A stretch of DNA of 64,000 bases from an uncultured Gammaproteobacteria bacterium (GTDB taxonomy: Bacteria; Patescibacteriota; Patescibacteriia; UBA9934). The notes beneath the pieces were generated by a model. The model ran no database searches, was not told where the DNA came from, and worked only from the letters and a program-made list of their open reading frames with translations. The position numbers and the translations under genes were made by a program. The stretch spans positions 54,903 through 118,902 of the forward strand of contig CAZTKG010000003.1 in NCBI GenBank assembly GCA_964613815.1, written 5' to 3'. Below, piece after piece: positions 1-64,000 of this stretch (position 1 is its first letter; the number at the start of each line of letters is the position of its first letter).

Positions 1-1923
1 CTCAGCTGCATGGATCGCTTCTCCAAAATCTAGGTCGATCGTGAGGTCGTAATCCCTAGCGCCCATTTGCTTTTCTACGTGAAGTTGGTAGATCCCTTTT
101 TTGATCGCTTTTGATACGGATTCTGGGAGAAGATATTGATAAGTGACTGTTCGTGATGCTCCTGGTTCAATGGAAGTAAATGCTCCAAAGCTACTGAATC
201 CGAGCTCATCTGTAATTGTGACTTCGTCTGGCGTTTCATCTGGGTTCCAGTATAAGTCACCAATGAGGGTGCCGCTTGCGCCAAGGAATTCACTTCCTTC
301 TGGAACGTAGGCCCGTACGTAGGTTCGGTAGCGTGAGACGGTCTCTGAGAATTCTCCGTTATGGTTATAGGTGATGCTTACGGTCGCCTTGTGACGCTCG
401 TCTTCTACAGGCACGATGCTGTAATTGATCTCGCGCGCGACTACCCCATCCGACTTCAGCGCCCCAAGGTTTGCATCGGCGACCATCAGAAAGTCATCCG
501 CGCTATTTGTCATGGATCCTGCCCATCCCGCATCTTCGAATACGTTCTGCGTGTCTTCATTGAAGCTTGTGAGCGCGATCTTCTTTTGATCAAACCCAGC
601 CACAACTGCCTCTGCGACCCTTGACCAATCCTTTAGCGGCAGTGCGAATAATTCTTTTAAGACGACACCTGTAAGCTCACCTACAACATCCTTTCGATCT
701 TCCCGAGCGATTCCTTGGTCTACGTACGCAAATTCTACGAGATGCTCGAGATCGTCACCTAAGTTCTCTGGCGTGAACGTAACACCGCCCGCCTCGACAG
801 GCCCGATGATTTCTAAGATGTCTTCTGCCATGTTGATACTGAAACCGATGACACCGTGGATTTCTGGAACAGGCTCTTCCGCGACAGAGAGCTCTTGCCG
901 CATAAGATCTACGGCAAATTGACTTGATGTTGGAAAGTCTGGTGACCAGTTTGCGTCTCTGAAGTACCAGTTTTTGAGATTGAGATACTCTGCGAGCGGC
1001 TGAGGTGGCTCGACGCGATAATCCGGGTCTCCGGCAACAAGTCTATCTACAGCGTATGAGTCGTCTATTTTTTGTTCGATGAGCTCACCACCTTGCATGA
1101 GTAAAAGACCATAGACGCCAATAAACCCTCCGCCTGGACGCAGCTCGTTATTGTTCAAGAAGAGGAGTAGCCATTGTCGATCCTCGTCTAGACCCGCGAT
1201 TTCATCAACCGATGCTGCGAATGGAACAAGAAGGTCCATGCCGGCAATGAGCCCCGGGAATAGCTCTTGAAATGGCTCGATCGCCTCGTTTAGCTTTGGG
1301 TGAAGCTCTAGTGCCATGAGCTCGTTAATGTCATCTACCGCAATCTTGAGGTTGACTTGGATTTCCTTGAGATCATCGACCGACCTATGAAGCTCCATGA
1401 GCAGTTCTGCCTTTACCTCTGGACTTATGCTTGCATATGTATCTACTTCTGATAAATCGCCAGCTGGATCGATATGCGCTCGCGCTTCTGTGACGACGCC
1501 ATAGACGTTTGCGATGACCGTAAGCGCGTTTCCGAAAGCCTGCACAGACGCGTCGCTTGCTTCCAATGTGAGGCGCAGCCCGCTTATGTAGTCACCAGCG
1601 AACGGTATCCATTCGGCGAATTTGAGCATATGGATCGCTGAGCGCATTTGCTCGAGACCATTTTGGACGTAGATAATGTTTTCGCTTGCCTCTTCGAAAT
1701 TTAACTCCGTTACCGCATCTTGCGTTTTTGCAAACCACCTGTTCACCTCCACCGCTCCTGATGTAAATCTTCCGACGGCAAATAAAGTAAAAGCCAGTGC
1801 TCCGAGCAGAAGGACACATAGGGACCAAAACACTATACGCTTTTTGCGTCTCTTCTTTGGTCTTGGTTCGTGATGCTGCCCTCCTGCGATGGGTGCGTTA
1901 GGGATCTGAAATAGATCTTCCAT
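1..1923 (-). CDS. DUF4012-domain membrane-anchored protein (partial, runs off the window start)
   Basis: The ORF track does not list it because no stop codon falls inside the window. My manual minus-strand translation from the ATG at 1921-1923 is open to coordinate 1. An N-terminal basic stretch plus one TM (RIVFWSLCVLLLGALAFTLFAV) is followed by LLLFLNNNELRPGGGFIGVYGLLLMQGGEL, which I recognise as the DUF4012 signature. Confidence 0.6.
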   Translation of the reverse strand, partial: MEDLFQIPNAPIAGGQHHEPRPKKRRKKRIVFWSLCVLLLGALAFTLFAVGRFTSGAVEVNRWFAKTQDAVTELNFEEASENIIYVQNGLEQMRSAIHMLKFAEWIPFAGDYISGLRLTLEASDASVQAFGNALTVIANVYGVVTEARAHIDPAGDLSEVDTYASISPEVKAELLMELHRSVDDLKEIQVNLKIAVDDINELMALELHPKLNEAIEPFQELFPGLIAGMDLLVPFAASVDEIAGLDEDRQWLLLFLNNNELRPGGGFIGVYGLLLMQGGELIEQKIDDSYAVDRLVAGDPDYRVEPPQPLAEYLNLKNWYFRDANWSPDFPTSSQFAVDLMRQELSVAEEPVPEIHGVIGFSINMAEDILEIIGPVEAGGVTFTPENLGDDLEHLVEFAYVDQGIAREDRKDVVGELTGVVLKELFALPLKDWSRVAEAVVAGFDQKKIALTSFNEDTQNVFEDAGWAGSMTNSADDFLMVADANLGALKSDGVVAREINYSIVPVEDERHKATVSITYNHNGEFSETVSRYRTYVRAYVPEGSEFLGASGTLIGDLYWNPDETPDEVTITDELGFSSFGAFTSIEPGASRTVTYQYLLPESVSKAIKKGIYQLHVEKQMGARDYDLTIDLDFGEAIHAAE

Positions 1924-2761
1924 GTTGACTATGTGCTAACCTTGGATTTTCTTTGTCTTTGTACTTTTTGTAGTACCTGAGAAAGCTCTGGATTTGAATC
2001 CAGGCAAATCTATTTGTGAGTTGACTGAGAAGCCCCCCTTTTGCCGATGCTCTTCCGTGATAATGCATCATTGTTGCCATTGGCATGTAGACGACGCGGA
2101 ATCCATTTTCCCAGAACCTTCTACACAAATCATTGTCTTCATAATACATGAAAAATTGCTCGTCGAACAAACCGACCTGATCCAAGTGTGCCCGCCTTGT
2201 GAAAAGCGCCGCACCCATCAGGGAGTCAACATTTATGATCTCATTGTGACTAACGTCTTGCATCAGATATTCTTCCACTGCCGCACTTGCGTGCGGGAGC
2301 TTTCCGAGAAACGTTCTTCGATATGCCGGAAGCATAAACGTCGGCTGACGAACACACGAGTATTGCAGTGATCCGTCCGGGTTTGTGAGCTTAGGACCGG
2401 CGATTCCAACGTCTGCGTTGTCGTCCATGAATGCCTTGAGCTCGTCGAGCGCACCTGGTGAGACAACGATGTCCGGGTTGAATATTAGGACGTACTCCCC
2501 TTTTGCGATGTTTATTCCTTGATTCATCGCCCCGCCGAAGCCAAGGTTTTTTGCTTGTGGGAGATGCCGGATCCAAGGGAATTCTTTTTTGAGCATTTCT
2601 GCGACGCCAGCTGGAGGATTGTTGTCGATAATGATGATTTCGTAGGCGCACCTTGGAGCAGAACGAACAATCCCTCGAAGCGTTTGCCTCAGGGATTTTT
2701 TCTTGAATGTATGGACGATGAGAATACTTACATCGACGTTACGTGCTCTTTTGGCCGACAT
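1898..2761 (-). CDS. GT2-family glycosyltransferase (GT-A fold)
   Basis: 287 aa. N-terminal YEIIIIDNNPP and FNPDIVV DxD-like motifs are typical of WcaA/rhamnosyltransferase-like GT2. It sits in tandem with a second GT2. Confidence 0.8.
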   Translation of the reverse strand: MSAKRARNVDVSILIVHTFKKKSLRQTLRGIVRSAPRCAYEIIIIDNNPPAGVAEMLKKEFPWIRHLPQAKNLGFGGAMNQGINIAKGEYVLIFNPDIVVSPGALDELKAFMDDNADVGIAGPKLTNPDGSLQYSCVRQPTFMLPAYRRTFLGKLPHASAAVEEYLMQDVSHNEIINVDSLMGAALFTRRAHLDQVGLFDEQFFMYYEDNDLCRRFWENGFRVVYMPMATMMHYHGRASAKGGLLSQLTNRFAWIQIQSFLRYYKKYKDKENPRLAHSQHGRSISDP

Positions 2762-3791
2762 ATGTTCGTAATTCAGCCTCTGAAGTCCTTTTATTCTTAA
2801 AGATGTGACGCCTTTTCTTTAGCATTTTTGGCAATAATTTGCCAATTTGCAGAAGGCGCCTTCTTGTTTCCGGCTCAAAGATAGCTCCGTACATCATGCG
2901 ACCACCTTGACCAAGAATGATCCATGGAGCATGAATGATTGCGGTTGATAGAGCGAGATTTTTTATGAGCATCAATGCCTGATTGCGTGTTGATAGCGCA
3001 GCGAAGAATGGGCGCTGCGTTCTGCGGTTCTTGAGGCGATCTTTGAGGGACTGTTTTTCTTTCCCGTACATCCCTCGGTAGTGGTACGCGACGGCTTTTG
3101 GAGCGAATCTGGTTTGATGTCCTTTTCTGGCAAGACGCATGGCAAGGTCACAGTCTTCTTTGTAAGTAAAAAACTCTGCATCTAGCCATTCTTTTTGGTA
3201 TCTAATATCTTGCAAAGCCTCTTTTTTGATCAGTGCCATCGCAAGCGAGGCACCGAAAAGTGTTTTTTTGAGATCGTACTGACCCCTATCTACCTCTCCC
3301 GCTCCGCGATCGGTGAAACGCCAACCCTTCCATGGTGTGAGCCCTGTTGAATCAATGATGTCGGATTTTACCGTTGTACGAAGAGATTCGTCTCCAGCGT
3401 TTTCGTAGAAACACCGGAGAAGCTTTGGCTGGATAACGCTTATGCTATTTGATGATTTGATCGCCTTAACCATCTCTTCCACTGCTGTCGGTTGAAGAAT
3501 GAGGTCCGCGTTCAGGAATAGTACCGCCGATTCTTCATCGTCATCCTGAATGCGGCTCATGGTGTGTTCAAGGAGTTGGTTGTGACCACCGGCGAAGCCG
3601 AGGTTTTTTGCGTGTCTTCCAGCGAGAGCTCTTGGGTATTTTTCTCGGATGAATTGCGGGGAACCGTCTGTACTTCCATTGTCAAAAACCCGTACAACGA
3701 GGTTTTGATAGGTTTGCGCCTCAAGGGACTCGAAGAGGTCTTCGAGGTAGTCTTTTTCGTTCCAGGTGAGGATATGGGCATAGACTCTCAT
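2739..3791 (-). CDS. GT2-family glycosyltransferase
   Basis: 350 aa with VRVFDNGSTDGS and ADLIL motifs, a GT-A fold. It overlaps its downstream neighbour by 23 nt. Confidence 0.75.
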   Translation of the reverse strand: MRVYAHILTWNEKDYLEDLFESLEAQTYQNLVVRVFDNGSTDGSPQFIREKYPRALAGRHAKNLGFAGGHNQLLEHTMSRIQDDDEESAVLFLNADLILQPTAVEEMVKAIKSSNSISVIQPKLLRCFYENAGDESLRTTVKSDIIDSTGLTPWKGWRFTDRGAGEVDRGQYDLKKTLFGASLAMALIKKEALQDIRYQKEWLDAEFFTYKEDCDLAMRLARKGHQTRFAPKAVAYHYRGMYGKEKQSLKDRLKNRRTQRPFFAALSTRNQALMLIKNLALSTAIIHAPWIILGQGGRMMYGAIFEPETRRRLLQIGKLLPKMLKKRRHIFKNKRTSEAELRTYVGQKST

Positions 3792-3858
3792 GAGGAAGAG
3801 TGTACCCTGAGTTTTGTAAATAAAAAAGTACCTGCTGCGTGGAGCAGACAGGTCGGAC

Positions 3859-4167
3859 CTAGTGGCGCTCGTGGCAGCGCTTGGTGGTGCCCTTCACCTT
3901 GTGGGTGTGGACAGGCGCTGTGCGGGCCGGGACGTGACGCGGCACTGGGCGCTTGGCGATCTTGCGCGGCGGCGGCGGCGCTGGACGCGCGGCGGGGACG
4001 ACGGTGGCACCAGGGATGAGGACTGGCACAGCGATGCAAGTGACCGCTCCTGGGATGAGGAGAGGTGTGCAGGTCTGGATAGTGACCCTGGCAGCCGCGG
4101 CCGTGCCCGGGCCAGCGAAGACGATTCCGAAAATCGAAAACGCCAAGATTGAACGAAGAAGACTCAT
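3859..4167 (-). CDS. small secreted Cys/Pro-rich repeat peptide (hypothetical)
   Basis: GGAGG sits 8 nt upstream of the second Met (TTTGGAGGAACTCATG). A signal-peptide-like N-terminus (MSLLRSILAFSIFGIVFAGPGTAAAA) precedes a tandem LIPGA(V/T)T repeat and a basic, Pro-rich tail. The DNA is much more GC-rich than its surroundings. Confidence 0.35.
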   Translation of the reverse strand: MSLLRSILAFSIFGIVFAGPGTAAAARVTIQTCTPLLIPGAVTCIAVPVLIPGATVVPAARPAPPPPRKIAKRPVPRHVPARTAPVHTHKVKGTTKRCHERH

Positions 4168-4222
4168 GAGTTCCTCCAAATGACAGCGCTGGCGTGCGCC
4201 GCCTTCCTAAGACTAGGATACC

Positions 4223-5704
4223 CTATCCTTTCTTTTTTGTTACGTTGAAGCCAAGATATTTTCCGAGCATGAAGCGGGTTTGCGCATCTATTGCTGGGAA
4301 TGCGCCAAAAACGACGAATGTGATTGGGAGAAGTGCCCATTGTGCAATCATGACGATCCAATTTCGCCTGTGCTTACCATGCGGGCGATGTGGGAGGAGG
4401 AAAAGGCTGAGAATGGCAGAGGCAAATACCCCCAGTGTCGCAATCTGCATCATGAATTGAAGGGTGAATGGGGAGTTTGTGATGATGGATTCGGTGGAAT
4501 TTTGTGCGATGAAAAACGGGAGGTAGCCTAACACAAAAATCAGCATTGGCGCGGATGCCCAGGTGTACATTCCTTCGATATGATTGAAGATGTATTTGAG
4601 TTTTTTAAGCCTCGGGATGAGTGGCTTGTTTTTGAATTGCGTCATCATGTACGGAAGGTGCTCTACGCCCCAGGCCCATCTGCGTTGCTGCTTGTAGAGG
4701 GCCTTGAGTCCGTCCAGATATGACTCTCCCTCGACAGCATCCATGTGAACGGGGATGAATAGCGGCTCTACCCGATAGTCGCCGTCGTAATGCAGGAGGC
4801 CTTGCATGAAGATTCTGGAGTCTTCGGAAACAAGGTCCGGCTCCCAGAAGCCAACATCGACGAGCATCTGCCATGACATGGAGTGGGAGGAAAATGTCCA
4901 AAGCCGTTCTGGGCGCATAAGCTCACTCATGAGCCAGAATGTTGTTCCAAATGCGGCGACACGTACTGGAGCTGATGACTCCCAAATATTGTTCGAAAAG
5001 AGGACTACTGGTTGGTACGAGGCCCTGAGCGGATCTTTTACGGTCAGAAATGCGTGCGCGAGGCGAGCCAAGTATTGTGGGTGCGGGATTGTGTCGACGT
5101 CGAACGCTGATACGATGATGTTCTCGTAAGGAATGTTTGCGCTATCAATGTCGACCTTTGCTTTTTCTGCTACCCACTTCAGGTTTGAACCCTTCCCGGG
5201 GATCTCCCCTTCTAAGCCTTTTGGATGTAATGTGAAGTTTAGTGATGCAAATACTCCTGAAAACTCCTTTGTTAGCTCTTTTTTATGACTTTCGAACTGT
5301 TCCTTGTCCCCCTCTTCCCCGCCAACATAGACGTGGATCTTTTTGTTTGGGTATGAGGAAGCATCTAAAGATTTCAGCGCCTTTCTGAGGATCGTAATGC
5401 CTTCTTTGTAGGTTGGGAGAAATATTACATGCTCGATTCGTCCCCAGTCCTTAATTTCTTCTACTTTTTGAAGCCAATCTGTAGAGCGCTCGCGTTTGAA
5501 GTTTTTGTAGGCGACTGAAAGATAAATAAGGAAGTAGAGCACCCTAAGCGCCCAGTATAGATCAAAAATGATGATGAATACTGCCGCAGCCACTGGGTAA
5601 AAAAATGAAGCTCCGAGGGCTAAGATGAATGTTGACCAAATAAGGAAGCCGGGGACGACTTCCCAAAATCTATTCTTTCCATACTGGCCAAACGTGGTTG
5701 CCAT
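4223..5704 (-). CDS. processive membrane GT2 beta-glycosyltransferase (cellulose/chitin/hyaluronan-synthase-like)
   Basis: 493 aa with two N-terminal TMs, a DxD (FDVDTIPHP), the QQRRW motif (QxxRW of processive GT2 synthases) and a C-terminal TM bundle. Confidence 0.75.
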   Translation of the reverse strand: MATTFGQYGKNRFWEVVPGFLIWSTFILALGASFFYPVAAAVFIIIFDLYWALRVLYFLIYLSVAYKNFKRERSTDWLQKVEEIKDWGRIEHVIFLPTYKEGITILRKALKSLDASSYPNKKIHVYVGGEEGDKEQFESHKKELTKEFSGVFASLNFTLHPKGLEGEIPGKGSNLKWVAEKAKVDIDSANIPYENIIVSAFDVDTIPHPQYLARLAHAFLTVKDPLRASYQPVVLFSNNIWESSAPVRVAAFGTTFWLMSELMRPERLWTFSSHSMSWQMLVDVGFWEPDLVSEDSRIFMQGLLHYDGDYRVEPLFIPVHMDAVEGESYLDGLKALYKQQRRWAWGVEHLPYMMTQFKNKPLIPRLKKLKYIFNHIEGMYTWASAPMLIFVLGYLPFFIAQNSTESIITNSPFTLQFMMQIATLGVFASAILSLFLLPHRPHGKHRRNWIVMIAQWALLPITFVVFGAFPAIDAQTRFMLGKYLGFNVTKKKG

Positions 5705-5738
5705 AAGGTAAGGACGCTAGCACAAATCTGTCCTTTTA

Positions 5739-6659
5739 TCAAGTCTTGAGATAGCGACGCATCGCAAGATATGTCGTTGCCGTGCTGAGGAGGAAGAATC
5801 CAATAAACTGCGCGCCAAATAGCTCGATCGCGTAAGTATTGAAGTACCCTGTAAAATCTATTGCTACATCTCCAAAGAATTTATGCACCCAGATGTCGAA
5901 TGTATCAAGTGATAGGTAGACCCCGAGCGCGACAGCACCAACGGAGAAGACGCTATAGATGAATGCCTCGATGATGAACGGGGCTCGCACAAACCAGTTT
6001 CCCGCTCCGACAAGCTTCATGATGCCGATCTCATCCCTGTGGATGTAGATAGCGACTCGAATCGTGTTAAAGACGATGAGCGCCGTCATGACGATAAAAA
6101 ATGCGATAAGGCCAACGCCTGCGATACGAACGCGTTCAGAAAGCGTTTCAATTCGCTCGATGACTAGCTCGTAATCTTCGTAATCCTTCTCTTTTATGTG
6201 CGGTGAAAATTCCGGCGTCTCTACCGCCTCAAGGATGAGCGCGAAGTCTTCAGCAGATTCGGATGAAATGACAAGCGCATCTCCGAATGGGTTTGTCCCG
6301 ATCTCTTCCAAGGAAGAGAGAATGGTGTCATCCCCCGCATAACGCTCTTGGAATATCGCAAGCGCATCCTCGGCTGTTATTACCCTTGCCTCGCGAACCT
6401 GAGCTAAATCCTGTACGTATGCCTGTGCGGCACTCACGATGTCCTCTGGAGTTTCCGGCTGAAAGTAGACGAGAATCTCGATCTTTTCCTCGACTGACTC
6501 GAGAGCTGCATCTGCGATAACATTAATGAATACGACAACATTTATGGTTACGAGCGTGAGAACGAAGATAGAAAATGTCACCAATGAAAGCCAAAAATTC
6601 CGGAAAATGTTCTGGATAGCGAATTTGATGACGCGAAATATTGAGAGAAAGAAGCTCAT
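5739..6659 (-). CDS. ftsX: FtsX-like permease
   Basis: 306 aa with an N-terminal TM, a large extracytoplasmic loop and three C-terminal TMs. It overlaps ftsE by 4 nt. Confidence 0.75.
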   Translation of the reverse strand: MSFFLSIFRVIKFAIQNIFRNFWLSLVTFSIFVLTLVTINVVVFINVIADAALESVEEKIEILVYFQPETPEDIVSAAQAYVQDLAQVREARVITAEDALAIFQERYAGDDTILSSLEEIGTNPFGDALVISSESAEDFALILEAVETPEFSPHIKEKDYEDYELVIERIETLSERVRIAGVGLIAFFIVMTALIVFNTIRVAIYIHRDEIGIMKLVGAGNWFVRAPFIIEAFIYSVFSVGAVALGVYLSLDTFDIWVHKFFGDVAIDFTGYFNTYAIELFGAQFIGFFLLSTATTYLAMRRYLKT

Positions 6660-7339
6660 GAGAGGACGTATTTACCGCGCTCAACATCTGAGACAACCTT
6701 TCCGCCTCCGATGGTGACAACGCGCTTCTTGAGAGAGTTTACGATGTCTCGGTCATGCGTCACGAGAACGATCGTCGTTCCGTATTCGTTGATTTTTTTG
6801 AGGAGCTGAATGATTTCTTGCGCGTGGATCGCGTCTAGGTTTCCGGTAGGCTCGTCTGCAACCAGGATCTTTGGACTGTGCACAAGGGCGCGCGCGATGG
6901 AGACGCGCTGGCGCTCCCCGCCGGAGAGCTGGTTTGGGTAGCGCTGTATTTTGTCTGCAAGCCCAACGATTTTGAGGACTGACGGGACGACTTCTTTGAT
7001 GTATTTCCTGCCCGCTCCCGCAACCTGGAGCGCGAACTCGACATTTTCGAATACGGTTTTGCGAGGAAGGAGCTTGTAATCCTGAAACACGAAACCGATT
7101 TGCTTGCGCAGCGTTGGTATTTCGCTTTGACGGATCTTTGTAATATCCCAGTCTCCGACGATGATCCGCCCCTTTGTTGCACGCTCTTCCGCGAGGAGAA
7201 GCTTTGCTAGCGTTGTTTTACCTGATCCACTTTGACCGACAACCGAAACGAATTCGCCTGGCTTGATGTGGAGACTTACGTTTTTGAGTGCGCAGGTCTT
7301 TGGTTTGTAGAACTTTGTGACGTTCTTGAAGTGAATCAT
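6656..7339 (-). CDS. ftsE: cell-division ABC ATPase FtsE
   Basis: Walker A GQSGSGKTT, LSGGERQR signature, Walker B ILVADEPTGNLD. The protein is globally FtsE-like. Confidence 0.85.
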   Translation of the reverse strand: MIHFKNVTKFYKPKTCALKNVSLHIKPGEFVSVVGQSGSGKTTLAKLLLAEERATKGRIIVGDWDITKIRQSEIPTLRKQIGFVFQDYKLLPRKTVFENVEFALQVAGAGRKYIKEVVPSVLKIVGLADKIQRYPNQLSGGERQRVSIARALVHSPKILVADEPTGNLDAIHAQEIIQLLKKINEYGTTIVLVTHDRDIVNSLKKRVVTIGGGKVVSDVERGKYVLS

Positions 7340-7407
7340 ATGGTGGATTGATTATAGCAGATGCGGTTTGTCAAAGAAAAAAGCCCAGCTTGTGCTGAGA
7401 TTTTTTC

Positions 7408-7482
7408 TGGAGCCATTGGGCGGATTTGAACCGCCGGCCTATGCTTTACGAAAGCATTGCTCTACCCCTGAGCTACAATGGC
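7408..7482 (-). tRNA. tRNA-Thr (anticodon CGU)
   Basis: Reverse complement GCCATTGTAGCTCAGGGGTAGAGCAATGCTTTCGTAAAGCATAGGCCGGCGGTTCAAATCCGCCCAATGGCTCCA folds as a cloverleaf. Anticodon loop TTCGTAA, with an encoded CCA. Confidence 0.8.
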
Positions 7483-7499
7483 ATCAGACTTGTTAAAAT

Positions 7500-7730
7500 G
7501 CCGTGTCATCGTTCTTTTTCTCCGCTTCTCGACTACGTACCATTAGTACGTCTTACTGCGATGCTCGAAAGAAGAACGATGACACGGCATTTTCCCTGCG
7601 TCTGGGTCTTTGCCAGTGCGATGTCATCATTCTTTTTCTCCGCTTCTCGACTACGTACCATTAGTACGTCTTACTGCGATGCTCGAAAGAAGAACGATGA
7701 CACGGCATTTTCCCTGCGTCTGGGTCTTTG
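7500..7730. repeat. tandem duplication (about 112 + 118 nt) of a long-hairpin element
   Basis: Copy 1 has perfect arms gccgtgtcatcgttcttt / aaagaagaacgatgacacggc around a roughly 50-nt loop that contains an inner acgtac/gtacgt hairpin. Copy 2 is identical except for 3 substitutions in the left arm. Both end in attttccctgcgtctgggtctttg. Confidence 0.6.
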
Positions 7731-7767
7731 TGGGGTCTATGCTAGCTGAAACTGCGCTTTTCTTCAA

Positions 7768-8796
7768 CTACTCGGCTATGACCATGTAGTATGTACCGTT
7801 TGATGATCTTGTAACACCCGGATCCGCACCTGCGATAATCCACTCTACCGAGCTGAAAACGCCGACGTTGTTTGTGCATGATCTCCCGATCTGCCCTGAT
7901 TTTGTTCCGTAGAACAACATACGGCATTCGTCATTTTTTTCGCCCCGCAGCGTTGATCCGAGTTGGTACATTTCCAAGCTCGATTCTTCGGAGACGCCCC
8001 CTATCTCCCACTTTGATGAACTCTTATCTGTATCTATTTGCATCACGTAGTTGACCGTCTCTCGCGCCTTCATCGCTTCGGGTGACGCCATGTAAACCAG
8101 CAACCAGTCTCCATTCATGATCGCGGATGGGTCCATGTATGCCTCCTGATCTTGATCGTCGCACCAGAGAACACCCTCTATGTCCTGGAATGTTCCGTCA
8201 ATGCCGCCATCTGACAGCGCCACTGAAATGCATGGCTGCGCTTTTCCTGGTGGGCGGACGGTGTAAACAAGTGCTAGGTCGCCGTCAATTTCTATAAGTG
8301 TCGGGTCAAATCCGTTGAAGATATTTTTACCCTGGACATCGATCGGATTTGGCCCGTCGATCACATCGCCATCTTCGCTTATGATGGTGTACGCCATCCT
8401 TCCGCAGAGATCTGACGTATCCATGAATGACTGATGCGTCACGATGAGCTCGTCGTTGTATTCGATGATGTGCGGCACACTTGATTCACCATGAACACTC
8501 CCAACATGATCGAAGTTCATGCCATTGTTTGATGTATATAAAATGAGTTCATCGTTTGGCGCGGCAGATGGACAATCTACGGCAACGATCTGCTCTTCGG
8601 ATCCTAACTCGAGCTCTTCATCGGATTCTTCCTCCTGTACCTGTTCTTGCGCCTCTTCTATCTGCTCGGCCGTGGCATCTTGCTCTGGCGCAGGCTCTTC
8701 CTGTGTTGTTGCCGATGTTTGCAAAAGCGCTATGAGCACAATGGCAGCAATAAATGATGCGGCCGAGATAAACATGAACTGATGTGCGTTTTTCAT
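7768..8796 (-). CDS. hypothetical secreted/membrane-anchored protein with an acidic low-complexity linker
   Basis: N-terminal TM, a Glu/Gln-rich linker, then a Gly/Asp-rich globular domain that may be a beta-propeller. No motif recognised. Confidence 0.45.
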   Translation of the reverse strand: MKNAHQFMFISAASFIAAIVLIALLQTSATTQEEPAPEQDATAEQIEEAQEQVQEEESDEELELGSEEQIVAVDCPSAAPNDELILYTSNNGMNFDHVGSVHGESSVPHIIEYNDELIVTHQSFMDTSDLCGRMAYTIISEDGDVIDGPNPIDVQGKNIFNGFDPTLIEIDGDLALVYTVRPPGKAQPCISVALSDGGIDGTFQDIEGVLWCDDQDQEAYMDPSAIMNGDWLLVYMASPEAMKARETVNYVMQIDTDKSSSKWEIGGVSEESSLEMYQLGSTLRGEKNDECRMLFYGTKSGQIGRSCTNNVGVFSSVEWIIAGADPGVTRSSNGTYYMVIAE

Positions 8797-8797
8797 A

Positions 8798-9655
8798 TTA
8801 TGGCATTGAAATGTGATAAACCTCTTCGCTCTCCTCCATTAACTCATTAAGCGCGGATGAAAGCCCCTGTTTGTCTACGGTGATTATTTTGATCCCAATT
8901 TGCGGCTCATCTGCCTCTACGTAATCATATACGTATGCGATGAAGAAATATGTCTCTGTTTGCAGAATTTCTGAAACTTGATCTACCTCCAGTTCTACCA
9001 GCGATTCGTACCCCTCCGGGAGATCACCGAGCTCGAAATATCCAATGTCACCTCCGTTTTGTGCGGAAAGATGCGCAGATCTCTGCGTCGCAACTCCGGA
9101 GAACTCAAACCCAACATCTAAATCAGACTGAATAGCTACCACTCTTCCGATAGCCTCTGCCTGGTACTCTTCACTCTGCATCACCTCTTCCTCTAAGGCT
9201 ATTTGCAGCCCATGTGGGTATTCGATGTATTTTTCATGGTCTTTTTTTGACCACCCAAGCTCTCCAAGATACGCGAGCGACTCAAACTCCTGTGCTGCCG
9301 ATGTCTCTATTTGCAGTTCGGTCGCTAGCTGCTCCATGTATGCGAGGCGCTTTAGGTACTCTAACCCTTGCAGAAAAGACTGGTCCTGATGGACTCCGAT
9401 GACGATCTCGAAGTAATTTGCCATTTCCGCTACATCGCCATACTTAATTGATTCGCCATTAATACTTGCGGCCGGGAATGGGACAGCTCCTGCCACGACC
9501 CTTGCGATTCCGTGATGCCAGTACTGTGACTTGAAGCCGTCCACGATCCACCCCCCTCCGTAGACGATAGCCAATATTCCCATGATGATAAGCGAATGAA
9601 GTAATCTTTTCCCGGGATGCTTTTCTCTTCGCTTTGTTTTATGAACTCTTGCCAT
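8798..9655 (-). CDS. hypothetical membrane-anchored protein (possibly SurA-N/PpiD-like chaperone domain)
   Basis: Basic N-terminus plus one TM, then an acidic soluble domain. The similarity call is weak. Confidence 0.4.
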   Translation of the reverse strand: MARVHKTKRREKHPGKRLLHSLIIMGILAIVYGGGWIVDGFKSQYWHHGIARVVAGAVPFPAASINGESIKYGDVAEMANYFEIVIGVHQDQSFLQGLEYLKRLAYMEQLATELQIETSAAQEFESLAYLGELGWSKKDHEKYIEYPHGLQIALEEEVMQSEEYQAEAIGRVVAIQSDLDVGFEFSGVATQRSAHLSAQNGGDIGYFELGDLPEGYESLVELEVDQVSEILQTETYFFIAYVYDYVEADEPQIGIKIITVDKQGLSSALNELMEESEEVYHISMP

Positions 9656-9657
9656 AG

Positions 9658-10083
9658 CTAGTCCTGTCCTCCAAGTTCGCTAAAAACATCTGGACGGAAA
9701 AAGTAGTAAAACCATCTCATTGGATTTGAAATCCCCCCCTCTGTGTATGCTTCGAAAAACCCCGCGCTCTCTTCTGAGACCTCCTCCTCTACTCCTGTAA
9801 TAATGACGAGCTGCTCACCTTCTTTACCAAGACCTTGCTTGGTCCGGCCCTCCGTTTCTAGAAAATACTCACTTGATAGCTGCTGTATGAGCGAAAGCGT
9901 TGCAAGTTCCTCTTGTTTCAGATCTTCCCGCTCAGCTTCTTGCATCGCGATCTCCTGTTCAATTTGCAAGTTCCCGACATACTCACGTCCAAACGCAAAA
10001 ATAAGCAGTATAAGCACCGCTACATTTATCACAAAAAATAGGCTCCATTTCTTGGCACGAGATTTACGTCCCTTTGTGGACAT
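9658..10083 (-). CDS. FtsB/DivIC-like septum-formation initiator (putative)
   Basis: 141 aa with N-terminal TM and coiled-coil (QIEQEIAMQEAEREDLKQEEL), architecture of FtsB/FtsL family. Confidence 0.4.
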   Translation of the reverse strand: MSTKGRKSRAKKWSLFFVINVAVLILLIFAFGREYVGNLQIEQEIAMQEAEREDLKQEELATLSLIQQLSSEYFLETEGRTKQGLGKEGEQLVIITGVEEEVSEESAGFFEAYTEGGISNPMRWFYYFFRPDVFSELGGQD

Positions 10084-10615
10084 GTTTGCTTGCGATTAAC
10101 GCGTTATGATGTGATTTTACCTCATTTAGAAGGTTCTTGATATGCCCGATGTTTTCAATTCCCTTAAATTCTATGTCGTGCTTCTTGAGCTTTTTCCCTC
10201 TAATTCTTAGCGTTCCTATTTTGAGGATCTTCCTTACCTTTCCACGCTTTACAATGCGGATGTCGCGAATATCTTCCCATGTCAGTGCGTATGCCTTTCG
10301 ACTGACAAGACCATCTTGTTCGATGTCGATCATGCGCTTGTTCGTGATGATCATCATGGTCATGTGCCACATTACCCATTCTCGAAAACTATACCATGCA
10401 CCCGTTGTAATAAGGCCCAAAAAAATCATGTACCCAGCATGTCCCATTGTCAACAACGGGAACATGAAAAAAAATGGGGAGCATATCCATATGCCTGCGA
10501 GCATAAATCTTGGCATGTGATGCCATGCGCTTGCCCTTACAATACTGATGATCTCCTCACCCTCCTTGAGGTGGATGATGCTATTTTCGCCCATACCCCC
10601 GTTTTGCGAGCCCAT
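10064..10615 (-). CDS. membrane protein with bacterial PH (bPH_2/YdbT-like) domain
   Basis: 183 aa with two TMs followed by a PH-like domain (ITNKRMIDIEQDGLVSRKAYALTWEDI). Confidence 0.5.
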   Translation of the reverse strand: MGSQNGGMGENSIIHLKEGEEIISIVRASAWHHMPRFMLAGIWICSPFFFMFPLLTMGHAGYMIFLGLITTGAWYSFREWVMWHMTMMIITNKRMIDIEQDGLVSRKAYALTWEDIRDIRIVKRGKVRKILKIGTLRIRGKKLKKHDIEFKGIENIGHIKNLLNEVKSHHNALIASKHVHKGT

Positions 10616-11888
10616 CTAGCGCCGCCTGCTTGTCGCTCCACGGCACCTTCTTTCCCTTTGCGAGCGCCATCACGGGCTCATTCCCCTTTGCGGTAAGAAG
10701 CACAGCGGCACCCTTCTTTGCTTTTGTGATCGCGAATGCGATTGCCTCCGCCCTGTCTTCTATGATGAACAGGTCCTTTTCTAATGTCTTCCCTCCCTTC
10801 TTTGCTCCCTTTGCTACATCTTCCATGATCGCGAGCGGGTCCTCGTCGTAAGGGTCTTCGTTTGTGATAATGACGATGTCCTCTTGCTTTGCTGCAAGTT
10901 CGCCAACAGTAAATCTGCGAGAGATGTCCCTTCCGCCTCCTGTTGAACTATGAATTCCGATGATTTGTTTTGCTCCGCGTTCTTTTACTGTGTCTAGCAA
11001 TGCCTGTATCCCCACTGGCTCGTAGCTGTAGTCTATAATGACGTCAAATGGCTGGCCAGCATCGACTAGCTCGAAGCGACCCGGGATTGGCCGAAGCGCC
11101 TTTGTTGCGGTCGCGATGCGTTTTAGCGAATAGCCGAGTGCATGCACGGTAGCGATTGCTGCGAGTGCGTTCTTTCTTTGGAATCCTGCTGCGAGGGGAA
11201 TGCTCATTGACACTGTTCCGATGGTGAATATTGTCTTGCCCGCCTTTGTGGATTCTACGGCTTTTATCACGTTTTTCCCTTTGGTATTCTTGCATCCAAA
11301 TTGTACCTTTGTGTCCGCAGGAAAACTTAAGAAAAACTTTGCGTGCTCGTCGTCTGCATTTATGATGCTGATCTTTTCTTGATCCCCCTTTCTATATGTC
11401 TTCGTAAGCCCTGCGAATAACTTTCCCTTCGCCCGCCTGTATGCCTCAAAGCCTCCATGTGACTCGATATGTTCTGGAGTGAGATTTGTCAGAACCGCTA
11501 GGTCGTAATCGATCCCTCTGTGTCTGTGTTGTGCGATGCCCTGCGATGTTGTTTCAACGATTGCGTATTCACACTTTGCGTTTACCATTTTTTGGATCAT
11601 GTCTTGCAGGAAAAACCTCCCTGGCATGGTCATCTTTAGGTCGTTTTTTATGCTCTCCCCAGCAATGCAAAATCCAGCGGTTGTCGTGTATCCGACGCGT
11701 GCATCTAACCTTTCGAGGAGTTGCGCGATGAACTGGACCGTTGATGACTTTCCGTTTGTGCCCGTGACGCCGATGACGGTCAGCTTTCTTGACGGATGCC
11801 CATACCAAAATGCCGCCGCGATGGCGAGCGCGAGATGATACCAGCCGATGATGAATCTTGGAGTGATTTTTCTTAGGATGCTGAGCAT
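10581..11888 (-). CDS. Mur ligase family protein (MurE/MurF-like UDP-MurNAc-peptide ligase)
   Basis: GVTGTNGKSST P-loop, the Mur ligase middle domain and a C-terminal domain. Confidence 0.75.
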   Translation of the reverse strand: MLSILRKITPRFIIGWYHLALAIAAAFWYGHPSRKLTVIGVTGTNGKSSTVQFIAQLLERLDARVGYTTTAGFCIAGESIKNDLKMTMPGRFFLQDMIQKMVNAKCEYAIVETTSQGIAQHRHRGIDYDLAVLTNLTPEHIESHGGFEAYRRAKGKLFAGLTKTYRKGDQEKISIINADDEHAKFFLSFPADTKVQFGCKNTKGKNVIKAVESTKAGKTIFTIGTVSMSIPLAAGFQRKNALAAIATVHALGYSLKRIATATKALRPIPGRFELVDAGQPFDVIIDYSYEPVGIQALLDTVKERGAKQIIGIHSSTGGGRDISRRFTVGELAAKQEDIVIITNEDPYDEDPLAIMEDVAKGAKKGGKTLEKDLFIIEDRAEAIAFAITKAKKGAAVLLTAKGNEPVMALAKGKKVPWSDKQAALDGLAKRGYGRK

Positions 11889-11891
11889 AGG

Positions 11892-14513
11892 CTACGCAGA
11901 AGCAGAAATAGCGTTCGCTCGGCGTGATTTTGCCCGAAATGCGAACTTGATACACTCAACCAATAATACATGAACAACGGCAAATCCTGCTAATACGGCC
12001 CATAACTCAACACTTAGCAGCTCGAGATGCATCGCAGAGCGGATTTGCGGGATCAACATCGGGACCGCGAGCAAAAGCGCTCCAACCCCAACGCCGCCAA
12101 GGAGCATCTTGTTTTCGAAGATATTTTCTTTGAACATGGTTGTTCGGAGCTTTCTGATAGAAAAGATGTGGACGAGAGAGCTGATGCCAATTGCGAGGAA
12201 GATGAACGTCTGCGCAGTCGTAAGCTGCATGCCGGCATTGATGAAGCCTGTGTAGATCGCGAATAGAGCGATATCTGTAATAAGTGCGACGCCGATGATG
12301 ATCCAGCGAAGTTCGCCGTTAATGATTGGCTCTGAGCGTTTGCGCGGCGCCCGTGTCATGACGTCACTTTCTGCTGGCTCGAAGGCGAGCACAGCGCCTG
12401 GAAATCCGTCGGTGACGATGTTGATCCAGAGGATTTGAGCGGCGAGGATGGGAGTTGGGAGACCGAAGAGGAGCGCTCCGGCGATGAGGATCATTTCTCG
12501 GAAGCTATCTGTGAGAAGGAAGGTGGTGACTTTTCTGATGTTGTCGAAGATGACGCGCCCCTCTTTGATCGCGTTTACGATGGTGCCGAGTCTGCTGTCG
12601 AGGATGACCATGTCGGACGCCTGTTTGGCGACCTCGGTTCCTGATCCGACGGCGATGCCGATGTCTGCTGATTTGAGTGCTGGAGAGTCGTTTACGCCGT
12701 CCCCCATCATGGCGACGGAATGTCCCTTGGTCTGGAGCGCGTCGACGATTCTTGACTTGTGCGCAGGCATGACGCGAGCGAAGATGCTGATGCTGTCGAT
12801 CTTTGCGAAAAGTTCTTTGTCATCCATTTCGTCGAGATCTTTTCCGGTGATGCAAAGATCTTCTGCCGTTGTGATGCCGGCCTGGGTGGCGATACTGATT
12901 GCTGTTTTGGGGTGGTCGCCGGTGATCATAATTGGGCGGATTCCTGCCGTGCGTGCTGTTTGGATGACTTCTGCGGTCTCTTCTCGGATTGGGTCTGTGA
13001 GGCCGATGAAACCGATGATGGAAAGGTCTTTTATGCTGGATTGTGATAACTGACCTGCGCGTGATGATGTTGATGCAGCGCCGATGATTCTGAGGCCTTT
13101 TTCTGCCATTTCTTCTAGCTCTTTGCGGAAAAAGCGCATTGCTTCGTCTGAAATGTCGGCACGATCTAATAGGATGTCTGGAGCGCCGACAACGAATAAC
13201 TGATCATCTACCGTTGCTGCGGCGAATTTGTATTTTGAGTCAAATGGAAGGAAGCCGTCTCTTTTGATTGTGTCATCGTCCGTGAGATGTGCTGCACTGA
13301 GGAATTCCATAATAGCGACTTCCGTGTAGGTTCCGGTGAATACCATCTCTCCGGTTTCTTGATCTTTTTCTTTTGTTGCTGAGCTTGTAGAGACGAGTGC
13401 TCGGACAAGATCGCCTCCTGAGCCGAGGTTTTTGAATTCGTCTGCATTGAAAGTTCTTTTGCCGACTCTTACTTCGCTTACTTTCATTTTGCCCTCTGTG
13501 AGCGTACCGGTTTTGTCCATGCAGATAACGGAGACGCTCCCCAAGGTTTCTGCGGCGACGAGTTTTCTGACGAGCGCTTTTTGCTTTAGGATGCGCTGCA
13601 TGCCGATGGCGAGGATGGCGGTCATGGTGACAACGAGACCTTCTGGAATTGCGGCAACGAGGAGAGCGATGGATGTACGGAACATTTCTGCGACTTCGAC
13701 GCCCTTTATGAGGCCGACGGAGAAGATGATGACCACGATGAAGAGAATGGCGCCGGTGATGACGGCGGCCATTTTGCGCATGGAAGCCTGGAGGGGGGTT
13801 TCTGATTCTTCTGTGCGCGCGACTTGGTCTGCGATTTTGCCGAGCTGTGTGTGCACACCGGTCTCTGTGACGATTGCTTCTGCTGAGCCGGATAGGACGG
13901 TGGTTCCGGCAAAGACGGAGTTTGTGCGTGATGATGGGGCCGTGCCTTTTTTGATGACTTCGAGGGACTTTTTTATTGGAGCGGACTCGCCTGTTAATGC
14001 GGACTCGCCCACCTCTAATGACTCGATTTTGATAAGTCTGGCGTCGGCGGTGACCTTGCTTCCTGCGGAGAGGATCATGATGTCGCCTGGAACGACCTCT
14101 TCTGCGGGGATTGAGACGATCTGTCCTGCCCTTCTGACGCGGACGGAGGCTGGGAGGTAGTTTTTTAGCGCGGATAGTGCCCTATCTGCCTTGAATTCTT
14201 CGATAAAGCCTAGACCGACGTTGATCGCAAGTGCGATGCCGATGACGGCGACATCTACCCATTCTTTGATGATCGTGCTCGCTCCTGCTGCGACGAGTAG
14301 CACGGCTGCCATTGGGCCCTTTAGCTGACTAAGGAAGACGGATAGCGCTGTTTTGGAACGTTGTTTTGGGAGGGCGTTTTTGCCGTGCTCAGCTTTTGAT
14401 GAGGCAATAGCGTCTTTTGATAATCCTTGGGTACCTGAATGAAGTGACTCGAAGACTTCTTCGAGTTGCATGCTGTGCCAAGGGATCATGTCGACGGATT
14501 TTTGCGGCTCCAT
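11892..14513 (-). CDS. P-type cation-transporting ATPase (type IIA, Ca2+/Mg2+-like)
   Basis: 873 aa with ICMDKTGTLT phosphorylation motif, MITGDHPKTA, GDGVNDSPALKSADIGIAVG, ten predicted TMs. Confidence 0.9.
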   Translation of the reverse strand: MEPQKSVDMIPWHSMQLEEVFESLHSGTQGLSKDAIASSKAEHGKNALPKQRSKTALSVFLSQLKGPMAAVLLVAAGASTIIKEWVDVAVIGIALAINVGLGFIEEFKADRALSALKNYLPASVRVRRAGQIVSIPAEEVVPGDIMILSAGSKVTADARLIKIESLEVGESALTGESAPIKKSLEVIKKGTAPSSRTNSVFAGTTVLSGSAEAIVTETGVHTQLGKIADQVARTEESETPLQASMRKMAAVITGAILFIVVIIFSVGLIKGVEVAEMFRTSIALLVAAIPEGLVVTMTAILAIGMQRILKQKALVRKLVAAETLGSVSVICMDKTGTLTEGKMKVSEVRVGKRTFNADEFKNLGSGGDLVRALVSTSSATKEKDQETGEMVFTGTYTEVAIMEFLSAAHLTDDDTIKRDGFLPFDSKYKFAAATVDDQLFVVGAPDILLDRADISDEAMRFFRKELEEMAEKGLRIIGAASTSSRAGQLSQSSIKDLSIIGFIGLTDPIREETAEVIQTARTAGIRPIMITGDHPKTAISIATQAGITTAEDLCITGKDLDEMDDKELFAKIDSISIFARVMPAHKSRIVDALQTKGHSVAMMGDGVNDSPALKSADIGIAVGSGTEVAKQASDMVILDSRLGTIVNAIKEGRVIFDNIRKVTTFLLTDSFREMILIAGALLFGLPTPILAAQILWINIVTDGFPGAVLAFEPAESDVMTRAPRKRSEPIINGELRWIIIGVALITDIALFAIYTGFINAGMQLTTAQTFIFLAIGISSLVHIFSIRKLRTTMFKENIFENKMLLGGVGVGALLLAVPMLIPQIRSAMHLELLSVELWAVLAGFAVVHVLLVECIKFAFRAKSRRANAISASA

Positions 14514-14514
14514 A

Positions 14515-15627
14515 CTAATGACGCGCGGTTATGTAGACGGACTCTACTTTTCTTGCGATGTTGTCCCAATTGAAATGGATATCGATGACTGCCTGTGCCT
14601 CGTGGCCACGCGCCTTGACCATGGTCGGTGACTTGATGAGGCGTCCGATTTGCGAGCGAAGGCCGTGGACATTTCTGTTTGGGAAGGTGAACCCGGCGCC
14701 GTGAGTTGCTTCGATGTTTTCTGGGATATCGGATACAAGCACGGGGACTCCGTAGGCCATGGATTCTAGGACGACGAGTGGGAGGCCTTCTGCTTCTGAG
14801 GGGTGGATGAATGCGTAGGCGTTTGCGAAGAGCTGATCGAGCATGTCGCCGGTTTTGTAGCCGAGGAAGACGACGCGTTGGTCGCCTTTTGTGGCATCTC
14901 GGAGCCGCTGATAGTACTCGGTTGTAAAGCTTGGAGCGCCGACGAAGACGAGTTGGAAGTCGGTGTCTAGTTTGATGAAGGCCTCTATGAGGAAGTGGAG
15001 ACCCTTTTGTGGCACGAGCCTACCGACGTTGACGAAGTACTTCTTTGGGCGGAGACCGATGCGTTCGACGAGGTCGGAGGTTGATATTTCTTTTACGGTT
15101 GCGCCGTTTGGGATGTAGATGGTTTCGGTTTTGAGATCTTTGCGGCAATAGAGTTGGATCGCGTGAGAGACTGCGATCGTGTAGTGACCGAACCAGACCG
15201 CGGCACGTTCGCCGAATTTGAGGTATTGGCGCGCGAACCAGCCCCATTTTTTGTGGAATTGGTCGCGGGAGTGGAAGGTGATGATGATGGATTTTGATCT
15301 TGCGAGAAGGCGGTGGATCCAGGCGAGTGTTGCTGGGCCGACGCCGTGGTAGTGGATGATGTCGTAGGGTTTTTTGATGGAGTGGAGGATGGCTAGCAGT
15401 GTGTGTGACCAAGTTTCGAAATGCTTGAGCGGGAGCGATGGGAGAAAGACAAAATTGAGGCCAGGGAGTTCCTGTGGCCTTGTGTTTGCGTAGCGTTTTT
15501 GGGCGTAGACGGTGACGGTGTGCCCCATGGCGACGAGGCGGGTTGAGATTTCTTCGACGTGCTTTTCTACTCCGCCCATGCGCGCGCCTGAACCGATGCC
15601 TTTTTGGCCGATCATGGCTATGTGCAT
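14515..15627 (-). CDS. GT4 glycosyltransferase (DUF1972-like N-terminus; paralog of 60976..62133)
   Basis: The N-terminus MIGQKGIGSGARMGGVEKHVEEI matches the paralog's MIGQKGVPAKFGGVETHVEEL and is collinear with it. C-terminal EGLPLVVLESMAYGVPV is a GT-B motif. Confidence 0.8.
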   Translation of the reverse strand: MHIAMIGQKGIGSGARMGGVEKHVEEISTRLVAMGHTVTVYAQKRYANTRPQELPGLNFVFLPSLPLKHFETWSHTLLAILHSIKKPYDIIHYHGVGPATLAWIHRLLARSKSIIITFHSRDQFHKKWGWFARQYLKFGERAAVWFGHYTIAVSHAIQLYCRKDLKTETIYIPNGATVKEISTSDLVERIGLRPKKYFVNVGRLVPQKGLHFLIEAFIKLDTDFQLVFVGAPSFTTEYYQRLRDATKGDQRVVFLGYKTGDMLDQLFANAYAFIHPSEAEGLPLVVLESMAYGVPVLVSDIPENIEATHGAGFTFPNRNVHGLRSQIGRLIKSPTMVKARGHEAQAVIDIHFNWDNIARKVESVYITARH

Positions 15628-15687
15628 GGAGGTATTATAGCAGGTTTTTTATGGTTTGATTTTGCTGATAAGCCCCATCTCCCAGGC

Positions 15688-15716
15688 TTGACATCTTGGT
15701 GATTTTCTGCTAGCGT
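15688..15716 (+). promoter_or_regulatory. candidate sigma70-type promoter for 15745..16308
   Basis: TTGACA (15688-15693), a 17-nt spacer, then TAGCGT. The -10 is weak, so this is tentative. Confidence 0.25.
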
Positions 15717-15744
15717 TTGGCTGCACCTTCAAATGGGAGAACCC

Positions 15745-16308
15745 ATGCAGACTCCGTATCAGCATTTCCTTGATAGCCTTTCCATTCTCATGCAGATGCT
15801 GCAGGATGGCAGGCTGGGACTCGACATGCTGGACGCGCTTCTCAACAATCCGCTGCGCGCCTATGGCAGCACCGCCATGTTGAGCCTCGGTGTGATTCCG
15901 ATCGATTTCAGCATCCCGATCACACTCTCTGCAGGCGAGTACACCAACGACCCTGAGCACCCGGTGAACCTGGAGCTGTTTCAGATGGAAGTCGATGCGG
16001 ATACGCCGCGCGGTCTGGAGCATTTCGAGATGCACCTCGTTCGTCTCGATCGCTACGGCGAGCCGACTGTGCAGCTACCTCGGGGCTCGCGTCCGGGATC
16101 GATCTGGCATCTCCTGATGCTGAACTTCACTCGCCCGGAGCTCGTCCGCCACCTCAACATGGTCGCGCTTGCCAAGATGGTCGGGAATGAACTCCCGATG
16201 CTTCACCGGCGAGGTCGCGAGACCTACCTGAGCCACGTCACGATGGCCCGGTTCGACACCAAGACTCTCGTCTACGGTATCTGGGTCGTCCCCGTTTCCG
16301 CTCCCTGA
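15745..16308 (+). CDS. hypothetical protein (higher-GC island)
   Basis: I chose the start at MQTPYQ (GGGAGAA upstream). No recognised motif. Sustained ORF with higher GC. Confidence 0.45.
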   Translation: MQTPYQHFLDSLSILMQMLQDGRLGLDMLDALLNNPLRAYGSTAMLSLGVIPIDFSIPITLSAGEYTNDPEHPVNLELFQMEVDADTPRGLEHFEMHLVRLDRYGEPTVQLPRGSRPGSIWHLLMLNFTRPELVRHLNMVALAKMVGNELPMLHRRGRETYLSHVTMARFDTKTLVYGIWVVPVSAP

Positions 16309-16355
16309 TTTTGAAGGGGCGGTTTTTTTGATCGCAAAAAAAGAGCCGTTATGGC

Positions 16356-17216
16356 TCAGATGACTGCTGACACCTCTTCCTCACCCACGTAGCGATTCAC
16401 GAGGTCGCGTACTGCGAGGAAAACCTCTGAGTTACTTAACCCAGCGCCGTTTTGGAGATCGGTAGAGATCCTAGCGATCACAGGGAGGACGTCCATATCT
16501 GATCGCCCTGTCTCAGCCCTCCTCATCTGCCTGTATCGATGAACCCCCCTGCAAAACGCCCCTTCGTCGTTACTTTTTCTACTGGTCCTTTCTGGCACTA
16601 CGAACAGCCTGGTTCTTCCAGCGGACTTGATCTGCAGAGCGATCTCGTCGTCTCCGTCCCCCCCTAGCATCACTACGTAATCCACCTTGAGATCGCCGTC
16701 GGACTCAGGTAATGGCTCTACCACTCGTAGGCCGTAGCAGTCGAGTGCGAAGATGAGGTGTGCAGAAACGAGCGCGCCACGCATAGAGCGGTGCCAGATC
16801 TTCCGACCTACCCCCTCGCCCCACCTTGACCTCATGAACTCCCCCCTGTCCTCGTCAGAGAGATAGAGCATCGCACGAACGAGTTCTTGCATGCCAAAGA
16901 TCGCGATTCTGAATGATGACCATGGGAATCGCCCCCTCCCCCTCTCTTGAGCGGTCGTCACCAGTATTGTCATGATGCTTCCGCGCAATGCGAATAGCAG
17001 ACCCCCGTGCCCCCTTGAATGATCGTCGGCTGCTGCTACGATGTCTCGCATAGCAGCACTTATCCGATCCCTCCTTCCTGAGACGAACGCTGCCACAACG
17101 TGCTCTTCATCGATTGAATCAAAACACGTCTTCAGGGCGTTCCACAGCACATCACCTCCAATGGTCTGGAATCTCTCCACGACCACTGCATGCCTCTCCT
17201 CTTCCTGTCCCCACAT
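16356..17216 (-). CDS. hypothetical protein (higher-GC island)
   Basis: 286-aa Arg/Asp-rich ORF with no recognised motif. It is convergent with 15745..16308 across an A/T palindrome. Confidence 0.45.
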   Translation of the reverse strand: MWGQEEERHAVVVERFQTIGGDVLWNALKTCFDSIDEEHVVAAFVSGRRDRISAAMRDIVAAADDHSRGHGGLLFALRGSIMTILVTTAQERGRGRFPWSSFRIAIFGMQELVRAMLYLSDEDRGEFMRSRWGEGVGRKIWHRSMRGALVSAHLIFALDCYGLRVVEPLPESDGDLKVDYVVMLGGDGDDEIALQIKSAGRTRLFVVPERTSRKSNDEGAFCRGVHRYRQMRRAETGRSDMDVLPVIARISTDLQNGAGLSNSEVFLAVRDLVNRYVGEEEVSAVI

Positions 17217-17288
17217 ATTCCCTCCATATTGGCTTTCTTGGGGTCGTGAGTTATACCTTAAATGCAGGCACCGGTCAATCCTCCATAC

Positions 17289-17317
17289 AAAAAACAGCGC
17301 CGGAGCGCTGGTTTTTT
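17289..17317 (-). terminator. rho-independent terminator (bidirectional geometry) after the zinc-ribbon mini-gene
   Basis: aaaaaa-CAGCGC-cgga-GCGCTG-gtttttt, a 6-bp GC stem flanked by A and T runs. It starts 5 nt beyond the stop of 17322..17576 (stop codon 17322-17324, flanking A-run ends 17317). Confidence 0.6.
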
Positions 17318-17321
17318 GATC

Positions 17322-17576
17322 TTACATCGCTGGAGCAGCTGTGTCGTCTCCTCCTTCGGCTGGTGCCTCTGGAGCAGCTTCTGCTGGTGCTTCAGCTGGA
17401 GCCTCTTCTGCTGGTGCTTCTGGTGCAGCAGCTTCTTCCGCCGGTGCTTCTGCTGGAGCCTCTGGAGCTGCTTCAGCTGGTGCTTCTGATGATGATCCAC
17501 CAGAACAGTTTGGACACATTCCGTCCGTTAGTTGCTCGTCAGCCAATTCGGCTGAACATCCTGTGCAAACGCCCAT
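17322..17576 (-). CDS. small zinc-ribbon protein with acidic PEAPAEA repeats
   Basis: 84 aa with CTGC...CPNC (two CxxC pairs), then (P/A)EAPAEA repeats encoded by tandem DNA repeats. Confidence 0.5.
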   Translation of the reverse strand: MGVCTGCSAELADEQLTDGMCPNCSGGSSSEAPAEAAPEAPAEAPAEEAAAPEAPAEEAPAEAPAEAAPEAPAEGGDDTAAPAM

Positions 17577-17607
17577 AAAGATGTAAAGTTAATGTAATTA
17601 CAGGGGG

Positions 17608-17636
17608 ATTATAGCTGAATATGTCGATATTTGCAA
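17608..17636 (-). promoter_or_regulatory. near-consensus sigma70-type promoter for the zinc-ribbon mini-gene
   Basis: On the minus strand: TTGCAA (17631-17636), a 17-nt spacer, then TATAAT (17608-17613). The ATG follows 31 nt downstream with no obvious SD. Confidence 0.45.
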
Positions 17637-17743
17637 ACCTCGATGGGAATTTCGCTAAGGTTATTTATTCGCGCGTTAAGATCGCTATTTCACGCCTTGA
17701 TTTTCTCCGCAGTTTGTGATATAAATTTCGCACCTCACATTGA

Positions 17744-17819
17744 GCGCCGGTAGCTCAGTTGGTAGAGCAAGGGCCTTTTAAGCCCGTGGTCGTGGGTTCG
17801 AGTCCCACCCGGCGTACCA
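17744..17819 (+). tRNA. tRNA-Lys (anticodon UUU)
   Basis: GCGCCGGTAGCTCAGTTGGTAGAGCAAGGGCCTTTTAAGCCCGTGGTCGTGGGTTCGAGTCCCACCCGGCGTACCA. Anticodon loop CTTTTAA, T-loop GGTTCGAGTCC, encoded CCA. Confidence 0.85.
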
Positions 17820-17825
17820 AGAAGT

Positions 17826-17851
17826 CATCGCGAAAGCGGTGGTTTTTTTTT
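17826..17851 (+). terminator. rho-independent terminator after tRNA-Lys
   Basis: CATCGCG-aaa-GCGGTGG stem-loop followed by T9. Confidence 0.6.
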
Positions 17852-17927
17852 GATGCGCAGCTTTAGGCACATTGACACGCCCCTTTCTTTATGACACTCT
17901 ACGCCTCCACCTTCACAAGGACTCGAC

Positions 17928-18872
17928 ATGAAACAAAAGAATAGTCATGTTGGCATTCTGGGCGATTTCTTTAATAGCCCCTTTATCACTCGAATAGGAC
18001 TCTGCCTTACTTCGAGGGAAGCTGGTCTTTGGTCGCAGATCTTGAGCTTGGAAGACGACCAAGACTTTCAGACGAACTCAGTGCGGCTCCGTGCATTCAT
18101 TGGCCGACTTGTTGATGCTCGCGTTGTTCAGATGATCGAGGAGGGTCGATATCGAATTACCGTGCCACTTGATCGGATCGTTTGCGTGGAGATTTATCGG
18201 CGCGCGAGAGTTAAGGTGCTTCCTGCCGAAGTTGAGACGATCACCTCTTTGCAGCGAACTGTCGTGAACATCCTTACGCTTCATGGGCGTACGTCTGTCA
18301 ATTCTGTACAGATGATGGCTGGGTCAAGGTGTCCGATTGAACGACTCGGAATCCTGATTGATGGACCCGATTCAGAGCCACTGCTTTGCCCGATTGGCTT
18401 TGCCATGGCCGAGCTTGTGCCTATGTCGGCGAGCGCCCTTGGCGATAAGCAGCGTAAGCTCCCGTTTCCACTTCCAGACTTCTACCTCGCAGATCCTGGC
18501 CCGAATATTCCGCGGAAATGGATGGTTGGAAGCGCTCTGATGGCACCACTTGCGGAGACGTGGGAAGTGCTCATCGCGATTGTTCGCGGCGTGGTTTCGC
18601 CGATGAGTAATCGACTGCTCGCGAAGCGGAAGAGACGACCTCTAGCACCCCCCTCGCCTGCTCCGCCAGCTGTCATCGCCCCTCCGGAGCCAACTCCCGT
18701 AGCACCGATACCGACACCCCCTCCGGATCCTGATCCTCTTCCGGCACTTCCTCTAGGGCTCTTGCCTGCCCTTTCTGCGCTTCTGTCTCGCGCTCATCCA
18801 ACCTCCGCGCGGAATATTCTGCGGCAACTCGGCGAGCTCAGCGGATCCGGAGATACATCGCCTCCACCTTAG
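17928..18872 (+). CDS. hypothetical protein with a Pro-rich C-terminal tail (higher-GC island)
   Basis: 314 aa. The N-terminal region may be winged-helix-like. The C-terminus is PPSPAPPAVIAPPEPTPVAPIPTPPPDPDP. No motif recognised. Confidence 0.45.
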   Translation: MKQKNSHVGILGDFFNSPFITRIGLCLTSREAGLWSQILSLEDDQDFQTNSVRLRAFIGRLVDARVVQMIEEGRYRITVPLDRIVCVEIYRRARVKVLPAEVETITSLQRTVVNILTLHGRTSVNSVQMMAGSRCPIERLGILIDGPDSEPLLCPIGFAMAELVPMSASALGDKQRKLPFPLPDFYLADPGPNIPRKWMVGSALMAPLAETWEVLIAIVRGVVSPMSNRLLAKRKRRPLAPPSPAPPAVIAPPEPTPVAPIPTPPPDPDPLPALPLGLLPALSALLSRAHPTSARNILRQLGELSGSGDTSPPP

Positions 18873-18916
18873 CGTCTTGCGCTGAGGTTTTTTTCATCTG
18901 TGAATAACCTTTACGC

Positions 18917-18940
18917 TCCCATCTCGACCCTGTGGAGATA
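18917..18940. repeat. half copy of the 27-bp-arm palindromic element
   Basis: tcccatctcgaccctgtggagata matches the left arm of the elements at 23722 and 24786 with 2 mismatches. No right arm. Confidence 0.5.
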
Positions 18941-18956
18941 GGAAGGGACTGAAGAA

Positions 18957-18991
18957 CTTTTTCATAAAAATCACACCCGTTTGCGGGTGTG
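18957..18991 (-). terminator. rho-independent terminator of 18992..20056
   Basis: On the minus strand, directly after the TAG stop: CACACCCG-caaa-CGGGTGTG followed by ATTTTTAT. Confidence 0.6.
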
Positions 18992-20056
18992 CTATGACGA
19001 TGTCAGCTTGCCTAACTCGCTCATGACGCGAGCCTGCATGGCCCTTGGAAGACTTTCGAGATGCGCCTTGTGGATGAGCATAGCCACGATCATGTCGACG
19101 CCGGTGAGGCGTTCGTCGACGCGAGCCATGACGCGCTGCTCTAGAGCGTCCATGCCGGTGAACTCGTCGATCGATGCGAGGACCGTGGCTTGGATGCGGG
19201 CTTCGGCGCCGTCGAACTCCTCCAGCCGTGCGCGTACCTCGTCGAGGCCACTCAGACGCTCTTCGATGAGAGCAACGAGTCGGTCCTCGATACCTTCGAT
19301 ACCAGCAAGCCCTGCAGTGATTTTTCGCGTGGACTCTCTTCGGAGGGATAGCCGAATTCGCTCCTCTGCACCAGCGAGCTGCGCAGCTCGCTGTTCGAGC
19401 GCCTGCTCCAGCTCTTCGATGCGCCGGATTCGATCGTCCATCTCGGTCATGACCGCGTGTTCGACGGCGCGTGCGATCTGACTCTGAGATTCGTCGACTT
19501 GCGTGAGCGCGCTGTCAAGCCTTTCTATGACGCGTGCCTCGACCACTCGAGCAATATGTACCTCGAATGCAGTCATCGGCGACTCGGGTACGGCTTTGCG
19601 TCCTGACTCAGCAGCGTCCACCTGAGGCGACTGAGGATCTCCGCCTCCACCGCCTTCGCTGCCCTCTCCTTGATGATCATCGGCCTCGGGAGCGCTCCTC
19701 CTCGCCCCCTCGAGCGCCTCCTGCCAGGGCAGAATGTCTACAACGACGTCGGTCCACTCGTAGAACTTTGGCCTCTTGCCAGCCCCTTCAGGCATGACAA
19801 CACCATCCGGCCTCGGGACCTCCCTGACCACGCCGTGTGTCACCGCTGTTCGCAATGCGCTCCCGGCGCTTGCGCGACTCTTGTATACCCCCTCGAAGTC
19901 CTCTTCGAGCATCAGCCAGACGCCCTGACCTTGAGTCCTCCAGAAGATGCGCCAGAATACTCCGTTGAACATTGTTCGCCGCATTGCAGGGACTGGACTT
20001 CTTGCAAGGACCACATCTGGACGAGTTCCGATGCCTTGTCTCTGACCTTCTGTCAT
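18992..20056 (-). CDS. hypothetical protein with C-terminal coiled-coil repeats (higher-GC island)
   Basis: 354 aa. A Gly/Glu-rich linker is followed by repeated R(I/V)xxLExRLxxxD heptad-like units. Confidence 0.45.
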   Translation of the reverse strand: MTEGQRQGIGTRPDVVLARSPVPAMRRTMFNGVFWRIFWRTQGQGVWLMLEEDFEGVYKSRASAGSALRTAVTHGVVREVPRPDGVVMPEGAGKRPKFYEWTDVVVDILPWQEALEGARRSAPEADDHQGEGSEGGGGGDPQSPQVDAAESGRKAVPESPMTAFEVHIARVVEARVIERLDSALTQVDESQSQIARAVEHAVMTEMDDRIRRIEELEQALEQRAAQLAGAEERIRLSLRRESTRKITAGLAGIEGIEDRLVALIEERLSGLDEVRARLEEFDGAEARIQATVLASIDEFTGMDALEQRVMARVDERLTGVDMIVAMLIHKAHLESLPRAMQARVMSELGKLTSS

Positions 20057-20168
20057 GATTTCTCCTTTTGATTATTGTTCTGTCCGATTTACCGGACAAG
20101 AGGAGAACTTTTTCATTTTTTGGCTCATTTGTCAAGCATTTTGGGTGCTCATGCTATGATCTAGCGGT

Positions 20169-21373
20169 ATGCAAAAAGCTCTTGAATCGAATATTTGGAA
20201 GTACGCGGTTTATCTTGTGACGAATAAGAAGGTGTATGTCGCCATCTTGAGTGCGTATTATTTGACGATTCCGAATGTGACGGCGCAGAGCATTGGGCTG
20301 ATTACGCTTGTTTCGATGCTTGGTGGGTTCTTTTTTGAGATTCCTAGTGGGTATGTTTCGGATAAGATTGGGCATAAGCAGGCGCTTATTTTGGCAAAGG
20401 TGCTTGGACTGATCTCTACTGTTCTCTATCTTTTTGCGGATAATCTTCTTCTTTTGATCTTTGGCGCTGTCATGCTCAGTATTGGCGTCGCGTTTCATAG
20501 CGGGACCGGGAGTGCGTTTTTGCATGAGACGCTTTCTGGACTGAAGCGGGCGAAAGATTATGCGCGGGTTTCTGGGAAGCTTAGTTCGATTGGGTTCGCG
20601 GTGCCGATTGTGCTTTCTACGACGATTCCGTTTTTGGTGAGTATTGATTATAGTTTGCCGTTTTTGATTGCGCTTGTGCTGGATACTGCAGGTGTGATTG
20701 TAGCGATGTCGCTCGTCACCCCGAAAGCAAGCCAGCATGAGATTGAGGAGATTCGGAAGACGAACTTTTGGCAGGTGATGAAGTCTGGTCGGGAGATGAA
20801 GGTGTTTAGCTTCTTGATATTCTCTGGAGTTTTGGCGGCATTCTTGATGTCTGCTGGACGCTTTCGGGCGCCTTACCAGGTATTTTTGGAAGTTCCGGTG
20901 ATTTGGTATGGGGTCTTTCATGGGACTGGGCGGATTTTGCGTCTATTTTGCTCGCGTATACTGGGAAGATTCGAGAGCGGATTTCGCTTTTTGGGCTTTA
21001 TCGGTTTCAGTTATTGATCTTTGGCTTGTTTTTAATTGCACTTGGGGTTTCGACGTCGGCGCCGGTAATTGTAGGGTCCCTGCTTTTGATGAATGGATTC
21101 CAGTGGGGGCTGAGTAAGGTTGATCAGAGTTTTATGATGGACCTGCTTGGGCAGAGTAAGTTTAAGGCGACGCTTCTTTCTGTTCGGGGGCAGATTTGGC
21201 TGGTGACCGGGGCGACTCTTGGGTTTTTGCTTGGGACGGTGATTGATTGGGTTGGGTATCGGGAAGGGTTTTTGTGGTATGCGGTGGCGTTTTTGATTCT
21301 TCTTGTGCCGATGTATGTATATATTCATGTTCGGCATCGGGATGTGAATGAGAAGCTTTTGTCTGTGAAATAA
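20169..21373 (+). pseudogene. MFS transporter, frameshifted (two ORFs 20169..21017 and 20903..21373 in different frames)
   Basis: Both pieces are polytopic and MFS-like. The frame switches near 20890-20950. This could be a pseudogene or a sequencing error. Confidence 0.55.
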
Positions 21374-21405
21374 AACTCCCGCCACGTGTGTGACGGGTTT
21401 CCCCT

Positions 21406-22868
21406 TCAGTGCGCTTTGGCGCCTGATTTGGGGAAGGCGTTGTAGATCCTGATGGACAGGACGGCGCCGAGGATGACGAATGGGAGGATGACGAGGGGCC
21501 AGGCCATCCAGGTGCTGGGGTCTTTGGCTGCGTCTCCGGTCGTCAGGAAGTAGCCCATGGTGATGGAGTGCAGGCCGGTGCCGATGTAGACGCATCCGTC
21601 GACGATGCCGACGGCCTTTCCGGTGTTCTTGACGCCAGAGAAGTCGGCTGCTGCGGTGCCAGAGAGGATGCCGTGCACGCCGAGGACGCAGGCTGCGACC
21701 ACGAGGACTCCTGCGCCGGTGATCCAGGAACCCATGCCAGGGCCGTTCGCTGTGAGCGACGCGACGATGGCGACGATGGCGACGGTCATGGCTCCGTAGG
21801 AGATCATGACCATCGGGCCGCGCTTGGAGCCGAAGAACTTGTCGGAGATCCAGCCAGTCATGAAGCCGCCGGTGACGCCACAGATGAGGAGACAGAAGCC
21901 CCAGTTGCTTGTGACGTGGAAGTCCTTGTAGAAGCCGACCGAGTGGGCGAACTGCGGGTAGTATTGGAAGACGCCGTTTCGGATGATGCCGGAGCAGAAT
22001 TCGATGGCGCAGATGATCAGGAGGACGCGATGCTTCTTGCCGGTCGCGATGGTCTTGATCATCTCCCAAAGGCCGAGCGTTCGGTCTGCGACCTGTTGGT
22101 CACCGGTCTCGAAGTCCTCGAACTTACCCGTGTCGCTTGGCTTGTTGCGGAGGAAGATCAGCATGGCCAGGAACCATGGGATCGCGAAGAGTGCCGGGAA
22201 GAGGAACATCCACCAGTTCTGGTCTACGCCGGTGTTTGCGGCGCCGAGCAGGTTGTAGAAGATGGACTCGGTGACATTGAGGTCCGCGAGCACCACGTCC
22301 GCCTTGCGCGTGACTGTGCGGATGGCGTATCCCCAGTCGAAGGCGAAGTAGATGCCGGTGCTGATCATGATGCCGAAGATGGTACCGAACGTGCCGCGTT
22401 CGCGGACGTGGAACCAGGGCATCTTGGTGGTGACGATCGACATGGCTCCCAGGCTCTGGAAGAACATGTTGACTGCGTAGAGCACGGTGAGCGCATGGGT
22501 GAGCTGGATGTCCCAGCCCTTCATCATGACGCCGTAGATGACGGCAGCCATGGCGAGATTGGCTGTTACAGCCCCAGCGACGCCGACGAGCATGCCGCGA
22601 CGGCCGCCGTAGCGATCGACGAGCGGACCCCGTTCACCATGAAGCCGATGAAGTAGAAGATCGCGCCAATGCCGAAGATGAAGCCGAACTCGTTGATGTC
22701 CATGAGCTCGTCGCCGAGGGCGCTTTTTGCCGGGTTGAGGCAGTAGCGCATGAACATCAGGCTGGCGTAGCCGAAGCCGAGCGGGAACCAGTTGAGAAAG
22801 CGTCGGAAACGGTATTCCGGCGGGTGGATTGGGACGTTGTTTTTGTCGAATTTGAGTGTACGTGCCAT
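21406..22868 (-). pseudogene. GlpT/UhpT-family organophosphate:phosphate antiporter (MFS), frameshifted
   Basis: The N-terminal piece (22566..22868) aligns by eye to the E. coli GlpT N-terminus (YRRLR.. vs YRFRRF..; GYAAYY vs GYASLMF). The 395-aa piece continues in another frame. The frameshift is near 22590-22610. About 62% GC. GGAGG sits 6 nt upstream of the ATG. Confidence 0.55.
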
Positions 22869-22945
22869 CGATTACCTCCGTCGAAGACGGGGGTAGTTAA
22901 CCTTTTATTGAGGTTATTGTCAATGAATTTATGCCAGTATTTACC

Positions 22946-22974
22946 TTGACAAATTGAGAATTATTGGCTAAATT
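22946..22974 (+). promoter_or_regulatory. candidate sigma70-type promoter for 23018..23668
   Basis: TTGACA (22946-22951), a 17-nt spacer, then TAAATT (22969-22974), in an AT-rich intergenic stretch. Confidence 0.35.
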
Positions 22975-23017
22975 TTTGAGTCTTCGCTATGGTTAGGTAG
23001 TGAGACAGGGAGAGAAT

Positions 23018-23668
23018 ATGCACCTTTTTTGGCTGATTTTTGTCGCGATCGCCTCGGCGGGGACCGAGTGGGCGGAGCGTTTGGATAAGGTCCAAGGCGA
23101 CTGTCGATCTGACCAACTGGTCTCGTGGGCGTCTGCGTACCACTCTGACTGTGATGCTGCGGTGGCCGTCGATGGCGTGCCGGGCATCATGTTCGATGTG
23201 GTGAGTGCGTACTGGGGCGATGGCCAGTTGAATCTCAGTGTCGTGGATGACAAGGTTGTCTACTTCGGCCTGATCGGCGAGGAGAAGGCGGCGGCGTACG
23301 GGATCGATCAGGGCGTGTACGTCGTGTGGGGCGATCGGATGACGCGGACGCCGAACGGCGTTGCCTCGCATCCGCATGTGCTTCTGAAAGCCGACGGGAC
23401 CGAGAAGCGTTTGAACTTTGCTTTTTTCGCCGACATCGACGGGCAACTTGCCTTTGAGGCGTATGGCGAAGAGGGTCAGGGTCGGACGCTCGTGATCGGG
23501 GAACGTACGGCGAACAACACGCGGAAGGTTCGGCATCTGAAGATGGTAAGTCTGTGCAAGGACGATGACATCATGACGCGCGAATGCAAGCGTAAGTCCG
23601 TGCATGTGAGCACGGTCTTCGATGATGAGTGGACTGAGACCGCGTGGGTCAGCGCCAAGGCTCGGTGA
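23018..23668 (+). CDS. hypothetical secreted protein
   Basis: I chose the start at MHLFWLIFVAIASAGTEWA, which is signal-peptide-like with GGGAGAGAA upstream. No recognised domain. Confidence 0.45.
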   Translation: MHLFWLIFVAIASAGTEWAERLDKVQGDCRSDQLVSWASAYHSDCDAAVAVDGVPGIMFDVVSAYWGDGQLNLSVVDDKVVYFGLIGEEKAAAYGIDQGVYVVWGDRMTRTPNGVASHPHVLLKADGTEKRLNFAFFADIDGQLAFEAYGEEGQGRTLVIGERTANNTRKVRHLKMVSLCKDDDIMTRECKRKSVHVSTVFDDEWTETAWVSAKAR

Positions 23669-23721
23669 GTCTCGTAGCACCTGAATGGGTGCTCTTTTTG
23701 TTTTTTCGCCTTTCCGATGTC

Positions 23722-23795
23722 TCCCATCTCGACCTTGCGGAGAGATCTCTTCGAACACATTAGCGGCAAGATCTCTCCGCAAGGTCGAGATGGGA
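23722..23795. repeat. palindromic intergenic element (27-bp perfect inverted arms, 20-nt spacer)
   Basis: tcccatctcgaccttgcggagagatct (23722-23748) and its exact reverse complement (23769-23795). Confidence 0.7.
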
Positions 23796-23857
23796 AATAA
23801 TGATTATGATCCATGAAAAAAATCCCTCCACTTAGGGACGGATGCGGTACTGGGTGC

Positions 23858-24697
23858 TCAGACGAGCTTGAACCAGCGTTTGGAGACGAGTTCGTAGTTG
23901 GCGACGCCGAGGAGGGCTCCGATGGTGGCGGAGGCGATGAAGACGGCGAAGACTTCGGGGCGGGTCATGGTGGGGTCGTAGAGGACGAGGTAGCCGAAGA
24001 CGGTGGCGAGGCCGGTGTCGAAGGCGCAGATGAGGCGTTCGTGGCAGTGGATTTTGCGGAAGAACTTTCCGATGCCGATGATGATGAGTGCCAGGATTGC
24101 GCAGACGATGGCTACAGGGAATATGCATCCTGTTACTGCCCAGATTATTGCGTTCTCGTAATCGAGATCTGCATACTCGTACTCATGCTTTTCCCGATAG
24201 TCTGACGACCTCCAAGATCTCTTTAAGATGAACTCTGCTCCGAATTCGGTGAGCAGCTTGAATACTGCTGTAGCCAGAGTTGAGATGAGAAGGATCAGCA
24301 CTGGAATAGCAATGTTTCCCATCAGAATACTTCCCGACCCACCAATGATCGCTTCGAATGCGATCTCTTCGAAGGTCATCCCGGTCTCAGCGTGCCGGAA
24401 CAGGATCCAGGCAAGCGGACTGAGTGCGATTGCCGTGAAGAAGAAGAGATGGAATGGGCGCGGCTGCTCTGCCCACTTGGCAACACCTCTTCTGATTTCG
24501 ATCAGGCCCTGACAGCTCTGCTGTGCCACTTCCACTGCAGCCTTGTGGGTCTCCCTGAAGCGATATGACAGGAAAGCGGTGCCCATGCCGACGATGAGGC
24601 CGAGCCACCAGATGCTCGCTGGGAGGGTGATCGCTGTGCCGATACCGGTGGTGACACCGAGGATGATCGCGAGGGCGATTTCGTGTCTGGTTTTCAT
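23858..24697 (-). CDS. hypothetical polytopic membrane protein
   Basis: 279 aa with about 7 predicted TMs. It is flanked on both sides by the palindromic elements. Confidence 0.5.
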   Translation of the reverse strand: MKTRHEIALAIILGVTTGIGTAITLPASIWWLGLIVGMGTAFLSYRFRETHKAAVEVAQQSCQGLIEIRRGVAKWAEQPRPFHLFFFTAIALSPLAWILFRHAETGMTFEEIAFEAIIGGSGSILMGNIAIPVLILLISTLATAVFKLLTEFGAEFILKRSWRSSDYREKHEYEYADLDYENAIIWAVTGCIFPVAIVCAILALIIIGIGKFFRKIHCHERLICAFDTGLATVFGYLVLYDPTMTRPEVFAVFIASATIGALLGVANYELVSKRWFKLV

Positions 24698-24785
24698 GAA
24701 AAGAGCTCCTGTGCGGACGGGATGTCCGGTGAAATTACCGTAACTTAGCTTTTTATTGGCGTCAATGACCGGATCATTCTCTTTT

Positions 24786-24860
24786 TCCCATCTCGACCTT
24801 GTGGAGAGATCTTGCAGCTATTCGCGCTCGAAAGGATCTCTCCGCAAGGTCGAGATGGGA
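24786..24860. repeat. palindromic intergenic element (second full copy)
   Basis: tcccatctcgaccttgtggagagatct (24786-24812) and gatctctccgcaaggtcgagatggga (24835-24860), with a 22-nt spacer and one arm mismatch. Confidence 0.7.
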
Positions 24861-24914
24861 AACGAAGGAGAGGTAGGTTGATGATATCGAGCGATGAAAA
24901 AAGACCCGGATGGG

Positions 24915-26033
24915 TCATTTTTTCTTTTCGGCTTTTTCTCCTTGGACGATTTTGATGAACTCCCCTGCCCCGTCTGTTTTGAGGGCTAGGTTTATTTTTA
25001 CTGCTAGCTCACCTCGTTTTGACGCGCTTCTTGCTAGCTTTGTGATGGCCTGTTTGATGATTTGCGGATTTGTTTTGTAGAGGACCAGGGCGCCGCCTTT
25101 CTTTTCGATGATTTTGGCGTTTGCGACTTGGTGGGAGTTTGGGATTGGGATGAGGATGGTTGGTTTTGCGAGGGCGGCCATTTCCATGATGGTGCCCATT
25201 CCTGCTCTGCCGACGACGATGTCAGCGTCTCTTAGGGCGACGCCCATTTGTTCGATGAGGGTTTCGTGGACGCGGTAGGTGTCGCCGATTTTCTTTAGGG
25301 ATGGGATCATCTTACCTTTGCCGGTGATGTGCGTGATATGCACCTCCTTGGCAAGATCTGGGCCGATGATTTCCATGGTTTTGTTGATGGATGCCGCACC
25401 GGTGCCGCCGCCGAAGATCAATACTTTTGGTGGACCTTCTGGTCTTTTGATCGGCTTAGGGACATCTAATAGCGAAGGACGAACGATGCCTCCGATTTGT
25501 GTTGTTTTTTTCTTTGGGAAGTGCTTTTTTGATGTTTTCCAGGTCGTGGTGATTTGCCTTGCGAATGGGGCCATGAGCTTATTTGCGAGACCTGGGATGA
25601 CATCTAGTTGGTGGATGAAGACGGGGATTCTGAGGATCCAGGCCATCCAGGCGATTGGGACGGAGACGTAGGCACCTACGGAGAGGACGGCTCTTGGGCG
25701 CTCTTTTAATAGAATTGATAGGGATTGGGCGCAGCTGATCATCAAAAGCGGACCTATGAAGAGCCAGCCGAGTTTTTTTCCTCGTGAGAGTTTTGGGGCG
25801 ATGATGGTCTGGAATGGAATTCCGGCTTTTTTGACGAAGGGTTTTTCTGGGCCTTTTTGGGTGCCGATCCAGGTGAATTTGATGTCTGGGTCTTGCGCGC
25901 GCCATTCTTCTGCCACGGCTAAGAGTGGCGTGACTGGGCCTAGGGTGCCACCTCCGGTAAGCATGACTGGGCCGGTTTTGATATCTTCCTCCTCTTCTCG
26001 GGAGATAATGTCGCTAATTTTTTTGTGCTGCAT
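24915..26033 (-). CDS. murG: undecaprenyldiphospho-muramoylpentapeptide beta-N-acetylglucosaminyltransferase MurG
   Basis: N-terminal GGGTLGPVTP glycine loop and C-terminal GRAGMGTIMEMAALAKPTILIP. GT28 architecture. Confidence 0.85.
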   Translation of the reverse strand: MQHKKISDIISREEEEDIKTGPVMLTGGGTLGPVTPLLAVAEEWRAQDPDIKFTWIGTQKGPEKPFVKKAGIPFQTIIAPKLSRGKKLGWLFIGPLLMISCAQSLSILLKERPRAVLSVGAYVSVPIAWMAWILRIPVFIHQLDVIPGLANKLMAPFARQITTTWKTSKKHFPKKKTTQIGGIVRPSLLDVPKPIKRPEGPPKVLIFGGGTGAASINKTMEIIGPDLAKEVHITHITGKGKMIPSLKKIGDTYRVHETLIEQMGVALRDADIVVGRAGMGTIMEMAALAKPTILIPIPNSHQVANAKIIEKKGGALVLYKTNPQIIKQAITKLARSASKRGELAVKINLALKTDGAGEFIKIVQGEKAEKKK

Positions 26034-27126
26034 AGCGGGAAACGTTTAGGACTAGGCCCATTGCTGCTAATGATATCGCATATGATGTTCCTCCGTAACT
26101 CAGGAATGGGAGCGGGACCCCGGTGATGGGCATAATACCGATCATGGATCCGATGTTGACGAAGGCTTGGACGCCGAACCAGGCCATGATACCGACGACG
26201 AGGTATTTTCCGAAATCGTCCTTGGCGCCCTCGGCGATGGAGAGGCCTCGGAGGATGAAGATGAGGAGGGCTGCGAGGAATAATGAGGTGAAGAGGAACC
26301 CCAGCTCCTCTCCGATGACGGCAAATATGGAATCTCCTACGACCTCTGGGAGGTATTGGAACTTTTGGAGAGAGTGGCCGTAGCCTCGGCCGAAGAAGCC
26401 TCCGGATCCTATGGCGAGTAGTGATTGGTTGATTTGGTAACCGATTCCTTGAGGGTCGAGTTCTGGCTGGAGAAAGGTCATGAAACGGGCGGCGCGGTAG
26501 GGGGAGGATTTGATGGCGAGCATGAGCGCGCCTGCTCCGACGCCGGCGAGGCCGAGGAGGTAGACCATTGGGCCTCCAGCGATGAAGTAGAGGATGAAGG
26601 CCATGGCGGTGATGATGGAAAGAGTTCCGAGGTCTGGCTGGAGGATCATGAGGAGCGAGATGACGCCGAGGATGAGGACGAATGGGACGAGGCCGCTCTT
26701 GAGGTCTTTGAGGTCGTCACGCCTAGTTGCTAGCCATGCCGCGAGGTACATGAGGAACGTGAGTTTTACGACCTCGGATGGCTGGAATGATATTGGGCCC
26801 AGTATGACCCAACTATTTGCGAATGTGCCGAAGTCCGTTCCAAGACCTGGGATGAAGACGAGGATGAGAAGGATGATGGAGAGGATCATGGCCGGGAATG
26901 CGAACTTTTTCCACTTTGTGTATGGGACGGTGAAGGTGATGAAGAATGCGGCGAGACCTGGAAGGAGACCGGCTAAAACCTGATGTTTGAGAAAGTAGTA
27001 ACTGTCGCCGAAGCGTTCGTAGGCGACTGGGCCGGAAGCGGAGGCGAGGACGATGAGCCCAAACAAAACAATTCCTGCAAGGAGGAAGAGGAATGTTTTG
27101 TCGATTTTTCCCCCGTCTTTTCCCAT
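26014..27126 (-). CDS. ftsW: SEDS-family peptidoglycan glycosyltransferase FtsW/RodA
   Basis: 370 aa with 10 TMs and the GSGGFFGRGYGHS... motif region. It lies between mraY and murG. Confidence 0.85.
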   Translation of the reverse strand: MGKDGGKIDKTFLFLLAGIVLFGLIVLASASGPVAYERFGDSYYFLKHQVLAGLLPGLAAFFITFTVPYTKWKKFAFPAMILSIILLILVFIPGLGTDFGTFANSWVILGPISFQPSEVVKLTFLMYLAAWLATRRDDLKDLKSGLVPFVLILGVISLLMILQPDLGTLSIITAMAFILYFIAGGPMVYLLGLAGVGAGALMLAIKSSPYRAARFMTFLQPELDPQGIGYQINQSLLAIGSGGFFGRGYGHSLQKFQYLPEVVGDSIFAVIGEELGFLFTSLFLAALLIFILRGLSIAEGAKDDFGKYLVVGIMAWFGVQAFVNIGSMIGIMPITGVPLPFLSYGGTSYAISLAAMGLVLNVSRYAAQKN

Positions 27127-27129
27127 AGA

Positions 27130-28179
27130 CTAGCCTGTCAGGCCGGCGTCTATTAGGTAGAGGATGAGGCCGAGCGCTGCGGCGATCCAGGAGATGACCC
27201 AGAATCTCATGACGACCTTTGGTTCTGGCCAGCCCTTTGCCTCGAAATGGTGATGAATTGGGGCGACGAGGAAGACTTTTCGTTTCCAGATTTTTCGAGC
27301 GAGGATTTGGATGATGGTCGTGATGGCCTCTATGACGAATACGAGGCCAATGATTGGGAGAAGGAGGGCTGAGTTTGTGAGCATGGCGATAATGCCGAGG
27401 GTGACTCCGAGAGACATGGCACCGGTGTCGCCCATGAAGAATCTTGCTGGGTAGATGTTGAACCAGAGGAATGCGAGAAGGGCTCCCATGATGACGCCGC
27501 AGAGAACGGCGAGGTCGTAGCGCTCTTGGAGGATGCAGATCACGGCGTAGGCGCCGAATGAGGATACGAGCGTACCACCAGCGAGACCGTCTAGGCCGTC
27601 TGTTTGGTTTACGGAGAAGGATGTTCCGACGATGACGGTGATGAAGAGTGGGATGTACCACAGACCGATGTTGTAGGTGCCGATGAATGGAATGTGGAGG
27701 AGGTCCCAGTCTAGTTTGAAGAAAAACCAGAGAGCGCAGGCTACGGCCACTATCAGATAAAGAGCTAGGCGATGACGGATGTCGATACCTCCGCCGTTTT
27801 TGCCGATGCGACGGACGTTGAAGAAGTCGTCAGCGAGGCCGATAATGCCGGCGATGACGAGAGCGCCTAGAGGGAGGAGGACCTGTTCGCGTGAAAGGAA
27901 GTGGAATTGTTCGAAAAATGGGGCGACGTCTTTTAGGAGAGCGAAAATTAGGGCAATGGCTAGCGTTGTTCCCCAGATGAGAACACCACCCATAGTTGGG
28001 GTTCCCGATTTTTTCTCGTGCATTTTGTGGAAAATCGGGGCCTGCTTTTTGGATCTGAGGGATTTGCCGAGCTTGTATTTGTAGAGGATTTTGGTGAGCA
28101 GTGGAGTCCAGAGGATCGCGACCACGAATGAAAGCGTGGTGAGTGCGAGGATTTTGAATTCAATGAAGGGGTCGAGCAT
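27130..28179 (-). CDS. mraY: phospho-N-acetylmuramoyl-pentapeptide transferase MraY
   Basis: GLADDFFN, NQTDGLDGLAGG and PIHHHFE motifs. Confidence 0.9.
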   Translation of the reverse strand: MLDPFIEFKILALTTLSFVVAILWTPLLTKILYKYKLGKSLRSKKQAPIFHKMHEKKSGTPTMGGVLIWGTTLAIALIFALLKDVAPFFEQFHFLSREQVLLPLGALVIAGIIGLADDFFNVRRIGKNGGGIDIRHRLALYLIVAVACALWFFFKLDWDLLHIPFIGTYNIGLWYIPLFITVIVGTSFSVNQTDGLDGLAGGTLVSSFGAYAVICILQERYDLAVLCGVIMGALLAFLWFNIYPARFFMGDTGAMSLGVTLGIIAMLTNSALLLPIIGLVFVIEAITTIIQILARKIWKRKVFLVAPIHHHFEAKGWPEPKVVMRFWVISWIAAALGLILYLIDAGLTG

Positions 28180-28182
28180 AGG

Positions 28183-28566
28183 CTAGATTCCGTATGAGAG
28201 GTTGAGGAGAACGATAAAAACGACAGCAAGGAAAACGAATATTTCGCAGACAGCGGTTGTTGCGAGGAGGAAATATGAGAGGACTTTTTGGCGCTTCCAG
28301 GCGATCGCGGCTCCGACTAGGTTGATGATCATGATGGCGAGGCCGACGACTGGGACGGTGAAGAGCTGCTGCCAGGAGCCGATACGGTCGACGCCGGAGT
28401 GGACGTTGTAATGGAGCGGGACGGTGAATTGGTCCATTGCGCTTGGGAAAAGCTTCCAGTACATGAGCGCGAGGCTTGCGGTGAGGAAGACGCCGGTGAC
28501 GATGAGTGGTGCGATGACGAAGAATCTGGATCCTAGCTGTTTTGATTTTGTTCGCTTTTTGGGCAC
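28183..28566 (-). CDS. small hypothetical membrane protein
   Basis: 127 aa with 3-4 TMs. Co-directional with mraY and 4 nt from it. Confidence 0.4.
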   Translation of the reverse strand: MPKKRTKSKQLGSRFFVIAPLIVTGVFLTASLALMYWKLFPSAMDQFTVPLHYNVHSGVDRIGSWQQLFTVPVVGLAIMIINLVGAAIAWKRQKVLSYFLLATTAVCEIFVFLAVVFIVLLNLSYGI

Positions 28567-28569
28567 AGA

Positions 28570-28866
28570 CTAGTTGTAATATGGATCTTCGCCTTCTTTG
28601 TGATTTGTTGCGTCTATGACGGCGGTGACTTCTGGGACGGCGTCCATGATGAGTGCTTCGATGCCGGCCTTTAGGGTAACGTTTGCCATAGCGCAGCCCT
28701 GACAGCCGCCCGTGAGGCGGATATGGACCTCTCCTGAGTTTTGGTCGACGCTTTTTATTTCCACTCCCCCACCGTGACGTTCTAGGCGCGGCCGAACGCT
28801 CGCTAGAACTTCTTCAATCTTTTCTTTCATACTGCATATAATATCGCGAATCTTTGATGAAATCAA
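28570..28866 (-). CDS. NifU-like (Nfu C-terminal domain) Fe-S cluster protein
   Basis: 98 aa with IRLTGGCQGCAMA (GGCxGC). Confidence 0.7.
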   Translation of the reverse strand: MISSKIRDIICSMKEKIEEVLASVRPRLERHGGGVEIKSVDQNSGEVHIRLTGGCQGCAMANVTLKAGIEALIMDAVPEVTAVIDATNHKEGEDPYYN

Positions 28867-28893
28867 AAATAAAACAGAGCCCTGAGGCCCGTT

Positions 28894-29169
28894 TTATTTT
28901 ACGATCTTTACGAACGTTCGCTTTTTGAGTGCTCCGTGGAAGTTTCGGACGCGTTTTTTGTAGAAATTTACGACTCCCTCGACTGCCGCGTAGAGCGTGT
29001 CGTCGTTGCCGCGTTTGACGTTTTCCCCTGGGTGGTACTTGGTTCCTCGCTGACGAATGAGGATTTGACCAGGTTTTACAAATTGACCGTGAGCCTTTTT
29101 GAGGCCAAGGCGTTGCGCTTGGGAATCACGGTTATTACTTGTACTTCCTTGGGCTTTTTTATGTGCCAT
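28894..29169 (-). CDS. rpmA: 50S ribosomal protein L27
   Basis: [24 protein letters not shown]...[14 protein letters not shown]. Confidence 0.85.
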
Positions 29170-29244
29170 AGGGGGTTAAATAGTGACTGATGGGGAGAGA
29201 TGATTTGCCAGAATGTTACTGTTTGTTGGGATTTTTGTCAAGTG

Positions 29245-30879
29245 TTATGACTTACTCCCTCCAGCTGCTTTGATGAATCCTGTGAAGAGCGGATGCGGGG
29301 AGAGTGGTCGGGATTGGAATTCTGGGTGGAATTGGACGCCGACGAAGAATGGGTGGTCTTTTACTTCGACGATCTCTACGAGGTCTTGGTCTGGGTTTAC
29401 TCCGGCGATTTGGAGGCCGGCTTTTTCGATTTCTTCTCGGAACTTGTTGTTCATTTCGTAACGATGGCGGTGACGTTCTGAGATTATCTCTTCGCCGTAT
29501 ACCTCTCGTGAAAGCGAACCCTCTGCCAACTTGCAGTCGTAGGAGCCTAGGCGCATCGTGCCGCCGAAGTTTTCTTTTGCGAGTTTCTTTTTCTGATCTT
29601 CCATGATGTCAATGACTGGATGCTTTGTTTTTTCGTCAATCTCAGCCGTGTGCGCATCTTTCCAGCCGACGATGGTGCGCGCGTATTCGATGACGGCGCA
29701 CTGCATGCCGTAGCAAATGCCGAAGTAGGGGATCTTGTTTTCTCGGACGTATTTAATCACATCGATCTTGCCCTCGATCCCGCGTGAGCCGAAGCCTCCT
29801 GGGATGAGGATGCCGTCGTAATTTGATATTTCCTTTAATTTTTCTGGGTGCTTCTCGTACTCTTCGGAGTTGAGCCAGTCGATTTCTGTTTTGATTTCTA
29901 GATGGGCACCTGCGTGCTTGATGGCCTCTAGAACGGAAATGTAGGCATCTGATAGTGTGAAGTCTCCTGTGGAGAAATACTTTCCGACCACGCCGATTTT
30001 GACCGTCTTTTTGGCTGACTTGATTTTGTCTGTGAATGCCTTCCATTCCTTCAGATCTGCCTTCTTTGGTTTTAGGCCGAATTCTTTGAGGACCTTATCG
30101 CCAAAGCCTTGCGCTTCGAACATCTCTGGGATGTGGTAGATAGACTCTGCGTCTGCGGCGCTGATGATATTTCCCGGGGGGACGGAGCAGAAGCGTGCGA
30201 TCTTTTCTTTTCTTGGCTCATCCATCTCTACGGTAGAGCGGCCGATGACGAAGTTTGGCTGGATTCCTGTTGCGTTCAGGGTTCTGACAGCGTATTGCGT
30301 TGGCTTTGTTTTCATCTCGCCGATGGATGGCGGGACAGGGAGATAGCTGACGAGAGCGAATTTGACGGCATCAGGATTCTCTACCTGCATCATTCTTGCC
30401 GCCTCTAGAAAGAGGACGTTTTGGTATTCGCCGACTGTGCCTCCGACTTCGATGATGGTGATGTCGGCGTCTGCTAGTTCTGATGCCGCTTTGATGCGTC
30501 GGATGACTTCTTCTGGGACATGTGGGACGACCTCTACGCATTTTCCTTTGTAGGCAAGGTTTCGCTCGGCCTCGATGACGGATTGGTAGACACGACCGGT
30601 GGTCATGTAGTTCACGCGGGTGATTTCTGTTTCGATGTAGCGTTCGTAGGTTCCGATGTCTTGATCGGTCTCGTCGCCATCTACGGTAACGAAAACTTCG
30701 CCATGTTCGACGGGGTTCATCGTGCCCGCGTCAACGTTGACGTAAGGGTCGATTTTGATTGCCGTGAGTTTGTAGCCTTTTGCTTTTAGGGTGAGCGCTA
30801 AGGATGCGGTTGAAGTTCCTTTTCCGACGCCGCTCATGACGCCTCCAACAACAAAAAGATACCGTCTCTGCATAGACAA
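29245..30879 (-). CDS. pyrG: CTP synthase
   Basis: N-terminal VVGGVMSGVGKG. GATase domain GICYGMQ and HPEF. Confidence 0.9.
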   Translation of the reverse strand: MSMQRRYLFVVGGVMSGVGKGTSTASLALTLKAKGYKLTAIKIDPYVNVDAGTMNPVEHGEVFVTVDGDETDQDIGTYERYIETEITRVNYMTTGRVYQSVIEAERNLAYKGKCVEVVPHVPEEVIRRIKAASELADADITIIEVGGTVGEYQNVLFLEAARMMQVENPDAVKFALVSYLPVPPSIGEMKTKPTQYAVRTLNATGIQPNFVIGRSTVEMDEPRKEKIARFCSVPPGNIISAADAESIYHIPEMFEAQGFGDKVLKEFGLKPKKADLKEWKAFTDKIKSAKKTVKIGVVGKYFSTGDFTLSDAYISVLEAIKHAGAHLEIKTEIDWLNSEEYEKHPEKLKEISNYDGILIPGGFGSRGIEGKIDVIKYVRENKIPYFGICYGMQCAVIEYARTIVGWKDAHTAEIDEKTKHPVIDIMEDQKKKLAKENFGGTMRLGSYDCKLAEGSLSREVYGEEIISERHRHRYEMNNKFREEIEKAGLQIAGVNPDQDLVEIVEVKDHPFFVGVQFHPEFQSRPLSPHPLFTGFIKAAGGSKS

Positions 30880-30884
30880 GGTGA

Positions 30885-31322
30885 TTATTTGGACTCTACG
30901 ACGACCGTGATGGTGACGTCGAATCCTGAGGGGAGATTAATTGTGACTTCTTGTGAGCCCGTTTCTTTCGTTGGCTCGAATTTGATCCATTCTGGCTTCA
31001 CTTTGTGACCCAGAGACTTGAGCGCTCCTGCGACATCTTTTGGTCCAACTGCTGCAAATAGCTTACCGCCATCTGCTTTTCCTGTGATAACTACCTCTTC
31101 CCCGTCTATTTTTGAGACGAGTTTTTTCATCTGCTTTTCTTCGCGTTTCTGCGCAGCGCTCGCTGCTTTGATTTTTTGATCTCGTTCGCGTAATGCCTCG
31201 CCACTTGCCTCTACTGCTACGTGCTGCGGGAATAGAAAATTTCTTGCGTAGCCTTCACTCACCTCTACCACCTCCCCTTTTAGTCCTAATGACTTTACGT
31301 TTTCTAGCAGTATGACCTTCAT
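30885..31322 (-). CDS. rplI: 50S ribosomal protein L9
   Basis: [33 protein letters not shown]. Confidence 0.85.
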
Positions 31323-31324
31323 AT

Positions 31325-31786
31325 TTATCGTTTCTTTTGATTTGCCTCCGCTATTTTTTTTGCTTTATGTGTGATAGACCTCATGTCTTTGTATCCAGAT
31401 CTCCGCGTGACGTCTTCAATTGGCACCCACGCCACGTCCTTGATTCCCTCTTTTTTCTGGGCAGCAGTTCCGCGCTTTAACCTTGAGCCGCGAGGCGCCT
31501 CGAATAGATAGTAGTGGATAAATTTGTGGACCCTCTGCCCTTTGTGGACATACCGGTCCTTGAACCAAATATCTATTGATCCCAGCCTAGCAATGAATCT
31601 GAGGTTTTTCAATCCAACTTCTTCTCTGAGCTCTCTGCGGGCCGCGTCCTTGTAGCGCTCCTCGATACGATTTCTGACATGTCCTTTTGGAAATGTCCAG
31701 ACGCCGAAAGGATCTTTAATCATGGCAAAATGGAGTGATCCATCTGCTGCTTTACGATACACCAAGCCTCCAGCGGATACTTCGGT
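31325..31786 (-). CDS. NUDIX hydrolase
   Basis: Nudix box [25 protein letters not shown]. The ORF is open back to 31918, but that would overlap the upstream gene by 125 nt. I placed the start at the GTG just downstream of the S41 gene stop. The start remains uncertain. Confidence 0.55.
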
Positions 31787-31793
31787 GCGGTGC

Positions 31794-33014
31794 TTACTCC
31801 CCTTTGATGAGGGAGATCGCTTTGTCGAATTGTGGCGTCGCTTCAGCATAGAAGTCTTCGCTAGTGTACTCGACGATGATATCTGGCGTAATGCCAATTT
31901 CGTTAATACTGGATCCATTCGGCGTCAGCCACTCCGCTACAGTGATCTTGACGGCTGACCCATCTGGTAGCTCATAGTATTCCTGAACTGAGCCCTTTCC
32001 GAATGTCTGCTCTCCGATGATTGTGGCGTACCCGTAGTCTTGCAGTGCTCCTGCGAGAATCTCTGATCCTGATGCTGAACCTCCATTTACGAGCACTACG
32101 GTTTTGATTCCATTCAGCTGAGCCACTCCGGAGGAGGCGAACTCTCGCTCCGCCTCTTGTACGCGCTCGATAACAACCGTACTGCCATTTACCCAGAATC
32201 CCGCTAGATTAATTGCCTCTGTGAGCAAGCCGCCTGGGTTATTGCGGAGATCTAACACGATTCCTTTCACGTCGGATGTGAGTACTTCCTGTACCGCAGA
32301 CTGAAAGAGGTCTGTTGTATCGTCATTGAACATACTCACGGAAATGACGGCGATTCCGTCGTCTTGTATCTCCCAATTCACACTATCTACTTTGATTTCT
32401 GATCTGACGATTGAGATTTCTAGAAGCTCTTCCTCGCCCTCTCTTAGGATCGTGAGAACAACCTCCGTTCCTTCTTCACCCCTGATTTGAAAGACTGCTT
32501 CGTTGACGGAAATCCCGAATGCATCGTTGCCGTCGATCTCGAGTACTCTATCGCCCGGCATTACGCCTGCCAAGTCGGATGGCGAGCCTTCGAGCGGTGC
32601 GACGATGGTGACGTACTCATCTTTACTCGCAATCTCCGCTCCTATCCCAAAAAATGTTCCCTCAAGCTCTGCATTGAATGCTGCGGCTACCTCTGGGTCG
32701 AAGTATGTGGAGTATGGATCGTCTAGTCCGCCGAGGAGCCCTTCTAGCGCTCCGTAATAAAGGTCCTGCTCGGATACTGGTTGGTCTATATAGCTGTCTT
32801 TGACAAGGTCCCATATCTCCCAAAATCCACTGAAATCTATGTCTTCAGCTCCCGATTCGTCGCCTTGGTGTAATACTCTTGCCTCCCCCTCTGGGATCAC
32901 CGATCTTGCGCCAGAGACCTCTCCAAGGATGTATCCTCCGTAGAAAAGCGCGACACCGATCGTGAGGCCGGCGAGCAGGTATGAGAATGATGGAATTCTG
33001 GGATTTGATTTCAT
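31794..33014 (-). CDS. S41 C-terminal processing (tail-specific) peptidase, CtpA-like
   Basis: N-terminal TM, a PDZ region and LVNGGSASGSEILAGALQDYGYATIIGEQTFGKGSVQ. Confidence 0.8.
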   Translation of the reverse strand: MKSNPRIPSFSYLLAGLTIGVALFYGGYILGEVSGARSVIPEGEARVLHQGDESGAEDIDFSGFWEIWDLVKDSYIDQPVSEQDLYYGALEGLLGGLDDPYSTYFDPEVAAAFNAELEGTFFGIGAEIASKDEYVTIVAPLEGSPSDLAGVMPGDRVLEIDGNDAFGISVNEAVFQIRGEEGTEVVLTILREGEEELLEISIVRSEIKVDSVNWEIQDDGIAVISVSMFNDDTTDLFQSAVQEVLTSDVKGIVLDLRNNPGGLLTEAINLAGFWVNGSTVVIERVQEAEREFASSGVAQLNGIKTVVLVNGGSASGSEILAGALQDYGYATIIGEQTFGKGSVQEYYELPDGSAVKITVAEWLTPNGSSINEIGITPDIIVEYTSEDFYAEATPQFDKAISLIKGE

Positions 33015-33092
33015 AAATCATGGGTATTTTATCACATGAATGACCTGGCTCCAACTTGCTTGTCGCGCACCCCAATTGATATGATATAGACT

Positions 33093-34421
33093 ATGAAAAG
33101 CCGCAGTGTTAGACGGATCGTTTTTTTCGTATTTATTCTTGTTTTTGCGATCGGCGCCCCTGCATCCGTATTGTATACGGCTGGTTTTCGATATGACTTC
33201 TCAAGCAGCTCCCTTGTTCGTACAGGGTCTCTTTTTGTTCAATCTATTCCGCGGAATGCCGACATCTCACTGAACGGCGAACGCATTCAAAAGAAAACCC
33301 CCTTTACCTTTAAGCATCTTGTGCCGGGGACATACGACATCGAACTCACTAAAGATGACCACCATAGCTGGACGTCATCTCTTGAGATTAAGAGCTCTGA
33401 AACAACGTATGCAGACGATGTTCTTCTGTTTACGAACGCACAGACCGCGCCTTCGCCCCATGCAAACGTTCGATCTGCATCCCCGTCCCCCCAGGGGTCC
33501 TTCTTTGTTGCCATTGAAGAGCATGAAGGGTGGCGTGAGATTTGGCTTACCAGCAATGCCGATATGAGTCGCGTCATGGTTGGCCGTCATCTTTCACACC
33601 TTCAGGCTACTGATATCGTCTGGTCTGCTGATGGTCGTCATTTTGGACATATCTCTAATGGATCGGCCTATGCCTGGGACCGAGATGGAGCGCAGACAGC
33701 TTTTATTGACGACACCTCCTATGACTCTTTCTCTTGGCACCCGTTTGCATCCGAGACTTTTCTCCTGACCTCTGCTGAACACACCCTTGGCTTTGATGCT
33801 TCTGGAAATACCGTTGACCTTTCCATGGATGGCTCCATTGACCTTGATGCGAGTTCCCTTCTCTTTGTTGATGCAGATATCTATACCGAGCTTCGAATGA
33901 CGACCGGTGAGAAGACAGAAGTGATCGCTCTCCTTCCTCGTGGGGAGTATACGTTTTCTGAGCGAGATGAATCGTATTTGATTTTGACGAACACCCTTCA
34001 CCAGCTCTACCTGTTAGATCTTGATTCTGCTCAGCCTATTCTTCTTGAAACGCGCGCGATTGATTTTGACTGGGATCCCCGCCTTCACCGCCTTGCCTAT
34101 ACCGATGGACTTGAGCTGAATGTATATGATGCTAATAGTCATCATACGGAGTTTTTAACGCGTCAGAGTGCACCGATCACCGCAACTTCCTGGCACCCCT
34201 CTGGCTTTGCCGTTTTGTACGGGACCGCTACCAATGTTCGCGCCATGCTTTACAATCGACATGGAGCTTCTCGTCAGGTTACCCAACTTTTGGATGCGAA
34301 TATTGACCAATTCTGGCTGAGTGAAGATGGGCAATATTTGATGACCTTGAACATAAATGACACCATTTATCGACAACAGATCGCTCAGAACGGGCTTCTT
34401 CAATTAATTACGCTAAAATAG
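33093..34421 (+). CDS. PEGA-domain protein with C-terminal beta-propeller-like domain
   Basis: N-terminal TM. PEGA-like SIPRNADISLNGERIQKKTPFTFKHLVPGTYDIELTKDDHHSW. The C-terminus has repeated SWHP/TSWHP blades. Confidence 0.55.
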   Translation: MKSRSVRRIVFFVFILVFAIGAPASVLYTAGFRYDFSSSSLVRTGSLFVQSIPRNADISLNGERIQKKTPFTFKHLVPGTYDIELTKDDHHSWTSSLEIKSSETTYADDVLLFTNAQTAPSPHANVRSASPSPQGSFFVAIEEHEGWREIWLTSNADMSRVMVGRHLSHLQATDIVWSADGRHFGHISNGSAYAWDRDGAQTAFIDDTSYDSFSWHPFASETFLLTSAEHTLGFDASGNTVDLSMDGSIDLDASSLLFVDADIYTELRMTTGEKTEVIALLPRGEYTFSERDESYLILTNTLHQLYLLDLDSAQPILLETRAIDFDWDPRLHRLAYTDGLELNVYDANSHHTEFLTRQSAPITATSWHPSGFAVLYGTATNVRAMLYNRHGASRQVTQLLDANIDQFWLSEDGQYLMTLNINDTIYRQQIAQNGLLQLITLK

Positions 34422-35273
34422 CGGCTCTACACGTGTGAGAAATTCTTTGAGTGCCTCCTGCCTTGTGCGGAGAGGCGCTGTTTTTGTATTGAGGAGCCTG
34501 GCGTATTTTGGACGCTTTGCCGGGCGCGGGAACTCTGTTGCCGGGACTGGCCTATACGGCGTTGTCACTCCATGGAGGTTAAAAATTTCTTTCGCGAAAT
34601 CATAAGGTGTGACTCCCCCTCCCTCGTTGATAAGGTGATAAATTCCTGGCTTCGCTTCTGCAATGAGATTTGCCGTGGCCTTTGCGATGTCTACGGTGTA
34701 GCTTGGGCAACCGACCTCTTCGTTGACAATCTTTAGTTCTGGAAGCTCTTTCGCGAGGCGAATCATGAGTTGCACGAAACTTTCTTTGGCTCCTGCTGAT
34801 TTCGCTGGTTCGCCGAAAATTTTTGAAAGACGGCAAATGAACCAGCAGCCACCGATGCTGCGCACATTGAGTTCGCCGTTGTATTTTGTTTGTCCGTAAA
34901 GTGAAATTGGGTTTGGGATGTCTGACTCTTCGTAGCCACCAATGGCGTTTCCTTCGAAAACATAGTCGGTACTGTAATGAACGAATGTGGCGCCGACGCG
35001 CTTCGCTGCTTTTGCAAGATAGCCTGGGCCAAGGGCGTTGATTGCGTATGCGAGAGGATACACTTCTGGCTCTTCGATTTTGTCGACGAGGTTGTAGGCT
35101 GCGGCGTTTATGATGAGGTCGGGCTGATGCTCATTGATGTAGCGGTCTACGGCTGCGGCGCTTGTGATGTCTAGCTCGTCACGGTCGGTGAGGATGAGTT
35201 CGCTCCTGTCTTGGAAAACGCGTGCGAGATCTTGTCCAAGCATGCCTTTTGCGCCTGTGATGAGAGTCTTCAT
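34413..35273 (-). CDS. rmlD: dTDP-4-dehydrorhamnose reductase
   Basis: MKTLITGAKGMLGQDL. The start is 2 nt after the rmlC stop. The longer ORF start at 35294 was rejected. Confidence 0.8.
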   Translation of the reverse strand: MKTLITGAKGMLGQDLARVFQDRSELILTDRDELDITSAAAVDRYINEHQPDLIINAAAYNLVDKIEEPEVYPLAYAINALGPGYLAKAAKRVGATFVHYSTDYVFEGNAIGGYEESDIPNPISLYGQTKYNGELNVRSIGGCWFICRLSKIFGEPAKSAGAKESFVQLMIRLAKELPELKIVNEEVGCPSYTVDIAKATANLIAEAKPGIYHLINEGGGVTPYDFAKEIFNLHGVTTPYRPVPATEFPRPAKRPKYARLLNTKTAPLRTRQEALKEFLTRVEPLF

Positions 35274-35274
35274 A

Positions 35275-35820
35275 TTAGAAAAGGCTGCGTGCATCTTGTA
35301 CTCGCGGAAGTTTTTGATCTTTTTCTGATAGGATCGGAGCTTTTCCGTCTAATGGCCAGCTGATGCCGATTTCTGGATCATTCCAGGCGACGCCGTTGTC
35401 TAGACTTGGGTCGAAGGTTTCTGAGATTTGGTATTGCAACTCACATTCTGTGAAGGCGTAGAATCCGTGACCGAATCCGGCAGGGACGTAAAGCATTTGC
35501 TTGTTTTCTTCGCTGAGTTCGATGCCGAACCACTGCATAAATGTTGGCGACTGTTTTCTGAGGTCAACCGCGACATCCCAAAGTCGACCGCGCGTGCAGC
35601 GGACGAGTTTTGCCATTGGGCGGGGGGATTCTTGGAAATGGATGCCTCTTAGTGCACCTGCCGCGGATTTTGAATGGCAGGACTGCTTTGGGACGAATAT
35701 GATCCCGAGGTCTGCGAGTTTTTTGATATTGAAGGATTCGTAAAGCCAGCCGCGGCTGTCGCCGTAGACTTCTGGGATGATAATCCAGAGATCTTGGATT
35801 GGTGTGGGGAGCTTTCTCAT
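35275..35820 (-). CDS. rmlC: dTDP-4-dehydrorhamnose 3,5-epimerase
   Basis: Cupin fold with SRGWLYESFN, GIHFQ and VPAGFGHGF. The start at MRKLPT abuts the rmlB stop. The ORF as listed extends further upstream. Confidence 0.8.
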   Translation of the reverse strand: MRKLPTPIQDLWIIIPEVYGDSRGWLYESFNIKKLADLGIIFVPKQSCHSKSAAGALRGIHFQESPRPMAKLVRCTRGRLWDVAVDLRKQSPTFMQWFGIELSEENKQMLYVPAGFGHGFYAFTECELQYQISETFDPSLDNGVAWNDPEIGISWPLDGKAPILSEKDQKLPRVQDARSLF

Positions 35821-36839
35821 AGTTCCGGTTTTGATGCCTGCTCGAACTGTTGCTTGTACCACCCTCGATAGCTTGCGCTTTCGCGGATTGGGCGCCACCA
35901 TGACTCGTTGTCGCGGAACCATTTAACCATGTGCGCGAGGCCACTTTCGAATGAATACTGTGGCTGCCATCCGATTGATTGGATTGTATGCGAGCTATCG
36001 ATCGCGTAGCGACGGTCTTGCCCTGGGCGGTCGGAGATGAATTTGATCATGTGCTCGCCGACGCCCATCACGCGGACGAGCGCCTTTGCGGTGTCATGGA
36101 TGTTCATTTCTGTGTCGCCTCCCATCATGTAGGTTTCGCCGATTTCGCCGCGTTCGATGATCGCGAGAATACCCTTGCAGTGGTCTTCTGCATGAATCCA
36201 GTCTCGAATTTGGCGACCGTCTCCATGGATATGGACTGGCATTCCTTGGAGGATGTTTGTAATGGCGATGGAGAGGAACTTCTCTGGATAAAGATAGGGG
36301 CCGTAGTTGTTTGTGCAGTTTGAGATGGTTGCCCCGAGGTCGTGCGTGTGGACGGCTGCTCGGATGATGTGGTCGGATGCCGCCTTTGTCGCACTGTAGG
36401 GGTTTTTGGGGTCGTAAGGGGTATGTTTGGAAAATTTGGGGTCTTCTGGTCCGAGAGAGCCGAAGACTTCGTCGGTGCTGACGTGGTGGAAGCGCTTTTG
36501 ATGCCTTGCACAGGCGTCTGCGAGGCGTTGGACGCCGAGGATGTTTGTGAGGATGAATGGCTCGTTGTCGATAATGGATCGGTCGACGTGGGTTTCTGCG
36601 GCGAAGTTGATGACCGCATCTGATTCTGCGACGAGCTTTTCGACAATTTCTTTGTTTGTGATGGAGCCGTAGATGAATTTGTATTTGGGGTGCGTTTGGA
36701 TGTCGAGGGTATTCGTGAGGCTTCCGGCGTATGTGAGAGCGTCAAGATTGAGAACCTCCCAGTCGGGACGCTCTTTGAAAATGGTTCGAATAAAGTGAGA
36801 CCCGATGAAGCCGCAGCCACCTGTTACAAGCAATTTCAT
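35817..36839 (-). CDS. rmlB: dTDP-glucose 4,6-dehydratase
   Basis: MKLLVTGGCGFIGSHF with the YxxxK SDR core. Full-length RmlB-like. Confidence 0.9.
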   Translation of the reverse strand: MKLLVTGGCGFIGSHFIRTIFKERPDWEVLNLDALTYAGSLTNTLDIQTHPKYKFIYGSITNKEIVEKLVAESDAVINFAAETHVDRSIIDNEPFILTNILGVQRLADACARHQKRFHHVSTDEVFGSLGPEDPKFSKHTPYDPKNPYSATKAASDHIIRAAVHTHDLGATISNCTNNYGPYLYPEKFLSIAITNILQGMPVHIHGDGRQIRDWIHAEDHCKGILAIIERGEIGETYMMGGDTEMNIHDTAKALVRVMGVGEHMIKFISDRPGQDRRYAIDSSHTIQSIGWQPQYSFESGLAHMVKWFRDNESWWRPIRESASYRGWYKQQFEQASKPEL

Positions 36840-36863
36840 ACAGGTCTAACCTTACGATTCTCT

Positions 36864-37421
36864 TTATGTTCCGTCAATGATTTCTTGGATGCGCTTTCGG
36901 CCTTTTAGCCAGGGGATGATGGCCCAGGCTGATCTGATTGATCCGTCTTCGATGCCTTGATCGATCTCTTGTGCCGTCCACCATTCTAGCTCAAGACCCT
37001 CCTCTTCCTCTGTGGGAATGAATTCCTCTAATGTTAGTCCATGCGCAATGAACATCTCCATATAATCGTCGCTGAGTCCGGGTGTTGAGTTTGCGCGCCC
37101 GATGTATTCCCAGTGCTCGGCGGTCGCAGCAGCTTCTTCACGTAGCTCTTTTTCTGCCCCCTCCTGTGAAGTCTCCCCTTCTTCGATCCCGCCTGCCGGA
37201 ATTCCAATCTCTACCTTCTGCGTACTTGGGCGGAACTGCTTTACAACAGCCACCCTTCCATCTTCACGGATCGCTACCACCGTCGCTCCTGGAAATTTTG
37301 ATGTGTAGTGATACTCCTGAATCTGCCCGCTCGCACGCTTGTATGTATCCTTTTTGTACTCCCACCATGGATTTTTGATCACGACCTCTGATGAGAGCAG
37401 CTCCCAGTCTTTGTTTGTCAT
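36864..37421 (-). CDS. NUDIX hydrolase (ADP-ribose pyrophosphatase-like)
   Basis: Nudix box GGIEEGETSQEGAEKELREEAA. Confidence 0.7.
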   Translation of the reverse strand: MTNKDWELLSSEVVIKNPWWEYKKDTYKRASGQIQEYHYTSKFPGATVVAIREDGRVAVVKQFRPSTQKVEIGIPAGGIEEGETSQEGAEKELREEAAATAEHWEYIGRANSTPGLSDDYMEMFIAHGLTLEEFIPTEEEEGLELEWWTAQEIDQGIEDGSIRSAWAIIPWLKGRKRIQEIIDGT

Positions 37422-37822
37422 AGCGCGTTTTTGATGAGGTTTGCGGTTTTTGACAGCTCCTCTTGGGTTGGTTTTGATTTTTGGAACGTTCTTGGGATGC
37501 CCTCGTAGCGCGGAATGACGTGGAGGTGGGTGTGGAAGATTTCCTGGCCGGCGTCTTTTCCGTGGTTCATGCCGAGGTTGTAGGCTGATGCGCCCAGGGC
37601 GGACATCATCGCTGGTGCGATTTTATGTAACGTCTTGATGAGGGCCAGCGCGTCAGATTCTGCGGAGTCTGATAGATCTGTTGAATGTGTCTTTGGAATG
37701 ATCAGTGCGTGCCCCTTGGACATAGGGAAGATGTTGAGAAATGTCATTGTTTGACCGTCTTCGTGGACCTTGTGGGACGACGCTTCGCCGGAGATTATTT
37801 TGCAGAAGAGGCAGTTATTCAT
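37418..37822 (-). CDS. HIT-family (histidine triad) hydrolase
   Basis: HTHLHVIP (HxHxHxx). Confidence 0.8.
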   Translation of the reverse strand: MNNCLFCKIISGEASSHKVHEDGQTMTFLNIFPMSKGHALIIPKTHSTDLSDSAESDALALIKTLHKIAPAMMSALGASAYNLGMNHGKDAGQEIFHTHLHVIPRYEGIPRTFQKSKPTQEELSKTANLIKNAL

Positions 37823-38147
37823 AGGTTGTGATTAATCTTGAGAGAGTCCATGGAAGGAGGAGTGCGATGAGAGTGATGATGATTCGCATATCTGTGAGAG
37901 ACTCGCCGGTTTTCCAAATAATGATTGCGAGCGTGATACTTAGAAATGCGAGAATCGGATAGCGAATGAGGCCCACTTTCTGCTCATTGTCTGTCCTCGT
38001 CCAGGCGAAAGCTGCGATGATAACTACTAGAAGCAGCCAATGAGGAGAGAGTGTAGAGACGACGAAACCAGGGCGAATGAGTTCGGCCAGAAGGAGCGCT
38101 ACGTAGGTCACTGATCCTGTCAGGAATGCTGTTTTGTAGGGATTCAT
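37815..38147 (-). CDS. small hypothetical membrane protein
   Basis: 110 aa with 3 TMs. Translationally coupled within the operon. Confidence 0.4.
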   Translation of the reverse strand: MNPYKTAFLTGSVTYVALLLAELIRPGFVVSTLSPHWLLLVVIIAAFAWTRTDNEQKVGLIRYPILAFLSITLAIIIWKTGESLTDMRIIITLIALLLPWTLSRLITTYE

Positions 38148-39592
38148 AAGCCGAAGGGGATGCGGTTTCTCACCTCTTTCAGGAACTCTCCCGCTGATAA
38201 TTTTTGCTTTTCCAGCATCATTGAGATTGATTTGATTGCGACCTCTGCTTCTTGATCCTTGATGCCCGGGATCGAAAGAGCAAACTTGTATCCACCCTCT
38301 ACACGTGGGAGATCAGCAATTTGGAACGTTGCGGATGCCATTTGTAAGCCGTCTTCTTGTGATGGAGGCGTGTAGTCCGCGAGAATATAATTAATCCCCC
38401 TTGCCTCCAGATCTGTGTGTACGGAGAGCTTTGCTGGATCTGGGTCGAAGAATGCCGACTCTGTGAATGCGAACTTTCCATTCCCGGTTATTCGGATGTC
38501 ACTGAGAGGCGAGATTACCTGCACAACTCCCTGATCCTCTACCGTGTGTGATATTTTTTTATGCGTTTCTTCCAGCGCTACTGATGATGCACCTATCGTG
38601 ACTTCTTGTAGAGCATCGGCGTGCTGTGTTTCTAAGACGACATGCTTCGCGTTCGTCACAAGTGTTGTTTGCCTTGCATCCGGGAGGTATGCGACGTCGT
38701 CTCCGATGTAGACACCTCCGATAAATGTGACGAATTGCTGCGTCGTTGAAATCGTACGCCAGAAAATATCGCTCGTTCCTGACAGCTCTACGCGGTAGAC
38801 CCCTTCTGGAAGACCTGTCTCGTGAACTGATATCGTTTTCCTTGCCTCTATTTGATTACTTGTTTTATTATCGTCTACTTCCTCTCTTTGATGCACGATG
38901 AGCTCATCCTTACTGCTCCAGACCTTGATACTTATGTCGTCTTCTCCGACGGCGCGATTCATGTCCATGGCTAGAATTTCTAGATTCAGATCTTCGTCTT
39001 TCACGTATGTTATGAATTGATGATAACCGCGGAGAGAGACATCGATCTCTTGTACGGCTGATCGAGGCTGATAGCTTGCCATCAGGTATTCTGACTGGAG
39101 CTCTGTATGATATGTCGCTATCTGCTCTCGACTAACTCCGGCTTGTTGGAACTCTTCTATTGATGCAAACTCGCCCTCCCGATCGAATAAGGTTAATTTT
39201 CCGTCAGATACCGATGGCCAATCTAGCGATTCTAGCATGGTGTTTTGTAACGGCTTTAGGTCGAGCGCACCTGAGTAGATGTCTTTTACGGCACCAATTT
39301 CTATGATTTCTGCTCCGCTGTTTGCAAACTCCACTTCAAGCGTGATTGATTCATACGCTGTGTGCGGCGTATGAATGGATATATATACCGGCTCGTCGAC
39401 GATGGTCGTTTCTGTTTTTGAAACTTTTACCCGTTCACCTGGGAGGAACTCGTCTATGTATTGCGAAATCTGTTCTGGACCTTTTGACTCTTTGAGGACT
39501 CCTCCCGGATTGATATCTTTCCAGATCAATAGAAAGAATAACGCGAATGGCGCTGCGATGATGAAAATGGATATGCGGGTGCTATTTGTCAT
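38144..39592 (-). CDS. hypothetical membrane-anchored secreted protein
   Basis: 482 aa with an N-terminal TM. No recognised domain. Its start overlaps the GT-C stop. Confidence 0.5.
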   Translation of the reverse strand: MTNSTRISIFIIAAPFALFFLLIWKDINPGGVLKESKGPEQISQYIDEFLPGERVKVSKTETTIVDEPVYISIHTPHTAYESITLEVEFANSGAEIIEIGAVKDIYSGALDLKPLQNTMLESLDWPSVSDGKLTLFDREGEFASIEEFQQAGVSREQIATYHTELQSEYLMASYQPRSAVQEIDVSLRGYHQFITYVKDEDLNLEILAMDMNRAVGEDDISIKVWSSKDELIVHQREEVDDNKTSNQIEARKTISVHETGLPEGVYRVELSGTSDIFWRTISTTQQFVTFIGGVYIGDDVAYLPDARQTTLVTNAKHVVLETQHADALQEVTIGASSVALEETHKKISHTVEDQGVVQVISPLSDIRITGNGKFAFTESAFFDPDPAKLSVHTDLEARGINYILADYTPPSQEDGLQMASATFQIADLPRVEGGYKFALSIPGIKDQEAEVAIKSISMMLEKQKLSAGEFLKEVRNRIPFGL

Positions 39593-41219
39593 TGGCTACG
39601 ACTACTTCGATATGATATAGCGTTTCCTCTTGCATGACGAGGATAGGGTTCATGATAATGCCTCTTTTTTTCTTTAGGTGGTCTAGGTCCTTCTCTGGGA
39701 ACGTGATTCCGAAATAAAAAAGCGTTTGCGACTCTGCAAGATCGGCAATGAGCATGTAGGTTGACTCATCTCGCAATGGAACGACGACATTTCGATGCGG
39801 CCACAGATACTTATCTGCCGTATCTGTGATGATAATGGCGTCCACTGGGACTTCTTTTAAGACCTGCTCCTGTTTTTCGTGGAATGTAAACAGGTTATTT
39901 CTTGTTGAGATGAGCCCATCTTCTCCAGCAAATACCGTCAGTGCCGAGGTCCCCATGAGACATCCTGCCATGATATATGTGATTGCGGCACCTCTCTTCC
40001 CGCTGATCGCGCTAGCGATAGCCTCTGACATTTGCTTTATCGCGAGTGCAGTGAATACTGACGCGAGTGCGAATAACGGAAGCCAGTAACGTGCGTATGA
40101 GTTTGCAATCGTAATTGATGATGGGTCAGGATTGTCATTGAAGACCCAACTTCCGTAAACAATGGCCAACCATGCTGCGAGCGCCAATGTCATGATGATT
40201 ACATCCTTCCAAGGTCTTTGGTTCCACCTGGTCTTGATGGCAATCATGACTCCTATTAGCGCTAGACCGCTTGTGAACGGGTAAATCCAAAATCCGTAGT
40301 TCCAGACATTCTTAATAATAGCGCGTTCATGGATTCCGAATGGGAATAATATATCTAGCGCAACACTTGATTCTTGTGCACTTTCGATATTCACTACGAT
40401 CTCCTGTTCTATCTCTTGTTCTGCGGTGTATCCGGTCGCGTGCCATGATCCATATAGACCGCTGTTTAATTGCAGCACAGGAAGATACGTGATCACCAAA
40501 GACAAGATAAGGATGATGATCTGTTTTTTTTGGATTGTTTTTTGGGCGTATCTGATAGCGATATACCCCGCAAGGACAGCCATGATCCAGAGCACCTCAC
40601 TTGTTCGAAACGCGATCGCTGATCCGAATGCCACCCCTGCCAAGATCATGTCTAGCGTGCTCCAGTCCTCTCCTTTTGACCTGTGTCTGAGTTCGAATGG
40701 CCTTGATGTGAGCACGTATACCCCCACAATGAGCAGCACCGTGAATGGAACATTGTGCATCATACTTCTCGCTGAATAGAACCAGTATGCAGGATGGAAG
40801 AGGAGTGCGATTGCCGCCAAATCTGCCAATGTGTCACTTGTGAACGTGTCCTTGATAATGCGTCGCCACATGTATGCGCCTGCAAGTGCGACTATGGGCG
40901 TTATGACTCTGACTAAATGACCAACATTCAATGCGGTAAGTATTTTTGTCGGGAATGCGTAGAACATTGGGAGGCCCAGGAAGCTGCCAGGCACAACCTT
41001 CCCTGCGATTGAGATCGCACTCCTTGGGTGCACCCTGTTTTGATGCGCGATGTCTTGTGGCGCATCTGGAATTGACTGTGTACTAAAAAATTGCGTGAAC
41101 CAATAGTTCGCGCTCTCATCTGGTGAATTGAAGATCTCTGGCACCCCAAACCACAGCCAAGCTGTGGTAACGAGGAATACGGCCGCAATGATGATTGTGG
41201 CCGTTTTTCGCGTACACAT
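39582..41219 (-). CDS. GT-C fold glycosyltransferase (ArnT/PMT-like, polyprenol-phosphate-sugar dependent)
   Basis: 545 aa, polytopic. The first extracytoplasmic loop carries NSPDESANYW (the DE motif of ArnT/PMT GT-C enzymes). Confidence 0.6.
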   Translation of the reverse strand: MCTRKTATIIIAAVFLVTTAWLWFGVPEIFNSPDESANYWFTQFFSTQSIPDAPQDIAHQNRVHPRSAISIAGKVVPGSFLGLPMFYAFPTKILTALNVGHLVRVITPIVALAGAYMWRRIIKDTFTSDTLADLAAIALLFHPAYWFYSARSMMHNVPFTVLLIVGVYVLTSRPFELRHRSKGEDWSTLDMILAGVAFGSAIAFRTSEVLWIMAVLAGYIAIRYAQKTIQKKQIIILILSLVITYLPVLQLNSGLYGSWHATGYTAEQEIEQEIVVNIESAQESSVALDILFPFGIHERAIIKNVWNYGFWIYPFTSGLALIGVMIAIKTRWNQRPWKDVIIMTLALAAWLAIVYGSWVFNDNPDPSSITIANSYARYWLPLFALASVFTALAIKQMSEAIASAISGKRGAAITYIMAGCLMGTSALTVFAGEDGLISTRNNLFTFHEKQEQVLKEVPVDAIIITDTADKYLWPHRNVVVPLRDESTYMLIADLAESQTLFYFGITFPEKDLDHLKKKRGIIMNPILVMQEETLYHIEVVVANDK

Positions 41220-41236
41220 GTCTATGGTTTAAGCCA

Positions 41237-41809
41237 TTACAGGGAGTACGTCAATAAGGAAACTATCGCGAAAATTACAGAAAGGATGAGGGTTCCGTTT
41301 GAAATATCGATGAATAAGTCCGCGCCGGACCAAAGCGCGATGAGAAGCGACGTCACCCCGATGACCTGAAGTATCATCTTTATCTTGCCCCAAATATTTG
41401 CGGAGAGAATTTTTCCGTGCTGACGCTCGTACCAGCCCCCGGCGATGAGCATGATTTCTAACGAGATGATAGCGATTGCGAGAATTGGATTTACATGCTT
41501 GACTACGATGAGAAGAATGACGGACCCGATCAATGCCTTGTCTGCGATCGGATCGTAGAATGTCCCCCATTTTGTGATCTGTTTTCTGATTCTTGCCACT
41601 GACCCGTCTATCGCATCCGTAAACGCCGTGAATAAAAAAAGTGGTACGCCAATTGCATAATTCTCATAGAATAGGAATGCGAGTACAATTGGAATGAGGC
41701 ACATCCGTAAAATCGTGATGTGATTTGGTGTCACAAACTTTGGGACCAACCAGACAAATGGACGCATCAATGCGTCGTGTGGGAACAGCTTATGCGGATC
41801 TCTAGACAT
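41237..41809 (-). CDS. CDP-alcohol phosphatidyltransferase family protein
   Basis: DAIDGSVARIRKQITKWGTFYDPIADK, which is the D-G-x2-A-R-x8-G-x3-D-x3-D motif. 5-6 TMs. Confidence 0.75.
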   Translation of the reverse strand: MSRDPHKLFPHDALMRPFVWLVPKFVTPNHITILRMCLIPIVLAFLFYENYAIGVPLFLFTAFTDAIDGSVARIRKQITKWGTFYDPIADKALIGSVILLIVVKHVNPILAIAIISLEIMLIAGGWYERQHGKILSANIWGKIKMILQVIGVTSLLIALWSGADLFIDISNGTLILSVIFAIVSLLTYSL

Positions 41810-41828
41810 ATAATGACCCTATCTTACC

Positions 41829-43892
41829 ATGCTATCTATCGCTAACCCAAGCCACTCCTTCCCCACCGCTCTTCTTCTTTTTGGAGCGGCAATTTTGAAT
41901 GCGCTGACAATTGGAAGCGCTGTTATTGGCGGACTTTGCCTTTTTGCACTTTTGTTTGTTTGCGGCACCTCGCTTGGGCCGTATGTTTATCGCGGAGACC
42001 GGATCGCCCTTCAGGTTGTCCTCGGTGCGCTTGGCACGATTTGCGCCTTACTGATTGCGCTCACCGCCGTCTTCTATCTCTCTCCTGGAATTCCGTTCTT
42101 TGCCCTCTCTTTTGGAACACTGATTGTTCTTAGCGTCATCGCACTTCTTCCAAGTCGTGGGGTAGAGCCGGCGCTTCTCGTAGATGCCTTGCAATGGCTC
42201 AGGAGCAGCTCCTATGCTTTCGTTGCTCTATGTCTTGTCACCTGGTGGCTTCGCGTGTCCTCTGTAGATATCACTGCCGGCGTTCGAAGTCTCTGGACCG
42301 TCATTGACCCCTCGCTCATTACCGCGCTCGGACTTGGTGCTGTCATTGTTTTTGGACTACTTTCTCGCAAATTCTCCGTTGGTAGTGCTAGCCTTCTGGC
42401 CCTAACGCTCTTCTCGGCGCTTTCGCTTGCAGCGAGCGCCTATCCGCTTGGATACGGATTTGACCCTTTTATTCATCGTGCAACCGTTGAGCATATCGCG
42501 GCGTTTGGATCTATTTCTCCAAAGCCACTTTATTATATTGGCCAATATGTTCTTGAACTCGTTGGCACAAGTGTCTTTTCTTTACCAACGCTTTTTTTTG
42601 ATTCTTTGCTCGTCCCAACGATGGCATCGATCATGATCGTCGCTTGCGCCTCCTTGATGCGCGATAAGGGCTCCAGACTGGATCTTTGTGCACTTGCCCT
42701 CCTCCCGCTTGGTGCATTTATCTCTACAACGCCGCAATCACTTGCCTACACCTTTAGTGCGTGTGTGATTTTTTTATCTATCCGCATGTTCCGGTCTGGG
42801 GACATCCCACTTTGGTTCTTATGGGCCCTTGGCATTACTGCCGTTGCTACACATCCAATTGCAGGGATCTTAACCATCGTATATCTCGCTATCTTGACGG
42901 CATATCTAGCTCTTGATGGGAGGCGCCGCCAACAGAGCATTGCCGCCCTTGCGGCCCTTGGATGCCTCAGTCTCCCTGCCGCGTTCTTGATTCACTCTGC
43001 GCTTTCTGGGCTCTCATCTAGATTCTCTCTTCTAAACCTCCTCCATCTGTCTGACCTGCACCTTGTTGGATTTTTGGCTAACCGGTTCAATAGCTGGTTA
43101 GATTTTATCTATCTATTTTTGGATAACTATCTTTTGATTTTGGTTATTCTTGCCATTGTTGGACTCTTTCTGTCTTTCCGTCATGAAGCATGGCAGGCAC
43201 TCCCCCTTGTCATGGCCGGTATTTGCTTGATTAATTATTGGATCCTCTCTCAAGGCTTTGCTTTTGATTATTTGATTGACTACGAACGTTACGACTTTGC
43301 CCGTCGTACACTCACGCTTGCGGCGCTCTTCCTCCTCCCTCTTTGCGCGGAAGCATTTTCTCGCCTCCGTGACCGTCTTCGTGGATCAAGTATCGTTGCC
43401 GCCTTCGTTGTCCTGTCCTCCCTGGTCTTTTGCGCAAATGTATATGGAGCATATCCTCGTCATGATGGATATGCTCGATCAAGCGGCTTTAATGTTTCCC
43501 AGCTAGACTTTGATGCTGTGAACCTTATCGAGGATCTCTCCGGCGGAGAAGACTACATCGTCCTTGCAAATCAAACAGTTTCATCTGCGGCGCTCGCGTC
43601 CTTTGGCTTTGGTCGATACTACGCCAATGATGTGTATTTTTACCCTATCCCAACCAGCGGACCTTTATACATGCACTACCTGGGCATGGTCGAAGGCCGG
43701 GCTGATGAACGGTTCATGCAGGCCGCTACAGACCTCGCCGATGTTCAACTTGGGTACCTTGTTGTGAACGATTACTGGTGGCGATCTGATGAGCTTCGTG
43801 AATACGCAAAGCAGGATGCTTTTGCCTGGTATAGCGTAGGTGAAGACGAGGAGATCATGATTTTTGAGTATCGTTTTTCTGGCGAATTTTAG
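41829..43892 (+). CDS. large polytopic membrane protein with C-terminal soluble domain (possible GT-C/YfhO-like)
   Basis: 687 aa with about 14 TMs, then a roughly 200-aa C-terminal domain. Only the architecture supports the call. Confidence 0.45.
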   Translation: MLSIANPSHSFPTALLLFGAAILNALTIGSAVIGGLCLFALLFVCGTSLGPYVYRGDRIALQVVLGALGTICALLIALTAVFYLSPGIPFFALSFGTLIVLSVIALLPSRGVEPALLVDALQWLRSSSYAFVALCLVTWWLRVSSVDITAGVRSLWTVIDPSLITALGLGAVIVFGLLSRKFSVGSASLLALTLFSALSLAASAYPLGYGFDPFIHRATVEHIAAFGSISPKPLYYIGQYVLELVGTSVFSLPTLFFDSLLVPTMASIMIVACASLMRDKGSRLDLCALALLPLGAFISTTPQSLAYTFSACVIFLSIRMFRSGDIPLWFLWALGITAVATHPIAGILTIVYLAILTAYLALDGRRRQQSIAALAALGCLSLPAAFLIHSALSGLSSRFSLLNLLHLSDLHLVGFLANRFNSWLDFIYLFLDNYLLILVILAIVGLFLSFRHEAWQALPLVMAGICLINYWILSQGFAFDYLIDYERYDFARRTLTLAALFLLPLCAEAFSRLRDRLRGSSIVAAFVVLSSLVFCANVYGAYPRHDGYARSSGFNVSQLDFDAVNLIEDLSGGEDYIVLANQTVSSAALASFGFGRYYANDVYFYPIPTSGPLYMHYLGMVEGRADERFMQAATDLADVQLGYLVVNDYWWRSDELREYAKQDAFAWYSVGEDEEIMIFEYRFSGEF

Positions 43893-45072
43893 ATAACTTT
43901 TCTATTAGCTTTTGCGTATAAATCGCGAGAGAGTAGCTCGATACTGACCTTCGAATCTCTGCCTCGTCAAATCCCCCTTCTTTGATTCTTGTTTCTAATT
44001 TCTGAATTGATTCTGCGAAATCCTCCTTTGACCCAGGCTTAAACAAAAACCCGTTTTTTCCGTCTGATACGAGCTCGCCTACCCCGCCAATGTTTGACGC
44101 CAACACGGGGACTCCCGCCGAAAGTGCCTCGTAGATCACCGTTGGTGAATTTTCGTAGCAAAGTGACGGCACAATGAGTGCATCTGCCATTGCCAAGCAC
44201 TTTAATAGCTGATCGATAGAGATGAATCCTAAATAGATGATCCTTTTATCCCGCTTTGCTGCGCGCTTTACATCTTCCGACATCCGCCCCTCTCCAGCAA
44301 TGATGAGCTTATAGTTGTTTGGGAGTTTTTTTATCGCATCCAAGAGAAACCCTACGCCCTTATGTTTCTCTACTTGCCCGACAAAAAGGAGCGTCGTTCG
44401 ACCGTCTGCTGGACTTGATCTATTCACCCTTGGGAATACCGGAGCTGGGTTTGCTAGCGTTTGCGCATCAGAGTCCTTAAAAAAATCGTGTTCTGCGTAT
44501 GTCTTTTGTAAGTATGTTGAGGGGAAGATCACGAGATCTGGCGTACCGAACTGACGCTTACATATTGCTCTATATGCTCCGTATGGTGGCGCACAATACC
44601 ATTTTTTTGGGTTTGATCCTGCGAATAACAGCCCTGACGGGTAGATCAATTGAAGATCATGTACGATATGCGCATGTGGGTACCCCTCCTTCTGCACCGC
44701 CCTTGCAATACTTAGACCAATTCCCTTTAAGTTGTGCGTGATGACGACATCTGGCTTCTCGGCCTTTAGAATCTTTTTGATTTTATTTGCACTCAATGGA
44801 GATAGCGCGTCTATAACATGCCACGGGATACGCATGAGCCACGGAAATTTATGTGCACTGAGCGTGAAATAGATGTTTTTTGGATAGAACCTGTATACCG
44901 ATTCTGTACTAACACGTTCTCGCATCTGCGATCTTGATCCTGGCGGCCTTCCGGTGATGACAGCAACTTGATGCCCTAAGCCTGTGAGAGACTCTACGGT
45001 CCTCACAACAACCTGCTCTGCTCCTCCTCGCACATATGGCGGATAGAGGTTTGTAATTATCGCGATCTTCAT
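43855..45072 (-). CDS. GT4 glycosyltransferase
   Basis: MKIAIITNLYPPYVRGGAEQ plus a C-terminal GT-B E-x7-E region (ENSPTVIYEALSAGVPV). Confidence 0.8.
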   Translation of the reverse strand: MKIAIITNLYPPYVRGGAEQVVVRTVESLTGLGHQVAVITGRPPGSRSQMRERVSTESVYRFYPKNIYFTLSAHKFPWLMRIPWHVIDALSPLSANKIKKILKAEKPDVVITHNLKGIGLSIARAVQKEGYPHAHIVHDLQLIYPSGLLFAGSNPKKWYCAPPYGAYRAICKRQFGTPDLVIFPSTYLQKTYAEHDFFKDSDAQTLANPAPVFPRVNRSSPADGRTTLLFVGQVEKHKGVGFLLDAIKKLPNNYKLIIAGEGRMSEDVKRAAKRDKRIIYLGFISIDQLLKCLAMADALIVPSLCYENSPTVIYEALSAGVPVLASNIGGVGELVSDGKNGFLFKPGSKEDFAESIQKLETRIKEGGFDEAEIRRSVSSYSLAIYTQKLIEKLSKIRQKNDTQKS

Positions 45073-46145
45073 TTTACTGCCTTGTAGATAAGCGTGAGGC
45101 GATCTATGACTCTTTGTTCGTCATATGTTTTCTCAACCTTCTTTTGTGCATTTACCCCGAACTCTTTTCGCTTCTTTGGATGATCTATTATCCATCTTAG
45201 AGCATTTGTGAGACTTTCGATACTGCCTGGCTCGATAATCATCCCTGTGCGGCCGTGGTCCACGAGCGTTCTGACGCCGGGGAGATTTGAGACAATCGAT
45301 GCTGTACTGGCCGCCATTGCCTCCAAGGTGACGATCCCGAATGCCTCTGACCGATCAATGGATGGGAGCACATGAACGTTCGCATTTTGGTACGCCCGGT
45401 CTAACTCCTCTTGATCTAGCCTCCCTGTAAATATGATCCGATCCTCGAGATCCAGGCCTTTTACCAGGTCCTGATACACCTGCCTTCTATTCCCTTCTCC
45501 TACGATTTTTGTCCGCCAATTCTTGTTTTCTATCTTTTTTAGGGCTCTTATGAGCTTGTCGACGCCCTTGAAGTAATGCGCGTCGTCTAGACCGCCGACG
45601 AAGATGATTTCTGAGGCCTTTGCCTTCCTCCCTGTTGCATCCCGTCTTTTTGGAGCGATAAAGGGGAGCTCTGTGAGGTTTTTGTGTGACAACCCTATTG
45701 ATGAAGCGTAATCTCTTGAGCTCACCAAAACGACATCTGCACCCGAAAGCAGCCTCTCTTCTACACATCGCCTATAGATTGCAAAGATTAGGCCGAGCCA
45801 TCCCGCTGCTTTTGTTTTCATGTGGTAGGTGATGATAAGCGGCGTTTTGTGGAGCCTTGATGCGATAACTGCCGGGATTACTGCTCCGTAAGATGGATAA
45901 TGAACGTGTATTACGTCGAATCCTTTTAGCCTCCACATGAGCTGCGGCATAAGCGCCGCGTGACCCCATTTTAACCACGGCCGTAGGAAATTCTGCCTCA
46001 CCCCCTTGCCTGCCCTTTTCTGCAGAGGGCAAAATACTTCAACATCTAGACCTTTTTTGGATAACCCATTTGCGTATTGAAACGCCGCTGTCCCTATGCC
46101 TCCAATGGCTGGTGGGAATACTGTTGTTATGTGAGCTACGCGCAT
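45069..46145 (-). CDS. GT4 glycosyltransferase
   Basis: MRVAHITTVFPPAIGGIGT; C-terminal EAFGIVTLEAMAAS. Confidence 0.8.
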   Translation of the reverse strand: MRVAHITTVFPPAIGGIGTAAFQYANGLSKKGLDVEVFCPLQKRAGKGVRQNFLRPWLKWGHAALMPQLMWRLKGFDVIHVHYPSYGAVIPAVIASRLHKTPLIITYHMKTKAAGWLGLIFAIYRRCVEERLLSGADVVLVSSRDYASSIGLSHKNLTELPFIAPKRRDATGRKAKASEIIFVGGLDDAHYFKGVDKLIRALKKIENKNWRTKIVGEGNRRQVYQDLVKGLDLEDRIIFTGRLDQEELDRAYQNANVHVLPSIDRSEAFGIVTLEAMAASTASIVSNLPGVRTLVDHGRTGMIIEPGSIESLTNALRWIIDHPKKRKEFGVNAQKKVEKTYDEQRVIDRLTLIYKAVK

Positions 46146-46146
46146 A

Positions 46147-47229
46147 CTACCAAATGATGAGGGTTCTTAGAGCCCTCCAGATGGTATCTACAATGATATT
46201 TGACGCCCTGATGAAGATTGATAATGACTCCTGACCATCAATTCTTCCTGAAACAAGCCACAGCCACTCTTTGTCCTTGATCTTTCTTATTGACTGCGCT
46301 CTTTTTCGCATTCTCCATGTTATGGCGAGGTTTTTTGCTTTTAGTCTTGATGTCGTGCCACGCCATTTTGCCGGAAGCCAACCTCCTGATAGCGCTGCGA
46401 TGAATCCGAAGCTGTCGATCGCGATCCAAATCGGCGCCAGGAGGATGATTGTTGGCCACTTTGCATATGCCATCATGACCATCCAGCGGTAGAGCTCCAT
46501 CCATTCGAACATTGTCTTGTTTCTGCCAAATTCGTAGTCATGATAGACGATAGACTCTGTCGCTAAGACGTTTTTGAAGCCAACAAATTTGATCCTGAGG
46601 CCGAGCTCTAGATCTTCGTGATACATGAAGAACCCTTCGTCTAGGAGACCGATGTCCTTTAGGATACTTACTTTATAAAGAGCTGCGGCTCCGGATGCGT
46701 AGGAAATTTCTTCCCCGTTTTCAATCGTCGCCTCATCTAGCCCCACTCCATTGTGACGTGCGTAACCGTAACCCGCCATGTGAACAACGCCTCCTGTCGT
46801 GTTTAGCGTTTCGTGATCGCCCCAGAGCACCACTTTTGACTGGACAGAGCCGATTTCTTTTGAAGACTCTGCCAGCTCTATTGCTTCTTTGATAGCGTCT
46901 TTATGAAGCTTTGCATCACCATTTAATAAAAAAACATAATCAAACCCCTTTTGTATCGCCCAGAGCATTCCGACATTGTTTCCACCTGTGAACCCGCGAT
47001 TCTTTCTGTCATTTAGGCTAATGACCCTTGGAAGGTCGACTCCGGCTCGTGGCATCACCTTTGTCCTGATGTACTCATCAATGCCATCTGGAGATCCATT
47101 TGGGATGAACACTAGTTGCGTCCTGTCCTTTGGGTAGGACTGCATCGCAACCGAAGACACGGCCTCTGGTGCGTACTTGAGGACGTTGTAGCAGATGTAA
47201 ATAATGGCTACACTAGGCGTCTTTTCCAT
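46147..47229 (-). CDS. GT2 glycosyltransferase
   Basis: VAIIYICYN, FIPNGSPDG, LLNGDA. GT-A fold. Confidence 0.75.
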   Translation of the reverse strand: MEKTPSVAIIYICYNVLKYAPEAVSSVAMQSYPKDRTQLVFIPNGSPDGIDEYIRTKVMPRAGVDLPRVISLNDRKNRGFTGGNNVGMLWAIQKGFDYVFLLNGDAKLHKDAIKEAIELAESSKEIGSVQSKVVLWGDHETLNTTGGVVHMAGYGYARHNGVGLDEATIENGEEISYASGAAALYKVSILKDIGLLDEGFFMYHEDLELGLRIKFVGFKNVLATESIVYHDYEFGRNKTMFEWMELYRWMVMMAYAKWPTIILLAPIWIAIDSFGFIAALSGGWLPAKWRGTTSRLKAKNLAITWRMRKRAQSIRKIKDKEWLWLVSGRIDGQESLSIFIRASNIIVDTIWRALRTLIIW

Positions 47230-47569
47230 GCCCGTTCTTTTGTGGCGACTTAACCTCGCTTACTGCAAGACTCCTGACAAGGTCCGTTAACTCTCTATTT
47301 TGCCGCTCCAACCTCATGAGAACGCGATACATTGCGTAATAAAGGATGATGATTGAGATGTAGACGATGAGGTCAGCGCCCCTTTCGACCCCAACCCAGT
47401 CAGCGACAATGTCTGTTGTTTGAGGAGAGATCGCGACCGCGCAAACGCCAATCCAAAAAAGTGCCCATACGGTGAACCAGTACACTGACACTTTCTGCGC
47501 CTGATATTGACGAAGGGTACGGGCAATTGCGATAACGGCAAATGTCGTTAAGATGCCTTGGAATAGCAT
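47213..47569 (-). CDS. DUF2304-like small membrane protein (GT2 partner)
   Basis: 118 aa with 3 TMs and a C-terminal coiled coil. It lies immediately downstream of the Dpm1-like GT2, which is the typical DUF2304 context. Confidence 0.45.
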   Translation of the reverse strand: MLFQGILTTFAVIAIARTLRQYQAQKVSVYWFTVWALFWIGVCAVAISPQTTDIVADWVGVERGADLIVYISIIILYYAMYRVLMRLERQNRELTDLVRSLAVSEVKSPQKNGHGKDA

Positions 47570-47572
47570 ATA

Positions 47573-48247
47573 TTAGCCAAAAAACTTTCCCTTAAAGAAA
47601 TCTTTTACCACGATTATTGCGCCAAGGGAAGACTGGCCTTTGTTAAGCACCTCTTCTGAGTAGGTGATTGATACGGGGCGCTCGACAAATTTGATGCCGT
47701 TTGTTTTGATGAGGTCCAGGATTTCTGATGCATGAGCCATGCGATCGAGCGTGATGTTGATGGATTCCGCTGCTTTTTTTGATAGTGCACGAAAGCCATT
47801 GTGTGTGTCGGAAGTGCGTATCCCAGAAACGAGCATCGTGAAGCCTATTCCGCCTTTTAAGGTGATTTTTCTGGTGAGCGGCATCCCCGTTGCGACTCCC
47901 AGGAATCTTGAACCTAGAACAACGTCTGCGCACCCTGATTTGATGGGCTCCAGCAGTGCCGGTATGTCGGATGCCTGCATTTGACCATCTGCATCGAAAT
48001 GAATGATCGCTTCTGGACGCAGCTTCGATAAGGCGAAGGATGTTCCTGTTTGGATCGCTGCTCCCTGTCCTCTGTTTATGCGGTGTGTGAGTACGTGAAT
48101 CCCTGTGCGTGCTGCCACCTCTGCTGTACGGTCGCGAGATCCATCGTCCACCACAACAACGTCATCGACAAAATCACGGACGTCTTGAATTGCCCGTGAT
48201 ATTCGTGAATGCTCGTTGTATGCGGGTATAACCGCGACCGTCTTCAT
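47573..48247 (-). CDS. polyprenol-phosphate glycosyltransferase (Dpm1/GtrB-like GT2)
   Basis: AVIPAYNE, VVVVDDGSRD and HFDADGQ. About 224 aa, a soluble GT2 of the Dpm1 type. Confidence 0.8.
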   Translation of the reverse strand: MKTVAVIPAYNEHSRISRAIQDVRDFVDDVVVVDDGSRDRTAEVAARTGIHVLTHRINRGQGAAIQTGTSFALSKLRPEAIIHFDADGQMQASDIPALLEPIKSGCADVVLGSRFLGVATGMPLTRKITLKGGIGFTMLVSGIRTSDTHNGFRALSKKAAESINITLDRMAHASEILDLIKTNGIKFVERPVSITYSEEVLNKGQSSLGAIIVVKDFFKGKFFG

Positions 48248-48251
48248 ATTG

Positions 48252-49274
48252 TTATTCCTCCTTTTCTCCGGTTAGGAGGATCTTGTTTGCTCGAATGTAG
48301 TCGATGGTTTTCTGCAGACCGTCTTCTAGGCGTACAAGCGGTGTCCATCCGAGCTGTTCTTTTATTTTTGTGATGTCTGGCAATCCCAGCTGCGTGAGAA
48401 ACATGAGCGTGTCTTCGTATTTTATTTTTGAGGATGAGCTTGTGAGTTTAATGATCTGCTCAGCAACGCTTGAAACCTTCACGTCTACGTCACTCCCTAT
48501 ATTGACCGGACCGATGCCTTTTGGTGCCCTGATAATGCGGATAAGTGCATCTACTACATCTGTTACGTACACCATGGATGTTTGAAATGTTTCATCGCCA
48601 TTGATGACCAAATCCTCTCCATTGAGCGCATTTAGGACAAAATCTGGCACTTGGTGACCATCGAATAGCGGCATCCTTGGTCCGTAGGTACGGAAGACTC
48701 TGGCTATCTTCGCATCTACTCCGTAGACCTGTTCGTATGTGTAGAACATGGTTTCTGCGAATCGCTTTCCTTCGTCGTAGCACGCTCTTGGTGTGAGATG
48801 ATTCACGATTCCGAGATCATCTTCTTTGAACATGATTCGCTCCTTTGTGCGCCCTCCGTAGACAACCGATGTTGATGCGAGGATGATCTTCGCTTGGTAT
48901 TTTACGGCAATATCAAGAATGTTTCGCGTTCCTACAGAGTTTGAAAGAAGCGTCTGCGCTCTATGTTCGTTGAATTTTTTGATCGATGTTGGCGTCGCGA
49001 GATGGTAAATTTCACTAATCCCTTGAAATTTTATCTTGAATGGCCTCAACTCCTCGAATGACTCAATGTCGAACGGTGTGTTAATGTCGAGCCTTAGGAA
49101 CTGAAAGTTTGGATTTCGGAGATAGGGGTCGATGTTTCTGACGTGGCTCGTGGAAAAATTATCGATACACACCACTCGCTTCCCCTCCTTGAGGAGCTCG
49201 CCGCAGAGGAATGAACCTATGAACCCTGACCCTCCAGTTACAAGGGCGACCGGGATTTCTTCTGGGTTTGACAT
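48252..49274 (-). CDS. NAD-dependent SDR, UDP-glucuronate decarboxylase (UXS)-like
   Basis: VTGGSGFIGSFL and the CYDEGKR motif characteristic of UXS/ArnA-decarboxylase-type enzymes. Confidence 0.7.
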   Translation of the reverse strand: MSNPEEIPVALVTGGSGFIGSFLCGELLKEGKRVVCIDNFSTSHVRNIDPYLRNPNFQFLRLDINTPFDIESFEELRPFKIKFQGISEIYHLATPTSIKKFNEHRAQTLLSNSVGTRNILDIAVKYQAKIILASTSVVYGGRTKERIMFKEDDLGIVNHLTPRACYDEGKRFAETMFYTYEQVYGVDAKIARVFRTYGPRMPLFDGHQVPDFVLNALNGEDLVINGDETFQTSMVYVTDVVDALIRIIRAPKGIGPVNIGSDVDVKVSSVAEQIIKLTSSSSKIKYEDTLMFLTQLGLPDITKIKEQLGWTPLVRLEDGLQKTIDYIRANKILLTGEKEE

Positions 49275-49282
49275 AATGATTG

Positions 49283-50824
49283 TTAACTTGCTAATTCGGC
49301 AAGCTCTTGCCGTGTTTTCATGATAGACTGATTCACCTCTTCCACTTCTTCGATATCGTCTCCTTGCCCGAACTTACTGAAGAATGTTGGTTCAATGTCG
49401 ATGACGTAGTCTGCCCAATCCTCTCCAAACATCCCTATCGCGATCTCCTCTGACGTAATTGCCCTGAGATTTGGCGCGTATTCGTCATCTGAGTGAGAGA
49501 GCGAATAGACCGTTGGATCTGATTGGATTTTTACAAGGACGATTTCTGCTTGCGGAAGAACGAGGCCTGAGAGCGCGTAGTTGCTGAGCTCACTATCTTC
49601 TATTTGCGTAATTTCGTCGAATGAATCCTCGTATGTGAAGTATGCGTTTGCGTTTATGAATGCTCTGCGTCCGCCGTCCTCCGTGAGCACATACACGGTT
49701 GAGAATGACGGACTCGTGAAGGGATCTCCTGGCTCAAGCGTATCTGGATCCTCTGTATCCGAGTAATTTACTGCTATCTCTAATGCGCTTGCGATGTTTA
49801 GCCGTCCTGATCCAACCTTGTTTTTGAATGGTCCGTACATTGGGTCCACGGAAAGCTTGAGGATTGTTCTTATTTGCGTCGGTGACAGGCTTGGGTACTG
49901 CGACAATAGGATTGCTGCCGCCCCTGATACAACCGGTGTCGCCATGGATGTACCTGACCAATGATCTTCGTATACCTCTGTGTAACCACGCGCCTCGTTT
50001 TCGTATCTTGTGGAGAAGATGTCCTCTCCTGGCGCACTGATGTCGGCGCAATTTGAGCCGTAATTTGAGAATGATGAACGGTTGTCGTCGTCGTTTGAAC
50101 TTGCGACGCCGATAATCCAGTCTGCATGCGGAGCCCTATAGCACACTGGGAATAGCGGGTTATCTTCTGTATTCTGACTTTCGTTTCCCATCGCGGCAAC
50201 GATGACAAGATCTGCTTCGTATGCGCGTTTTATTGCTGATCGGAGAATAGGATCTGACTGTTGCCCGGAAAAGCTGAGATTGATGACATCTGCTCCGTTT
50301 GCAATCGCGTAGTCAATTGCCGCGGATGCCTGCGTACTTGTTCCAGCTCCAACCTCGTCAAGCATTCGGATCGGCATGATACTCACCTCCCAGGCGACGC
50401 CTGTGATGCCCTCGTCATTGTTTCCAACTGCGCCGATAATGCCAGCGATTACCGTTCCGTGGGACATCGCCTCTTCGGATGCGGCCCCGTCGATGTCTGG
50501 TGATGGGTCCGCATCTGCGTCAATAAAGTCCCATCCGTTTACATCGTCCTCGAACCCGTTCCCGTCATCGTCGATGCCGTTTCCCTCGATTTCTCCAAAG
50601 TTGACCCACATGTTGCCTGCAAGATCTGGATGGTCGATATCTACTCCGGCGTCGATGACTGCTACAATAATTTCTCTTGAGCCCGTTTCTTCATCCCAAG
50701 CTGACGGCGCCTCTGTCTGTTCGAGGTGCCAGAGCTCTTCGTAGTGTGTGTCATTCGGTGTTTGCGCGAGTGCTGGCGACGCCAGTAATGATAGCGTTAG
50801 CGCCCCTATGAGGTATTTCTGCAT
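49283..50824 (-). CDS. secreted subtilisin-like serine protease (peptidase S8)
   Basis: Signal peptide MQKYLIGALTLSLLASPALA. Catalytic triad contexts VIDAGVDIDHPD, HGTVIAG and GTSMATPVVSGAAAIL. Confidence 0.85.
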   Translation of the reverse strand: MQKYLIGALTLSLLASPALAQTPNDTHYEELWHLEQTEAPSAWDEETGSREIIVAVIDAGVDIDHPDLAGNMWVNFGEIEGNGIDDDGNGFEDDVNGWDFIDADADPSPDIDGAASEEAMSHGTVIAGIIGAVGNNDEGITGVAWEVSIMPIRMLDEVGAGTSTQASAAIDYAIANGADVINLSFSGQQSDPILRSAIKRAYEADLVIVAAMGNESQNTEDNPLFPVCYRAPHADWIIGVASSNDDDNRSSFSNYGSNCADISAPGEDIFSTRYENEARGYTEVYEDHWSGTSMATPVVSGAAAILLSQYPSLSPTQIRTILKLSVDPMYGPFKNKVGSGRLNIASALEIAVNYSDTEDPDTLEPGDPFTSPSFSTVYVLTEDGGRRAFINANAYFTYEDSFDEITQIEDSELSNYALSGLVLPQAEIVLVKIQSDPTVYSLSHSDDEYAPNLRAITSEEIAIGMFGEDWADYVIDIEPTFFSKFGQGDDIEEVEEVNQSIMKTRQELAELAS

Positions 50825-50852
50825 AATGCCCTTATTTTAGCACAAAGGCGCC

Positions 50853-51572
50853 CTAGCTACAGGCGTCTTTTGCTTTTTCTATGTCTTTTTGGAGACTTTC
50901 CTGCCCTGGCTCGTCCACGATATCTTCTGCGACTTCGTAATGATCCATTGCTCGGTCACAGTCTCCTTGCTCAAGGTAGAATTTCGCGAAAGCGATCATC
51001 GACCATGGTGTTTGGCCAATGTCGGCCACCGCCTCTTTGAATGCACGCTCTATTTCTTCCACATTTTCTGGGGTGAACTTTTGGAGCGCTGTAATGTAAT
51101 CGCGATAGTATTCTTCGCTCGATCGAATGCTAATGGCCTGTGTGTAGGCCTCTATTGCCCCTTGCCCATCCCCCATTCTGGATAGCGTATTCCCCATATT
51201 GTTCCATGTGACGTAGTTTAGAGGATTTCTCTCGAGAAGAGCCGCGTACGCGTCTCGAGCCCCTCTGAGGTCACCCATCATATATGCTGACTCTGCTGCA
51301 ATGACATATAGATCAAAATCAGGGTCTTGGTCTTCAGCGATGTGCGCAGCGACTCCGCTGCGAGCCAATGCCGAGCGTTGCAAGAGCAATGTCCTTACTG
51401 CTTCTTCGATATTGAGATTTTCTATTGTGTAGATGAGGTGGCTATCTGTACTGACTGGTATTGCAAGCTTTCTTGACGCCTGGCGAGGGAAGAGCAAATG
51501 AATCGCGACGGCAATAACGACGATTCCGATAACGAAATATACTGCTCTTGATCGGTCTTCGATGGATTCCAT
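50853..51572 (-). CDS. membrane-anchored TPR-repeat protein
   Basis: N-terminal TM followed by TPR-like repeats (AYAALLERNPLNYVTWNNMGNTL...). Confidence 0.6.
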   Translation of the reverse strand: MESIEDRSRAVYFVIGIVVIAVAIHLLFPRQASRKLAIPVSTDSHLIYTIENLNIEEAVRTLLLQRSALARSGVAAHIAEDQDPDFDLYVIAAESAYMMGDLRGARDAYAALLERNPLNYVTWNNMGNTLSRMGDGQGAIEAYTQAISIRSSEEYYRDYITALQKFTPENVEEIERAFKEAVADIGQTPWSMIAFAKFYLEQGDCDRAMDHYEVAEDIVDEPGQESLQKDIEKAKDACS

Positions 51573-51624
51573 AGTGGAGTTACTTTAGCGGAATGTACGC
51601 ATTATGGCAATGTTTTTCCATGAC

Positions 51625-51650
51625 AAAAACAGCCCCGAAGGGCTGTTTTT
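51625..51650 (-). terminator. rho-independent terminator after the giant surface-protein gene
   Basis: aaaaa-CAGCCC-cgaa-GGGCTG-ttttt, 21 nt beyond the stop at 51671. Confidence 0.65.
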
Positions 51651-51670
51651 GATTTGACCTGAGGTCACTA

Positions 51671-54600
51671 CTAGAACTGTAGTGATCCACCTGTTACAGG
51701 TAGGTCGTCGACGAGATACGCACCCCATCGTTCCTGTGCTGCAGTTGAAACGGTTGTTGAACCGTCGTCCTGCCATACAAAGGCACTTGGAAGTCGATCT
51801 AGGTCGTCTGATGCAACACCGGTCGCGTCAGTCGCTGAGTTGAGGTATCCACGGACAACTGTAAGTGTTGTTCCATCAGGTACCGCTGCAACGAGCATGC
51901 GCTCTTCTCCTGTGTCACAGTCCCCCCCGTTGTCACTGTCGAGACAGATGATGTCTCCAGCTGTGTATCCAGACGAATCTGTCACAGTAAGAGTTGTATC
52001 AGTCGTGTCACTAAGTGTTTCGTTGAGGGTTGAAGATCCGATGTAGGTTGTTACAAGTGGATCTCCGCTGAGCTCGAGCTGCATGGAGTCATCGTTTGTT
52101 GATGAAGCCCCTGTTGAGTCGAGGTACACAGCATAGGTGTAAGTTTCACCAGCTGGGATGGTCTCAGCAGTGCTGAGGGCCAAAGCGATGAATCCTACGT
52201 CTTCTGATGAACAGCTGTTCGCACTTGTGTCGAGCAATGTCCAGTCAGAGTCTGAGTCAAGAGCTGTTGACGTTCCTTCCTTAGACAAGTTGTAGATGTC
52301 CATGTCAGAAGTTTCAAGCTCTCCAGAAGCACACTGGTTCCAGTCTCCTGAACCGTTGTCGGTTGCAGAGAACTTCCATACCAACTCTTCGAGCACTACA
52401 TCTTCACCTGAAGAAGCAGCAACGTTGAATCGGAATACTTCCTGGTCGCTAGGAACCTTACCAGTTCCTGAAGGACTGTCGTCAGACAATGTAACGGTTG
52501 GCTGAGTTTCACGGATAACGAATGTGTTGATTCCGTCTGTGCCTGATGCGTCGTCTCCGACAGCACTTACGTCATCGTCATCATTTGTTACACCAGATCC
52601 AACACCAGCTGCCTTGAAGTTGTCGTCGTTTGTTGCGTCAACGAAGAATCCCATTCGGATCTTTTCGTTTGATGTAGCTGAACCTTCAGAGTTTCGATCT
52701 GTTGAAGGAACGTCTACGTATACGCTGACGTGAGCCTCATCCTCTTCTGTTACGTAGAGGTTGATACCTGAGAACTTCGCCTCATTACCGTTCATTGACG
52801 TTGTGTCGGTCGTGGTTGTTCCGTCCTCGAGTGGGTACTCAAGCGTTACGAGAGAGATGTTGTTCGCGTATGCAGAACTGTCTGAAGACGCTGCATCATC
52901 CTCCGCCTGCTCTTCTGAGAAGGTGATGGTGGTGATTTCGAAGTCTTCGTTTGTTGCATCGATCTCGTAGGTTGCAACCAAGTTGTTCGTGCTTCCTGTC
53001 ATGATGAAGTCAGCACTTGGTGTGTCTGCTCCCTTTGCCACGCTCAAGCTTCCAGCGGTGTTGATCGTAACAACATCTGTTGGAGATGTAGCGCCGTTCG
53101 GGTCGTCAGTCGTTGGGTCAACATCGGTTCCGTCTTGGTCTTCAGCAACGATGTCTTCTGACATGTCGTTGATGTCGAATGCGACGTATCCAGCTGATCC
53201 TCCTGGGTTTCCGAAGTTACACTCAACTGCAAGGATTTCGCTATCTCCAGCTTCGATAAGCCAGCTCACGTCGTCAAACAAGATTGTTTGACCGTTTGAA
53301 GCAGGGCTATCTGGGCCGTCGAGCAAGTCTCCAGCAGCGTCATAGATAGAACATGACTCAACGTAGTCGTTTACGTCGACACCTGTTACATCACCAAGAG
53401 TGAATGTTCCAGTTCCATCAGCATCAGCGTACACAGAAAGTGTAATGCTTGAGATGGTTGTGTCTCCAGCGTCACCAGCATTTACTGAGTAGTTTGCGAC
53501 ACCAACGTCGTCCATACCCATAACCGTTGTAACATCTCCCGGTGTTGATCCAAGAGCGATCACAAGGCTAGCTGATTTTGCTGACTGATCTTTACCAACA
53601 ATGTCTCCACTTGGAACGATTGAAGCGGTAGAAATCGTGTCTCCGTTTGAGTCCTGTGCTGAGAATTCTGAGATGTCGAGAACAGCAGATACTTCTGTTC
53701 CAGAAGTCATGTTGTTGTCGATGTCTGCAGTCACTGCAAGGTTCAATGTTTCTCCGGCGGCCATTGTGAAGTCGTCAGAGAAGGTGAGAGACTGGAATCC
53801 GTCGTTTCCGGTTGTTGATGGGTCGACAGGTCCCATGATGGTCGCTCCTGTGTCGGCGTTAATGATCTTGATGTCACTAACGTTCGCTTCTGCTGTTGAC
53901 TGGTTGTTGACCAATCCGTCGTCGTCAGCAGTTGAGTCATCATCTGATGTACCGCTGTCGTACGCGTCGTTGTCGCCGTCGTCATCAGCAGCAATGATGA
54001 AGTCCATGTCCTTAACGGTGATTGCTTGCGCAGCCGTTAGGGTGTACTCGAAGAGTACGTTGTCCTGGCTGTTTGTGGTGATGTCACCAGCTCCAGGTCC
54101 AGTCCATGCCATGGTGATTTCTCCGCCTTCGATGGTACTGAATGAACAGTTACCCGTTGAAGCGGTACATGATGCACCATCGTATGTTCCAGATGTTGCG
54201 ATGTCGACAGTCATTCCGAATCCAAAGTCTCCACCAACAGCGAGCACGTCGGCCGCGTTGTCAACGTAAACCTTGATGTTGTCGGTTGCATCTCCGCCAA
54301 TGTCTGCTGACACGGTGAAGACGTTACTGTTTCCATCTGAGATTGAGAATGCTTCGCTAAGGTTGAACTTCACGAGCTTGTCGCCTAGGTATTCACCTGA
54401 TCCAAGCATGTCTGATCCATCCCAGAGCTGGTAGTCTGAGTGGTCGTCTGCGCTGTCAATCTTAAGCGTAATCTCTTCGATCTCTGCAGCCTCGTTGTCT
54501 GCTGCAATCTTGAACTGTCCGATTGTTTCGTCGTTACCACCAAGTGTTGGATCGCTAACGGTTCCACTCTTGGTGATTGTGACTGTTCCAGCAGATGAAG

Positions 54601-55780
54601 AAGCGATTGAGAACGTGTTTCCGCTTACAGGGAAGCTTCCGCTTACGTCTCCACCGTCTGCATCTACGTCGTCAGCTGAAGAGATTTCGAAAGCGATCTC
54701 GTCTCCAGAAGAAGCACTAGATGAAACTTCGATTCGCGCCGTGAGCGTTCGTGCCTCACCTGCGTCGAGTGAAAGTCCAAGGTTTGAGAATGTTACCTGA
54801 CGAGTTGATGCGTTTACTGAACGCGCGTCTGTAAGACGTGTTGATCCCTCGTATAGGTAAGCGTTTGAAATGTTTGTTGTTGCTGCGACACTAGACAATG
54901 TTAGGACCACATCGTCGAATGTTGCTGCGTCGTCACCAGCCGCTACGTCGAAGCTGAAGACTTCAACAGAGTTTGCTCCTGTTGGAAGCGTTGCTCCTGA
55001 AGGAGTTGATGAAGAAGTTGAAAGAGTCACTCCACCAGCATCTGAGCTAGTGTCTGTGTCTGTATCTGCTGTTCCGCCCTGCTGAGCTGCGTCAGTCAAA
55101 GCTGAAACTTCTCCGTCGATGTCGTCTCCAGCAGATAGACTGCTGTCGTCGATACTGTCACCTGAGAGGAATGATGAATCCCAAAGTCGGTTTGCATCTC
55201 GTCCATCTTCGGTGAGCATGCGCTTTTCTCCGTCCCAAGCAATGTAGTAGTCACTTCCGTCCATGTATGTCATTCCATCGAATGCAGACGCGGTTGTTAG
55301 TGATGATCCTACAGAGTAGTCAACGAAGAACACGTCAGGAACATCGTCAATCGTTGATGCCCATGAGTCGCCAGCGAGTCCGCTAGCTACGTCTTCTGTT
55401 TCAACCCAGTGGATTGTTCCATCGGTTGCCACAGCGTACGTTTTTGCGTCGCTCTGGATCTTGATCCATCGGACACCTGGTCGGTAGACCACGTTTCCAG
55501 CCAATGAGATGTCTGCAAGATCGCTATCTGAGATCTCGTTTACATCGTCAAAGTCTGCATACCAAGTTTTGTATGTCTTTTCGTTAGAGAACGTGTAGCG
55601 TGATCCGTCGTAACCGTAGTAGTAGAGCGTTGAAAGAGATTCACCCTTGATGAGTGACCCCATGTCAGCAGCGCTTGCTGAAGGAACAGCAAAAGCGGCA
55701 ATACCGACTGCCCATAGAACAGTTGCGGCGGCAATTGTAATCGCTAACGCACGTTTTCCGATTGTTAACACATTTTCCAT
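51671..55780 (-). CDS. giant secreted Ser/Thr/Asp/Gly-rich cell-surface protein (S-layer/adhesin-like)
   Basis: The ORF is open to 55801. I prefer the start at MENVLTIGKRALAITIAAATVLWAVGIAAFAVPSASA, a signal peptide. The remaining roughly 1350 aa are Thr/Ser/Asp/Gly-rich with many degenerate repeats. Confidence 0.7.
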   Translation of the reverse strand: MENVLTIGKRALAITIAAATVLWAVGIAAFAVPSASAADMGSLIKGESLSTLYYYGYDGSRYTFSNEKTYKTWYADFDDVNEISDSDLADISLAGNVVYRPGVRWIKIQSDAKTYAVATDGTIHWVETEDVASGLAGDSWASTIDDVPDVFFVDYSVGSSLTTASAFDGMTYMDGSDYYIAWDGEKRMLTEDGRDANRLWDSSFLSGDSIDDSSLSAGDDIDGEVSALTDAAQQGGTADTDTDTSSDAGGVTLSTSSSTPSGATLPTGANSVEVFSFDVAAGDDAATFDDVVLTLSSVAATTNISNAYLYEGSTRLTDARSVNASTRQVTFSNLGLSLDAGEARTLTARIEVSSSASSGDEIAFEISSADDVDADGGDVSGSFPVSGNTFSIASSSAGTVTITKSGTVSDPTLGGNDETIGQFKIAADNEAAEIEEITLKIDSADDHSDYQLWDGSDMLGSGEYLGDKLVKFNLSEAFSISDGNSNVFTVSADIGGDATDNIKVYVDNAADVLAVGGDFGFGMTVDIATSGTYDGASCTASTGNCSFSTIEGGEITMAWTGPGAGDITTNSQDNVLFEYTLTAAQAITVKDMDFIIAADDDGDNDAYDSGTSDDDSTADDDGLVNNQSTAEANVSDIKIINADTGATIMGPVDPSTTGNDGFQSLTFSDDFTMAAGETLNLAVTADIDNNMTSGTEVSAVLDISEFSAQDSNGDTISTASIVPSGDIVGKDQSAKSASLVIALGSTPGDVTTVMGMDDVGVANYSVNAGDAGDTTISSITLSVYADADGTGTFTLGDVTGVDVNDYVESCSIYDAAGDLLDGPDSPASNGQTILFDDVSWLIEAGDSEILAVECNFGNPGGSAGYVAFDINDMSEDIVAEDQDGTDVDPTTDDPNGATSPTDVVTINTAGSLSVAKGADTPSADFIMTGSTNNLVATYEIDATNEDFEITTITFSEEQAEDDAASSDSSAYANNISLVTLEYPLEDGTTTTDTTSMNGNEAKFSGINLYVTEEDEAHVSVYVDVPSTDRNSEGSATSNEKIRMGFFVDATNDDNFKAAGVGSGVTNDDDDVSAVGDDASGTDGINTFVIRETQPTVTLSDDSPSGTGKVPSDQEVFRFNVAASSGEDVVLEELVWKFSATDNGSGDWNQCASGELETSDMDIYNLSKEGTSTALDSDSDWTLLDTSANSCSSEDVGFIALALSTAETIPAGETYTYAVYLDSTGASSTNDDSMQLELSGDPLVTTYIGSSTLNETLSDTTDTTLTVTDSSGYTAGDIICLDSDNGGDCDTGEERMLVAAVPDGTTLTVVRGYLNSATDATGVASDDLDRLPSAFVWQDDGSTTVSTAAQERWGAYLVDDLPVTGGSLQF

Positions 55781-55939
55781 AAATCTGTAATGCCTTTCCA
55801 TTTAAGAGTAGAGGGTTGAGCGGCCACTGCGGCCTCGACCTTTAAGCTTTCACCCTAATTTTAACTGACAACCTAACGTGAGAATGCGACGCACTCTCAT
55901 GGCAAGGGCCTGCAGCCCCTGCACATGAATTTGCGTCTT

Positions 55940-57070
55940 TTATTTGATGACTTCCGTGATCTCCTCGATTCCCTCTGTATTGATAGACACTTCGCCCTCC
56001 TGTTGTTCGGACACCGCCTGCTCCTCTGACATGCTTTGCGCGGTCATGATGCCGATTTCTATTTCTGCAAGCTCTGCCTCTATCGCGAGAATGTCCTGCG
56101 TTGTTGCCTCTAGAATGTCGAATGCTGCGCGGAACCCTCCTGCTGCCATGAAGCTCATGGCCTGGGAGACGTCCTCTGTTGACTTGGCGAGCTGGAAATT
56201 GAGAGCTGCTGTATCTGCCCCTGCGAGGAACGTGTCTGTGATGAGATCTGGATTTACGTCGAAGAAGTTCTGAATGACGACGAGCCTGCCGTAGTCAAAT
56301 GTTTGCCGGGACTGGATTGCTACGTAGTCTTCTTTGAACTTTTTGCTGAGATCTGCGCTTGTGACGACCTCTTCTGACTGCTCATGCGTTTCGACAAGGA
56401 CATCTGTGACGGTTTCTGATACGGCCCTCGATGCGTCCTCTGCTTGTTTTACTGATTCCGTGAGTACCGCCTCTGGATCGTTTTCTGCCTCCGTATTTAA
56501 TGCAATTGTGAGTGTGTCGATTTTTTCGTCTATTTCTTGCGCCACCTTCGCTGCTTCGCTACCTCCCTCGACCTGCAGAAGCTTGAGCTGACCGTCTGCG
56601 AGCTGGAGCTCTTTCTTGAGGGCCGTCATGGTGCTTTCGATGTGCTCACCTCTTGATGCGCCCTTTAGGGCAACGACCTCTTGAAGTCTTCGTTCTGCGT
56701 ACTGTGTGTGGAGGACCGCCCTGCTTTCGTATGACGCAAACTGGAGACGCGCTTGCTCGGTTGCTAGCTTGAGACTGTAGAGCGTGTCGCCTGGGAGTGC
56801 CGCGTGTGCGCCCTGGAAGGTCCCGATACCTCCGATGAGGAGGACGCCGATCATTGCTGCTGAAATTGCCGGCTGACGAAGTGCTGCTTGGAGTGTCCAG
56901 ATCGCTCTTGTGAACGCCGTCTCTTGTAGAGGTAATGACGCTGGCTCTTTTTGATCACTTCCGATCGCTGCCATGATTTGAGCGCGTTTTTGCTTTTTGA
57001 TCTCAAAATTTGATGCGCCGAGTCGCTCATCGTTTCTTTGATTCTTCAATTGTTCGAAGATGTCGTTCAT
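55940..57070 (-). CDS. putative anti-sigma factor, single-TM (DUF5667-like)
   Basis: Overlaps the ECF sigma stop by 4 nt. One TM (AISAAMIGVLLIGGIGTF), then an extracytoplasmic Ala/Glu-rich domain. Confidence 0.5.
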   Translation of the reverse strand: MNDIFEQLKNQRNDERLGASNFEIKKQKRAQIMAAIGSDQKEPASLPLQETAFTRAIWTLQAALRQPAISAAMIGVLLIGGIGTFQGAHAALPGDTLYSLKLATEQARLQFASYESRAVLHTQYAERRLQEVVALKGASRGEHIESTMTALKKELQLADGQLKLLQVEGGSEAAKVAQEIDEKIDTLTIALNTEAENDPEAVLTESVKQAEDASRAVSETVTDVLVETHEQSEEVVTSADLSKKFKEDYVAIQSRQTFDYGRLVVIQNFFDVNPDLITDTFLAGADTAALNFQLAKSTEDVSQAMSFMAAGGFRAAFDILEATTQDILAIEAELAEIEIGIMTAQSMSEEQAVSEQQEGEVSINTEGIEEITEVIK

Positions 57071-57609
57071 TTTTTCTTGTTTGCCTCCATGATTCTTTGG
57101 AGCGCTCGTTTTGCTCTATGTAATGACACACGAATGTTATTTGGCGTCTTTCCGAGGATTCTCGCGATCTCCTTTATCTCCATTTCGTTTAGGAACTTGA
57201 GGATGATGAGTTCGCGGTACTCTTCTTTGAGCTGTCTGATTCCTTTTGCGAGCTTTCCTGCTGCATCTTTTGTATCCAGCTCGTGCTCGATATTTTCTGA
57301 TGAGGCGATTGCTTCTGCTTCGCTGATGTCGCCCTCGATAATGCGTTTGCGGTAGAAATCTGCCACGAGTCTTGTTGCGATGCGATAGAAGAGTGCGCCG
57401 GCGTAGTTGACCCTGCTTGCTGTTGCGTACTCCCAGCCGCGGAGGAAGACCTCTCCTGCGAGCTCATCTGCGTCGTGCCCGGTAGGGAGTTTGAAGAAGA
57501 GATAGCGGCGGATCTTTTCGAAGTAGGCGTCGTAGAGCTCGCCATATGCTTCGGTATCGCGGTGCGCGTATACGCGGTGCAAAAGGAATTGTTGTTTTTT
57601 CGCGTTCAT
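57067..57609 (-). CDS. ECF-type RNA polymerase sigma factor (sigma-70 regions 2 and 4)
   Basis: Region 4 HTH LIILKFLNEMEIKEIARILGKTPNNIRVSLHRAKRALQ. Region 2 around FLRGWEY. Confidence 0.85.
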   Translation of the reverse strand: MNAKKQQFLLHRVYAHRDTEAYGELYDAYFEKIRRYLFFKLPTGHDADELAGEVFLRGWEYATASRVNYAGALFYRIATRLVADFYRKRIIEGDISEAEAIASSENIEHELDTKDAAGKLAKGIRQLKEEYRELIILKFLNEMEIKEIARILGKTPNNIRVSLHRAKRALQRIMEANKKK

Positions 57610-57750
57610 GTCGCGTACATCTATATAGTCGTGGAAATGATGAAATCATTACACTTGGAAAAATATTGTGGGTATCTTGCATTAATTTGCGAATCTTGGC
57701 GAGGACGTAAAAGGTCTTTCGACCTCACGTCCCAAGGGCCCGCTGTTCTG

Positions 57751-57774
57751 TTTGTCATCGGTTTCTTTGACAAA
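57751..57774. promoter_or_regulatory. inverted repeat TTTGTCA-N10-TGACAAA upstream of the HTH gene (candidate operator)
   Basis: Perfect 7-bp arms at 57751-57757 and 57768-57774, about 50 nt upstream of the ATG at 57826. Overlaps a TTGACA -35-like hexamer. Confidence 0.3.
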
Positions 57775-57825
57775 TGATCTCTTCTTGTCTAGGCTATTAT
57801 TGACATTAACTTTTGGTCTGGATTT

Positions 57826-58101
57826 ATGACTACTCCATCTGCGAATACCGTTCGACTTTCTGTAAGTGAGGCCGCTAAGCTTTTTGGAGTGAGTACGCGA
57901 ACGATTCGCCGAGCTATTGCGGATGGGAGCGTTTTGTATATTGTCGTGCAGGGGCGTTATAAGTTAAGCTTTGATTCGCTCCTTTCTTGGTCTCAGCGGA
58001 AGCCTACGATTCGCAAGAAGCGTGATCGTGATGGAATTGGGCAGTATGTGGAACAGTGGAAGATTCGGAATCCGCACTTCTCTCCTGGTGACCAGGAATA
58101 G
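57826..58101 (+). CDS. excisionase-family helix-turn-helix DNA-binding protein
   Basis: LSVSEAAKLFGVSTRTIRRAIADGSV, a MerR-superfamily/excisionase-type HTH. 91 aa. Confidence 0.6.
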   Translation: MTTPSANTVRLSVSEAAKLFGVSTRTIRRAIADGSVLYIVVQGRYKLSFDSLLSWSQRKPTIRKKRDRDGIGQYVEQWKIRNPHFSPGDQE

Positions 58102-58117
58102 CGACAGGAGGACATAA

Positions 58118-59317
58118 TTGCTTATTGTGTCCAATCGAAAAGAAGACGAATTTTTGTATCGGGAGCTTTGTGAGCTGCCGACCTTCCCTTTTCATGCTTT
58201 GACCCGGCCGAGCAAGGAAAGCGTAACGCGATCTCGGTTGGCGTTTTTTGATACGCGAAAATTGCCGAGGTTTGCCTACCCCCGTGCTCGTAGGTACCCG
58301 GTGGATGATTATTTGCAACATGTTGACGGGTTTTTGAAGGTGATTTTGACGAGCAAGGTGCGAGCTAGGGTTCAGGAGCTGTATGTCGCGAAGGCTCGAG
58401 AGCTCCGGCTTCGGGCGGAGATCGTGCAGGCGATTTGCGCTGGGGATGATGAGGGAGTGAGCACGAAGACGCTTGAGCTATTTGGACCGATCGCGAATAC
58501 TCGAGGCGAACTTGAGGCTGAGTTTGGAGAGATGATTTCTGGGGGCACCCCTTTGTATCGGCATGAAAAGCGGATTAATGCGGAAATGATGCATGGGATG
58601 GTTGAGAGCGCGCTGCAGCATTATGGCATTACGAATGTTGATATTCGTCCGACGGGGCGGTCTGGGATGCGGGTTGCGCAGATTCCGGGGGCTGGGATGC
58701 GCGTGAAGATTCCTCGGGATATTTTGATTTCTCGAGCTCGGGCGGTGAGATTGATTGCACATGAAATTGAGGTACATGCGCTTCGGGCGCATAACGGAGC
58801 GAATAGTCCGCTCATGATCTTGGCTCGTGGACTGGATGGGTATTTAGCGACTGAAGAGGGGTTAGCGATTTGGCATCAGAATTCGATGAGCGGGAAGGCT
58901 CGGCGGTTTGATCCGGGGTTTTGGGAGGCTTATGCGAATGTTTTAGCTGGAGAGATGTCATTTGTGGAGGTTTTTGATGTTTTGAGTCAGGCTCGTGCAT
59001 TGCTAGCTGATCATGTTGGGAATGAGGATCCTGTAGAGGCCGGGCGTGATGCTGCTTGGCGGCTCTGCCTGCGGGTTTATCGGGGGATTTCGAAATTTGA
59101 TACTGCTGGAGTTGGCTTTTATCGGGACCACGTGTATCGATCTGGACTTATGATGGTTCGAAATGTGATCCATGATGGCTACAAGGAGAATATTCGGCCC
59201 CTCTTTTCTGGGAAGCTCGGTGTCAATCATTTGGATAAACTTTCTGATATTGAGTTAGGACATGTTCGCGTGCCCGAAGGGATTGGGAGAGAAATCGTTG
59301 ATTCCGCAATGCTATAG
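58118..59317 (+). CDS. DUF1704-family protein (QEGLA-motif, MATCAP-like HExxH metallopeptidase fold)
   Basis: HEIEVHALRAHNG (HExxH) and TEEGLAIW (QEGLA-like). 399 aa. Confidence 0.5.
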   Translation: MLIVSNRKEDEFLYRELCELPTFPFHALTRPSKESVTRSRLAFFDTRKLPRFAYPRARRYPVDDYLQHVDGFLKVILTSKVRARVQELYVAKARELRLRAEIVQAICAGDDEGVSTKTLELFGPIANTRGELEAEFGEMISGGTPLYRHEKRINAEMMHGMVESALQHYGITNVDIRPTGRSGMRVAQIPGAGMRVKIPRDILISRARAVRLIAHEIEVHALRAHNGANSPLMILARGLDGYLATEEGLAIWHQNSMSGKARRFDPGFWEAYANVLAGEMSFVEVFDVLSQARALLADHVGNEDPVEAGRDAAWRLCLRVYRGISKFDTAGVGFYRDHVYRSGLMMVRNVIHDGYKENIRPLFSGKLGVNHLDKLSDIELGHVRVPEGIGREIVDSAML

Positions 59318-59345
59318 ACGGCTTCTAAGCTTTATCAGCCAATAG

Positions 59346-59370
59346 AAAAACCCCCTCTTTAGCTAGGGGG
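59346..59370 (-). terminator. terminator hairpin at the convergent junction
   Basis: CCCCCT-ctttagct-AGGGGG. On the minus strand it is followed by a T-run and overlaps the stop of 59363..60058. Confidence 0.5.
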
Positions 59371-60058
59371 ACTTGGCGCGCACCTCCTTTGCCCTGAGGC
59401 ATTTGGAGATGTAGAGAACTCTTGTTGCCAGGGACTCGTGGAGCCATGCGGCTCGTGGCTGGTCGGCTGTTGCGATCGCGGCCTCTAGCGATCTGAGCAG
59501 GCCTGGCTCTGTCGCCTGCCTCACGACCGCCTTGTGGCCCTGGATGTACAGTAGGCCGCTTTTGTGGCGACTCGTCATCCATGCGAATTTCATGATTGTT
59601 CGCGGATCCAGCCCGCTTATTTCGGCGAGTTTGGATAGCATTGCCCAATGGACAACCTTCGCCTCATTGTCCTGAAATGCCACACGTGATGGGACTCGGT
59701 CTTTCCATTGGAACTTGGCCGGGTGGCTGCCGAGGCCACTTGCCGTCACGCGCCTCCCAATCCTTGCCTCCCAAAAACCGCCACCGTCTCCAGAGATTGT
59801 TGCGATCGGGCACGGACTCCAGAGAAGCAACATCTTGGCTTGCATGATTGGCCCAAGGTTTTCAACGCTTGTCACAACGCCTTCTACCCTGCTTGATGCG
59901 ATCACCCTTGGTCTTTCCAGAACCGCACAGGTCAGCCTGTGTGTGAAGACCTGAGCCTTTGCAGCGAACATCTCTTCTGGAATTTTTCCTTCCCCGATCT
60001 CCAGATTGCCGGTGACAAGTCCGGATTGATATGAGCCCAGAACTGCTTGAATGCGCAT
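59363..60058 (-). CDS. hypothetical protein
   Basis: The ORF is open to 60199. I prefer the start at MRIQAV, which has GGAGAAGAA 5 nt upstream and lies downstream of an intergenic terminator hairpin. No recognised motif. Confidence 0.4.
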   Translation of the reverse strand: MRIQAVLGSYQSGLVTGNLEIGEGKIPEEMFAAKAQVFTHRLTCAVLERPRVIASSRVEGVVTSVENLGPIMQAKMLLLWSPCPIATISGDGGGFWEARIGRRVTASGLGSHPAKFQWKDRVPSRVAFQDNEAKVVHWAMLSKLAEISGLDPRTIMKFAWMTSRHKSGLLYIQGHKAVVRQATEPGLLRSLEAAIATADQPRAAWLHESLATRVLYISKCLRAKEVRAKSP

Positions 60059-60135
60059 TTCTTCTCCTGAATGAACTGTTCTTGGATGTTTTCCAAGGCA
60101 GATGAGAATATCACTCCTCGTGCTTTTTGTCAATG

Positions 60136-60158
60136 AAAAATCCCCTCTTTCGGAGGGG
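60136..60158 (-). terminator. rho-independent terminator of 60162..60839
   Basis: CCCCTC-tttcg-GAGGGG directly after the stop. On the minus strand it is followed by ATTTTTCATT. Confidence 0.55.
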
Positions 60159-60161
60159 TTG

Positions 60162-60839
60162 CTATGCGCAGATCGCGATGAATGTGCCGGTGTCTTCAAG
60201 GGTGTCTGGATGGCGGGCCCAGCCGAAGGGGATGGCTTGGCGGGTCCAGCGGGTGAGGATAGCGATGCGATTGAAGGCTTCGCGGTCGCCGATGGCGGCG
60301 TAGAGCGCGAGGGCGCGGAGGCCTGAGAAGATACTGAAGGAAAGGAGCGTGGCCAGATTTGGGCTCGGGAGGCCGAGCCTACGTCCGAGCTCCCTCCCGA
60401 TCGCGTTCATCGGATGCTCACCGCCAAGCGCCGTCTCGAGGGCGGAAAACTCCGATACCTTCCTTCCGCAGCGAGAATCACTCACGGCCTCGTCGTAGAC
60501 CTCTGTGCGCAGACGAAGCTGTACGCCATTTGTCAGCACCCCCTGCAATGCATCGCTTGCCGGCGCCAGAACCAACTGTCGGAACTCGCGTTCACGAATC
60601 CATCCCGGGCGCTTCAGTGGCACGCTGAGTTCTCGGAACGAGATGAAATGCACGGCGTCGACCTGCATTCCGGTGGCTGCAGCTACCTGTGCCGCATACG
60701 TTGACTCCATGCGGCGCATGGGAGCCTGACCGCGCAGTGACATCGACACTAACCACTCCGCGTGTGTTCTGATGTCTTGCTTTGCCCAGGGCCGATGCTT
60801 TTCTGGGATGAGTTCGAGGATTGCTTCTGTGAGGGTCAT
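60162..60839 (-). CDS. hypothetical protein
   Basis: 225 aa with no recognised motif. GC is higher than flanking DNA. Confidence 0.4.
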   Translation of the reverse strand: MTLTEAILELIPEKHRPWAKQDIRTHAEWLVSMSLRGQAPMRRMESTYAAQVAAATGMQVDAVHFISFRELSVPLKRPGWIREREFRQLVLAPASDALQGVLTNGVQLRLRTEVYDEAVSDSRCGRKVSEFSALETALGGEHPMNAIGRELGRRLGLPSPNLATLLSFSIFSGLRALALYAAIGDREAFNRIAILTRWTRQAIPFGWARHPDTLEDTGTFIAICA

Positions 60840-60975
60840 GATCTCTCCTTGAAAGAACTTTTGGGAGTTTACTGATATTTTCTTGTGTGCGCAATGGATG
60901 CTCCGTCGTGGGATTGCCGCGTTGCGCTCGCAATGACTGCTGAAACCAAAAACACCCTCGCTTGGCGGGGTGTTT

Positions 60976-62133
60976 TTAGACAGCGTATACTCCTTCTCGG
61001 AGTGCGACGTGTTTTTCGTATAGTTCGATGGTTTCTACGGCGATGTCGTCCCAGTTGTATTCGCTTTCGACGAATACGCGGGCGGTGTGACCGATGGCGG
61101 CTGTGCCCATTGGGTCCTGGAATCGCTCGATGATTTTTTGTGCAAGATCTTCGACGTTCCCGGTTTCGAATGAGATCCCATGCTCTTCGATGACCTCATA
61201 GTTTTCGGGGATGTCGGATCCAACGACACACTTTCCGTAGCTCATTGCCTCTAGCACGGCAATTGGAAGTCCCTCGGATGTGGATGGATGGACCATGAAT
61301 TGTGAACCGGCGAATAGCGCCTGGAGAACTTCTCCTGTTTGATAGCCGGTGAATACGATGGAATTGTCGCCTGCTGCTAGCTCGTGGAGCTCTTTGACGT
61401 AATCGTCTGTGAAGGCTGAGCCTCCGACGATTGCGAGCTTCTTGTCCTTAAAAAGCTTTGGCTCAAGTTCCTTGGCTCGTTTCCAGGCCGCAATGAGAAC
61501 ATGTTGGCTTTTGTGGCGTACGAGGCGGGATACCATTGAGATGTAATCACCTGATTTTAGGCTGAACGGAGCGAGGACGACGTTGTCGATGGCTACTCGT
61601 CGTGGCGTGATGCCGTTTGCAACGTAATTTGCCTGTTTATGATATTGGAGAGAGATGTAGTTCGTGAGCGTTTTTGATACGGCAATGGTTGCGTCTGCGA
61701 ATTTTAGGCAGGCAAACTCTCCTGTTTTTAAGGCCCAGCGTGCGAGGAATCCCCACTTTGCGTGATGGCGGTCGATGCAGTGAAATGTTGTGACAACGAC
61801 TGCCTGCGGGCGGAGGATGCGGGGGATCCATGCCATTAATGATGGTCCTACCGCGTGAAAATGGATCACGTCTGGTCGGCCGAAAAGACATGCGTGCAGT
61901 GTTGCAAACAACGTATGCGAGATCGCGTCCAAATGCTTTGTCTTGATTGAGACAAGACGTTTAATTTGGATTCCATTGTAGCGATCCGCTTTTTCTTTTG
62001 CGTACCAAGGTCGAGCATAGGCAGTCACCTCATGACCTTCACGTACAAGACGCGTTGCCAATTCTTCGACGTGCGTTTCTACGCCGCCGAACTTGGCTGG
62101 TACACCTTTTTGTCCGATCATTGCGATCTTCAT
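60976..62133 (-). CDS. GT4 glycosyltransferase (DUF1972-like N-terminus; paralog of 14515..15627)
   Basis: MKIAMIGQKGVPAKFGGVETHVEEL. C-terminal EGLPIAVLEAMSYGKCV. Collinear with the 14515 paralog. Confidence 0.8.
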   Translation of the reverse strand: MKIAMIGQKGVPAKFGGVETHVEELATRLVREGHEVTAYARPWYAKEKADRYNGIQIKRLVSIKTKHLDAISHTLFATLHACLFGRPDVIHFHAVGPSLMAWIPRILRPQAVVVTTFHCIDRHHAKWGFLARWALKTGEFACLKFADATIAVSKTLTNYISLQYHKQANYVANGITPRRVAIDNVVLAPFSLKSGDYISMVSRLVRHKSQHVLIAAWKRAKELEPKLFKDKKLAIVGGSAFTDDYVKELHELAAGDNSIVFTGYQTGEVLQALFAGSQFMVHPSTSEGLPIAVLEAMSYGKCVVGSDIPENYEVIEEHGISFETGNVEDLAQKIIERFQDPMGTAAIGHTARVFVESEYNWDDIAVETIELYEKHVALREGVYAV

Positions 62134-62323
62134 AGATTAGATAGGATGTTTGTCTCTTCCGTTCCATTGAAGCGGAAAATTAGCAGAAAATATAAAAAAA
62201 GTCAAGTGTGATACCGACGATTTTGTCCACATCTTTTGACTGGGTTTTCACCCTCTTTTTCTCCTTGTTCAATTCCCCTTTACGAGCGCTGTAAGTCTTA
62301 CTATATTTTGCTGTTTTTGGCCA

Positions 62324-63559
62324 CTATTTTCTGTGTTTTTGTTTGATTTTTGTGTACAGTTTGCGAAGATTTTGCCAGTGATTTTGCGGATCTCCGAGTT
62401 CATGTGCGCGATGCCGTGCGGATTCGCCCATTGAATGCAGAACTGACTTATTGTGAATTATTTCGCCTAATGCGTCTGCTAATGCTTGCGGTGAACCGGG
62501 CTTGAATAGCCTTCCGCTGATACCATCTTCGATAATTTCGGCTAATCCTCCTGATTTTGCCGCGACAACAGGCACCCCTAATGACATTGCTTCTAGAGCA
62601 CTTAGGCCAAAGGGTTCGTGCCAGATTGATGGTGCGACGACGACTTTTGCCTGTTCGATATGCTCCCAAAGCTCCGTGCCCTTAATAAAGCCTAGGAACT
62701 CGATGTTTTCTTGACCTTCTGCAAGCGTCCTTAGCTCTGACTCGTATGGACCTGCTCCGACGATTTGAAAACCTTCCTTTGGGAGGAGTTTTGCTGCGTT
62801 TATGAGGGTCTGAACCCCTTTGTAGTCCGCGAGCCTGCCGAAGTAGATAATACGTTTTCCGACGGACTTCTTTTTGCGGTGATGCTCGCGCTCGATCAGC
62901 TCCGCAGAGAGGAATGGGTGGAAGACCTCTATTTGATCTTCGTGATAGCCGTTTTTGATGAGGGCTTGGCGGGTGAATTCTGAGTTTGCGAGGAATTTGT
63001 TTATCTTGTTTTGATAGAGTCCTAGCGCTTTTTGACATCGGTAGATGGCCTCTAGCGCTAGCGTTGCTGTGTATGAGCCTTTTATGAATCGAGATGAGGC
63101 GACCTTGTGCAGCCCTGGGTTTTTGATTGGAAGTGAGCCTTTGCCACCCCAAAGACTGTAGTTTGCTGAGATGAGAGAATAGTCATGTACGCTCATGACG
63201 ACGGGAATATGTCTCTTTTTGCAGACAGAGAGGATGGAGGGTGAGATGTGCGTGTAAATGTTGTGAACGTGAACGATGTCTGGACGGAAATCGTCGAGCA
63301 GTTTTGTGAACTTCTTTTTTGCCTCCGTTGACCAGAGCGCCCTTGCTGTTTTGCTTATGATTGATCCTGATGCACCAGATTCCGTTTCTAACTCTGAGAC
63401 AAAATACTTTGCCCATGGAGATGGGATGTTCTTTGGATAATGCATGCTGAATGGGGCGACCTGGTGGCCGTCCTGTTCTTGCAAGTGCATGAGCTCGAAC
63501 ATATAGCGCTCTGCTCCTGCGCGAAGATAGTGGTACTTGTGCGCGTGGACGATGCGCAT
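62324..63559 (-). CDS. GT4 glycosyltransferase
   Basis: I chose the start at MRIVHAH, which abuts the stop of the upstream ligase-like gene. C-terminal EPFGLSALEAMSLGVPVV. Confidence 0.75.
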   Translation of the reverse strand: MRIVHAHKYHYLRAGAERYMFELMHLQEQDGHQVAPFSMHYPKNIPSPWAKYFVSELETESGASGSIISKTARALWSTEAKKKFTKLLDDFRPDIVHVHNIYTHISPSILSVCKKRHIPVVMSVHDYSLISANYSLWGGKGSLPIKNPGLHKVASSRFIKGSYTATLALEAIYRCQKALGLYQNKINKFLANSEFTRQALIKNGYHEDQIEVFHPFLSAELIEREHHRKKKSVGKRIIYFGRLADYKGVQTLINAAKLLPKEGFQIVGAGPYESELRTLAEGQENIEFLGFIKGTELWEHIEQAKVVVAPSIWHEPFGLSALEAMSLGVPVVAAKSGGLAEIIEDGISGRLFKPGSPQALADALGEIIHNKSVLHSMGESARHRAHELGDPQNHWQNLRKLYTKIKQKHRK

Positions 63560-63560
63560 A

Positions 63561-64000
63561 TTAAGTGAGAATCTTTTCTTCTTGTCCAAGGACAGCAACA
63601 CAGGCTAGGAGGACCCATAGATACGGCGCGAGCGTTCTTACCTCTAGGAATGTTGCGAGGAAGGCGTTTACTGCAACCGCGATCATTGCACCCGCCATGC
63701 CGAGTGCGAGCGTTCTCGTGAATTCGTCGTCTGATTTTCTCCAGACTCTGATACACATTGCGAATAACGCGATGTATGCCCAGAGATAGAGGCCGAGGCC
63801 GATTGTTCCCGTTTCTCCCCAGAGACTGAGCCAATTGTTGTCTATGTAGCCATCTGATCCGTAGACGCCGAATGGGAGCGAGAGGTCGTCGTAGACTTCG
63901 GTGTTTTTGAGTGCCGCAACTGCTCCGCCACCATATGAGGCTGGGCCGTGACCGAACAACGGGGATGCTGGGATGACTTCGAGCGGGGTTTGGACGATCC
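63561..64000 (-). CDS. O-antigen ligase/Wzy-like polymerase family membrane protein (partial, 5' end beyond window)
   Basis: The frame is open to the window edge. SPLFGHGPASYG resembles the Wzy_C loop motif and is followed by TM helices. Confidence 0.55.
   Translation of the reverse strand, partial: IVQTPLEVIPASPLFGHGPASYGGGAVAALKNTEVYDDLSLPFGVYGSDGYIDNNWLSLWGETGTIGLGLYLWAYIALFAMCIRVWRKSDDEFTRTLALGMAGAMIAVAVNAFLATFLEVRTLAPYLWVLLACVAVLGQEEKILT

Follow-up and report, generated by a model that had tools for sequence, protein, structure and literature searches.

An undescribed intergenic repeat of REP/MITE-like character with a 27-base hairpin module as its unit

Palindromic elements in a variable island next to murG

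The stretch of DNA analysed here (the window, 64,000 nucleotides) carries a variable island of ~9 kb between GT4/cation-ATPase and murG. The island contains tRNA-Lys (17744-17819), two MFS genes and a number of genes that match no Pfam family, and its local GC content reaches 0.57-0.58 versus ~0.49 elsewhere in the window. Synteny showed that relatives carry merely 1-3 small genes at this place. All three window copies of a palindromic element lie within the island: two full copies, each a doublet of two inverted modules around a spacer, and a half copy (Table 1). As the first-pass annotation had noted, the full copies bracket a single 7-TM gene, whose product matches nothing in Pfam and is a member of an uncharacterised family (239 remote homologues). 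Doublet 1 and the half copy are located between convergent genes, whereas doublet 2 sits 3' of murG and also 5' of the 7-TM gene, both genes being on the minus strand; this corrects the earlier description, in which every copy occupied a 3' position.

Table 1. Repeat copies, terminators and associated features of the island (window coordinates)
Feature	Coordinates	Strand	Details
Variable island	15650..24900	.	between GT4/cation-ATPase and murG
Two convergent intrinsic terminators	18866..18991	18866-18888 (+), 18972-18991 (-)	enclose the decayed module
Decayed single module (half copy)	18917..18943	+	CCCATCTCGA-ccctgtg-GAGATAGGA; GA and 3' flank gone
Intrinsic terminator of plus-strand gene 23000-23668	23676..23708	+	hairpin and T-tract, called at 23676-23693, upstream of doublet 1
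Doublet 1	23722..23795	.	modules 23723-23749 (+) and 23768-23794 (-), inverted; spacer ~18-20 nt
Intrinsic terminator of 7-TM gene	23815..23839	-	GTCCCTAAGTGGAGGGAT then TTTTTTT, called at 23822-23839; between 7-TM gene and doublet 1
7-TM gene	23858..24697	-	encodes a multi-pass membrane protein of 279 aa; flanked on either side by a doublet, the two being inverted
Doublet 2	24786..24860	.	modules 24787-24813 (+), insert ccttgtg, and 24833-24859 (-), insert ccttgcg
Intrinsic terminator of murG	24897..24916	-	GACCCATCCGGGTC then TTTTTT, called at 24903-24916; between murG stop codon and doublet 2

Both full palindromes are real, with near-perfect 27-nt arms. The arms of doublet 1 (23722-23748 and 23769-23795) are 27 nt long, 100% complementary and separated by a 20-nt spacer, and its modules scored 43.0 and 39.6 bits in a covariance model of the module (R1). 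The arms of doublet 2 (24786-24812 and 24834-24860), around a spacer of 21 nt (about 19-21 nt), differ by one Y-position T versus C, giving a G.T wobble, and by one end mismatch; a repeat search delimited them as 28-nt arms with 96% complementarity, and the modules scored 40.8 and 35.6 bits. The unit in the window measures ~75-80 nt and has the ends TCCCATC...GATGGGA. The two doublets are mutually inverted, since their spacers are homologous only as the reverse complement. Their flanks show no homology to each other, and no target-site duplication is visible at the window copies.

The half copy had been described as carrying two mismatches, which holds over 22 nt (18917-18938, 91%), but the full 27-mer (18917-18943) is only 78% identical. 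We regard it as a decayed remnant because it scored only 11.9 bits (E = 1.8) in the same covariance model. A pattern search with the 27-mer and up to 3 mismatches detected 4 sites in the window versus 0.00 expected (100 shuffles); neither the palindromes nor the half copy are expected by chance. Folded as RNA, the full copies have energies between -54 and -60 kcal/mol (z between -9 and -12); folded as DNA they reach -34 kcal/mol.

For every gene adjoining a window copy, a terminator of its own, with hairpin and T-tract, separates the stop codon from the element. A T-run is absent on both sides of both doublets, and no promoter-like site was found at the window copies. The copies lie outside terminated transcription units and, for that reason, look like parked repeat DNA rather than terminators.

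The 27-nt module as the conserved unit

The module spans ~27 nt and has the form 5'-CCC-ATCTC-GA-N-loop-N'-GA-GAGAT-CTC-3', that is, a 5-bp stem, a conserved tandem GA/GA, one further Watson-Crick pair and a variable apex able to hold extra hairpins. The three positions of the 5' flank CCC are C in 88-99% of cases, and GTAG is seen only within some apical loops. The plus module of doublet 1 reads CCCATCTCGA-ccttgcg-GAGAGATCTC. Because both arms of the window doublets bear one insert type, ccttgYg, a perfect 27-30-bp hairpin also forms in the window. The conserved unit is the 27-nt module hairpin and not the long inter-arm hairpin. The module alignment (A1) is 98.5% paired, with both-side changes in 4 of the 6 pairs and none of 500 shuffles as high. 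The intramodule pairing gave a covariation score of 0.173 (0/500 shuffles as high), versus 0.073 for the long inter-arm pairing (364/500 as high), which leaves 12-13 unpaired cells at variable columns. The module stem is preserved through compensatory changes, by selection or copying.

On its own, a single module has little thermodynamic stability. C(GNA)G-type loops are well known as stable mini-hairpins in DNA. The first-pass annotation had recognised no known repeat family, and Rfam gave no match at gathering threshold; relaxing the limit to E = 10 brought up nothing but generic hairpin models of miRNA precursors, far under their cut-offs, and 10 environmental loci yielded nothing. By these searches the repeat matches no Rfam family, and it is previously undescribed. 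The module as conserved unit and the cross-phylum span of the family had been overlooked in the first-pass annotation.

A dispersed family with a mobile branch

The window genome holds 3 doublets and 1 remnant in ~80 kb. The third doublet (19427-19504 of locus L166) belongs to this scaffold too, outside the window by 6.7 kb on its 5' side and ~30 kb from the window copies, in a divergent promoter region upstream of holB. It has a tail-to-tail arrangement and unrelated flanks, and the flanks of the two window copies are themselves non-homologous; the repeats are not a segmental duplication, the counter-case raised in the first-pass annotation. The family is dispersed in this genome. The closest MurG is only 52% identical, and the other samples are 99.96-100% identical; neither provides an empty site for the window copies. 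The organism is deep-branching and probably a member of the Patescibacteria.

The dispersed REP/MITE-like character suggested in the first-pass annotation extends well beyond this scaffold. An identical 27-mer is multi-copy in AT-rich intergenic DNA of at least 6 Anaerococcus species, the identity reaching 27/27 bases with the loop included, and a 21-mer gave 35 matches in at least 6 species of the genus. We counted 124 modules of alternating orientation across 35 Anaerococcus loci of 8 kb. At least 120 metagenome loci carry modules, among them contigs of GC 0.39-0.55, and related modules are present in mid-GC uncultured bacteria. Judged by these sequence matches, the family is common to the window genome, Anaerococcus and other uncultured bacteria, and spans phyla.

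The 134 distinct doublets have spacers of 2-122 nt, and half-site spacing varies from 11 to more than 30 nt. Modules lie in convergent (77), tandem (88) and divergent (14) intergenic regions, and only 2 of 181 within ORFs. Many Anaerococcus modules precede T-rich DNA, and the family there favours gene 3' ends; the genes enclosed by adjacent modules include proC, proAB, gdh, tyrS and other housekeeping genes of this sort. In arrays of this genus the modules alternate with repeated AT-rich segments of 90-160 nt; nested insertions also occur, and module loops are the specific insertion site of another small element. At one orthologous locus in six Anaerococcus species the module is invariant (100%) and the flanks are 67-79% identical. 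In mid-GC contigs, 7 of 7 asymmetric doublets follow the direction of transcription; they lie inside or adjoining operons (rpsJ|rplC, rplT|x, scpA|scpB) and in four cases precede a start codon by 7-10 nt; in AT-rich loci the orientation with transcription is ~61:25. We detected no wobble asymmetry pointing to a preferred strand.

At least one Anaerococcus subfamily is mobile, landing at and duplicating terminator hairpins. An insertion of 172 nt is present in one Anaerococcus locus (L031) and absent at the orthologous site of another (L030), and ~12 copies have an identical locus-specific 15-23-nt terminator hairpin on both sides. This 170-nt subfamily has its own imperfect terminal inverted repeats of 20-26 nt; its real ends are formed by an inverted repeat other than the modules (CAGAGCGTAGACAAAG...), and the doublet lies inside the unit. 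The window +/- 8 kb and ~1.3 Mb of examined loci yielded no gene for a transposase, integrase or Y1 enzyme. Searches of these loci with tblastn and phmmer returned no Y1_Tnp (RAYT), and no transposase-like family recurs beside the modules there. The plasmid and phage collections gave no hits. A RAYT-like gene on a groundwater contig (L174) is flanked by a different palindrome.

The family resembles the REP/BIME elements of Enterobacteria and the REPIN-RAYT system of Pseudomonas and E. coli in being short imperfect palindromes, multi-copy in intergenic DNA, with a preference for gene 3' ends, inverted doublets and clusters of alternating orientation, a conserved hairpin rather than primary sequence, and singlets as decay products. 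It differs in having CCC instead of a conserved GTAG/GTGG in the 5' foot, low copy number in the window genome, and a conserved tandem GA/GA with an apex of variable length; no RAYT/Y1 gene was found near any copy (window +/- 8 kb and examined loci), and the module is common to several phyla, whereas REP families are usually lineage-specific. Neisseria NIMEs contain dRS3 (ATTCCC-N8-GGGAAT), which alternates with 50-150-bp repeat segments in intergenic arrays. The present modules seem to resemble dRS3 in this layout, in being short palindromes with a variable centre and in being targets for other mobile DNA, but the sequences differ, the dRS3 centre is fixed at 8 bp, and dRS3 is linked with phage or IS110-type integration. 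With MITEs (Correia, BOX, RUP) the family shares modular non-coding units of 75-170 nt with inverted ends and, for the 170-nt Anaerococcus subfamily, presence/absence polymorphism with target duplication; unlike in MITEs, no parent insertion sequence with the same ends was found in the plasmid and phage collections or beside modules, and in the 170-nt subfamily the doublet is internal. A precedent for hairpin-targeted insertion is IS1272/TnSha1 of the IS1182 family, which inserts at terminator hairpins without primary-sequence specificity (PMC4923244). The terminator-proximal placement of the present family is similar; however, no IS1182-type gene was found here, and IS1272 deletes part of the hairpin without duplication (PMC4923244), whereas the Anaerococcus MITE duplicates the whole hairpin.

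Three other classes were rejected. An intrinsic terminator would share the hairpin, but the T-run is missing and separate canonical terminators follow the stop codons. Integron attC sites carry R''/R' core sites (RYYYAAC...GTTRRRY), with cassettes in one orientation and intI nearby; the ends seen here are different, the copies are inverted and no integrase is present in the window +/- 8 kb. CRISPR arrays have direct repeats with unique spacers of similar length, versus the inverted modules and widely varying spacers of this family.

Origin and role of the modules

We consider the palindromes to be copies of a dispersed non-coding repeat with nested palindromes, akin to REP/REPIN/BIME or MITE elements, with a probability of roughly 0.6. 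An enzyme acting in trans would recognise the module in its folded single-stranded form, most likely ssDNA; candidates are HUH transposases (RAYT/IS200-like) and DDE transposases that target hairpins (IS1182 kind). Copies would build up beside terminators either with hairpins as the target or with such sites being harmless, and the window copies may have little effect except that, as inverted repeats, they could favour rearrangement of the island. Against this reading stand the failure to find a transposase, integrase or Y1 gene in the regions searched, the lack of target-site duplication at the window copies, the weakness of the isolated module, its invariance in six Anaerococcus species and the orientation of asymmetric doublets with transcription. 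The last two would be explained by a selected function at least as well as by purely selfish DNA. REP families are usually lineage-specific, and one module conserved across phyla is atypical.

Tentatively, the module may instead be a new functional nucleic-acid motif kept across phyla (Bacillota/Anaerococcus, Patescibacteria-like and other uncultured bacteria): the recognition hairpin of a widespread protein, retained at orthologous sites under selection and aligned with the direction of transcription, and not a lineage-specific selfish REP. Cross-phylum sharing, full identity including the loop and compensatory stem changes point to a conserved partner protein, which, if this is true, could be a new ssDNA transposase/recombinase or an RNA-binding/processing factor.

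It is unlikely that selection maintains the module as a cis-acting RNA element, a hairpin in 3' UTRs or between cistrons that a conserved RNA-binding protein or RNase recognises and that acts as stabiliser, processing site or attenuator, its many copies reflecting recruitment at operons and not transposition. Covariation maintaining a small hairpin, conservation of the unpaired GA/GA and of the flanks, invariance at the orthologous site, enrichment at gene 3' ends and the operon-associated asymmetric doublets, with their orientation and nearby start codons, are consistent with such a role. However, all window copies lie beyond intrinsic terminators and without a promoter-like site, the module is present in both orientations within doublets, and wobble asymmetry for a preferred strand is absent; the clean insertion polymorphism with target duplication, the Anaerococcus arrays and nested insertions, and the C(GNA)G loops, known as stable in DNA, argue in the same direction.

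That the modules are immobile DNA sites for a host protein, serving nucleoid or supercoiling organisation (as BIME with IHF/gyrase) or recombination (as dRS3 in NIMEs), is quite improbable. The NIME/BIME-like layout of arrays with AT-rich repeats, the extreme sequence conservation and the second element's targeting of module loops would suit such sites, but the half-site distance varies, and the compensatory changes, which differ between the two arms of one doublet, point to folding of the strand and not to a sequence site in duplex DNA.

The first-pass annotation had also allowed a tiny composite mobile unit; on this reading the 7-TM gene arrived within a small composite or cassette-like element whose ends are the two doublets. 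Their inversion around exactly one gene, the position of that gene in a variable island next to tRNA-Lys and its having remote homologues only would agree; still, such a unit is very improbable because the same modules bracket ordinary housekeeping genes in Anaerococcus, and there is no flanking-sequence duplication around the unit, no transposase in the window +/- 8 kb and no module beside the 7-TM homologues on three other contigs, while the gene's own terminator lies inside the bracket. Least probable of all is the proposal that the long hairpins serve flanking genes as bidirectional intrinsic terminators or mRNA-protecting 3' hairpins, since their high stability on both strands, the 3'-end preference and the T-rich DNA after many Anaerococcus modules are outweighed by the neighbours' own terminators nearer their stop codons, the missing T-tracts, the position of doublet 2 upstream of the 7-TM gene and that of the third doublet in a divergent promoter region.

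For annotation, strong gene-adjoining palindromes ought not to be taken for terminators by default, the real terminators in the window being separate. The REP/MITE-like family marks a variable island inserted in an otherwise conserved cell-wall gene cluster, and its one hairpin module occurs both in a Firmicute genus associated with humans and in uncultured bacteria that branch deeply and have small, gene-dense genomes. As Anaerococcus is cultivable and has many copies, it would offer an accessible system for finding the partner protein.

Palindromic copies and their surroundings

A search of the window with the pattern TCCCATCTCGACCTTGYGGAGAGATCT, allowing up to 3 mismatches, detected 4 sites, whereas none was found in 100 shuffles. 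These sites are the arms of two doublets, each made of two inverted modules of ~27 nt around a spacer. The arms of doublet 1 are perfectly complementary across a 20-nt spacer, and those of doublet 2, around a spacer of 21 nt, carry one wobble and one end mismatch. The half copy matches over 22 nt with two mismatches. RNA folding of the full copies gave -54 to -60 kcal/mol on either strand (z -9 to -12). Together, the pattern search, shuffles and folding confirmed that the two full palindromes and the half copy are placed and built as the first-pass annotation had described them. A covariance model of the module, run with filters off over the 64-kb window, recovered only the doublets' four modules, the half copy scoring 11.9 bits.

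The window covers positions 54903-118902 of a 181.9-kb scaffold, scaffold_94 of ERZ23498905, and we also examined 8 kb on each side. This revealed a third doublet, 6.7 kb before the window in a divergent region upstream of holB. It is arranged tail to tail, and the insert of one arm differs from that of the other (cacttcgg and ccttgtg). As called, the holB-like gene starts within a region that overlaps this doublet; the call looks too long, and the true start is probably an ATG at ~L166 19535. The flanks of the copies are mutually unrelated. The third doublet and the unrelated flanks support a dispersed repeat family, as first suggested, over a pair without further copies or a segmental duplication of a larger region.

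A simple terminator scan identified a canonical hairpin and T-tract for every gene adjoining a copy, and in the window sequence no T-run follows the palindromes themselves on either strand. The copies therefore occupy gaps between terminated transcription units, which counts against the proposal that they act as bidirectional terminators or mRNA-stabilising hairpins. The palindromes are real and their dispersed copies form a repeat family, but the suggested terminator role finds no support in the window, where the neighbouring genes have separate terminators.

We also noticed other repeats in the window. Adjoining tRNA-Thr, a 114-nt unit is duplicated in tandem (118-nt spacing, 97% identity), and each copy forms a long hairpin whose 25-nt arms are AAAATGCCGTGTCATCGTTCTTTTT and AAGAAGAACGATGACACGGCATTTT. 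The module model gave no match on these hairpins, which are a different palindromic repeat. A run of GC-rich, GCTGGTGCTTCTGG-like repeats with 12/24-nt periodicity overlaps ORFs on both strands and is probably a low-complexity coding repeat.

Features of the window and of loci extracted from other genomes, metagenomes and the same scaffold (L numbers; positions without an L number are window positions)
Feature	Position	Strand	Basis or remark
mraY	27130-28179	-	gene context
ftsW	26014-27126	-	gene context
murG	24915-26033	-	gene context
279-aa membrane protein, no Pfam match	23858-24697	-	gene context
Half copy	18917-18938		22-nt match, two mismatches
Doublet 1, left arm	23722-23748	+	TCCCATCTCGACCTTGYGGAGAGATCT pattern
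Doublet 1, right arm	23769-23795	-	TCCCATCTCGACCTTGYGGAGAGATCT pattern
Doublet 2, left arm	24786-24812	+	TCCCATCTCGACCTTGYGGAGAGATCT pattern
Doublet 2, right arm	24834-24860	-	TCCCATCTCGACCTTGYGGAGAGATCT pattern
Terminators around half copy	18866-18888 / 18972-18991	+ / -	terminator scan
Terminators around doublet 1	23676-23693 / 23822-23839	+ / -	terminator scan
Terminator after murG, before doublet 2	24903-24916		terminator scan
Variable island	15650-24900		~9.3 kb
tRNA-Lys	17744-17819		within the island
tRNA-Thr	7408-7482	-
Tandem duplication at tRNA-Thr	7495-7730		114-nt unit
Periodic GC-rich repeats	17331-17491
Third doublet	L166 19427-19504		same scaffold
Called start of holB-like gene	L166 19408		start region 19408-19536
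Doublet between rpsJ and rplC	L088 3436-3530		metagenome
Doublet between scpA and scpB	L108 6764-6860		metagenome
Doublet after rplT	L132 1426-1494		metagenome
Element after rplL	L089		metagenome
Site with ~170-nt unit	L031 3228-3687		unit present
Orthologous intergenic site	L030 3053-3340		unit cleanly absent
~170-nt unit, other loci	L078, L081, L091, L113, L118, L138, L142, L149, L161
~80-nt loop insertion	L013, L018, L004, L072, L106		e.g. L013/L018 alignment
Y1_Tnp (RAYT-like) locus	L174 1808-2538		7-TM homologue, BacA, Y1 gene
~45-nt direct repeat	L174 1745-1797, 3074-3117		brackets inserted segment

Anatomy of the hairpin module

Re-reading the Anaerococcus loci showed a modular motif, CCCATCTCGA, a variable stretch of 7-26 nt and GAGAGATCTC. 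Among the loci listed, 134 distinct doublets follow the scheme CCCATCTCGA-ins1-GAGAGATCTC-[2-122 nt]-GAGATCTCTC-ins2-TCGAGATGGG. The perfect 27-30-bp hairpin of the window copies arises because their two arms share one type of insert. Variants change in step within a module: CCCATcTCGA occurs with GAGAgATCTC, CCCATtTCGA with GAGAaATCTC, CCCAcCTCGA with GAGAGgTCTC and CCCATCcCGA with GAGgGATCTC, and different variants are often found in the two arms of a single doublet.

When 66 distinct modules were fitted to the structure ...(((((..(.......)..)))))..., 98.5% of cells paired, with both-side changes in 4 of 6 pairs; 0 of 500 shuffles covaried as strongly. Next to the GA/GA, the pair was G:C in 43 modules, C:G in 17 and A:U in 2. 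Comparison of the helices in 41 distinct doublets demonstrated that the intramodule helices covary (score 0.173 vs 0.102 shuffled; 0/500 as high), whereas the long inter-arm helix shows no covariation (0.073 vs 0.077 shuffled; 364/500 as high) and has 12-13 unpaired cells at variable columns. Selection thus acts on the small hairpin, in which the tandem GA/GA separates a 5-bp stem from one additional pair and a variable apex.

Many apical loops are of the C(GNA)G form, classic for DNA mini-hairpins of very high stability; this hints that the module may adopt a single-stranded DNA form. By nearest-neighbour rules a lone module is thermodynamically weak, so a protein partner would be likely. Readings of the module as attC, CRISPR, dif/Xer, ribozyme or k-turn were rejected, their defining features being absent from the sequence.

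Distribution in other genomes and metagenomes

Scanning one genome per species with CCCATCTCGACCYTGYGGAGA yielded 37 loci, 35 of them in Anaerococcus (vaginalis, rubeinfantis, jeddahensis, hydrogenalis, senegalensis, ihuae and one uncultured species). The other 2, in Aquificaceae, lie inside a coding region and look like chance matches, of which ~1 was expected. The entire 27-mer is conserved in Anaerococcus, where it occupies AT-rich intergenic DNA; the 35 loci of 8 kb hold 124 modules in alternating orientation, with spacings of ~90-160 nt.

A metagenome scan by module pattern gave at least 120 loci, mostly AT-rich among the matches listed, which also include genuine elements in contigs of GC 0.39-0.55. 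Conserved operons of uncultured mid-GC bacteria contain a single asymmetric doublet, and in 4 of the 7 mid-GC contigs a start codon follows 7-10 nt past the element. Those matches examined in contigs above 55% GC were apparent chance matches within protein-coding sequence; one real doublet, in L076 (GC 0.55), is the exception among high-GC matches. The C-variant 25-mer gave zero matches in the first metagenome scan, and the window's own JGI contig is therefore absent from that collection. Two short-read Logan contigs from other runs (L040 and L041, 5428 and 1093 bp) terminate within doublets; since assemblies break at these palindromes, further copies could be hidden in fragmented assemblies.

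Rfam at the gathering threshold has no family for the window or the Anaerococcus loci. In E-value mode ten environmental loci gave nothing specific, and only generic miRNA-hairpin models scored on the element, far below threshold. Literature searches gave nothing relevant on the element sequence, Anaerococcus repeats or REPIN/RAYT in Firmicutes, and no paper was found that mentions the sample names SUTE22-1 or JGI 3300007512, 3300007765 and 3300008625. BLAST of the element against plasmids and phages returned chance-level matches only. In the viral contig scan, single modules turned up in two prophage-like, AT-rich contigs, alongside one chance match; there is no sign here of phage as vehicle.

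Mobility, selection and the bracketed gene

The nearest MurG to that of the window is 52% identical, and DNA of other samples is 99.96-100% identical to the window. In an Anaerococcus subfamily with a 2-nt spacer, the doublet is the core of a ~170-nt MITE-like unit, whose ends are separate, imperfect inverted repeats, CAGAGCGTAGACAAAGTCAG ... AGTTTGTCAACAGTCTG (CAGAGCGTAGACAAAG...). The unit is present at one locus and cleanly absent from the orthologous site of another, which is direct evidence for mobility of this subfamily. About 12 copies have the same 15-23-nt terminator-like hairpin on both sides, differing by locus; the entire hairpin is duplicated, so that the target duplication is defined by structure and is unusually long. 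A precedent for insertion at terminator hairpins is IS1272/TnSha1 (IS1182 family), which deletes part of the hairpin (PMC4923244), whereas the Anaerococcus unit duplicates it. Secondary insertions of ~80 nt within module loops suggest that the loop itself may be a specific insertion target. This second element, TAAAAC...GGCA(C/T)A(A/T)TTATCT, lies in apical loops between gactac and gc.

No mobility gene was found in the Pfam tables for the window and its 8-kb flanks, and no recurrent mobility gene family among 1426 clustered flanking ORFs. Approximate Y1/IS200-type transposase queries and the RAYT-like protein of a groundwater-metagenome contig (L174) gave no match in the examined loci. The most likely mechanism would be mobilisation in trans of a non-autonomous, hairpin-bearing element that inserts at or near terminators.

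A serious alternative is that the module has a selected function, as RNA or as DNA, and an RNA-level or replication-linked role is kept alive by several observations. One locus, orthologous in six Anaerococcus species, has a 100% identical module between flanks that have diverged (upstream 60 nt 67%, downstream 88 nt 79% identical), although gene conversion among copies could also account for this conservation. Among the loci listed, modules are enriched in gaps where genes converge (77) and depleted where they diverge (14). Asymmetric doublets are oriented with the adjacent gene(s) in 7/7 mid-GC contigs and by ~61:25 in AT-rich loci, where the counts are non-independent.

Nothing specific supports the earlier suggestion of a composite transposon carrying the 7-TM gene between doublets 1 and 2: neighbouring Anaerococcus modules likewise bracket ordinary genes (proC, proA/proB, gdh, tyrS, a Na/Pi transporter and a hydrolase), as is to be expected wherever intergenic repeats are dense, and 7-TM homologues in three other contigs have no flanking modules. 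The 7-TM protein had no close homologue in a word-based search and no Pfam family. An exhaustive HMMER search found 239 remote homologues of similar length (25-35% identity); the protein thus belongs to a family of uncharacterised membrane proteins and is no orphan. On L174, a 7-TM homologue is followed by BacA and a 215-aa Y1_Tnp gene with the palindrome AATCGGAAGACTTAGTCTTCCGATT on both sides, a classic REP-RAYT layout whose palindrome is unrelated to the module sequence.

In the two nearest relatives with context, murG is followed by 1-3 small genes and then GT4 and/or a cation ATPase. In the window a variable island separates murG from GT4/cation-ATPase; it holds tRNA-Lys, two MFS transporter genes, several genes without a Pfam match and all three window copies, and its GC is locally 0.57-0.58 vs ~0.49 elsewhere in the window. 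Many proteins of the window organism have no Pfam match, and DUF4012 and DUF5667 domains are present. The best MurG matches are MAG proteins (45-52% identical), one labelled Patescibacteria, and the organism is probably a deep-branching, Patescibacteria-type bacterium.

The copies belong to a previously undescribed repeat family of the REP/BIME/NIME/MITE type, intergenic and built from nested palindromes. What makes it unusual is that one hairpin module, kept by compensatory change, is common to Anaerococcus and distant uncultured lineages.

Follow-up and report, generated by a model that had tools for sequence, protein, structure and literature searches.

The window, a stretch of 64,000 nucleotides, comes from the genome of a Patescibacteria MAG whose nearest relatives are Uhrbacteria. 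Two plus-strand genes, one for a small helix-turn-helix (HTH) protein and one for a peptidase, lie back to back with a longer operon on the minus strand. The pair makes up the right half of a divergent regulatory node, conserved across Uhrbacteria-type Patescibacteria. The features of the node are:

51671-57609, minus strand: divergent operon of an ECF sigma factor, a DUF5667 protein and an acidic surface-type protein, assigned by Pfam matches
51671-55801, minus strand: gene of the giant acidic surface-type protein (1376 aa), part of this operon
55940-57070, minus strand: gene of the DUF5667 protein, part of this operon
57067-57609, minus strand: ECF sigma gene, part of this operon
57751-57774, no strand: O1, palindrome TTTGTCA-N10-TGACAAA (equivalent to TTTGTC-N12-GACAAA), candidate operator with conserved half-sites and spacing
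57767-57772, plus strand: predicted -35 element TTGACA of the HTH operon promoter, in the right arm of O1 and in a conserved register
57784-57807, no strand: O2, degenerate copy of the 24-bp palindrome, overlapping the predicted -10 hexamer and the probable start of transcription
57790-57795, plus strand: predicted -10 element TAGGCT (TACnCT in relatives), 17 nt after TTGACA
57826-58101, plus strand: HTH_17/excisionase-family winged-helix DNA-binding protein (91 aa), assigned by PF12728, TIGR01764 and fold matches
58106-58111, plus strand: Shine-Dalgarno sequence AGGAGG of the peptidase gene
58118-59317, plus strand: MATCAP/DUF1704-family metallocarboxypeptidase-like protein (399 aa), assigned by PF08014, motifs and fold
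59351-59370, no strand: GC-rich hairpin between the peptidase gene and a convergent minus-strand ORF, scored on the minus strand

Both plus-strand genes lie where the preliminary description had placed them, with 16 nt between the HTH stop codon and the TTG that starts the peptidase gene at 58118. Gene callers prefer a GTG at 58127, giving a protein of 396 residues (P0001). The longer form is favored because AGGAGG lies 6 nt before the TTG, compared to 15 nt before the GTG. The short gap, the Shine-Dalgarno sequence in front of the peptidase gene and the lack of a terminator between the genes in a scan of positions 57400-59600 indicate that the two are probably co-transcribed. The only terminator-like site in the scanned region is the hairpin at 59351-59370, which likely marks the end of the operon. 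At other two-gene loci the HTH and MATCAP genes are about 2-7 nt apart or overlap.

The peptidase is clearly a member of the PF08014 (MATCAP) family with an intact metal site and a predicted MATCAP-like fold. It scores 95.5 bits on the profile (cut-off 27, E = 4.1e-27), and the match extends over residues 46-377 and profile positions 8-330 of 365. The motif region HEIEVHALRAHNG is encoded from position 58760, with HEIEVH at 58760-58777 and EEGLA at 58853-58867. Both motifs had been recognized earlier, but the first of them is of the HExxxH type found in human MATCAP and not, as had been written, HExxH. An alignment of 26 members of the clade shows no variation in the two histidines, the glutamate or the EGLA residues. 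A profile match to human MATCAP (7z5g, E = 5e-10) sets HEIEVH over HEIGTH and TEEGLA over TEEGLA. The AF2 model (pLDDT 93.3, pTM 0.91) retrieves human MATCAP chains as its best five Foldseek matches (E = 5e-9 to 1e-8, TM-scores of 0.49-0.59), followed by M32 carboxypeptidases. The family assignment of the preliminary description, to DUF1704/MATCAP, is thus borne out by both the profile and the fold.

The human proteins MATCAP/TMCP1 (KIAA0895L; 7Z5G, 7Z5H, 7Z6S) and TMCP2 (KIAA0895) also belong to PF08014. The HExxxH and (T)EEGLA metal-binding motifs of human MATCAP are in register with those of the window peptidase and the overall fold is common to both (Foldseek probability of 1.00, TM-scores of 0.5-0.6), whereas sequence identity is only about 18-20% and the N-terminal halves are weakly alignable by sequence. 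KIAA0895L uses the HExxxH motif and a ligand from an EEG motif, and its E281A mutant is inactive (PMC10499314). The enzymes studied are carboxypeptidases and deglutamylases, and by homology the window protein would have the same gluzincin carboxypeptidase chemistry (PMC10499314). By this analogy it is predicted to be a zinc-dependent carboxypeptidase. Human MATCAP acts on tubulin, which bacteria do not have, so the substrate of the window enzyme must differ; unlike the human enzyme, it is the product of a bacterial operon in which its gene follows that of a DNA-binding protein. The eukaryotic members were recognized as tubulin tail-trimming enzymes only in 2022-2023. No characterized bacterial MATCAP/DUF1704 protein was found in the literature searched, including full-text searches for DUF1704 and QEGLA.

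The proteobacterial QEGLA motif proteins (TIGR02421) share the superfamily, the motif set and the size (about 370-400 aa) with the window peptidase, which nevertheless carries EEGLA instead of QEGLA and lacks an ATP-grasp neighbor. At 94.6 bits it stays below the equivalog cut-off of 338.65 and is therefore not a member. Inspection of the sequence shows no hydrophobic segment at the N-terminus, and the enzyme is taken to be cytoplasmic. PADLOC and PHROGs returned nothing for the peptidase and generic HTH matches only for the regulator, and a defense-system or phage origin was rejected. The coding-strand GC skew of the peptidase gene (+0.29) is the highest among the 48 ORFs of at least 150 aa in the window (mean -0.02, standard deviation 0.13), a set that may include wrong-strand ORFs, and no conclusion on foreign origin is drawn from it.

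The HTH protein had been described as MerR/excisionase-type, and it passes the thresholds of PF12728 (HTH_17; 30.4 bits, cut-off 27) and TIGR01764 ('excise'; 30.5 bits, cut-off 28.8), in both cases marginally. On the MerR model PF00376 it remains below threshold (22.3 versus 28.2 bits). With 91 aa it also has no effector domain, whereas MerR proteins carry a C-terminal coiled coil for dimerization and an effector domain, and it is thus not classed as a MerR-family regulator. The AF2 model (pLDDT 70) has a β-α-α-wing topology. In fold it comes closest to Pukovnik Xis, BldC, RdfS, RacA and the N-terminal domains of MerR proteins, with target-normalized TM-scores of 0.6-0.8 across about 45-65 residues. 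BldC of Streptomyces, the Xis/RDF proteins of phages and ICEs (Pukovnik Xis, RdfS) and RacA share with the window protein the winged-helix fold, the HTH_17/TIGR01764 domain, the small size and the absence of a ligand-binding domain. It is set apart from all of them by a conserved 30-residue extension (GIGQFVEKWKIKN.LYSPNP) that follows the wing. Furthermore, BldC recognizes direct repeats, in contrast to the palindrome that is conserved at the window HTH gene. Homologs of the HTH protein form 913 clusters with 62-73% identity and 38 invariant positions.

The spacer between the sigma and HTH genes is 216 nt long. The arms of O1, TTTGTCA (57751-57757) and TGACAAA (57768-57774), are a perfect match and end 51 nt before the HTH ATG, in agreement with the preliminary description. 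O1 is the sole perfect 7-bp inverted repeat within the spacer and the only zero-mismatch TTTGTC-N12-GACAAA across the 64 kb, but 16% of Markov-1 random 216-mers hold such a repeat (chance P about 0.16). What lifts O1 above chance is conservation: of the 82 distinct related loci, 61 have its half-sites with the same spacing within 200 nt upstream of the HTH ortholog, compared with a background rate of 0.024 per 200 nt, although this conservation is partly confounded with that of the promoter. The same conservation backs the earlier suggestion that the repeat is an operator. Five more consensus-type sites lie farther up the sigma-HTH spacer in four additional loci, and none were found outside this spacer in the related loci scanned. 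The 24-bp consensus palindrome of the relatives is TTTGkCTACaCTaGwGTAGACAAA (consensus form TTTGGCTACACTAGAGTAGACAAA). In a MATCAP-carrying sub-clade (L013-L015, L017, L019, L020 and L023) the palindrome is absent and a different upstream sequence is conserved.

The palindrome and the predicted promoter are superimposed. In 48 of the 66 palindromic sites of related loci the symmetric consensus overlies a promoter in which a hexamer that agrees with TTGACA in 5 or 6 of its bases is located exactly 17 nt before a TACnCT -10 element. The predicted window promoter is in the same register; a generic promoter scan did not detect it because its -10 element is weak. Seven relatives (L004, L010, L057, L086, L093, L095 and L112) have two sites 33 nt apart, the upstream of which is equivalent to O1 in that its right arm forms the -35 hexamer. 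The second site of the window, O2, has the sequence CTTGTC-TAGGCTATTATT-GACATT with three arm mismatches and is located at about -42 from the ATG, where relatives have a homologous consensus palindrome at -29 to -46. Such an overlap of palindrome and promoter is what would be expected of an autoregulated HTH repressor with a palindromic operator, and the HTH protein is likely a local autoregulator. It would bind the palindrome and repress its own operon.

O1 could, instead, have no operator function and be either a chance repeat or a -35 hexamer with a fortuitous partner. Its frequency in random sequences, the coincidence of its right arm with the hexamer and the weakness of its hairpin as RNA (-7.3 kcal/mol) are in keeping with this. 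Still, a promoter alone does not need a 24-bp symmetry, half-sites with a 12-nt spacing are present in 61 of 82 loci and confined to the sigma-HTH spacer, and seven relatives have the two-site layout. We consider a repeat devoid of operator function unlikely. A terminator function of O1 was also rejected, as its hairpin is weak and has no T-run. Rfam detects no structured RNA in the spacer at gathering thresholds, and only two tRNAs elsewhere in the window.

The surroundings of the HTH gene are conserved on both sides, and what varies is the gene that follows it. The operon of the ECF sigma factor, the DUF5667 protein and the giant protein is found upstream of the HTH gene in nearly all relatives with enough sequence (more than 80 loci), and a GT4-GT4-Wzy_C group lies on the other side. 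This order is kept although the MATCAP proteins of the relatives share 30-42% identity. Behind the HTH gene the loci differ: a GHL15/FG-GAP hydrolase-like protein and a DUF11-like membrane protein are most common, about one fifth of the more than 80 loci carry MATCAP, and others carry both sets or nothing. In the classifiable loci of an HTH-seeded sample, the gene after HTH is GHL15 in 40 of 62, MATCAP in 7 and absent in 7. The MATCAP-like peptidase is one of several interchangeable passengers behind the HTH regulator. The first four relatives examined had given the impression that the window arose by deletion from an operon of four genes (HTH, GHL15, X, MATCAP). This idea was dropped because the two-gene form occupies all deep branches and the four-gene form is confined to one sub-clade of a neighbor-joining tree, which was built from the sigma, DUF5667 and MATCAP proteins and has no support values.

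These data bear on the proposals of the preliminary description that the regulator and the peptidase form a dedicated pair, or that they are an Xis-like HTH with cargo on a mobile element. All MATCAP genes of the window's clade are located downstream of HTH, the spacing is tight or overlapping in two-gene loci, and in a second CPR lineage, unrelated to this one, an ATP-grasp-MATCAP fusion gene is preceded at 4-8 nt by an HTH_17 gene. However, the HTH family is about 20-fold larger than the set recovered by the MATCAP search (913 versus 46 clusters), and most loci have the HTH gene and the same flanks without MATCAP. The HTH is not dedicated to the peptidase, because of this difference in size and because MATCAP follows it in only 7 of 62 loci. 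A mobile cassette is suggested by the scores of the HTH on excisionase and RDF models, but the neighboring genes of the pair in the window encode no integrase or transposase domain, the flanking synteny of the relatives holds at 30-60% protein identity, and the GC content of both genes is similar to that of their neighbors. With no integrase or mobile element nearby, the HTH protein does not act as an excisionase in the manner of Xis/RDF proteins. Both proposals are largely refuted on the basis of the HTH-seeded sample, and we regard what is left of them as improbable.

A related possibility is that the peptidase trims or cleaves the HTH protein and so relieves repression. ImmR-ImmA and DdrO-IrrE are pairs of an HTH repressor and a zinc-peptidase anti-repressor whose genes adjoin in one operon, as those of the window pair do. 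This classic layout, its recurrence as HTH_17 followed by MATCAP in the second lineage, and the tail of 10-25 residues that the HTH protein has beyond its conserved domain would all fit such a switch. Nevertheless, the C-termini of the HTH proteins vary in length and in the last residue even among MATCAP-carrying loci, so that the tail was rejected as the enzyme's substrate, and the HTH shows no conserved site for cleavage or trimming. The HTH is equally conserved where MATCAP is absent and, unlike in the known pairs, is retained without a peptidase in most relatives. Moreover, the window peptidase differs from those of ImmR-ImmA and DdrO-IrrE in family and fold, being a carboxypeptidase of the MATCAP/M32 type and not an ImmA-type endopeptidase. 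An anti-repressor role is very unlikely.

The preliminary description had associated DUF1704 genes with ATP-grasp glutamate ligases and had found no such partner in the window. Both observations hold. TIGR02421 QEGLA proteins are reportedly neighbors of RimK-related ATP-grasp ligases in the descriptions of NCBIfam and of Iyer and Aravind. Distant CPR homologs of the window protein (25-30% identity over the MATCAP domain; L031-L035, all from MAGs, several of them CPR) have an ATP-grasp domain of the 'sugar-transfer-associated' type in the same polypeptide (ATPgrasp_ST-MATCAP fusions; L031 and L033-L035, from Peribacteria and unclassified bacterial MAGs) or an ATP-grasp gene adjacent to MATCAP but not fused to it (L032, from Peregrinibacteria). 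A 7TM_transglut protein is encoded upstream in L032 and L033, and an HTH_17 gene precedes the fusion gene in L031 and L034, as it does MATCAP at the window locus. In the window's clade, on the other hand, MATCAP stands alone in a different conserved locus. A Pfam scan of 30 ORFs between 1 and 48 kb (nearly all of those of at least 270 aa) detected no ATP-grasp domain, none was recognized among the neighbors up to 64 kb, and an ATP-grasp HMM based on the CPR fusions had no match either in the window or, within 10 kb, in about 20 loci of the clade. A ligase adjacent in relatives, which had been said to make the locus a standard module, was seen in the distant homologs and not in these clade loci. 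Neither is its absence unusual, as had been implied, since three non-CPR stand-alone homologs likewise have no recognizable ATP-grasp gene next door.

The enzyme might still work in a split cycle, its partner being an ATP-grasp amino-acid ligase whose gene lies elsewhere in the genome. The fused or adjacent genes of Peregrinibacteria, Peribacteria and unclassified MAGs, sometimes accompanied by 7TM_transglut, favor such a cycle, and eukaryotic MATCAP opposes ATP-grasp-fold tubulin ligases. The stand-alone state of the clade and of the three non-CPR homologs argues against it, making a split cycle rather unlikely. A more specific proposal is that the MATCAP of the window's clade is a 'detyrosinase-like' trimmer of a terminal aromatic residue, with the giant surface protein as candidate substrate. 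The C-terminus of the giant protein has a conserved ...LP(V/I)(T/S)GGxxx(F/Y) sequence, and eukaryotic MATCAP removes a terminal aromatic residue of this F/Y kind. The terminal F/Y is, however, conserved equally in loci without MATCAP, so that it was rejected as a substrate signal and serves as a lead only. An additional difficulty is that the giant protein is exported while the enzyme is apparently cytoplasmic. This assignment is extremely improbable; if true, the HTH would tie tail trimming to an ECF-sigma envelope program.

We favor, as reasonably probable, an autoregulated HTH-led operon whose MATCAP-like passenger is a predicted trimming enzyme. A sigma-70-type promoter (TTGACA, 17-nt spacer, TAGGCT) would drive a short bicistronic hth-matcap transcript. 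The Xis/BldC/MerR-like HTH protein would bind TTTGkC-N12-GACAAA palindromes over the -35 element (O1) and over the -10 element and transcription start (O2), and thereby repress its own operon. The divergent operon of the ECF sigma factor, the DUF5667 protein and the giant surface protein may be under its control as well. The slot behind the HTH gene would accept a GHL15/FG-GAP hydrolase-like protein, a DUF11-like membrane protein, a GT4 glycosyltransferase or a MATCAP-like enzyme, the last of which appears to be the sole passenger in the window genome. The product would be a cytoplasmic zinc-dependent gluzincin carboxypeptidase with both histidines of HEIEVH and the second glutamate of EEGLA as metal ligands and the glutamate of HE as the catalytic residue. 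It would most probably trim one or a few C-terminal residues off a protein, a peptide or an amino-acid-decorated precursor.

The substrate probably belongs to the cell-envelope program, although this is a guess. It is proposed because of the genes that occupy the passenger slot and the cell-wall and glycan genes nearby: the window encodes Mur ligase, MurG, FtsW, MraY, FtsX, an S41 peptidase and RmlD, as well as several GT2 and GT4 proteins and Wzy_C. The fusion of distant homologs to an ATP-grasp domain of the 'sugar-transfer-associated' type points the same way. In genomes this small, gene neighborhood says little about a substrate, and the enzyme has no signal peptide while its neighbors function in the membrane or extracellularly.

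Full-text literature searches, which also covered Uhrbacteria and DUF5667, returned nothing on bacterial members of the family or on this locus. The locus is a new member of a known family within an ordinary autoregulated operon, and it does not overturn current understanding. The clade nevertheless represents a compact, stand-alone and apparently active bacterial MATCAP in a defined, conserved and probably autoregulated operon. This makes it a tractable candidate for studying how the ancestral enzyme functions without an attached ATP-grasp ligase. As a by-product, the analysis describes several elements of Uhrbacteria genome organization: a highly conserved small Xis/BldC-like regulator with a 24-bp palindromic site, a divergent ECF sigma/giant surface-protein operon, and a slot that swaps envelope-related passengers behind the regulator. 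The node could aid in reading the cell-surface biology of uncultured CPR bacteria.

The pair of genes lies in a 64-kb window which, as a whole, is a cell-envelope region. Its envelope genes encode a Mur ligase, MurG, FtsW, MraY, FtsX, an S41/PDZ peptidase, RmlD and a sugar dehydratase, in addition to many GT2 and GT4 glycosyltransferases and Wzy_C. Identical proteins are found on a 194-kb groundwater-metagenome scaffold, and the homologues carry the names Candidatus Uhrbacteria or Patescibacteria group bacterium. The two ORFs, with the 16-nt gap given in the preliminary description, are both present, and are listed here with the gene of a giant surface-type protein and two further ORFs:

51671-55801, minus strand: giant acidic, Thr/Ser/Asp-rich protein of 1376 aa, C-terminus ...YLVDDLPVTGGSLQF
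57826-58101, plus strand: HTH protein of 91 aa
58118-59317, plus strand: peptidase of 399 aa, TTG start, 16 nt after the HTH ORF
59363-60199, minus strand: ORF between the peptidase and GT4 genes, GC 0.58-0.63
60162-60839, minus strand: ORF between the peptidase and GT4 genes, GC 0.58-0.63

The public gene calls begin the peptidase at GTG 58127, giving a 396-aa protein (public record P0001). The TTG start is the better one because AGGAGG (58106-58111) is positioned 6 nt 5' of it. No Shine-Dalgarno sequence precedes the HTH gene. Among the 48 examined window ORFs with 150 aa or more, the peptidase gene has the highest coding-strand GC skew, +0.29 (mean -0.02, s.d. 0.13), a value that may be due simply to amino-acid composition.

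By its profile score, the 399-aa protein is a clear member of PF08014 (MATCAP, formerly DUF1704; 95.5 bits, E 4e-27), as had been proposed. Its score for the proteobacterial equivalog TIGR02421 is far too low (94.6 vs a cut-off of 338.65). The AlphaFold model is confident (pLDDT 93.3, pTM 0.91), and its top matches in the PDB are human MATCAP chains, followed by M32 metallocarboxypeptidases. The motifs HEIEVHALRAHNG and EEGLA are both encoded, as described earlier. The 'HExxH' of the preliminary description, however, is HEIEVH, that is HExxxH, and the correction matters because this unusual spacing is characteristic of MATCAP (PMC10499314). A 26-member clade profile matched the human MATCAP structures 7Z5G, 7Z5H and 7Z6S (best E 5e-10), aligning HEIEVH with HEIGTH and TEEGLA with TEEGLA. 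The clade shows no variation at the two His, the Glu or EGLA. The protein is taken to be cytoplasmic, since inspection of its N-terminus revealed no hydrophobic segment. At E up to 0.001, a library of 1.84 billion representatives contains 3295 family members. The full-length clade to which the protein of the window belongs accounts for about 40 of these and is set apart by a fall in score from some 220-300 bits to around 200. Relatives are publicly named 'DUF1704 domain-containing', 'tyrosine/phenylalanine carboxypeptidase domain-containing' or 'excisionase family DNA binding protein'. A literature search found no paper on bacterial MATCAP/DUF1704 members or on this locus.

The 91-aa protein, described earlier as 'MerR/excisionase-type', passes the curated cut-offs of PF12728 HTH_17 (30.4 vs 27) and TIGR01764 'excise' (30.5 vs 28.8), but falls below that of the MerR model. 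Its AlphaFold model, of moderate confidence (pLDDT 70), has a strand-helix-helix-wing layout. The nearest solved structures are mycobacteriophage Pukovnik Xis, BldC, RdfS, RacA and MerR-family N-terminal domains.

The perfect inverted repeat reported about 50 nt upstream of the HTH gene was confirmed, and the spacer contains further predicted elements:

57751-57774: inverted repeat TTTGTCA-N10-TGACAAA, ending 51 nt before the HTH ATG
57767-57772: TTGACA in the right part of this repeat, predicted -35 by the layout of relatives
57784-57807: degenerate copy of the main palindrome, enclosing TAGGCT
57790-57795: TAGGCT, 17 nt after TTGACA, predicted -10 by the layout of relatives

The main palindrome is a conserved 24-bp element upstream of HTH orthologues with the consensus TTTGkCTACaCTaGwGTAGACAAA. 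With at most 2 arm mismatches allowed, 61 of 82 distinct loci have it no more than 200 nt from the ATG (background 0.024 per 200 nt), and 5 more consensus-type sites are found slightly further up the sigma-HTH spacer in 4 additional loci; none was found outside this spacer in the related loci. In 48 of the 66 sites a TTGACA-like hexamer (5 or 6 positions matching) stands exactly 17 nt before TACnCT in the palindrome's left half. The palindrome therefore spans both the -10 element of a predicted sigma-70-type promoter and the point where transcription probably starts. In seven relatives there is another site, 33 nt upstream, the right arm of which is the -35 hexamer, and the layout of the window matches theirs exactly. 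As a hairpin, the 57751-57774 repeat is poor (-7.3 kcal/mol, no T-run).

The 24-bp palindrome is absent from one sub-clade of related loci (L013-L015, L017, L019, L020 and L023), where a strong TGTATATAAT box followed by a conserved ATTTGGCTAAGGTTCGCATAAGACGTAAG precedes the HTH gene; these may be a diverged operator for the diverged HTH (about 65% identical) of that sub-clade. Another motif, ATCATTACAC/G, is found at 57645-57654 in the window and repeatedly in the sigma-HTH spacers of relatives; it is placed either some 40 nt from the start codon of the sigma gene or directly 5' of the HTH ATG.

Directly left of the pair, on the opposite strand, are genes for an ECF sigma factor, a DUF5667 protein and the giant protein; two GT4 glycosyltransferase genes and one for a Wzy_C protein follow on the right. 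A scan seeded from the peptidase, with one genome per species, yielded 31 loci. In about 20 Uhrbacteria-type loci the block of giant protein, DUF5667 and sigma, then HTH to MATCAP, then GT4, GT4 and Wzy_C is conserved throughout, with a MATCAP identity of 30-42%. The HTH gene heads the operon of every clade MATCAP for which upstream sequence is available. The operon has two forms. In the window and 13 species-level loci, MATCAP follows HTH directly (in the latter about 2-7 nt apart or overlapping); in the other form, a secreted GHL15/FG-GAP protein (~660 aa) and a membrane-anchored DUF11-like protein (~575-617 aa) come between them. One genome (L028) has HTH, a truncated GHL15 and then MATCAP. 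The window is not claimed to be a deletion derivative of the longer operon, because all deep branches of a rough neighbour-joining tree are of the two-gene form.

Nearly all orthologues of the giant protein end in F or Y after a conserved LP(V/I)(T/S)GG, with or without MATCAP; this terminal residue is intriguing, yet it is present also where MATCAP is absent. Both minus-strand ORFs at 59325-60975 (GC 0.58-0.63, compared to about 0.50 around them) had no matches in Pfam, NCBIfam, PADLOC or PHROG, and none of the relatives has them in this slot. In other genomes the position is taken by different insertions, e.g. a restriction-modification pair (L007, 9356-11434), so that the slot looks like an insertion hotspot.

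When the comparison was seeded from the HTH protein, three sampled contexts were HTH-GHL15-X (X being the DUF11-like gene) without MATCAP, HTH-MATCAP and HTH alone, each with that sigma/DUF5667/giant-protein operon upstream. The larger metagenome sample was limited to the best 80 of 276 loci, which biases it in favour of HTH proteins resembling that of the window.

First gene after HTH in 62 classifiable distinct metagenome loci (from the best 80 of 276)
GHL15: 40/62
MATCAP: 7/62
Nothing, convergent GT4 next: 7/62
Other or unassigned: 8/62

MATCAP is last in only 3 of the 19 GHL15-first loci of this sample with enough downstream sequence; together with the MATCAP-first loci, roughly a fifth of loci thus have the peptidase. 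What stays constant is the HTH gene divergently paired with the ECF sigma operon, and the peptidase is an accessory passenger behind it.

The wider link between MATCAP and ATP-grasp enzymes is real. In distant homologues from Peribacteria and unclassified bacterial MAGs, ATPgrasp_ST and MATCAP are fused into one protein of 786-987 aa; in a Peregrinibacteria locus the two genes are adjacent but unfused. In two of these loci (L032, 6881-8374; L033, 882-2435; Peregrinibacteria/Peribacteria) a 7TM_transglut gene lies directly 5' of the ATP-grasp and MATCAP genes; the L033 protein also has a PKD domain, and a second ATP-grasp_3 gene is downstream in L033. Two loci from unclassified CPR MAGs (L031, 7889-10942; L034, 7696-10825) have an HTH_17 gene 4-8 nt upstream of the fusion. 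Its product has 221-250 aa and includes a long coiled coil; it is no orthologue of the HTH protein of the window. These loci are a second lineage with the HTH_17-then-MATCAP order. In Porphyromonas MAGs (L029, 6722-10549; L030, 1816-5643), 1275-aa proteins combine DUF4062, a NB-ARC/STAND ATPase, TPR and a C-terminal MATCAP; several proteins of 1100-1400 aa in the 50% representative library likewise have MATCAP at the C-terminus. Such architectures suggest that STAND NTPases use the peptidase as an effector, possibly within a conflict system.

Beyond the observed family, fold, motifs, gene order and motif conservation, we consider the following model, taken as a whole, moderately probable. The HTH protein would act through the palindromes to repress its own promoter, and may also control the divergent sigma operon. 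The peptidase would be carried on the same transcript and act as an active zinc carboxypeptidase trimming C-terminal residues from a substrate that, we guess, is connected with the envelope programme. The 57751-57774 repeat has no significance by itself, as a perfect 7-bp inverted repeat with a spacer of 3-20 nt is present in 16% of random 216-mers (Markov-1). It has, however, the half-sites of the family at 12-nt spacing, and since half-sites, spacing and layout are conserved in relatives, the operator reading is supported, though promoter and operator conservation are entangled; a non-functional repeat is quite unlikely.

A dedicated regulator-peptidase module or Xis-like mobile cassette, as originally envisaged, would account for the tight gene order, but we regard it as very unlikely. 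The HTH family comprises 913 clusters (62-73% identity) vs 46 for the MATCAP search, MATCAP is next to HTH in the small minority of loci tabulated here, and HTH is far better conserved, with 38 of 91 positions invariant. An ImmR/ImmA-like action of the peptidase on the HTH protein is highly improbable, as the HTH C-termini are not conserved. The partner ligase expected from other MATCAP loci was not recognised in the window: no ATP-grasp domain was found in 30 ORFs scanned over 1-48 kb (nearly all of at least 270 aa) or in neighbours up to 64 kb, and an HMM built from CPR ATP-grasp domains had zero matches in the window or the clade loci. That such a ligase is encoded elsewhere in the genome is rather unlikely. 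The lack of such a ligase next door is not exceptional, because three stand-alone homologues (Myxococcota, Enterobacterales and Desulfonatronum MAGs) also have no recognisable ATP-grasp neighbour.

The gene pair adds a member to a known family, and the operon is of an ordinary, probably autoregulated kind. To describe the locus as a conserved Uhrbacteria node whose passengers can be swapped is useful, though unsurprising.
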